Shown here: in pieces, positions 1 through 64,000 of the stretch | Numbering within the stretch: position 1 is the first letter of the stretch | Layout of the letters: each line of letters starts with the position of its first letter | DNA from: Stylophora pistillata | Taxonomy: Eukaryota | Assembly (NCBI RefSeq): GCF_002571385.2 | Contig: NW_019217883.1 | Span: 373,797-437,796, forward strand | DNA length: 64,000 nt | Direction: 5' to 3' | Made by a program: the position numbers and the translations under genes | The notes under the pieces: generated by a model | Databases searched by the model: none | What the model was told of the DNA's origin: nothing | What the model saw: the letters and a program-made list of their open reading frames with translations, nothing else

Positions 1-311
1 CATATGATCAAACCGATTTTCCTGGCTAGCAATGGAATAAATCAAACATGGCCCATGGTGAAAACAATTGCTACGCCCCCAACGGATAGCCTTCTCACAG
101 GAAGAAGACAAAATTGACCCAGTCATAGTGCATAAATATTTGGTAGAACTAACAAGGTATCACTCCCACAAGGAAAAGAAACAATACAGTGACTAATGTA
201 CACAGAGAAATAAATGAGAGCTTTGTTACTGTACAGTCATTTCAGTAAAAAATTTAACTGCTTTTTATATAAAATAAATTGGATTATTTGCATTAAATAT
301 AGAATACAAGT

Positions 312-3300
312 CTACTTCCTAATATGATTGGTGATCCATTCAAGCCCCTGGTACAATCTGTAAAAAAGGAAAAAAAAACATAAGTCATTGATAGCTTATG
401 TTTGTTTAATACACACTTGCCTACACATCCTGTTATAGACAAATTTATGACTCATTCACGACATAAACATCACAAACGACTGAAAAAGAACGACCTAACT
501 TTACCAACAGATCGAAACAGACCAATCACAACTGACTTGTGTCACTTGAGTCTTACAGCCAATAACATCACGGCAAAACCAACCGATCATTTTACATGAA
601 CTGGAATAAGAACATTCTACTGACAAAAGTCATTCACTTGACTCTGATGATGACTTCTGCACAGATTGTCGAAATGTCAGTCGTTACCACCGACAACAGT
701 CCTTCTCAGGACTAAACTCACCCGGGCGATCAGACTACACCTTTGCACAAATTTAGCTCTAAGGATCCTAATTGACTCCTGCATATCATTCTATAGACAA
801 ATTACCAAAAGGCAGATGAGATATTTGTGCTCAATCTTTCTTTACAACAGTAATAGCACAAATTATACCCAGAACTGGACAACTTACTTCAGCTCACACT
901 GACACCAAGTATAATGCAGTACAAACTATACTAAACAATTAGTTACCAGCTTACTCACCCTTCCCCAGTAAGGGCACAACATGCCTAAATAGAGAAAAAA
1001 ATAGATATTACTCGTCAACAGAATTCATCTATGACATTCCTTTCAGCTTAGTACACACTTACTCATCAAAATCTACTGTCATGCATGGGCAAAATGGAGA
1101 TGAAACATTTTTATTTCAATCATTCAGATGCCACAAGTTTGTTTCCAACCTGTCTAGAAAGTAATATTTTCACCTCACAGTGAAATAGGAAGACCTTCCT
1201 TTCTTTGCTTAAACATAATTATATCTACAGGTCAATGAACACCAAATGAATGTGCAACAAAGAAAGTAACCAGGCTGGTCATTGAAAAATGACTGAGCAC
1301 CAGTTTATCAAAAACACTGTGAAATCTGGCAAAACCATGATTAAAATTCTGGTCAACAGTCAATTTTCTATTGCATCAGCAACCAGCTGTTATAAGAGTT
1401 TTAACATGCTTTGTCATCAGATATCTACTGATACTCCTAGAGCAACATACAAAATTTGTTGGTTCTTTAGTTTTCTTTTAGAATTAAAATGTAGAATAGT
1501 GTCAGTGACTATTTACCTGTATATGCCATCCATGGTCCTTAATTGAAGTAAGATTTAATTGTTCTGATATTTCTGCAACACTCATAGATCCCTGAGAGAG
1601 AATAACTCCGAGTTTAGTATTTATGCAGGACCCCATGAGCTGCATAGCTTTTATTACTATCGTGCTAAAATGAAGGTTGTCTGTCTGTCTGAGCCAGAAA
1701 GCAGTTACATTTGTATCCAAAGTAAATAATAGTTAATCATAAAGATCTCTAATCTGTTATGATGTAGTTTTTATTCATACATTCTTATTATTCTAGTTTG
1801 CAGGTGACACAAGTCATGTCATTACAAATATGCCAAAATGTGCTTGGATAGTAACATTTTAAAATAAACTTAAAATCAAGCAGCTGCTTAAACAGAGAAC
1901 AAACCTTTATGTCTTGTTTGTTGGCAAATATAAGAACTCCAGCTTGTCTCAAATCCTACAGCAACAGACAACAAGAGCAAAAGAAATTAAGGTAAAAATG
2001 TGTACTATAAGAACTGGAGAATGTTACAGCTCACAACCAGACAGCTTTGTTTCCCTCAGTTCACTAAAGAAGTCCTACCAAGTCTGAATGAAATGATAAT
2101 AAGCATGGAAAGATAACACTTTTTAATTTATAACCTTGTGATCAGTTCCTGCATTCTGCTTGTAGGAAGGGGATTAACTTCTACATCAGCATCAACATAA
2201 CAAATGATAATAACCATAACATCCAGATCCAGTTGTGGATTGTTTGTCCCCTAAGTAACAGGTGAGCTCAGTGGGGAACTGATCACCCCTCCCCCCCTGT
2301 TTATACTTACCATGCTGAGACAGAAGCAGATTCTGCCCAAAAAAGAATTTGGGAAGGGGGAGGGAAAACAAAGGTTATGGTAAACGCTTGAGAAAAATCA
2401 AGTTCCTTAGAGCAATTCACCTCAAATGGCCCCCATCCCCTCCCCCCCTCCCTGATCTTTCACTGTCAGGTATCAGTCTACTGGCACTAAGGTGAAGACA
2501 AGACTCACAAATGTCACTTGGGCATCTTGAAATAAACTGAAGTAGGTTTATTGACCACCTATTCATAAAAATAAACATTTTTTCAAGACTTCAGCCAGGG
2601 TAAACCTTGGCAAGGGTGATTCAACACCTATGTTCACTTAAAATCACTATCTGAGACTCCATTTATTTTGCTTTTACTAATTTAACAAACGCTGCATTCT
2701 GACTGGCTAATTTTTCCAAATTGACAACTTCCCATTTCATAGAATTCTCACCATGCATTCAGAGTGATGGTGGCTCTTTCACATTCCTGAACAATCTTAC
2801 CTCATGATTTAACATGTTGTACAGTTCTGCTTTTGATACAGCAAGTCTTTCCCTATCAGTGCTATCTACAACTAAAATTAAAAACTGAAAGAGAAACAAC
2901 TTGATTAAGAATAGCTATTTTCTTATCAAAAAGATGATAAAAAATCCCTAATCATTAATCATCACAGGACTTCAAAGAGGTTATGAGAACTTTGCAAATT
3001 ACTATCTGTACTTGTGAAAACTATTTCAGAATCACCAAAGTTAAATAGCCTTGTATACCTCTGTATTCGTGTAATATGTGTTCCATGCTGATCTTAGTGA
3101 TTCTTGGCCTCCTATGTCCCACATCAAAAAATGAATATTTTTCCATACAACCTAAAATTGAAAGAAAAGAACACACAATCATGCACCATTCCCAAGATCT
3201 GAATGTGAATTCTCCTCTCTATCTAATACACAGTACCATGAAAATTAATTACAAGAATTTGATGTTGGATCAAGATATCAATTTCTACTTAACAAGTTTA

Positions 3301-5583
3301 AGTATTCTCATTTCTTGTTTGCTGGATATAATAAGGAGAAGATACCTGTTCATCACCTCTGGGATTAAGGGTTAAAAGGTGCCAAAGATAAATATTTTGA
3401 AATTTACAGTACTTGATAAAAACCTGTGCACAATTCAAAACAAATTGAAAATTTTGTCACACAGCTTGAAAGAACTATCTGGCCACTTATAAGCTTGCCA
3501 AAAGGAAGCAGCTGACTATAAATACATGAGTGTCACAAGATTTTCAATATATTCTACTCCTCAAAATATTTAGTTTTGTAGGCTTACCTCTTCTACATTA
3601 CTGCCTATTGTTGGTGATGTATGAACTACTTCACTCATTAAACTGTAAGACAATTTTGAAAAGGATAAACATTGAGATAGTTCCAAAACATGACTTCAGT
3701 GTAAACAAATTACTACAAGCTAAATTTTGATACTTACAATTGATACAAAATTGTTGTTTTTCCTGCATTATCCAAGCCCACAATAATCACCTTGTGTTCT
3801 GTAAATAAATTTTTTTTTATTGCATCACAATTTATTCTACAATTCAATATAGTCACACCACTCTCCACATTACCATTCCTACTTAATTCTTAGTTCTGTA
3901 AGTCTATTATAATGTATTGTATGATAATAATTAATTATACTTAGTATTGTAATTGTAATTCCCCTTAGTATAATTTGTATGTCCATATGTAATTTAATGC
4001 ATCAATCCACTGCTTGCCTCGAATAGCTGTAGCTAACTGCAAGCAATGGTACATCATATTTTGTACTTTGTCAATTTTTCTTAATAATCAACTCCTAAAC
4101 TCCTGTTACAAAATTTGTATCCCCTGAAACAGAAAGATGACGTTCTTGTTCTCATTCAAGTCAGATTTTATATCTGGCAAAAATGAACCAAGCCCCCAAT
4201 TCAAAAAAAATTTATAGCAACAGTGATTTGCTCCTATGATTGATGGGGCTACTTATTCAGAAGATTAGCCCACCAGGGATCAGCGTTATCAGTCAAAATT
4301 TGTGTTTCTGTGTAGTCGGATCCCTTGATTCGCTATCTCAGTGCTTTATCTTCATGTTTGCATTTTTACGACCGTTGATGACCAGCTTCGAATAAGTCAG
4401 GTTTTATTTGTACGATGTAACCACGGATGTAACGAGCCGTGTCTCACTCTAGTACAAATAAAACCTGACAACGTTGATCCCTGGTGGGCTAATCTTCAGA
4501 ATAAGTAGCCCCTTCAACCATATGAGCGAATCAAACAGTTTTCAGTCTTAACTGTCCACTATTAACTGATTATGTTTCATCAAAGACATTCAAGTTTAAT
4601 TTCTATGATGTGAGAATCTAGTTCAAGTTAAGTATGATCTGAAAGTAGCTGATCATTACTCAATAAGTTGTTAAAAAATTGTGCTCATTTTCAAAATTTA
4701 GATGCAAAAAGTTACATGATAAATTTATTTAGTTTTTGTCAACAGAAAACTGGAATCAAAAGAATGCAAGAATGAGGGTAATATTTTTTCATTACGTCAC
4801 TTCAACAGAATTGACTCACTTTACTAACCACTCCACAATATTTCCTTATTGATTCAAATGTTTATTTAGGCAAATTGTACATTTGGGGAAACCCTACACA
4901 ACAGAAACTATTATATTCACCGGCTAATTGCCATTAGCTTACCACAGATTTGAGTACAACAATATTTATATATACTCAAAGGAATTCCAGGCCTGATGTT
5001 GTTCATGGGTTCCACTCTTCCAAAATATCGCTTTACCCAGTTTTATATTACCGTTTTATGGAGACAACATACCGTATATGTGGAAATGTTTCTTCAAAAA
5101 ATCTAGCTACTTTGTTGTAAGATAGATGCGAGTCCTTGAATATCGCATTGAATAAATCGGTAGTATCCTTTCTCGAAAACAATGAAACGTACTTAGGTTC
5201 ATAAGAATACGTCACTACTTCTTCTTCGCCGGAAAAGAGTACAATAACAACAAAAATCGAATCGTTCCTCGAAGAGTTTCAATTCGCCCTCGCACCCTCG
5301 TCACAAATATTATCACATTCATGCACAACGTACATGCAGACACAGGCTCCTACGGGGTTAATTTGTTTCCAGAAGAAAACGCCATAAAGAACGATCTTCC
5401 TTAATTTAAAGATCAAAGTAAATCCAAAATGGAATAGAACCTGTAGGGTTAAGTAAAAGGCAAAGATACATGTAATAAGATTTTGTCTCTGATATTTCTA
5501 CAGGCAAGGGCACGCTAACCGTACGCTTTACACCTACCTTCATTACTGAACCAACTAAACAATTTGGCGAACAAAAGTCCCAT
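312..5583 (-). CDS. ARL5: ADP-ribosylation factor-like protein 5 (ARL5A/B-type small GTPase), 9 coding exons, 178 aa
   Basis: Exons 5538-5583, 3738-3798, 3588-3642, 3059-3151, 2801-2884, 1905-1955, 1517-1591, 959-984 and 312-357 are all GT-AG and in phase (537 nt). Translation: [36 protein letters not shown]...[21 protein letters not shown]...FANKQD...[27 protein letters not shown]. Has G2 myristoylation site, P-loop, DxxGQ and NKQD. Confidence 0.95.
470..740 (+). mobile_element. Penelope-like retroelement 3'/pLTR remnant containing a minimal type I hammerhead motif
   Basis: 639-682 reads tgact-CTGATGA-tgac...gtc-GAAA-tGTC-agtc, followed by 'caacagtccttctcaggactaaactcacccgggcgatca', which I recall as a typical tail of such elements. 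Boundaries approximate. Confidence 0.65.
4222..4533. mobile_element. Foldback/MITE-like element with long imperfect terminal inverted repeats
   Basis: 'ggggctacttattcagaagattagcccaccagggatca' pairs with 'tgatccctggtgggctaatcttcagaataagtagcccc'. Internal hairpin 'gtcaggttttatttgtac...gtacaaataaaacctgac'. Confidence 0.7.
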
Positions 5584-5744
5584 CTCATGCCCATGAAAGT
5601 AACGTTATTATAAAGGAATCGGGACAAAATCCAGGATTTAGGCAAAAGATCTCTTCAGCCGATGTTTGTACTACCTTGACTTCCGAAATCGACACTTCTC
5701 TGAGTCGGGCCAAATCACGCATGCTCTAAGCCTCGCATGGATGT

Positions 5745-5805
5745 GATGTGACGTAACTGAACGAGTAAGAGAAGTTTCCGGAAGTTCGTAACTCCGGAAG
5801 TGGAA
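5745..5805 (-). promoter_or_regulatory. Probable ARL5 promoter: tandem ETS-type CCGGAAGT sites plus CRE-like TGACGTAA
   Basis: 'ttccggaagttcgtaactccggaagtg' and 'gtgacgtaa' lie about 170-220 bp upstream of the ARL5 ATG in a CpG-richer patch. Confidence 0.5.
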
Positions 5806-6666
5806 ATCGATGTAGCTATTTTTAAATTTTTGATTAGTGTGAACTAAAACTACCAAACACGTTCGTATTTTGAACGAGTTATAGTTCCCGGACGATGTGT
5901 TTAAATAAGGAAATGTATTTAAAGTTGCAGGGACAGTGGGTTAACAAAACAATTTTTTTTTACCTCTGTGCTAAAAATATTTGGAGCATGAGATTCAGTC
6001 GAAAACTATCAGTATTTACATCTGTTCTGGACTAACAAAGCTTTCCGGATTCACAAAATCCCTTCCTCTTTAATATTACGCCACAACTATTTCCCGAAGA
6101 CACTTATTTTAGAAAGCAGAAATCCTGACTCAAAATAGACGACAATGCTCTCGAAACTTTTGTTCCATGATTTCCCAATTCTCAGAAAAGCCGAGGTCTG
6201 CTCATTGGAATGCTTTAAGTGAGAGAGAAGAATTTGGGGAAGCGACTGACCATCTGGCTATCGCATTATTATCACACTGATGTTATGGAAAATTGGAGGC
6301 ATAAAGGATGGAAGATAGGCTACAACTGAACTAACTTTTTTATGACTGGCACCTTTCTTTTGCTTCAAACAAAGGAACATCATTTGATCTGCTTTGGGGT
6401 TTTAAGCATTTGCACCTTAAAAAAAAACGGTTGATTTACAACTTCCCTTTGATGCAGCTTCCTGTCTTATTGACCCAAAAAAGTACACAAGCAACAAACC
6501 AGTTATATCTTCTTTTTATGATATTACGAACAACCAAAAATACAAAGACAGCTAAGAGCCATTAAATATATGATAATCATGAGGTCACAGGGGTAGAGAT
6601 TGACAGCCAGCTGTTTGTAACATTAAATTATGCAGTTAGTCTTGGTTCTTAGATAACAACCAAATA

Positions 6667-7082
6667 CAGTCAAACCTTGATTATCTGGATTTCTTGATTA
6701 TCCGGACTAGCTTTTCTGGTCCCCTTTTTCATGAATATTAATTAGTCACATTTATTATCCATAGGAAAGCTATCATATGCCGAACTGAGTTATAAAATTC
6801 CAGTCAGAACTGGATTTGTTTCGCATCAAAAGACAATTTTGGGCAAGGTTATTGTTATTGCCCGAGTGATCTTAAATGCACCTAACATGCACAGTAGTAA
6901 ATTGTAGTCAGAAATGGCTTGTGATTGTGGTTCATTCTTGCATGATTCTCAATTAAATGTTATGGTTTACAAATGTATTCAGTGTTGACTCATTAATATT
7001 CATCTTTTCAATTATCCGGACTCTCGATTATCCGGACTGTTCGGGCCAGTCCCCAGTGGTCTGGATAATCGAGGTTCGACTG
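6667..7082. mobile_element. Tc1/mariner-pogo-type MITE (TA target duplication)
   Basis: ta|CAGTCAAACCTTGATTATCTGGA ... CTGGATAATCGAGGTTCGACTG|ta, with subterminal GATTATCCGGA repeats. Confidence 0.85.
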
Positions 7083-7401
7083 TACAAGTAATAATCATGA
7101 AAGACTGAAACAAAATGAAAATTGGGACGAATCTCCAAAATATGAAATAACCTGGACATGGTGTAACAAAAAACACCAAAATATGTAAACAAGAAATAAA
7201 TAACACATCTGTTGTTAAAATTAACGTTAATTTGCTTCTATTAATCATTAGAGGCTAGAATCGGTAGTTCATGATTCTACAAACTCCATTTTACCTCTGA
7301 AAATATTGTAAAGCAAATTACAGTGTTACAGAAAAATTTGGAAAAAGACAAAAAAAGAAACTTGCATCATCCAGCATCAAACAAGTTCTCAAAATTTTCC
7401 T

Positions 7402-10400
7402 TCAGCCACGTGCTTTGACTTGCTTCACTTTGAATGGATTTCTTTTCTTCATTTCCTTCTTGTGTTCTCTCTCCTGAAACAAACCAGAAAAGGAAATGTT
7501 CACTCAATGTTATCAAATAAGCCTTAAGTCATCCCTTGGGTAGACTACTTTTCATGTCACACAAGTTCCATGTAAACCAACCTCCAGCCTCCGCTGCCTG
7601 TCTGGGTCATCTTCTTGCATGATTCGTTCTTTCTCAGCTCTTACTTTGTCTTCGCGACGTTGTTGTGCAGCCTTTAATTGTGAACGAAAAATACGGTTAA
7701 CCTTGAAACTACTCAATGATCAAACTTTTAGTCGTGACAGAGCAATCTTTTCATAAAAAGGCCACTACTGCCACAACTAAACCCACTTTTTTGTTGATCC
7801 CAAGATTTCTTATCTCTCTTGTTTGCTTGTTATCACATGAAAGTAAATCAAAAGAACAATCCCACAGAGGTTGAAGTACATTTCAATTGAGCGTCGCAAG
7901 ATCAAACCAATGTGATGAAAATGGCCGATTATAAGAAAAATATTGCTAACAGCCAATGAGAGCTCGACTTTGAATCACGCCAACTGCCAGAAACACAGGA
8001 AAAGAAGAGTGAACAACTCACAAAAGGTATTAGTTCTGCGTATGTGGCCAGGGAGGTTACCAAGGCACTTGCTCTTATCAGTCAGTAGTACTGATCTCAA
8101 CTATTATCAGTTTGTTACATCATGTGGCAGCACTTCTTCTCAACTCAGACATAGGAAGGAAAGTATTCTTCCCAAAGATATTTTGGGTACAGTGGACAAA
8201 CTAGAATATGTGCATGCAACCAAAGGTGGCCCATTCGGCACTGAAGAGAAGCGTTCAAAATCGGATTATTTCCAACATTACCATTAATTTTCACTCACTT
8301 CTTGCCTTTGAGCATGAGACTGTTTCAGTAGACTTTCCTCGAGTTCTCGTCGATTTTTGTCAGCCTTAGCTTTGGCCTGAAGCAAACAAAACACAGTTGG
8401 TTACAAGGGTCAGTAATAGAAAACGTAACAGAGTGTGGTAACAGGTGACAAACTGCTACCCCACCAGCCCATCCATAGTCAAGGATATTGAGGAAAATCA
8501 TATGAAAAAAAACTTAAAAGATCTCAACACTCAAGAAAACAAGCTAGAAGCAAGCAGGAGAAAGCGAACACATTTGACATAACATTACAGAAATGAGATA
8601 AAGCTTAACAAACCTCCTTTCCGAGTTTAAACCGTCTAACCCTGTCAATACAGTGAAGAACAAGTTTCATCATTGGTTCTAGTTTGACCATATCAGATGA
8701 CTTGGTACTGCTCCCTTTGGAAGGCACTGAAAATATATCACAAACAGCACTCAGTTACAAGAAAACAGAGTCCAAAAAGCTGACATCATAATTACTAAGG
8801 ATGGCCAAAAAGACTGAGACCACAAAAGTCTGAGCTATTGACCACTTTCATAGATGGCTGCCGGATTGATATTCTTTTGTTTAAATTTAAATTAGCCCTT
8901 CTGGCCTCATTCTCCAGTTCAAAATTCAAAAGAATGCATTATCTCAAGCAAGGCTAGTGAAGCTAATTTGAATTTAAACAAAAGAATATCAATCCGGCAG
9001 CCATTCATGAAAGTAGCGTATGTATATGTCATTTACAAAATGTCATTGTCAGCAAACTCGTTGGAGTTGTCACCAAACTAATCAGACTAGTCAGTGAACT
9101 CTTCCAACTTGCCAGAGAACTCACTTCAGTTGCTGGCACTCTCAACTAAAAAATATGGCAAGTTCATCTTCGTTGTCAGCAAAGTCAACCAAGTTGTCGA
9201 CAAACTCAGCTAATATATGATACATGATCCTCGCAGTAGATAGCGCTATTTAAGCAATAGCGAAAATCAGACCTGAAAAAAATCAGGCCTGTACGGGAGN
9301 NNNNNNNNNNNNNNNNNNNNNNNNNNNNNNNNNNNNNNNNNNNNNNNNNNNNNNNNNNNNNNNNNNNNNNNNNNNNNNNNNNNNNNNNNNNNNNNNNNNN
9401 NNNNNNNNNNNNNNNNNNNNNNNNNNNNNNNNNNNNNNNNNNNNNNNNNNNNNNNNNNNNNNNNNNNNNNNNNNNNNNNNNNNNNNNNNNNNNNNNNNNN
9501 NNNNNNNNNNNNNNNNNNNNNNNNNNNNNNNNNNNNNNNNNNNNNNNNNNNNNNNNNNNNNNNNNNNNNNNNNNNNNNNNNNNNNNNNNNNNNNNNNNNN
9601 NNNNNNNNNNNNNNNNNNNNNNNNNNNNNNNNNNNNNNNNNNNNNNNNNNNNNNNNNNNNNNNNNNNNNNNNNNNNNNNNNNNNNNNNNNNNNNNNNNNN
9701 NNNNNNNNNNNNNNNNNNNNNNNNNNNNNNNNNNNNNNNNNNNNNNNNNNNNNNNNNNNNNNNNNNNNNNNNNNNNNNNNNNNNNNNNNNNNNNNNNNNN
9801 NNNNNNNNNNNNNNNNNNNNNNNNNNNNNNNNNNNNNNNNNNNNNNNNNNNNNNNNNNNNNNNNNNNNNNNNNNNNNNNNNNNNNNNNNNNNNNNNNNNN
9901 NNNNNNNNNNNNNNNNNNNNNNNNNNNNNNNNNNNNNNNNNNNNNNNNNNNNNNNNNNNNNNNNNNNNNNNNNNNNNNNNNNNNNNNNNNNNNNNNNNNN
10001 NNNNNNNNNNNNNNNNNNNNNNNNNNNNNNNNNNNNNNNNNNNNNNNNNNNNNNNNNNNNNNNNNNNNNNNNNNNNNNNNNNNNNNNNNNNNNNNNNNNN
10101 NNNNNNNNNNNNNNNNNNNNNNNNNNNNNNNNNNNNNNNNNNNNNNNNNNNNNNNNNNNNNNNNNNNNNNNNNNNNNNNNNNNNNNNNNNNNNNNNNNNN
10201 NNNNNNNNNNNNNNNNNNNNNNNNNNNNNNNNNNNNNNNNNNNNNNNNNNNNNNNNNNNNNNNNNNTCCCGTACAGGCCTGATTTTTTTCAGGTCTGATT
10301 TTCGCTATTGCTTAAATAGCGCTATCTACTGCGAGGATCGTGTATCATATGTATCTAATACCGCAGTACAAAATATATGAACTTCATATATTTCATTGTA

Positions 10401-13400
10401 TCTCATTTATCACTTTCACGGGTTTATTACGAATCAACTTAACGGCCTGCTCCCAGTTGGCTTGTTAGCTCAATTGGTAGAGCGCTGCACTAGTATCGCA
10501 GAGGTCAGTGGTTCGAGTCCCGTACAGGCCTGATTTTTTTCAGGTCTGATTTTCGCTATTGCTTAAATAGCGCTATCTACTGCGAGGATCGTGTATCATA
10601 TGTATCTAATACCGCAGTACAAAATATATGAACTTCATATATTTCATTGTATCTCAAACTCAGCTAAGTTGTCTGTGAACTCAATGGAGTTGTTTCACAC
10701 CTGTCTTCACTACAGAAATTTGAGTTTTCAAGTAGCAAGACAGAAATCAATCTCACCTTTGAAATTAAAAAGCAGGACTTTCTTAGGTTTAACAGCTTTT
10801 CCACTGGCTGCCTGGTCACTAAAATGATATAAAATACTATAAAAAAATTTACAGAGAGAACAGAGAGAACTAAATCTGAGAAAACTGCTCTAAAAATATT
10901 AAATTTGTCTTTCATTAAAAAATGATAACTATAAAATAATGATAACACAGTTGACATACTCATCATCAGGCTGCTTGGGACCCACATATTGATCAGAAAA
11001 TATCAGTGAGTCAAGCATTTCTTCACCACTGGAAATAGCTCTTGTGATCTATGACAAGAAACATCAAAAATATTTTAAAGAAAAATGAGTCTACATTTCT
11101 CAGGAGTATGAGACAAATGCAAGGCAGAATGTGAGTCCCCATCAGGAATCACACCTAAAAACTTTAAATTCTGCTGTCTAATCCTGGACTTCTGAGTTAA
11201 AGGGAATTTAGCAGTGAGATAGGTTGTATACTAAATTCACATATGGCATGCATGCTGCCTACATATTGCTAAGATATGCTGAGCTTTATCCATTGTTTAA
11301 AAGAGCTGGATGCAGGACTCTTGGCAAAGACTTTAGGCTACTACCTCTGCCTCATGTAAAAGAAACATCTCAAAATTATAGCAATCCCATATTTTAAGCT
11401 TAGAGTGAAAAAAAAAAGTTATACTTAATTTTTTTGTCATACCTGTGATGATAAAATGGCACTGGCTGCTTCAGCTGACTCAGTTAACACAACAAATGAG
11501 CCAGGTAAATCATATTTAGGTCCAGCACGTTTATCAGGACAGAAGAAGGTCTACATAAAGAAGGCAGTGTTACCAAATATATCACCAGACACTTGTTATG
11601 ACCACAAATTTATCATAGCAAGTGAATCATGCCATTTTTTTTTCTTACCAAATCTTGGAGCTCCTTTTGCATTTTAGCAGCAGTCTTCTTTGGTAGGACA
11701 GCAAGAACAAAGTTGTCCATTTCTTCATCTGTCATATGCACTGTAACTGTCTAAACAAAACACAAAGAACAAATTGAGGACTTGAGCTCTTTGCTGTCAA
11801 AAACATTTAGAAAATGAGCAACACAGATTATAGTGAAAACAAACAAATGAAACGTAACAAGACAAGCTAAAAAGTTACCACAGTATCTCTGGCTGGTTTG
11901 ACTAGATATGACATCACACTGACAAGGTCATGACGCTTCTGTAACTGAAATAGAAAGATAAAGACCAGTGAGTAACTGTGCCATGGTACATACCTCTTCA
12001 GATAACCTTTTTAAATTCAATGTTACGAGCTGCATCTGATTTGATCAACTTGGAAAAAAATGTGGCGACTAAATTTGCCCTGAAATCACCATTTTGCAAT
12101 CTATGTTTAGTGGTCATTTAGCATGTTGTGAAATTTTTCTAACTCAGCATTTATGTTCCAAATTTGCCAGTTTTTTTTATTCCAGCCACAAAATTAAATT
12201 GCCACAACCATTTCAATATTTAAAGTCACAAAATGATGACAATGTAAAATTATGTCATTGAAGCAATGGCAAAGTTACTGGGCTAGGTTTCTGCTTTACC
12301 TTAATTTCAACCAGTAATCCATCACAGCCTACTCTCCCTGTACACCATAATGTGTACAGGCTCTCACTCTCCTTCACCAATATACCTTGTTGAGGTTCCT
12401 CACTGGAACCATCATCCCCTGGTAATCACAAATAAAACAATATTCAAATCAAAGAAACCATACAAAGCAATAATGTTAATAAAAAAAAAATTATAATAAT
12501 TCACAGATGATATGAACATTATCCCTTTACCCCCTAAGAGTGATTGGTATCTTATTTCTCCTTATGGGATGATCTCTGAATCAAGAATTACTGTCATTAG
12601 AACAAAGGAAATGATCATCCATAACAACTCTTGATTGTTAAACAAATTCTCCTTATCAGCACCTTAGGAAAGGTATAAAGAACAGAATATGCATACTGAT
12701 GTTAGGCTGTAAAGGGTTTACAATTCCGTGTCACAGAAGGTCTTTTCATCAGTAGATCACAGAAATCGGTAAAACTGTGCTCAGAACATCAATGAGCCAC
12801 TTTGTTGTTTTTACCGCATTTTGACATCATCTGTGGTCTAGTACTGAACAAACACACAGTGATATAGAATCTATTTGTTTAACTTACCCACTACACTGAA
12901 ATTACTCTCCAAAAGTTCTTTGTTAGATTTTAACCTAGGAATTGAATTTAAGGAAAACAATCTCATGATGCAAGTTGAATGGGGAACTATACATGAAACA
13001 TGAAACAAACACTTAAACCTTTAATTCTCAAGATCTGCTCATTAATTCTCCCCTCTTGCTGCTTAACATTTCCTTCTAAATTAGTTACCGTTTGATCAAG
13101 ATCTAAACTTCTACCTGCGGAGTTTGAATATTCTCATCACCAATTTGCTGGATCATATAGGGATATTGTAGTGAGAAATGATTAATTCTGGGTCTACATC
13201 AATTTTGAGCACAGAAAAAAAAAATAATCAGATTTTGTTTTTGTTCTGAGCTGTTCAGTCATTTCATAAACACACCAACACATTACCATGCAGTTGCTAG
13301 CCTCGAGTTTTTACTGCGTCCAGCAAAGAAATTAAGTGCATACGCTGCAAGCCCAGCCAACGTTAGAATTTCAGCATAAAATCCCTCCCAGTTTGCTCTT

Positions 13401-15855
13401 AAATGAACAGGAATCTGAAATGGAAACAATAATGTAAAAAAGTAAATGTCTTTGCAAGAGACAGATAAACACATTTGAAATTATCTTACATATAAGAACA
13501 GGAATCTACAATAGAAACCTCAATGTCAGAAAGGTAAATGTCTTTGCAAGAGACAGATAAACATGCTTGATTATCTCGTATGACACATACCTTCTTTATC
13601 TTTAAATCAGGTTGAGGACCTGATTTTCCTTTTGGTATTTTTTCTTTATTATATCCCTGGATAGGGAAAAGAAAAGTACATTATCAGTAACCTTGTCTGT
13701 ATCATGGCAATTCAAACAATCAGCTTACACTTTATCCCTAAGCATGAGTGACCAAGACAGAATCTATCCTAACAACACCAATACTATATCAACTAGATAC
13801 GTAACAAAGAAAGAAAAATTATATCTATTAAGGGATTAGTTGATCCAATAACATACATTCTGTAGTACTATCTATCTATCTATCTATCTATCTATCTCAG
13901 GAGTGAAAGAGTCAATAGAAAGCAAAACAATAGTTAACAAGTATCTAAACAACCAAGGCCCAAAAACTAAATTTAAATAAAGACATGTTTTCATTACCTC
14001 AAATTCTTCTTCATCAGTAAAGTGATCAAATTCTTCCTGTTCCTCCTCTGGCTGAAAAAGATAAAAAATTTATTCATTACTAATATGAAATTGCAAACCC
14101 AAGCACTGTAAATATTTGTTTATTCAAATTCAAGTAAATAAATAATATTCTTTACAAACAACTATAAATAAAAAAAGTTTACTTAATGAAACTCTTTTGA
14201 ACTCTATCAAAATTCTCAAACTGAAAGAATTGTTCACATGTGAAAATTAATGATAATTAATTTTCCGGTTAGCTCAATGGATAGCTTAATTTCCCTTAGC
14301 TTAATAGCTTAATTTTAGCTTAATTTCCCGGTTAGCTCAATGGATAGAGTGCTGGACTGTTGTGCGGGAGGTCCTNCTCAGGGTCTTAAAATAATTGAGA
14401 AGAATTTGCTACCTTTCTATAACATCAAGAAATGGTTAGATAATCTAGTCTTCTCGGATAGGAATGAATAAATGGAGGTCCCGTCTCCTGCAGGGTTGGG
14501 GTAGGAGACGTTAATTTCCCACACACGAGATTACTGTGTGATGGATGTCCTCCCCTGGGGTGGGATGGATGGGAGGGTGGACTAGCACAACTGGTTCCTA
14601 TGTTCCTTTCTAGTCCTTCCCCACTGCAAATAATGCTGTGAAAATAAACTAAACTAAAATTAAATTAGAACATAACCAAAGTAAAGTTTGAGCTCAATTC
14701 AGTGTCCATCATTTGCCCATGGATTTATGCTGCTGATGTTCGCAAATGCAAAGACTAGTTTCTGCATGCTTGTTTTTTCTGGTCACATAAGATCTCGGTG
14801 TTAATAAAAGGGAAGTCTTTGGCTACAATGTATCAATGTTATGTTGTAAAACAAATGGTCAACACCACAACGTACACCACTCAGTCATGGATGCACTTGG
14901 GAAGTTTGCTAAGTACTCAAGGAGCTAAAGTCACTCTCAGCTGTCGCCTTGTGTGACTCTTATGCTCACTTTTTTAGCTTAGCAACCTCCCTCCAATAAT
15001 GTGTGCTGTGGTCTTAACCAGTTGTTAACCATAGTAATGTCAACACTAAAACCTTGTAATGGGAGGAAACTATCGAGATGTGATCATGTCTCAATGTTTC
15101 AGCTGTTTACCTCTTCAACATTTGCCTCTGACTCATCTGTTTCCTCTGTAACATCAGCTAAGTAGATTGCAACAAAAATAGCGAGATTTGTTAAGTTAAA
15201 GTATTCTTTATTTTACTTAACATTCCCATATTTTCTTTGTTCACTGTATTATGCACCGTGCCAAGGCAGGTTCTTGTCTTGATCACGTGAAAATTTATCA
15301 GCTGACAGAAATGTATCTGGCAAAGAATTTATCGTGGTTGTTAAATGGAGATGACATAAAAGTTTGAAGTAGTCCTATAATAAAGAGAAACATGAAAAGA
15401 CGACGGCCAAAATTTCATTTCAATGTTGGAGAAAGATATAGCGTGACATACACACGTGCTAGCCAGTGTTCCAAAAAACCAAAGTAGTTGGTGATTGTCC
15501 TTAAAGTGAAAACTATAGACTTTAAATCTGGTTAAATCGAAAGTATGTTATTACCTGAAAAAAAAATCATTTATCCACATCACCCTATCCAGGAATTAAA
15601 AAATGTTACATAATACGTTTTAAAATTCTTCAAACCTTCTTCTTCATCTTCATCTTCATCTTGATCGCCTGTTCCATGCACCTCTGTTTCTTCTTCATCT
15701 TCTTCGTCCCCTTCCGTTTCAAATTCAGCAAAATCGTTACTATTGTCATCTGGTTCGTCAGTAGCAGTGATATACGTCAGAAATCCAACAAGCAACAAGA
15801 AAATCATGATCAATAAAGGCCTGAAAGGCTTGAAGTACGAACGGACAGACGCCAT
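7402..15855 (-). CDS. CCDC47: PAT complex subunit CCDC47 (calumin), multi-exon
   Basis: Exon 1 (15636-15855) encodes a signal peptide and acidic tract (NDFAEFE). Internal exons include IPVHLRANWEGFYAEILTLAGLAAYALNFFAGRSKNSRLATAW, ESESLYTLWCTGRVGCDGLLVEIK and QKRHDLVSVMSYL. The C-terminal coiled coil ends ...EREHKKEMKKRNPFKVKQVKARG* (TGA at 7402-7404). Confidence 0.93.
8119..8240 (+). pseudogene. Decayed genomic copy of one DDX23 exon plus flanking intron bases, inside a CCDC47 intron
   Basis: Reads QLRHRKESILPKDILGTVDKLEY versus [23 protein letters not shown] in the DDX23 exon at 23321-23409. Flanks also align ('gcaaccaaaggtggccc' vs 'gtaaccacaggcagccc'). Both splice sites are mutated. Confidence 0.8.
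8841..9016. mobile_element. Palindromic MITE
   Basis: 'actttcatagatggctgccggattgatattcttttgtttaaatttaaattagc' pairs with 'gctaatttgaatttaaacaaaagaatatcaatccggcagccattcatgaaagt'. Confidence 0.8.
9045..9213. repeat. Degenerate 21-bp minisatellite (consensus about gttgtcagcaaactcagccaa), resuming at about 10655-10694 after an insertion
   Basis: Successive 21-nt units such as gttgtcaccaaactaatcaga, gttgtcagcaaagtcaaccaa, gttgtcgacaaactcagctaa and gttgtctgtgaactcaatgga. Confidence 0.65.
9300..10266. other. Assembly gap (run of N), probably collapsed repeat units
   Basis: N run flanked on both sides by the same repeat in opposite orientations. Confidence 0.95.
10459..10531 (+). ncRNA. tRNA-Thr(AGT)-like sequence within the repeat unit (pseudo-tRNA / Pol III cassette)
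   Basis: Acceptor stem GGCTTGT/ACAGGCC, D arm GCTC-aattggta-GAGC, loop CT-AGT-AT, B box GGTTCGAGTCC, and an oligo-T run just downstream. The T stem has two mismatches and the anticodon stem one. Confidence 0.6.
12520..12720. mobile_element. About 200-bp piggyBac-type MITE (TTAA-CCC...GGG-TTAA family). Other copies near 3185-3375, 13015-13190, 13725-13915, 21700-21965 and 26375-26490
   Basis: Shared core 'ccctaagagtga...atttctcctt...aaggaaatgatca...ttgattgttaaacaaattctcctt...atactgatgttagg.tgtaaagggtt'. Confidence 0.7.
14324..14665 (+). mobile_element. tRNA-derived SINE, copy 1 (B box partly deleted)
   Basis: Head ccggttagctcaatggatagagtgctggactgttgtgcgggaggtc. Body nearly identical to 25689-26056. 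(AAACT)n-like tail. Confidence 0.8.
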
Positions 15856-15997
15856 TTTGTTACTAAATTAGAAGAGATTCCCAGAGTTCCATTCATGCGA
15901 TTGAACAAAGCCTGCAATAGTTTCTGGGTAGCAGGGGCCATATTGATTCGTGCAGTTATCGAATGAAATTTAATAATTCTTCAACGGAAGAGTAAAA
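15856..15997. promoter_or_regulatory. Compact bidirectional promoter between CCDC47 and DDX23
   Basis: Only 142 bp separate the two divergent ATGs. A YY1-like CAAAATGGCG overlaps the CCDC47 start codon. Confidence 0.75.
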
Positions 15998-30989
<14,992 letters not shown>

Positions 30990-31858
30990 AAACTAAAAGT
31001 GTTCCCAGTCATCGAAGAATGTTCAAATCGCAGTATATATCAGAAAACGTTTAACACTTCGAAATCGTTCTAGGATTGTAATGCAGACGGAAAAATTAAA
31101 AGTCGTCAAATTCTTCTTAATTACAACTGTGATGTCGTATCAATGGACAATTTTGTTGTTCTTAAAAAGCTAAGATCTGATTGATGGATGATGCACACTT
31201 GGGAAGCTTTCTTAGCGCTTAGAAGGCTGGAGTGGCGCTTGTTTGTGCGTGAAGTTTTACGATTTTTTTTCTTCAAGTTTTTGCGTGCATCACATCATGG
31301 TATATGCAACTTGGTGCGAATCCATCACAATTCTAGTTCTAGCATTACATGTCGAAGTGGGGAAGGGAGGGGTGGGTGGAACGAGTGTCATCGCTGGTGT
31401 CTTTTATGCTCGTGGTTTATCATCACTCAAGTAACGATTAGTGACGTATAAATATTTGAATTTCATTTTAAAAGCACCTTCGTTGCAAACTGACAACATA
31501 ATGTATTCTTCAATATAAAATGGTGTAGCATATATTTTTTATCCTTTAATTCTACTTTCATAGAACTTGATAAAATCTTTGATACAGACACCGGCGGATC
31601 TTGGTTGATTATCTAGTTGACATCAATCCCCTTGGATGTTCGTGAAAAGTAAAATAACGTAGTGGACGCTGTATCACGGTCCTGTATTGGTTACACGAGT
31701 GGCGAATAAAATGTGTTTAAAATCCCCGAAAAAATTTAGGTGGGGTTTATAGCGGCTAGCATTTGGTTAAATAAGTTAAATTTGGAACAGCAGACGAAAT
31801 TATTTTCCAATAACACGAGGAAATGCGAAAGAGTTAACTGAACGAAAAGGACCTTCTT

Positions 31859-38040
<6,182 letters not shown>

Positions 38041-41000
38041 GATGTTGAATCGATGGCAAGGACGATCTGTCTCGATCAGCTCTCAGCTAGAACGGTTTCA
38101 AGACACTGTCTCTGTCAAGCTGCTCGCAAGCTCAGCGCGTTCCAGGTAAGCCCAGCTTATAGGTTTAATCTTGCTTCATTGAAACCTGGCTGCACATGTA
38201 AGTTGAGTTTCTTGAGAGCACCCGCCACTGCGAACTCTTGATATCCTCTTTTAGAGCAGTTCCTTGCGTAAGTCTGTGAATTTGAGATGGACTCATGAGA
38301 TAATTGATAACAATTCGTGGTGATGACAAAATGATCTGAACATAAGTTTGTGATCAAAAAGGACATTTACTAAACTAGCGCCCAGGTATCTGTTTTAATT
38401 AACTGGGGATTTCCGGTCGCGTTGAGAGCGAAAAAAACCTTGGAAGAAATCCAGACTACCACGCACGAAACTTAAAAGACGTTTTTACACCAAACTGATA
38501 AGAAAATTAAAACAAAACTATATTGAAGTGAATATTTCCTTAAGTGTTACAAAAACATTGGTAAATCAACAAACTAGTGGTCGAACACCAAACGTTAGCA
38601 CATGGGCCTCCGCTGGGCTGTATCTTTGTTGTTGACCTTTTAAGCGGCAACCGACCCTTGATAACAGTAACTTTAAACCAATCAACTGAGGTAAGATTTA
38701 ACACCAGCTTTGTGTTGAAAACCGAATCTCTTCAGTCGTTCGTTGTTTAAACAGCCGTCAAGCAGATAAAAAGGAAGTTCTTCCTCTCTCGCATTTTTGC
38801 GGGAAGGATTTATTAGTTGGGAAAAAGCAATACGTGTCCTGTTTATCTAAGGATCCGGATAACCGTATCCATTTGTTGTAAATGTTTTTACTGTGCTAAA
38901 TGGCATTACATGTTGTATTTTGCGAAAAGAAAAAAAAACTGACTGAGTGTTGACTTTCCTTTCAAGTTCTTGTTAGGCTACAAACTTCTTCTTACCTGCC
39001 GGCATTTCCGCATATTCATGCTATTTGTACTTAGGCATTTTCACCCGAGGTGTCACTGACCGCTGATGGCATCTGCCCAATTTAGTTTTAGCTACGATTT
39101 CTTAGGCTGTTTTATATTTCACACCAGCTTAATCCTTGTACATTTCAAACGGATTAACTCTGTTTTATTAACTCTCTTCCATTGTATCTTTGTCTGTCTT
39201 CGTACATGAAGCTGCACAGAATCAGTTGTGTGTGTCTATCCGTGTGTAGAACTGTCAAGCTTCTGAAATTTACCCGACTTCACTTCAAGTGATTTTCGAC
39301 CTGTAATTCTTATCTCCCCTATCCAAAAGTTGGGCGTGGTCAAATTATTTGGCCTAGAGATAAAAGGGTGAAAAGATGCAGTGATCCTGCCACAGAAATA
39401 ATTCTTTTGCCAGGTTTGTTGGAGGCATTCGTTGTTAGACATAACAAACACGCGGGTGTTACTTGCGATCTTCATCAATGGAGTGAAATAATGCGTTATT
39501 GTTCGACAAAATATTAAAAGGAAATGCAATAATCAGCGAGACAACTTGCTCCGGTGGTAGAAATAAACATTTGGCGCAGCGCAACGGAAAATCTCCCGCA
39601 ATTTGAAAGGGTGATTTTTCCGCTAAAGATCAAAACTGTTAGGACCACCTTTACCAATCAAATATTTTGCGCAGACAATCGTCACAATCGAGACCCGGTA
39701 GTTGTCCAGGTTATCCACTAACCAAGGACCGAGATAAGAATGAAATATGTTATCGATTAAACGTGGGGGACTTTTGCTTTTCAGCTAATCGCTATAGCAA
39801 TAAGGAAAATCAAGAAAAGGAAATAAAGTCATATCAAATTGTCCGCCTGGTAAGCTTTTCACCCATTTGTGGCTTTTATAGTTCCTTTTCATTTGGCTGC
39901 TCATACAGTCATGTCAGTCTCCGAAGAGCTGGTTTAGGTCAGTTCGTTCCAAAGTATCAGAAGAAAATCAAAACAAGGGAAAATTCTTTGAATTATTTGC
40001 TTCCAATTGCAAGAAAAATGCTTGTAATCTAGCCAGAGGATATCCCCTTGTTATAATACCAAGGGCTCAACATAACTACATGTATTAAAGCCACTCTGTT
40101 TTTAAACCGCAAGCATAACTTTTTGAAAGTTCAGGGTTTTTCGAGCTGAAGCCCTAACCCTAACCCGGATCCAATTTTTTTTAGTAACGTTACTTAATGA
40201 ACGTAAGGTAACAAGAACAAAGTATCTTGTGTCGGCAATTTTTCACAGATAATCGATCAAGTGTACTCACGTGATTTTTCTGATAACGTTAAGAAGGTTA
40301 ATGACACCGTTTACAATCGGCTCTGATCGTTTTAGCGGGAACTATCGTCACCAACGCCTCAAAGAGACAAGAATTTCATTAAAATTATGACTAATCGATT
40401 CAAGAATCATCAATTAAATTCGCTAAACCCTAAATAAATTGCTAAATACCTGGAATGTTCTCTTATCTGGAGACACATGTTGTCGCAATTAAATGTTTTC
40501 GATAACGCGTTATCCGCAACTTGTTTCAATTACAAAAATGCTTATCTATTTGCAGTGTTTATTTGTTTATTCAAGATATCTGGACTGGCAAACAAATCGT
40601 TACAAGAAATTTCTGCGACGGCTCACTCTGTAAATAGCTTTCAGTTGAGTAAAAATAACAGATGAACTTTACTGATAATGTGAACTCAAAAGAGCTGCGA
40701 TTAATTCATAATCATGATGGCTTTTCCAGAGCTTCGGCCCTCAGGCCTTTGATCCGAAAACAAATTTTTTTGAGGTATCATTTGCTGTTACAATAATCTT
40801 GCATCGTTTACGTTTCAGCAAACAAGATCAGAAGGACCCAGGTCGTCGCCGATTAGAACTGTTATCTAGACAAAGAGTAGCGTAAACAGACCGTGAATCA
40901 GTTGTAAGTGATGCTGAAAAAAAATCTGACTGATGAACTGTTTGAAAACACAAGAAAAGCCAACTGATGCTTTAAAGATAAAGTCGTCTGGGGCTGAAAT

Positions 41001-44000
41001 CACGAACTCCAAGGTGCACCTTAGATTATGCTATACCCTATCTCCCCACCCCTAGTCAGAGAGTCATTCATTCAAATTAAGTCTTCCTTATCACCCCCTC
41101 ACATATACTCTACAAAGAAGATGGCGATCGTTACGTCATTCAAACTAATTACATTCACTTCAGGCTAATCAGGGAACCTAATCACTGCACATTCATTCGA
41201 TTCTTTGTAGTAGTTGAGAGTATACAAGCCAATCCTGAGTGGAAGCAGAAAAGTGTCTGCAGCTCAGTTCGTCGGTAATGCAATAGGCAGGCAAGCCTAT
41301 GCAATTTAATTAAAAACATTTAATTATTGTCGTTGACATGTATTTCAGTCGTTGAGTTTGGTGCGGATGAATTATTTCGGCCCTGAGGCCTTCTCTTGAC
41401 GCGGTTGTTCAGTGCATGTTTTGTTTAAATCAACGGAATCGATTGAGTTCTCTATCCATTAAAACATACACGTAAACATAAAAAAAATAAAACACATGAA
41501 ACAAATTGCACTAATGTAAGAACACCAAGGGAACATGAGCAGAAAAATAATGTGCTTCTTTAGAAACCAACTAAACAGTTTGACTATGGAGGTTATAAGT
41601 CACTGTTTTTCAAAATATCATTAAGGGGACCAACAACGGCTGAAGTGAATAAACAGTCATATTCGGTCTATACTTTACCACGAACCTTTAGGTTACGTTA
41701 CTGTAAGATAAAACCCTACTAAAATAGTACACTTTTCTTTTTCTACTAACTATCAGAACCAAGTTTGAGTTTGCCATATTCTGGTTTAGCGCTAGCCACT
41801 TTTTGAACAATCAGTCCTTAAACTGTCTATTTAAAAGAAATCATTTTGACGCTGTATCAGTCCAAAGGTAATAACCTCAATCCAATTTAGATGATGAAGC
41901 AAATATTGCTTCTTTATTTGAAGACAATGATACTCGGCTTTCTTCAGACTGCATATTTCAATTATATATATGCCGTCCGGGTCAGTTTAGCAATCTTCAA
42001 GGCTGTCGTTTGATGATGTGGTGACCAAAGCAACACGGATATCTCGTGGATGACATAATTGTTTTGCAGGACTTATCGTCTGCAATCAGCGCAAATCTTC
42101 TCCATCATTAATCTTCACCAATCTTTTCTCGTTTATTTTTATCCCCTTCGATGTTCGTTTACCCAGAATTTTTTCGTCTTAGGTCTCGTGTTTTCTTTTT
42201 AACATCTACATGTACCATGTTAACTGTTGCTTACCAACACTGAGGCACTAACCGGCGCTCTCGTGTTTAAGCAATGATAAACACAAACAAAGCTATCCAG
42301 CCTAAAAGTGGAAAATGAAAAAAAATGCTGTCTGGACCTGACGAATTTCAAATCCCATTGGACTCAGAGGGATGGTGGCTAATAATCCTCAGTTGGTCCA
42401 TTAAAAAGAGAGCCTTACTTTTTTTTAATCAGAAAAAAAAAAAGCATGTGCACGCACACTTGACAGGAAATCTTCAGACCAGCTTAATTAGACTGGGATC
42501 TTACTTCTCCGGAAATCTTAAGAAAGAAAAATAATCCCTTTCACTTCTCAAATGAATTGCTCCATTCTGCAGTTTTCCCCTAAAGTCCTTTTTTTTTCTG
42601 CTTTTTAATGGCCTAGAATAGTCGGATGCGTTTAGTCAGACATGCGTAAGGACCGGAAGTTACTTTCATATTTAAGGAGGCTGTGTTGACTGGATCAGTT
42701 ACAGTCGTTGTGGGTGATGAATGAGTTTGTCATCTCTAAATAAGTTGTATTTTTGGAATGGTAACCAATAAAAGCTCGGTTTAATCGTATTAATGGAAAC
42801 AAAGAGCTGCTTAACTCAGTAAGCTCAACAGGGTCAGTCTTTCATCACGGAATCTTTTAACAAATGGCACCTGACTTCACTGAGTAACATAGTTCTCAAG
42901 TAAAATCAAGAATCCCAACCGATCAACTTCACACAAGGACACCCTTAATTTATTAGGGTAGTTTCACACTAAGCCAATATAAACGGGATAAGGTCAGGTC
43001 AAAACAGAGAGATCCTTCGCCAACTTGTGTTACTGAATCGTATTCGTTGCTTTGGTCAGTGCATTTTAAGCCAATTATATCTTAATTGGTACAATATCTG
43101 AATTCATGAGATCCTTAGAGCAGCGCAGCGACCCAGAAGTGGGATATCAATTGCGTCGCTGTGAATTAAACTGTCCTGTCTCCGTCAAGAAACTATAAAG
43201 AAACGGCTCTTCCCGAAGAGATGGAACACATCCAGAAACGTGATCACGGTACATCACAGGAAGAGCTAATCAAAGACGGAATCAGTAGCAAACATGAAGT
43301 CGGATTTTGTAGTAATTAACTTATAACATTATATTTCCACAAAAACTGAAGGAGAAACACGCATGCGAGTATAGAAATGTTTCAGACGTTCAAAAATCTC
43401 CTCTTCTGCTGTGAAATCATGTGAACCAGATCTTAAAATGTCGGGGAAAACTTTACATAAGTTTCTCCTGGACGCGTACGAAGCGCCTATTGAAAAATAG
43501 TTTGGATTTCTTTACACCCAAATTTACAAACAAAGAAACTCCAAATCAATCAGCAAAATGTAAATATTTCAGTAGTCACTGACATACCGTTTTGGATAGT
43601 AAGCTTGGTTGCCCTGTGGAATTAACTCACTTGTTTTACCGTTTGACTCATTGAGCGCTGGACTCTTTACGTCAACCAAGTTGGCCAAGTCCGTGGACGA
43701 AATGAAATAACACAACTTTCTCCGAGTAAACGGATTCACTTAGCATGAATTGAAAATTGAAACTACCGGATAAATATTTAGATAAGTATTTAAGTCAATC
43801 TCACGCTGAGCCTCCTCTTGTTTATATAAACAGTGCGACTTGCTTGGTACTCAAGTTAATGCAAACGTATTTTGAAACATCGTTTGCTGGATCTATGTGG
43901 TGCATAAGCTTCTTTTTCGCTTAGTAATTGTGCTCGATAGCCGATGTTAACACATATGCAAGTTATATTCTTAAATTTTCACAAAAATCTTAGATTAACG

Positions 44001-46077
44001 GGATAAAAGAAAATCATTTGTCGACGTAATTGGTAGTTGTAAAATTTGAAATGATAACTACTCGGCTAAACTTTGTTTTCCTTGAAAACAGAACGACTCT
44101 TAAACTCTTCTCCATCCTTAACACTCGATTTAAAAATTCACACTGAATTCTAATTTCATTTTAATCGACTTCTTTAATTTTGACCAACCTATAGTTGATC
44201 CTGTTCCAATTGAAGGATTATGATCTTACTTCCAGATGTTTCACATAATAACATAGTAAAGTCCTTAAGCCCGCTGTACCGAATCGCTGTTTTTTTAACA
44301 TGTTTTAAAATCATTTCAGCCGAAACATTGTAAACAGGATGTATCTATTTCACTATAAGCTGGTTTTAAATATGATCCTGTACTATTACTTTAAGTTCAA
44401 ATCAGTTAAATGATATATCTTTCCTATTACAAGTTACGTTCAACACTTACTAAGTGAACTAAATGCGGTTGAAGCAACATACCATTGCCTGCTTTTGACT
44501 CTGTTTCGTTTTTGGTTTGTGTTTGTTGAACAGATAATTAGTTATTTCAAGTATCCCCTTGTTTTTCATTATATGGAAGTGTCCGACAGGACTGAAGCGT
44601 CCCCGATTAGACGGAAGAGTCCGAAATCGAACAGAATCATTCAAAATCTATCAGAGATGCAAGGCCNGCGGAGGGGGGAGGGCGGAGCGCCGTGCCAGAG
44701 GTACAAACCGCTTCGAGATCTGAGGACCATTTGTTATTTTGCCTTGGTTCCCATTCTGTTGTATTATTTCACTCTCAGTAAGTGAGTAACTAAATTTTCA
44801 TGTCTTGGTCTTATATTCTACTTTAACAACTTCTTTGAATTCAGTGTAAATTCAGTTTAATATTTAACTTTTTTATGACGTAATTAGGAAGGCAGACAGT
44901 ACAAAAGATTGTATTTATATTTTGGTGCTGGCTAAACCTAAGAATCCAGTGACCGTCGCAATTCAACAGATCCACGGCGTTAAAATTTAAAAAAACCTGG
45001 CCTAAATACACCTCAATTCTAAACATGAACTAGTAATTCGAAGTTAAGATTCAAGTCGATGAGAACCGATATGACCACACGCATTTAACATTACACAATT
45101 AAAACATTATAGGGTTTTAAGACTTTTAATTGGAATTTACACACGAACTGTCTCTAGAACGATCAGACAAAGTCATTTCTAGCACGTACCCCTTACCTTT
45201 TAATTATTGCAGAGACATACCTGTTATTTGTTTCCGTGAATAGCGACGTTCTGCTTGTTTGGACCAGAGTCGCCTCTTCGTAGGAAACGCAGCCTCCTCA
45301 GTCATGTCGTACTTTTACCACAAACCCGAGGAAAGTCTGGGGAGAGTATACCAAGCCTCCTCTGAACTTTGGTCTCCTTTTCAGGTTTCGCTGAGGAATT
45401 CGCCAAACAAACGTAAAATTCTAAGGAATTCCAAAGGGAAAATCATCCTTAAGATGGTTTGCTGTTCGTTTGTTTGGTGTCTAAAGAACCTTGAAAGCAC
45501 GAACGGCCTGCACAAAATGCCAGAATCAGAGCAGTGGGCACTAAAAATGGAAATTAAAAAGTAGCATAACACATAAGAGTAACATAACATAACGTTTATT
45601 CAGGAAGCTACAACCCAAATATAAAAAATGCATCCTGAAAAGGGAAAATCGTGAGGTTAGCCCTGTATAAAAACAATTTCCCTGACTAAAAACATACAAA
45701 AGATCAAATTTAATGGCTACAGATTCAATAAATATTCAATAAATACGGGAGCCCATTAGTTTGAAGTTTTTCCTGGTGGCTGAAACGGCCGTGGACTAGA
45801 ACTTAGCTAAAGACCTTCTTGTCGTCAATATTCTTCTAGACTCATGACGTAGGTTTCAGGTACAACTTCATACCTCATAATATGCATACAATTAATTGAT
45901 AAGACTGTAGACACATGCCGTACATGGAAATCTCTCCAGATTTTTTCCTAGCAAAGTAGTCGTAAAAAAAACTAAATGATATTGATCAACAAATTATTAA
46001 TTACCATTTGTTCTTCGTGTGGTTCTTTCTAGAGGTTTTGACCTTTCCGTGTTCGTGACTTTTTCATCTCGCAGCAG

Positions 46078-46100
46078 CTGTGACGTAAAACATCACGTGT
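46078..46100 (+). promoter_or_regulatory. CRE-like TGACGTAA plus E-box CACGTG about 50-70 bp upstream of the Cys-Pro gene ATG
   Basis: 'gtgacgtaaaacatcacgtg'. Confidence 0.4.
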
Positions 46101-46149
46101 TATTTCTCATTTACTCCTTCTTTCGCTCTGTTTAGCGTCGATTGCTATC

Positions 46150-47804
46150 ATGGCAGGAACTGAGGTAAGAAAGTTCTTCCCGTTTATTTAGGTCTTTTAG
46201 ATTTTATAAGGCGATTACAGTATTTCTTACAGGTGCCTGGACAGTTTTTTATTGATCACTGTGTGACACCTCTCAGGTGTAAGTTAAGATTTCAACAAAT
46301 CGAAAGATCATTGTTGTTTGTGCGATTCAGCATGGTTCTTTTGATTTAGGACAAGTCTTTCTCATTTTTTGAACGATCGACCCAAGTTCAATTCCGTGAA
46401 CTTAGGAATTACTTTCTTAGTCAAAAGCCCGCGAATATTGCAAATCAGATTTCGACGAATGATAGTTTATTTCTCGCCGGTCATCAATAAGTAAATTATA
46501 CTGACTGTTTTGCCTGCATTTCAAGGATGAATTTATCATCAAAACCGTCAACTTGCCTTTTCAAACGCTAAAAATAGCTGTTAAAATGAGAAGTGGAATC
46601 AAATCTCCTTTTGCTAGTGAGTTTAGGGCTACATTCAGCTTTACCAAAGAGCAGGGAAGTCGGAAAATTCCGGTCACGGTCAAGGTATTCGGCCACGTGA
46701 CACTCTATGTGATCGTGAACTGTGACAACAATACATTACGGAGTGCGGAGCCCAGAATATTCAAATTTCTAACTGGATCTACAAAACCTCTCTTAAAAAC
46801 CTTACCTGCCATTAAAAGGGGATCAAAGCGTTATTCCCAGTGGCAAACTATGTATGCTTGAGTTTGATAGAGGTTGCTCTTATATTTTTAAGGATTCACG
46901 GCACAAACATGGCAAACGGGAACAATGTTTAGTTTCTTTACATGAAAAAATAACAAATAAACTTATCCTTTGCTTCCTTCAGCATGATAATGAATCATTA
47001 AAGGACCACTGTCCTGCATTTAAGGAAGGCTGCCCTTATTCCAAGTTGACAGAAGATCTTTACATGGGTGAATTGAAAAAATGCCCTGAGTTCCAGAAAG
47101 GATGCCCCTTTAAAGATGCTAACAATGTCAAGGAAGTGGTTGAAGAATTGTCTAAGATGCCAGAATCAAAGCACCACACAGGAGCAGCACACAAACAGGT
47201 ACTTGGCATGCTGAAGGCTGTTCATTCTGAGTCCAAAAAGTTGGAAGAGAAGGTTGGAGAGTGTCCTGTATTCAAGACAGAGGAAGGCTGTCCTTTCAAA
47301 GAAGCCAGCAAGGAAGGGAAACCTTTGGTAGAGCCACCAGCAGCTGTGCTAGAAGATTTAACTGCCTCTGATGTCAGTAAATTGAAGGAGAAGTGTCCTG
47401 CTTTTAAAGAAGGGTGTCCATTTGCCAACGTGGATAATGACTCTCTTTTAGAAGAAATTAAGAAATGCCCTGAGTTTAAAGAAGGATGTGCCTTCAAGGA
47501 TGCCAAAACAACGGAAGAAATTTACAGTAAGCTGTCACAGATGCCAAGCAGCGACAAGGACTACCACCATAAAGAAGCTCTGATGGAGACCATGAAAGTT
47601 GTTCACAGTGTTGGCCATGAGAAAGCTGAGGAGTGTCCTGTTCTACAGAAAGATGGTTGTCCATTTAAAGCTGTTGAGAGTGAAGGAAAGCTTCTTGTGG
47701 AGCCAGCTGATTCAGTGTTGCCAGCTGGGGTGAAAAGGAAGTATCCAGCTTCTGATTCAGGTTGTCCTTTAGCCAAAGCCGGCAAAGAAGATCCGAAGAA
47801 ATAA
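46150..47804 (+). CDS. Uncharacterised 278-aa Cys-Pro repeat protein (two tandem units of about 128 aa, each with 3 x CPxF..GCPF); candidate heme or metal binder
   Basis: Exon 1 46150-46164 (ATG GCA GGA ACT GAG|gtaaga) splices in phase to exon 2 46983-47804 (tttgcttccttcag|CAT). Open frame with a diverged internal duplication, TAA TGA stop, and AATAAA at about 47867. Confidence 0.88.
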
Positions 47805-48284
47805 TGAGTGGATCTCATAATGACACTCACAAGCTGAAACATAACATGCAAAAACATTTTTAAATGAATAAATTTTTTGGTTATGATAACTAAGCTTTCA
47901 ATGAGTACTTTCATTGAAAACAGTAAGCCAAACCATTAAAGTTAACTTTACCATTCTTATCTGAGTCTTGCTGGTTATGATTTGATAACTAAACTTGAAT
48001 TGAATACAGGTTTTCAGCTATTAAAATTATAGGCCTGTGGTAAGAGGCATGAAATCAATGCTGAAGGGAGGCTGGCTCATGATAGTTGCAACCATGGAGC
48101 AAACTTGTATCTCCGAAGTTGTTATGAGAGGGCAATAGGAGCTTCAGGAAGAACAAATTTCCTCATGGAGGGGAATTGCTTTTTTCTTGAACATTTACAA
48201 CAACTTCAAAAGTCTACAAAGTCAATGTAATGAGAAAACTGGGTACTAGAATTGGTGCTCTTTCCCATGCCCTATGCACTGTTA

Positions 48285-48300
48285 TCCAAGATGGCGGCTT
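48285..48300 (+). promoter_or_regulatory. YY1-type motif upstream of AVL9
   Basis: CAAGATGGCGGC about 75 bp upstream of the ATG. Confidence 0.5.
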
Positions 48301-48370
48301 AATGAAGACGGTTTTACAATACAGCGTGGCTCTCAATAAATATCAGCTGGGAATCGGCTGAAATGTCAAC

Positions 48371-51300
48371 ATGACTGACCTCGATCCAGAGAGAGCCATA
48401 CTACATATTGTGGTGGTTGGTTTCCATCATCAGCGAGGATCTGAGGTAAAATGCGTCCCCGTAATTTGTTCGAAAGTACCAGCTTTGACTGAACAAAAAT
48501 GCGACATTCTTTCCCCGTTTTCGTCGTTAATGATAATTTTATTTCCGTAACGCAGGTGGAGTTTTTATATCCTCCGCTCGGAAAGCAGAGAAATTCTCAA
48601 TCTTTAATACTTCCAAGTGAATGGAGATTTCTGCCGTTTTTGGCTTTACCAGATGGAGCTCATAACTGTGAGCAAGGTATGAATTATACTGAAAACTCTT
48701 CATTTTATCGAGTGACGATATCATTATGTTAATGTATCGTGCATTTCAAACATCGCGTTTACAGCTCTTCCTTAATTATTAAGCTGTTTTACGTATTCGT
48801 AGTATTAAAGATATACATCCTGAAAGCTTTTTTAATCAAATAGTTGGGCAAGATTTCCGTAGAACCCCATACTACAGTGTGCATTCAATTCTTGGACAAA
48901 GGAAAGCAGACGCAAAACAACAGATTTCCTTTGGGACTACGGCTTTGTTTTTGATTGGTACGGGGTTATACGGTAACCTTTCCAATAGCTGAATTTTATT
49001 AATTTGCAGACACAACTTTCTTCCATTTACCAAGTCTCAGCACGGCAGACATCGGGCAGAACCCACAATCAACTGTTTTTGGGATTTCTTGTTATAGGCA
49101 GATTGATAGTAAGGTTGGTACAACTAATTTCTCTAATTAAGCTGATGGTGAATTGAAGGGAGGAGTATGTGAATAAACAAAGTTCAGACATGGGAACAAG
49201 CAGTATCATTCCTGTTAGGGTATATCTGAAGAGGGCTGTCTTTGGTGACAGGAACACATTTCGACAACCTAAGCCAAATCTATCATCAATAAGATCATAA
49301 TTTGAATAAGTGTTGTTGTAAAATTAAACTGAATATTCGAACTCACAGAGGATAGTACTTTTTCCTTATTAGGTTGGAGCATGTGTGAAGTGCTCGTTCA
49401 GCTCATATTTTGCTTCCAAAAAATTAGAGACAAGAATCAGACTTTTTGTAGTTTATGGTGAGTTTAGAATGAAGGTTTCTAATTCATTTTATGTTGAAAG
49501 GACTTAAAAATTAAAAGTGAAGATGTGACCAGAAGCACTGTACAGAAGAGTGTTTGTGTCCTGTCTTGCTTGGTGAGTATACAGATGACTTATATTAAGT
49601 GAATATTAACCTGCTGTTTACTAAGTGCCACTTTCATCCTGCAATGTACAGACTGTTTCAACTTAGCCTTCAGATTAAGTTTTATTTTGCTTTTTCTAAC
49701 TAAGCTTAAAGCACAAAAATGCACATGATCTGTTGGCTAACTTAAATGTAGAAGATGAAGTAACTAAACACTGGGGGTCAGAATGTATCAAGTACAAAAT
49801 ATAGAGATGAATCAGTTGGAGTAGATATTTAAGTTTAAAGGAAGGAACTAGTAAAACAGGAGAAATTACCTTAGAGAGTGGTAAACTTTAGATTAAACTA
49901 ATAATTTATCTAATTATTTCACAAAAACATTTATTTACATCTAAACAGGATGATAGTTTACAAAGCTATCAAAAATAATACCAGTGGAAGGATTTTCATA
50001 AAATTGACAACTGTCTTCTTCTCGCCAACCTGATTGATAAAGGCACCTAGAAGAATAATTGGATTGTCACAGTTTTCATTCATACTTTGGAGATCATAAC
50101 AAGATAGGGACCTGGACACTACCTATGATTTGCGCGATAGGGGCGTGGTGTGAGCCGTTCATACCACATTGTTCTTGTTACATGTTCTCGTCATAGATAG
50201 GAATTTATCCATTTCACCGAGATGTTCGTTTAATAGAGATGAGCATTCTCGCTACAGAATGATGAGAACAAGTAACAAGAACAACATGTTATGAATGGCT
50301 CACACCAGGCCTCTATTGCACAAATCATATGTAGTGTCCAGGTCCCTATCTTGCTATAGCATTCTGCTCTAATCATTTTCAAGGTGAATTCTAATTATCT
50401 GACTCCATTACATGATGAAGATCAGTACAATGAAGACAATTAGTGAAAAACAATAATTCAAATTATTATTTAGCACAGAACTAGACAAACAATTAACAGT
50501 TACAATTATTTGATTGTTTTCTTTTTCTTGTTTCATCAGCCACTTTATGGATATTTAAGAGAGAAGCTGCAAGTTGCCACTAGAGTCTATTTCGAAGAGA
50601 AGGATTTCTCTCAAACAGGAATTCTAGAGGTACTTGATATCCACAGACTCAACTGTATTTTTTAACAATTGGTGAAAGCTTTGTAATGACTTCGTTGTTA
50701 CTCTCACTCATAACTTAGTTTCTATCTTAATTTTATTGTGCATGATTTCAGGAACTATATAGAAATTTAAACACGACTATTTCACCAAGTCTGATATCAG
50801 AAGAATCTTTACTAACTGTTGGTGAGTTTTTTATGGTTTTTGATAATAATGAGTTGAGAAAAAATTCTAATTGTTTACAAGAAATTGGTTGTAAAATTTT
50901 TATATTAGACCATATAATTAGTAATGATATCGTGTCAATGCAATAGATTATTTTAATTCCAGGCTTTTTTAGTAACTGTTTTTTTCTTATTAGGTTTTTC
51001 TGCTGTAGAATTAGTTAGAAAGTTCAGACATGAGGTGAGTAAGATTAATTTTATCATGAACAACCACTTTTCAAGATAAAAATTAGTGATAATAATTTTG
51101 AACATTCAAAATTATTATCACTAATTTTTATCTTGAAAAGCTTTTCTAAAAAACTACTTATCAAAACAACCATTTGACATGTGAAATGTATGGAAATTTC
51201 TCAAAGCTAAAGAAAAAAATCTAGAATTGCTCATTGGTTTGTAAGAAAATAACTTTTATTTGATACTGAATGATGTACTTTAAATTTTCAGATTTTAACT

Positions 51301-51585
51301 CTTTTTAAACTGCTTCTTCTCGAAAGAAAGGTATGTGTTTGATGAAACTTGTGATTGTTGAGTACAAGTGGTCAACGATGCATAAAATGGCATGCTTTAT
51401 TGTCATTTATGATATGCCTATTCTCTGGAACCTGTATTTAGCAGTCACCCTGACTGCCATTCCCCTCTGGGTTACCACTTAATACAGGTTGGACTTTAAT
51501 TTTAAGGTAACCACCTCCCAGTTAGCTCAATTAGTTAGAGCGCTGGACTGTTGTGCAGGAGGTCGAGGGTTCGAGCCCCAGCCGA

Positions 51586-51620
<35 letters not shown>

Positions 51621-53836
51621 TGTGCTACCTTTCTATAATATCAAGAAATGGACAGACATTCTAGCCTTCTCGGATAAGGACAAGTAAACCGTAGGTCCCG
51701 TCTCCTGTAATAATATATATTATTACAAAAACCATAGTCTGTGACAGTTTAAAGCTTTTCTTAGTTAATTTGGTTAGGCAGGGGATGTTAAAGAACCCAC
51801 CCACGAGATTACTGTGATGTGGTCTGGCCTGTTTACTGGGAACTTGGGATCCACTGTAATTGGCTAAAGCTGTAGTAGTCTCCCTGCCTGAGATAATTAG
51901 GTGAAGCTAAATATATATATATATATATACCATGTACCTTTAACTTCTTTATCGCAGGTCATCTTTCATGGATTTCCAGTTACTAGTATTTGCTCTCAGC
52001 TTCTCTCACTTGTTTCTCTGTTTCCAAGTAAGTATTTGATAAAATTTATTTAATACTTACAAAATATATTATTACAAAAACCAGTCTGTTATAACTATAT
52101 TCACAGTTTAAAGCTTTTCTTCTTTTCCCTTCTTTTTTCTTTCTTTAGCACTTCATTAACATAAAATAGTGCTAAAATTGTTGCCTGAAAAAAGCCTGAA
52201 GTGATTATTTTGTCCATTTATAATGATTAAGATATAGCAAGAAAGCATTTTGGTTTTAATTGCCACCTTTAGTTTGTGTCAGATGGTTATTTTTTCACTA
52301 GCAACTAGCAACTCAAAGATAAACCTCTTATTTACCCAGGCAAGGCACTATGTGGCAATTATTCTTAATAATCTCACCCTTAGCGTTGAACATAACGTAC
52401 ATGTAAGTCAGTACTCTTTTGTTTTTGTCTTTGGTAGAAATGATTCAGGGTGGCCTGGTGTATGCAATTCCCAGAGAAAATAGAATTTTTCAAGAGGATA
52501 AGTCGGAGAGTGTATGTATGTTTTATAGTGATATAAACACTTTGAGTTGTAACAGTCATTAAGAAAGGTCACCAGTCTTCCATTGTGTTAATGTATCACT
52601 GGTCTCATGTTACAGATTTCCTTTCTATAGTATATTTTAATTAACATTAGACACATACTCTTGGTTAGTTATTTCTGTTAAAGGATGTAGGGTAGCCACA
52701 CCTTTTTTCTGTTGTTTACATATCAAAAACCATGGAAAATGTTTTCATAGTAAACTACATATATCTAAACAAAACAGAAATGAAAAAAAAAAAAAAAGAA
52801 ACAAAACAAAACAACCGTAGCCCTAACCCTTAAGAGAATTAAGTTCAATTTGCATGATGGTTGAGTAAGAGTTTCAAAAATTTCCTGGAGGAATGTAAGA
52901 TATAATATATTTTAATACATGACTATGTAATAAGTGATAAGATAATTTCAAGTGAAGCAAATGTTTATTGTTGTTTTATACTGAAACAGGATATTCATGT
53001 ACATGAATGTGAACAGCTTGCTGTAGATTTATTTGGATTTCCTTTGGCAATCTTTACAAAAGTGAGTAAAGAGGATATTGCCTAATTTTGTATCAGTAAT
53101 CACCAGCTAAAGATTCACTGTTCATTGTTATTTATTCCTTGAAAAATAGTTCCAATTTTGCACATGTCTTAAAAGAAATTCTTCATTTTTATCTCACTGC
53201 TCCTAAAGGTTTAGATATTATTCTTTTACTTTGAGACAGTGAAGAACAAATGAACTCCCATAAAAACTCCCATAAAATTATTCAACATCCTATGTTACAC
53301 CAACATTACTGTCTTACAATGTGGTGTGAATGTTTCTACTGTTTACTCATTTTTTTTCCTTATAGAACTCTTTATTTCATCCTTACTTATCTTTGCAACA
53401 AATGGAACTTTTGAAAAGTTCTCATGTCAGAAGTTTTGTGGTTGGAGCATCAAATTATTTGTACAAACGACAAAAGGGATTATCAGATGTTTTAGTGGAT
53501 GTGAGTACTATGCAGCTATCAGATGTTAGTATGAATCTATAAGGGTTCTGTCACAATAAGGCTATTAGCATTCAATTCTGCAATGGATTATTACAAAATG
53601 ATTGATGTTCCTGTTTTGTTTTTCTTATGACATCTATTTCAGAATGTTTTTTAATCCCAAACTTTCCTTGACCCTTTAACTCCCAGAAGTGATGAACATT
53701 TAACTTCTCCACATAATGTCAATGCATTGTTGGATACTTTTAAAGTTTTACTAAAGACACATCTTTTTAATTTAGCTTTCTATTAGTTCTTCTATTCATT
53801 CATATCTTACCTTTATTTTTTTCCAGAAAATTGTAA

Positions 53837-53868
<32 letters not shown>

Positions 53869-56159
53869 TAGGATTAGCCTCATTGCTGTAAGATTTTTAA
53901 TGTTGTAATGTGCATTCGATCATATCTTTTATTGCATGTTAGACTGCGCAATATAAGAAATAAACATTATTATTATTATTTAAGCAAACAGGTAATGAGA
54001 ATACTCAAACTTGTCAGGTTGAGGTTGCTGTCTTGATTGAACACCAAATTCTCATAACTAATTTACAAGGAAATGTGTGGCAGCAAGAAGGGAGAATCAA
54101 CAATCAGATCTTGAGAGTTCCAGGGTTACATGAAAATGTTTTGCATATTGCAGGGAAAAGGACAAAAATGTGAATTATATTTTGTTTGTTTGTTTTTGGC
54201 AACAGCTGGAGAGTAGTAAAATTGAGATTCATGATCCTGAACTAAACGACCAGTTGTCATTATCAACCGCTGACCTCAGGTTTGCAGACTATCTAATTCA
54301 TCACGTGGATGATTACACTGAGAAAGGGGAACAAGAAGCAGGTTGATTGTAGTGATTTTGACCCTAGTAGAGATATTGCCAATGTATTTTAGTTTTGATT
54401 GTGTGCACATGTAATTCATTACTGCCACTGCAAATGAAAGAAAAATGTTTTAATGTCACAGTGATGATTATCAGGAAAAGGAATAGAAGGAAAGGTTCTA
54501 CTAAGGATTGACTGAATGGTTTCAATGTATCTAAATACATATAGTTCACTTGTGCTCATACTTCCTTTCTATTTGAACAGCAGTCCCCTTAAAAATGTTT
54601 CCAGCAGACTAAACATTTAATTTACTGGTTTATTTAAATGCAGTGGAGAGAGTTAGCAGCTAAAACTTTTTCCATTGCCAAGTCATTATTGGTGATCCAA
54701 TTTAAAAAAATCCAAAGAAAGATGACAGGAGATACTATGAGCTTTAGCTTAACATGTTATCAAGGAGAAAGTCTCTTTTGCCTTTTACTGACTAAGGGTG
54801 GGATAAATACTTGTTCTGCCAATACGCACAGTGTTAATCTCTTGCAAAAAACAAGGTTATTAGGTCACTATCTCCTTAGATTTGGACATAAAACATTACT
54901 TTTTTGCGTAGTGTAGAATAAACTAACTGGATTTTCTTGGAAACTATTTTGAAAGAATCATATAGCTTTCATGAGAGTGATTCAGTTGAAATATTTTCCA
55001 GGAAAAACTAACTACATTCAGTCAGTTTCTTCTATATTATAGCTTTGGAACTGAAATGGACATTTTTGCATGTATTTCACTTAGCATTGAAACTAACTTA
55101 CACAGAGAGCACCCCCTCTCTGATCAAGTCATTAAAAGTAACTTGATGAGAAAACTATTTTTTTCTGTTTTTTTAGGCTGGGATGGGAGTGATGAGTGGA
55201 TCAGAGCCCAGTTTAAATTATATCTTCTGTCATTGTTGTCAACCATTCAACACACAGGTTTGTGATCCTTTGTATAGTTTTGTTCATAATGTGGAAGCAT
55301 TTGTCTGATACTCTTCTGTTTGCAGGGGGTGATGGAATGGCAAATTACAATGATAAATTCGTAGAGGCCTGGAAACAAACTACGAACTATCAAGTGTGGA
55401 GAGGAAAAGAACACACTGGGATTGATGATGTACATGCTGGGTAAAGTACACAGCATTTCCAAAGTTTTCTTTTAATGGCAAACCTTAAAACCAAGGGTAG
55501 TAACATTTTTAATCTTTTTTTGTTGACAGACATCCATTTCAAGGACAGATGGGGCTCTCAGACATTAAAATCAGACTCTCTAAGTAAGATGTTAGCTATT
55601 TATGTTGTTTGTAATTTAACTCTTTAGAAGTGTCACAGAGGAATTGTTTTAAATGATTTATTAGAGGTTATAAGTAAACTTCATTTGGGATAGACAGTGT
55701 AGTCTTTAAATTTTCTTAATATGTTCTATATATGTTTCTATATATGTTTGTCGTTTATAGTGTTATGCAGACAGAAAAGGGCCGTAGGATTGGTCATGCT
55801 GTGGCGGAAACTGGCAAAGTCGTAGGTATGACAACTATTAGATCCTCTTTAGTTGTAGGGACTGCACAAACTTGTTCCCAGACTTCTCCCCTAATCTTCC
55901 TCGGGGTATGAGTAAGAGAGAACTCCCACAACTAGGGAAAACATCAAAGCAGTGTAGAAAGTTATGATATTTTAAGTCTCTACTTTGTTTCTTAGGTGGG
56001 GCTATTAACAGCGCACGCTCATTTGTGACATCATGGTTCTCTGAGTTGACGCAATCATCTTCAGAGCAGAATGAGGAGGAGACTGGGGAGGGTAAAGGAC
56101 CGGAAGAGAAAAATGAAGCAACAATTAATCAAGAGAAGAATGCAATGCTACACGAATGA
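48371..56159 (+). CDS. AVL9: Late secretory pathway protein AVL9 homolog (DENN-like), multi-exon
   Basis: Exons encode ILHIVVVGFHHQRGSE|VEFLYPPL...WRFLPFLALPDGAHN, TVFGISCYRQI, VTRSTVQKSVCVL, PLYGYLREKLQVATRVYFEEKDFSQ, LFKLLLLERK, FGFPLAIFTK, FHPYLSLQQ, LSTADLRFADYL, WDGSDEWIRAQFKLYL, AWKQTTNYQVW and HPFQGQ. TGA at 56157-56159. Confidence 0.95.
50096..50357. mobile_element. Foldback MITE with arms of about 100 bp
   Basis: 'caagatagggacctggacactac.tatgatttg...ggtgtgagccgttcata...tgttcttgttacatgttctcgtcat' pairs with 'atgatgagaacaagtaacaagaaca...tatgaatggctcacacc...caaatcatatgtagtgtccaggtccctatcttg'. Confidence 0.8.
51067..51140. repeat. Perfect AT-rich palindrome, 36-bp arms with a 2-nt spacer
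   Basis: cttttcaagataaaaattagtgataataattttgaa-ca-ttcaaaattattatcactaatttttatcttgaaaag. Confidence 0.95.
51514..51912 (+). mobile_element. tRNA-derived SINE, copy 3 (same head and core, different 3' tail)
   Basis: A box TAGCTCAATTAG, B box GGTTCGAGCCC, and core 'aaaccgtaggtcccgtctc...gatgttaaagaaccca..cacgagattactgtg'. Confidence 0.85.
53668..54128 (+). mobile_element. piggyBac-type MITE interrupted by an L2-like LINE 3' end (about 53728-53980)
   Basis: MITE halves 'ttgaccctttaactcccagaagtga...' and '...gagagttccagggtta' flank DTFKVLLKTHLFNLAFY* with an aataaa-(att)n tail. Confidence 0.7.
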
Positions 56160-57321
56160 TACAGGGTGCAGAAATTTGAGATCAAATTTAGCAGTAATGC
56201 AGTCAGTAGGCTGATAATTACATAAAGGTATAATCCAAGCTTGACATGGAAAGATGACACAGTTGAGGAAATAAATCAGTTTGAATACATGTCCATATTA
56301 AATTATGGTATTGGAAAAGTATCTACTATAGCCAAAGTTGAGCAGAAGAGACCCAACAAACTTTATTTTCTGTTCATTATTTATCACATCCATCAATATT
56401 ATTATTACTATCATTGTTTTGCCCACATTGCTTTTTTTGCTAAAATGGAAAACATCTAAATTATTATGACAAATGGTAATATAGCTCATTAACCTTACCA
56501 AATAGACTTTAATCTTTTCACACTAGCAGCATAATAGCAGTTGTGTCAGTTGTGTTGTGTCAGCTGTGTGTACTGTAATAGAGCATATTTGAATTTTCCC
56601 CAATATGGAAACTGCACTAGAAATAACTTTGTTATAAATAGTACCCTGTGCTTTACTCAAGTAAGTTTGTCACAGGCACCAAACAATTATTTGATAATAT
56701 GATAACCAAAAAACTTACACTATTAAACAAATCTTTAAATATTGTGACTAATACAATGGTACCACTGTAATGAATCCCTGAATAGGAAAGTAAAGTGATA
56801 ATATAGAGTGATGCAAAATTTCCTGTTATATAAATAATAATTATTTTTTGTTAATGATACCAGAGGACTATATTGTTGCCGCAAAACTAGAAGTTACTAA
56901 ATGAAATAAGTAGTGTTTTCACTGTGCCAGGTTTGCTGCTTTTTTAGTCTTCGTTGTTCATATGTTTTCTGTTGAGCGAACTGGTTAGAAAGTTGGTTCT
57001 GTATTCCTTTAGTTTTGGATTTTTCTTGCCATAATTAAAAAAAAATTGACCTAGTGTCAAACTTGTTCCAGGTTTTCATAGGTTTTGCTTTATTTTGTTC
57101 TGCGATAGGTTTAGAAAACTCGTGGCAATTATTTGCATTTTCCCACGCTTGAGAATGGCTATCCAGTTATGTATTCTCACTTTTGATTCTTATTGGCCCC
57201 TTTCAGTATCTTCCTCTTCTGATTGGCTGAAGTGATTACAGGAGATTTTATCTCGATACTTAATTGAACGGCGCTCTAATCATATGGCTTTGCTGAAAAT
57301 GTGCTAATTATTTAAACCCGC

Positions 57322-60300
57322 TCAGTGGCCTGAATTCTCACAAAAGAACATTAGTTGTTCTTTCGACGTAAGTTTCCGCGGAATCTTCAGTTGATTCACA
57401 GCCGTCGGTGTGACTTTGAGAAGGAAGTCGCGAAATTTCTGGAACGTACCTGGTTGGACCAAACAAACTTTGAGTGTGTCGATACAGCCGCCATTTTCAC
57501 GACGAATGAGATAAAAGGGATTCACCTCACATAGCGCGTGGTCCAACTGAAAAGAAATTAATTGAAAGTCGTACAAAAAATGGCAACAGACTGATCGTGA
57601 GGCTGGGTTACATAAACGCGATTAGGTGTTTAAGCAGTAATCAATTAATTGTCCAGAGAAATCATCAATTCGGTCTGTGATTGGTCCAGAAAACCATCGC
57701 CACAACAATCAATCGGATGCGAAACTAAAATCAATCACGATTTGGTCACCCGTGTAAGCAGGTTACCTGTTTTTACTTCGAGTTTTCATTGGCTGATGAT
57801 GATGTCAGCCTTCTCTCTTATTGGTCTTTGAGTTTGGATTTAGTTTCTCAACATTCAGTTGAAAACTGCTTTATTTACATCGACAACGACAATATAATGA
57901 TAATGATATATAAAATTATAATGAGGTATAAAATTGTAATGATAGTGAGAACAATAACTATAATCCTAACGACGATGGTGTGAATAGACACGGGCCTTGC
58001 TAATGCATTTATCCTTGCGGTATCTTCGTCAGTAGTAAGTCCAAATTTCACAACACCAGGAAGAAACAAGAGACACAGGGTTAGATTTCATTCTTACCTT
58101 TCGAGAAAGCACCTCATTTTCTTTTGAGTCTCGAGTTGCACTAAGCTCCAAGAAAATTATATAAAATGGCTTGACACCATCAAAGTCTGCCTTGCATTTT
58201 TGGCCAATAGTTTCCAAAACGAAATCCATTTTCTTCGGGATTAATTCCAACAGAATGCTCTCTGCGCATGTGTAATCCACGAAGTTAAATTTCTCGCCTT
58301 TACCTCGGAGCACATTCGTGAGTGCTTCGTACATCATCGTCTCAGTCGTTTTCTCCGAGCGCATGTTTAATAGCTGACCTTGTCTGTACTGAAACTCCAC
58401 CACCGGGCAACTGTTGTGAAAACGGACAACTTTCACCACATCTCCGATCCTGTAACGGTACAAACCGCTGAGAGTCGTTACCACGAGTTCATACGAGCAA
58501 CCGGGTTCGAGTTCCTCACCGAACAGCGTCTGTAAATAATATGACGTGTGTTAATAGTTTACTTAATGGCCCTTATTTGGAATGTCATGCATCGCTCCCC
58601 CAGAGATAACCTTACGGTTCTTTTTGGGGATCAGGGACAGTATGTGACATCCGGTCGGCTGTGGGGATGACTTATGATAAGACTGACCTAAGTGAAGGAA
58701 ATCTGGTATAATTATTACCAGATGTAAAATGTGTTTAGTCGTACTATAGGAGAAGCACAACTACGGGCAAATTATAACAAAAGAAAATATAATCATAAGC
58801 CAGTGAGAACTCAAAGTTAAAACAGCCGGGGCAACAAACTAAAAGCGCGGGAAAACGCAGGTGATCAAATCACAATTGGTATTCGTTTGGCGTCCCATTG
58901 GCTGAGAAGATGGCCTAAGTTTTCTGGACAAATCACAGAGCAAGATTAAGAAAACCAACTAGTACCGGATCAATTTCGCCGACACTCAATCGAAATTTGG
59001 TCTAACCACTTCAAACGATCGTCTTATCTCCAGTTTTACTTATTGTGCGATACCGCAGCCTAATGTCTTGCTTTACTAGCCAGAAAAAAAAAAAAAAAAA
59101 AAAATGAAGCGGTGGCGATCTCCCGCTTCGTTTGTGTGAGGGTGTGATTGTGCTTATTCTCAAATGAAGTGTCATTTCGTGGCTTCAACATGAGAAACAA
59201 GAAAACTCTTTGAAGTACCTTTGGTTGTTGTTCGTGGGTACGCTCCAATGGTATGAATTCAAAGAACATCGAGCGAGGTGCCAGGAGATAGCAAGATTCC
59301 GTTGTTAGTGGCCATAAGTTCACTCCAATCAATCCTTCAGTGGCTCCATATATGGTAGAACACAGTGCCACACCCTTGAGATAGCGCTCCCGTAACTGCA
59401 TGGCATAAAGTTCAGAGGAACCTTAAAAAGGGAAGAAGATACAACATGTGAATTTTCTCTTTTTTCGATATGCCAAACATGCCGCAAGTCATCCTCCTAG
59501 TAGAGAGAAACAGTGCCTTACGAGTGCACCCAGCCTCCTAGCCCCGTTTATACATCCAAGTTTTTGTTTGTGCCCCAAAAAGGCTAGACATTTTCTTTCT
59601 AAACCAAGTTGTTTCTCTCTCTCACGGTGGTTTTTTTTTTTTTTTTTTTAATGTTATGCCCCACCCCCTCTGCCAAAAAGCTTTTTTAACTGAGGAGAGG
59701 GCACTGTGTGAGGGAGACTGCTACTCTGTGTTTAGTGTAAGTTTTGATGGCTCAACGATGGTCGCAATAACAAAATTTTTTAAGTAGATATCAGTCACAT
59801 GATGAAAACTGACAGCCTACAAATTCGAAACAGTAGGCAGCAGAGCATGTGACAATATTTTGACCAGAACTTACCCGACATTACCCCATGTACATATGCT
59901 AGGTGTGGCCAAATTCTCCTGGCGATTCCATCAAAACCCTTCTGAAACTCCTCTCTTAGTTCATTTGCTCGTTGTTTATCCGGCTTTAGCTTTAAAAGCT
60001 TATTTAGCTCTCTTGGAAATAAGAGGCAGACGAAGAAGAAATAATTAGTTATGATCATACAACAAAACAAAAGCAGTCGATATTCTCAAGGAACGTTTCG
60101 GTTGAATTCGTAATACTTACGTTCGAACTCCATCTGTTATTTCAAGATCAGCATTGATTTCACCTTTCTCCAAGTCTTGCACCATTAATTTCCAGTTTTT
60201 CTCAAGGAAGACGAAAACCCCGTGAATCCAGAACGCAAAGTTGCCTAGAATGGCACCCAGGTCTCTATCTCTTAGTGCAAACAACACGTGAATGTAAAGT

Positions 60301-63289
60301 CCAGCGGGTTCGGACGGGACGTCAAGGTGCACTCGGGGAGTGGACAGGGCGTGCAGCTGTAAGGAAGGGGCTAAAGTTGAAGGTCCAATGGGAATCCCTC
60401 CTTCCGAGTACCTGACTTGAGGAGCGTGGAACAGTTTAAGGGACTTCTGTAAATTATCCGCCTATAGAAATATAAATCATGTTGCAGGTTTTCTGGCAAA
60501 GAGGGATCAATCGGTAATGGACGCTCGATATGGAAGTTCAAAATACATGAATTCAATAATTTGCGTGCCGTCAGCCATGCTACTAAATTGCGTGCCCTTG
60601 GCTTATTAATTGCTCAGAAGTCGTCACATAACTCATCCAACTTAGTTATGCGGTTGTCAGCTGTAAAATTAGATTTGGAAATGAGATTTTAAATGCGAAG
60701 GTAGAGATTAAAATTTTATACATTTCTGTCTACTCCATAATCTCTTAGGACTCGCGTGGCTACCCGCACGTGCATAACCCGTCGCCTTTCGTGTCAATCT
60801 TGTGCCCCAGAACCATCTATTGCGCATGACTACTTTCTGTTGCGTTCCAAAATCGAGATTTTGGCCATGAAAGCTAACCACACGGAAAAGGATAATTTCT
60901 AAACTGATATGATAAAACTCCATGAAAGCATAGCTAATAGAGGGGACAAGTAACAAGAAAATAATACCGCAAAAAGAGGAAAGTTTTGATTTTCTTTTCA
61001 TCGTGTGGAGAAATGTTATTATCTGGAGTGATTACTTCTACTCACCTGGGGTAGAACGTTAAACAAAGTGTGATAGAGTCCCACAGAGAATCCGTACTCC
61101 ACGAATGCTCTGGAGTTGTCTCGTGTCTTGGGAATAAGACAACTTTTTCCTGTTGTCCCGGATGTTACTGCCAACATCCAAGGATCTTGATTGGTCAGTA
61201 CGTTCGTCTTTCCTTGAGCAATTTCATCTGGGGTGAAAGGAAAGTTGTAAACTCGGTTATAACGTTTGCTTTGATGATTTATGGTAGAGGCTTTTTGATA
61301 CTCAATAATGAACTCACAGAAGTAAAACATGTTCAGTATAACCCGAGAGTGTATACCACTGAAACAGGGAAGTTTGTTTTGAGTACCAGTGTTTTGATAC
61401 CCAACGTAGTGATAAGCTTTGTTTAAATAAATCTCAAGTGTTTCCTTCTTGTTATTTTATGTTTACAAAGTATTCTCCTGAGCCCACAGATGCGGAAAAC
61501 ATTCCTTAGACTGTGAAAATTAGCTAGAAGTTAGATTTGGATCTTAGTTGTAAATTCTACTTTTAGTAATAAAGTTAAGGTTCATCGAATATTTAACGAG
61601 AAAGAGACATCACGTCTTCTTGTCTATCTCTCCCTTGCCCGTCAAAGCAGTTAAGAAGCAATATAAACAATCGAAATTCTTATCTCTTTCATTCTTGCAA
61701 GAATATCTATATATCAAGTGCTGTTGTGAAAAGGTCAAAAAATTTTGGCGTAAATTGTTCGTGAAAAAGAACAGATCAACGAATGACACAAATTTTCTGT
61801 ATTGACCAGGATTACGCTGTAATTGGCTAAGGGCATGGGTCGCACTTGGCAAAGTTTGGTGTGAATGTGGTCACTTAAATGTAAAATTCTGTCATCGGGG
61901 CACATTGTGTAATGCGACCCTAACTTTTCCAGTTAGGAAAAACTTTGAAAACCGGCCAAAACATCAAAGACGCCGCAGTGCTTGGGTGGGGCAGGTAGAT
62001 TTCGGAAAACTCGGGCTAAACAATAGCTATCACAGCGGTAACTGTCAACACTTGTCAGTAAACAGCAAACGACTCGACTGGTCGCAGAACTGACCAGGCA
62101 TATGGCGCTCGAAGTAATCTTCGCTGACGTCGATTTCTCGCTCTAATCATAGCGGCAGTCAAAACAAATAAACAGGCGTTAACCCATATTTCATAGATCA
62201 TACGAAAGACAAAAAAGTGCTCGTGATTTAACTGAATAAGAAGAATAAGCATCACCGTGATCGTTATTAATAATGCTTCAACGGGACGCATTTTGTTTAA
62301 CGTTTGTTTTCCTGTTTCAGCTCACTGCTCTCTCCCCATAGCACGTCGATAAACGTGTGTCTGGTTTATCAAAGTGTCATCACTGACATTTTTTTCACCT
62401 AGTGCGACCCTTTCCGGTTGCGATTTCAAATTTTCTGTGGCTTTTTTGCCGGCAAAGTTGAAAACTTTGCCTAAGTGCGACCCATACCTAATCCGTTTTT
62501 CATGGTATAAGTTTCTTAGAACATTTTCCAGAGTTTTGAATTCTCATTTCTGTTACGGGACCAAAAAATCAGTTTGTTTGTCTCTGCTCCAACCAAAATA
62601 CATTTCTTGAATGTTTCGAATGATCATTTCTTTCTTTTCTTTTTTTGTACATAACTAGCACTAGTAGAAAGCCCCAAGCTTCACCATGTAAAATACTTCT
62701 TGCTTGTAAACGCCTTTTGTATTACACCTAGCAAGATAACGCAAATCTACTTTCCATGAACGATCACTGCTGGATAAAATCGGCTTCAAAGTCTTGCGTC
62801 CCTAGCTTGGGAGGGATCAATGACATTCATAATATTGCTAATCCTCTCGCGCAAACCCGTATACGGCATAGCTATTACAGTCGTTTCTTGCAGACTGTTC
62901 TATTATCACCAAAAATATCGTTAATCAATCTACCTACCCACAAACGCTTTGTAGTGATCATACTTGGTGATGGGATGAACATCAGTAAAATCCCGGCGGC
63001 TCGTTATTTCATTGAACTTGAATTCTCTACCATATCTAGTCTTGGAGTTTTTCTTGAGAATGTTTAACAAAAATGTTTCTTGAACTTGGGGAAAACTTTT
63101 TGTGTCTTTTTCCAGGCGTCCTCTTGCTCTAGCTCCCAAGAGATACACAAAGCGATTGATAAAGAAGTGGACCAGTAAACTCCGAGCAGAGTGAAATTTG
63201 CTCCGACGTTTTTTCCAGATCTGAGCGACAACAGAAAGTAGGAGACCACCGACAAAAATTACAACAAACAGCGAAATATACAACATCAT
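57322..63289 (-). CDS. GHDC: GH3 domain-containing protein (GHDC-like acyl-adenylate-forming fold) with N-terminal hydrophobic anchor, 7 exons
   Basis: Approximate exons 62938-63289, 61046-61227, 60120-60461, 59875-60011, 59219-59421, 58098-58529 and 57322-57547. GH3 motifs VQETFLLNILKKNSKTRYG, TSGTTGK, YGATEG, FFEFIP, YELVVTTLSGLYRYRIGDVV and C-terminal QLKIPR. Confidence 0.92.
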
Positions 63290-63709
63290 GCTCTGACGTT
63301 TAAGTGGTAAATTCCACCTCTGCGTTGAACCGGTATGGCTGTTGAGCTTTCTTCTTTTTTTTTTAAAACGCTTTTTTCAAGCGTCTACTGAGTCACGTTT
63401 GCACTTCTGTAGCTCCGGAACTTCTATGACGTGTTAAGTTCATTGAATCAATTTAAGGTGGCTAAAGGTCAAGAGTGCACCCGTTGTGAAGATGCCCAGC
63501 AGTTCTCCTTCAAATTAATCGGTATCCAGCCAGCTGGCGGGTGTTACGAAAACTAAAAAATGTCTACAAAGTCGAATTACGACCGTGGACATGAAATTAA
63601 GAACCCACAGAAAGCTCATATTCGATCAATCGAGCAAAAACACTGTTGTACTACCAATATGGGGGAGCACTAACATCAATTTTATCTGTTTCCGAACAAA
63701 GGAGTTAAT

Positions 63710-63950
63710 ACATATGATGTACGATCCTCGCAGTAGATAGCGCTATCGAAGCAATAGCGAAAATCAGACCTGAAAAAAAAATCAGGCCTGTACGGGATTC
63801 GAACCACTGACCTCTGCGATACTAGTGCAGCGCTCTACCAATTGAGCTAACAAGCCAACTGGTATATATTTCGTTGTATGCTCATCGTGCATCATGTGTA
63901 TCTAATACCGCAGTTCAAAATATTTGAAGTTCATATATTTCGTTGTATTT
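63710..63950. mobile_element. Second, fully sequenced copy of the tRNA-like-unit element (inverted arm with tRNA-like 63784-63856 on the - strand, plus short direct tail), 12-bp TSD
   Basis: Near-identical to 9214-10654. aaaggagttaat occurs at 63698-63709 and 63951-63962. Confidence 0.85.
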
Positions 63951-64000
63951 AAAGGAGTTAATCACCGACACCGGAAATCGCCATCAGGTATTCCTTGCGA

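What the first reader, a model, noticed from the sequence alone, without database searches (positions are those of the whole stretch)
46150..47804. Stand-alone Cys-Pro repeat protein: candidate multi-heme or metal buffer or redox sensor
Seen: a two-exon gene for a 278-aa acidic, Lys-rich protein with no signal peptide or TM segment. It consists of two diverged units of about 128 aa. Each unit has three paired motifs (CPAFKEGCPY/CPEFQKGCPF/CPVFKTEEGCPF and CPAFKEGCPF/CPEFKEGCAF/CPVLQKDGCPF) and a conserved, apparently helical LS(K/Q)MP..H...K.VHS segment; a terminal GCPL follows. 12 of its 13 Cys are Cys-Pro. Established: Cys-Pro dipeptides are the heme-regulatory motifs of HO-2, Bach1, ALAS and Hap1, where they are appended to a catalytic or DNA-binding domain. 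Inference: here the motifs are essentially the whole protein, which suggests a dedicated cytosolic heme chaperone/store or a metallothionein-like protein with Cys/His ligation. I recognise no named family for it.
Basis: partly seen in the sequence, partly recalled or inferred. Interest (0 to 1): 0.85.

Follow-up and report, generated by a model that had tools for sequence, protein, structure and literature searches.

The report
Soluble Cys-Pro twin of coral heme oxygenase
This is a real, expressed and strongly conserved coral gene: a free-standing copy of the Cys-Pro-rich front part of the coral's own heme oxygenase, so it probably handles heme (or iron) in the cytosol, though nothing has yet been shown to bind it.

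Summary
The window is Stylophora pistillata. The gene (exon 1 46150-46164, exon 2 46983-47804) is NCBI LOC111327423: 278 aa, 13 Cys, 12 of them Cys-Pro, two 124-aa units. PolyA RNA-seq contigs from three studies carry the 46164/46983 junction.

It is not an orphan. It is a truncated paralogue of the first two of three Cys-Pro units at the N-terminus of the coral's only heme oxygenase gene (LOC111327430, 702 aa). That gene lies about 24 kb away on the opposite strand. The scan flagged it earlier on other DNA (s1-787308).

Orthologues of 278-279 aa exist in Pocillopora, Orbicella, Oculina and Desmophyllum. dN/dS is 0.07-0.10 at dS about 1.

The central ~125 codons have been repeatedly gene-converted with the heme oxygenase gene.

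The unit has no match in Pfam, NCBIfam or PDB. It is fused to heme oxygenase in 39 of 60 long relatives, including Mucoromycota fungi. Six Cys, the following Pro and one His are nearly invariant. AlphaFold2 folds one unit as a small helical domain (pLDDT 76.5).

The heme reading is supported by association only. Heme binding, metal binding and a redox switch remain unresolved.

The parts
46005..46164 (+). Exon 1: 5' UTR plus start codon at 46150 (MAGTE). The true 5' end lies somewhere inside 46005-46149.
   Evidence: RNA contigs cover 46005-46164 and continue into the first 12 bases of exon 2. MAGTE or MAGSE is conserved in four named orthologues.
46165..46982 (+). Intron (GT..AG), 818 nt.
   Evidence: Sequence. 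Junction loose ends appear in X10, X11 and X4. Intron depth is low or zero against high exon depth.
46983..47804 (+). Exon 2: 273 codons plus TAA stop.
   Evidence: 100% match to P0001.
46992..47363 (+). Cys-Pro unit 1, with three pairs: CPAFKEGCPY, CPEFQKGCPF and CPVFKTEEGCPF. It also has the KHH..H loop and a long helix containing VHS.
   Evidence: Unit HMM. AlphaFold2 gives pLDDT 76.5 and pTM 0.66.
47364..47735 (+). Cys-Pro unit 2: CPAFKEGCPF, CPEFKEGCAF and CPVLQKDGCPF.
   Evidence: 47% identical to unit 1.
47736..47801 (+). Tail VKRKYPASDSGCPLAKAGKEDPKK, a remnant of the first Cys-Pro pair of the lost unit 3. The first Cys is replaced by Tyr in Stylophora only.
   Evidence: Alignment with P0036 (KRKCPAFESGCPF), P0034 and the heme oxygenase unit 3. 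Four named orthologues keep KRKCPA.D.GCP. The tail has dN/dS about 0.16.
47223..47610 (+). Gene-conversion tract shared with the heme oxygenase gene (codons ~81-210 of exon 2). The limits are approximate.
   Evidence: Nucleotide identity is 0.87-0.97 and third-position identity 0.85-0.95 here, against 0.3-0.7 in the flanks. dS is 0.32 here against 1.2-1.8 in the flanks. The regional trees disagree. RNA contigs branch into the heme oxygenase sequence at 47691.
47805..47981 (+). 3' UTR, with AATAAA at 47867-47872.
   Evidence: Sequence. RNA contigs reach 47981.

Best explanation
Shown: this is an expressed, selectively maintained coral gene. Its soluble 30.6-kDa product consists of two copies of a ~124-residue Cys-Pro domain plus a remnant of a third copy. 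It arose by duplication and truncation of the N-terminal region of the coral's membrane-anchored heme oxygenase. It lies tail-to-tail with that gene, about 24 kb apart. Recurrent gene conversion keeps its central part nearly identical to the enzyme's.

Inferred: each domain is a folded multi-site version of the heme-regulatory motifs known from HO-2 and ALAS. The Cys thiolates, each followed by Pro and an aromatic residue, would bind ferric heme reversibly, with the conserved His as second axial ligand. The binding would probably be sensitive to the thiol/disulfide state.

Inferred: the free protein would then be a cytosolic heme buffer or carrier that works alongside heme oxygenase. It might hand heme to the enzyme, or compete with the enzyme's own N-terminal domains. 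The ER-anchored enzyme cannot reach bulk cytosol in the same way.
For: Gene model and transcript.

Paralogy with the heme oxygenase gene on the same contig (70% identity over 282 aa).

The heme oxygenase has its catalytic His and the YLGDLSGGQ distal helix intact, plus a C-terminal MCPF motif and a tail anchor as in HO-2.

Purifying selection: dN/dS is 0.07-0.10 at dS ~1 against an Orbicella-type contig (L003/L005, 99% identical to the O. faveolata protein) and other corals. This includes the paralogue-specific head (0.04-0.09) and tail (~0.16).

Orthologues of 278-279 aa occur in four further named coral genera.

Domain fusion: 39 of 60 long relatives carry PF01126 directly after the unit, and the named ones include eight Mucoromycota genera.

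Conservation: six Cys at 0.92 or more, Pro after Cys at 0.86-0.96, one His at 0.89 over 83 non-redundant units.

In 177 distinct units every Cys loss is single, never both members of a pair. This fits independently acting sites better than obligatory joint sites.

[quoted passage not shown] They also form a thiol/disulfide switch at -200 mV (PMC2742820).
Against: No binding has been measured for any member of the family.

Classical HRMs are short motifs in flexible regions. Here the motifs are embedded in a domain that AlphaFold2 predicts as folded and that has an invariant 6-Cys + His signature. That pattern is also typical of Zn or Fe-S sites.

The model's coordinates could not be inspected, so the clustering of Cys and His is unknown.

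The whole-protein model is poor (pLDDT 51).

The test for docking of a unit on the heme oxygenase core gave no answer.

Fusion to heme oxygenase would equally fit a role with the products (Fe2+, CO, biliverdin) or with electron supply.

In human cells, mutating the HO-2 HRMs did not change heme buffering (PMC8808069).
Confidence: 0.5

Rival explanations
1. Metal-binding module. The six Cys and the His of each unit ligate Zn (structural), or Fe / an Fe-S cluster. Fused to heme oxygenase it would accept the Fe2+ released by heme cleavage or relay electrons. The free paralogue would be a soluble iron acceptor or chaperone.
For: The unit is a predicted folded domain with nearly invariant Cys and His. 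Cys come in regular Cx6-8C pairs. There are weak sub-threshold hits to Fer4_11 and CCCH zinc-finger models. Heme oxygenase releases iron and needs reducing equivalents. Iron chaperones docking on HO-1 are described in mammals (own knowledge, not checked here).
Against: Pro after every Cys (0.86-0.96) and the CP-aromatic pattern are the HRM signature, not a requirement of Zn or Fe-S sites. The spacing matches no known Zn-finger or ferredoxin motif. Pfam scores are below the cut-offs (16.9 against 26.2 bits). Single Cys losses are tolerated. No structural neighbour is a metal-binding fold.
Confidence: 0.27
2. Pure thiol/disulfide redox sensor. The Cx6C pairs cycle between dithiol and disulfide and report oxidative stress (for example during bleaching) to heme oxygenase or other partners, without binding a cofactor.
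For: In HO-2 the two C-terminal CP cysteines form a redox switch near the cellular potential (PMC2742820). In this protein the cysteines are paired.
Against: It does not explain the invariant Pro, Phe and His, or the near-exclusive fusion to a heme enzyme. Units that lost one Cys of a pair keep the other.
Confidence: 0.13
3. A decaying or functionless partial duplicate of the heme oxygenase gene that is merely transcribed.
For: It is a truncated copy. Stylophora has lost one Cys of the tail pair (C to Y).
Against: The frame is open and the two-exon structure and MAGTE start are conserved in five genera. dN/dS is 0.07-0.10 at dS ~1, and also low in the parts not touched by conversion. Spliced polyA RNA is seen in several studies.
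Confidence: 0.03

Closest known systems
N-terminal Cys-Pro units of coral heme oxygenase (Stylophora LOC111327430; scan note s1-787308)
   Same: Homologous sequence: 70% identity overall and 92% in the central tract. The unit architecture is the same, including the GCAF peculiarity of unit 2. Both genes lie on the same contig.
   Different: No third unit, no heme oxygenase domain, no C-terminal CPF motif and no membrane anchor. It has its own 5-codon first exon and its own conserved tail.
Heme-regulatory motifs of human HO-2 (Cys265-Pro, Cys282-Pro)
   Same: Cys-Pro-Phe motifs attached to a heme oxygenase, with a nearby His. The literature shows heme binding, heme transfer to the core and a redox switch (PMC8808069, PMC2742820). 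The coral enzyme also has a C-terminal MCPF motif before its anchor.
   Different: The HO-2 motifs are two isolated sites in a flexible C-terminal stretch, and there is no detectable sequence homology to the unit. Here there are six sites per predicted folded domain, N-terminal to the enzyme, and in this gene no enzyme at all. No PDB chain matches the unit.
Multi-HRM regulators (yeast Hap1 HRM1-6, Bach1, ALAS presequences); from own knowledge
   Same: Several Cys-Pro motifs act together as a heme-sensing region.
   Different: Those motifs are appended to DNA-binding or catalytic domains and lie in low-complexity regions. Here the motifs form a conserved repeated domain that makes up the whole protein. 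No homology was detected.
Metallothioneins
   Same: A small soluble Cys-containing protein without a catalytic domain.
   Different: Only 4.7% Cys, no CC, CxC or CxxC clusters, rich in Lys, Glu, Phe and His, and predicted helical.

Membership tests
Uncatalogued Cys-Pro unit found N-terminal to eukaryotic heme oxygenases | Significant sequence homology over the whole ~124-aa unit | tested here: met
   Hits from E 1e-158 down to 1e-10 to units of heme-oxygenase-bearing proteins. The unit HMM matches both units nearly end to end.
Uncatalogued Cys-Pro unit found N-terminal to eukaryotic heme oxygenases | Three pairs CPxFxxGCP[FY] (six Cys) plus the conserved His in the long helix | tested here: met
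   Both units have all six Cys and the VHS His. Unit 2 has Ala instead of Pro after the fourth Cys, as all coral unit-2 copies do.
Uncatalogued Cys-Pro unit found N-terminal to eukaryotic heme oxygenases | Fusion to a PF01126 heme oxygenase domain in the same polypeptide | tested here: not met
   The reading frame stops after the tail. No PF01126 hit. No heme oxygenase exon in the window. Thirty-nine of 60 long relatives do have the fusion. Fusion is typical of the family but not required: Xenia P0031 and EukProt P0037 also lack it.
Heme-regulatory-motif (HRM) proteins | Cys-Pro dipeptide, usually followed by a hydrophobic or aromatic residue | tested here: met
   There are 12 Cys-Pro, in the contexts CPAF, CPY, CPEF, CPF, CPVF, CPVL and CPL.
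Heme-regulatory-motif (HRM) proteins | Demonstrated reversible ferric-heme ligation by the Cys thiolate | not testable with these tools
   Needs spectroscopy on purified protein.
Heme-regulatory-motif (HRM) proteins | Motif lies in a flexible, poorly conserved segment | tested here: inconclusive
   A single unit is predicted folded (pLDDT 76.5). The whole protein is predicted poorly (pLDDT 51). Conservation is domain-like.
Heme oxygenase (PF01126) | Heme oxygenase catalytic fold with proximal His and distal GDLSGG helix | tested here: not met
   Absent from this gene. Present in the paralogue 24 kb away.
Metallothionein | Very high Cys content with CC/CxC/CxxC clusters and few aromatic residues | tested here: not met
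   13 Cys in 278 aa, all spaced Cx6-8C, with 10 Phe, 5 Tyr and 10 His.
4Fe-4S ferredoxin-type domains (Fer4_11) | CxxCxxCxxxCP motif and a score above the Pfam gathering threshold | tested here: not met
   16.9 bits against a cut-off of 26.2. The spacing does not fit.

The most novel reading that the evidence does not exclude
The Cys-Pro unit is a previously undescribed, folded, multi-site heme-binding domain, and many eukaryotes use it to feed or gate heme oxygenase. Robust-clade corals have released two of these domains as a soluble protein. That protein shuttles or buffers heme in trans, and recurrent gene conversion keeps it functionally matched to the enzyme. This would make it a dedicated cytosolic heme chaperone, a class of protein long sought in animals.
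Probability: 0.3. Interest if true: 0.8.

Novelty: new variant of a known kind. Interest (0 to 1): 0.62.

Why it matters
How labile heme is carried and buffered in the cytosol of animal cells is poorly understood, and few dedicated carriers are known. This protein consists of nothing but a module that evolution has attached to the heme-degrading enzyme many times. It is small, soluble, abundant in polyA RNA contigs, and conserved under strong selection in reef-building corals. That makes it an easy target for recombinant tests. If it binds heme, it would define a new heme-binding domain family with members in fungi, protists and cnidarians, and would give a handle on heme and iron traffic in symbiotic corals. 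The locus is also a clean example of concerted evolution between an enzyme's regulatory region and a free-standing copy of it.

Tried and rejected
- Pfam, NCBIfam and PDB sequence searches with exon 2 gave only sub-threshold noise.
- A profile of the unit against PDB hit only the heme oxygenase columns that the alignment also contained.
- The ESM Atlas gave no usable hit.
- AlphaFold2 on the whole exon 2 with 42 close homologues gave pLDDT 51 and is not usable.
- The single-unit model found no convincing structural neighbour. Foldseek found nothing at E <= 0.001. VIA-align's best Z was 5.7 (spidroin N-terminal domain, bromodomains), which is within the range expected by chance for helical models.
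- Complex prediction of a coral heme oxygenase core (L011:1869-2528) with heme and unit 1 returned 'no answer' (ipSAE 0.00). This is neither support nor evidence against binding.
Synteny in other corals could therefore not be read directly. P0021 (free form) and P0011 (enzyme form) share the same longest-contig length, which only hints at linkage.
- Hits to STAND/TIR proteins such as P0130 are QPQFADRCPWEKL repeats and are not homologues of the unit.
- Papers: no paper in the library mentions the gene ids or describes Cys-Pro extensions of heme oxygenase in cnidarians, fungi or diatoms.
- Exon joining: exon 1 (5 codons) is too short to search. Wherever the 278-aa protein was needed I used the database record P0001 returned.

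Full report
**1. Observation**

The window is Stylophora pistillata, contig G000:C100:373797-437796.

- The ATG is at 46150, in a good context (A at -3, G at +4).
- Exon 1 has five codons (MAGTE).
- A GT..AG intron spans 46165-46982.
- Exon 2 (46983-47804) has 273 codons plus a TAA stop.
- The product equals NCBI's 'uncharacterized protein LOC111327423', 278 aa (P0001).

Exon 2 holds 13 Cys, and 12 are followed by Pro. There are two units of about 124 aa, 47% identical to each other. The protein is acidic (pI 5.7) and rich in Lys and Glu. It has no hydrophobic segment.

The splice junction is seen in RNA. Contigs of polyA RNA-seq runs X10 and X11, and of run X4 (RNA by guess), together from three studies, read from 46164 straight into CATGATAATGAA. 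Others read from ATCATGGCAGGAACTG into exon 2. Exon 2 lies under high-depth contigs and the intron only under low-depth ones.

All searches used exon 2 by reference. Where the full protein was needed I used the database record P0001.

**2. What it is**

Exon 2 matches no Pfam, NCBIfam or PDB entry. It does have many homologues.

The closest longer homologues (67-73% identity) are single long exons from other corals. They carry three such units and then run into the start of a PF01126 heme oxygenase domain.

Stylophora's own genome has one heme oxygenase locus, on the same contig and on the opposite strand, at C100:445858-448574. That is about 24 kb past this gene and about 8 kb beyond the window's end. 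Its NCBI protein, LOC111327430 (702 aa, P0260), is made of:
- three Cys-Pro units;
- a complete heme oxygenase core, with the proximal His and the YLGDLSGGQ helix conserved; its best PDB relatives are human HO-2 and HO-1;
- a C-terminal MCPF motif;
- a tail anchor.

The finding is therefore a free-standing paralogue of units 1 and 2 of that enzyme (70% identity over 282 aa). It even shares the GCAF peculiarity of unit 2.

Its tail (VKRKYPASDSGCPLAKAGKEDPKK) is the remnant of the first Cys-Pro pair of unit 3. More distant free forms still read KRKCPAFESGCPF (P0036) or KRKCPASETGCPF (P0034). The orthologues in Pocillopora, Orbicella, Oculina and Desmophyllum keep KRKCPA.D.GCP. The Cys-to-Tyr change is specific to Stylophora.

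The scan had already noted the enzyme gene (s1-787308). I reached the same conclusion independently.

**3. A maintained gene, not debris**

NCBI annotates 278-279-aa orthologues in four further genera. All start with MAGTE or MAGSE and all are 'uncharacterized' or 'hypothetical':
- Pocillopora damicornis LOC113670245;
- Orbicella faveolata LOC110047839;
- Oculina patagonica ACROYT_G024004;
- Desmophyllum pertusum OS493_036424.

They are 82-87% identical to the Stylophora protein.

Metagenome contigs supplied DNA for six free-form orthologues (L003, L004, L005, L006, L010, L014). L003 and L005 are 99% identical to the Orbicella protein.

Nei-Gojobori estimates against Stylophora give dN/dS of 0.07-0.10 at dS about 1. 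In the paralogue-specific head the value is 0.04-0.09, and in the tail about 0.16. This is strong purifying selection over a deep divergence.

**4. Concerted evolution with the enzyme gene**

Within Stylophora the two paralogues form a mosaic:

| Codons of exon 2 | Third-position identity | Nucleotide identity | dS |
|---|---|---|---|
| 1-80 and 231-270 (flanks) | 0.3-0.7 | not stated | 1.2-1.8 |
| ~85-210 (centre) | 0.85-0.95 | 0.87-0.97 | 0.32 |

Regional trees agree with this:
- The head and the tail each split into a free-form clade and an enzyme clade (support 1.00).
- The central part groups by species: Stylophora free form with Stylophora enzyme (0.998), L006 with L009 (1.00), and L004 with L007 (0.997).

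The same protein-level mosaic appears in other pairs. The Pocillopora free form against P0004, and P0021 against P0011, are 92-96% identical in the centre. P0036 against P0017 is 100% identical over the first 75 residues compared.

The duplication is therefore old, and gene conversion between the inverted copies has recurred in several lineages. The loose end at 47691 in all four RNA runs, which continues as the enzyme's PLFSPVDSVL sequence, is the de Bruijn-graph footprint of this shared tract.

Whether conversion is selected, to keep the two products matched, or is merely mechanical cannot be told from these data.

**5. The domain**

A unit HMM recovers 177 distinct near-full units.

Over 83 non-redundant units the consensus is CPAFxxGCPF-x15-CPAFxxGCPFK-...-L-x3-P-..-H-..-HxxS-..-GxCPVFxxxGCPFK. 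Conservation is as follows:
- each of the six Cys at 0.92 or more;
- the following Pro at 0.86-0.96;
- one His at 0.89.

In the 177 units, 159 keep all six Cys. Every defective unit has lost a single Cys, never both of a pair.

Of 60 long relatives scanned, 39 carry a heme oxygenase domain right after the unit. The named ones include eight genera of Mucoromycota. Others have no heme oxygenase domain: an octocoral (Xenia) three-unit protein, and a three-unit tail-anchored EukProt protein.

With an 80-sequence alignment AlphaFold2 folds unit 1 as a small helical domain (pLDDT 76.5, pTM 0.66). It has no convincing structural neighbour.

Stylophora has further, more divergent unit-bearing genes on contigs C687 and C379.

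**6. Mechanism**

What is shown: the product is a soluble protein made only of a module that is overwhelmingly found attached to the one enzyme whose sole substrate is heme. It is conserved and expressed.

What is inferred: the module binds ferric heme through Cys-Pro thiolates, probably with the conserved His. The precedent is HO-2. Its HRMs bind heme through the Cys of a Cys-Pro, often with a distal His, and they contribute to loading the catalytic site (PMC8808069). They also form a redox switch at -200 mV (PMC2742820).

Three features favour this reading:
- the near-invariant Pro and aromatic residue after each Cys;
- the CPF form of the motif, shared with the C-termini of HO-2 and of the coral enzyme itself;
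- the tolerance of single Cys loss.

Against it, the motifs sit in a predicted folded domain with a 6-Cys + His signature. That signature would also suit Zn, Fe or an Fe-S cluster. Fusion to heme oxygenase would equally fit capture of released iron or electron supply.

I rate the options as follows:

| Reading | Probability |
|---|---|
| Heme binding | about 0.5 |
| Metal binding | about 0.27 |
| Ligand-free redox switch | about 0.13 |
| Functionless copy | about 0.03 |

A docking test of unit 1 on a coral heme oxygenase core gave no answer.

**7. Novelty**

No paper in the library mentions these genes or such extensions of heme oxygenase. No family database or solved structure covers the unit.

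Relative to known HRM proteins this is a new variant: a repeated, conserved domain built of HRM-like sites, here released from its enzyme.

The enzyme-linked form was already flagged by this scan. This finding adds the free paralogue, its orthologues, its expression, its selection and the gene conversion.

Noticed in passing
window 45541-46004 (junction 45540|46005) and 46005-46164: RNA contigs in all four runs join 45540 to 46005. The skipped stretch starts with CT and ends with AC, which is a GT-AG intron of the minus strand. A divergent minus-strand spliced transcript therefore overlaps the gene's first exon head-to-head. The contig continues ~1.9 kb further left. No long ORF was seen there. 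The shared promoter region holds TGACGTAA and CACGTG at about 46082-46099.
   Followed up: partly
L007 (OFEN01023341.1) and L008 (OFFA01004448.1 = P0002), compared with L004: These are reciprocal chimeras. L007 has an enzyme-type head with a free-form centre and tail. L008 has a free-form head (identical to L004 for 60 codons) running into unit 3 and heme oxygenase. Either the assembler mis-joined across the converted tract, or this is an inversion produced by recombination between the two inverted paralogues.
   Followed up: partly
G000:C687:15478-16521 (-) and 25741-26781 (+); G000:C379:304389-305497: Stylophora has further Cys-Pro-unit genes. On C687 there are two inverted copies, each with two divergent units in separate exons. 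Their third Cys pair is degenerate, and they resemble Orbicella LOC110045335. A weaker locus lies on C379.
   Followed up: partly
L011 (Ga0099807_1097002) 546-2750: This contig holds an uninterrupted 735-codon frame with three units, the whole heme oxygenase, a CPF motif and a tail anchor. It has no intron where Stylophora has one, so it is probably a transcript-derived contig of another coral.
   Followed up: no
P0082 (630 aa, unnamed source): This protein has an N-terminal hydrophobic leader and more than ten tandem CPAFKDGCPY / CPAFADGKCPF / CPAFKDHKCPY pairs separated by His-rich linkers. The Cys-Pro pair alone can therefore be multiplied outside the full unit.
   Followed up: no
window 34436-35341 (+); 58029-58484 and 62930-63289 (-): Neighbouring genes are unrelated to heme: a rhodopsin-family GPCR in a single ORF, and exons of a GH3-family gene on the minus strand.
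   Followed up: partly
window 47855: RNA contigs of runs X10 and X11 carry an 11-base insertion (ATAACCTTTTG) in the 3' UTR relative to the assembly. Several SNPs are also seen, for example 46995 T>C and 47434 A>G. These look like allelic variation between colonies.
   Followed up: no
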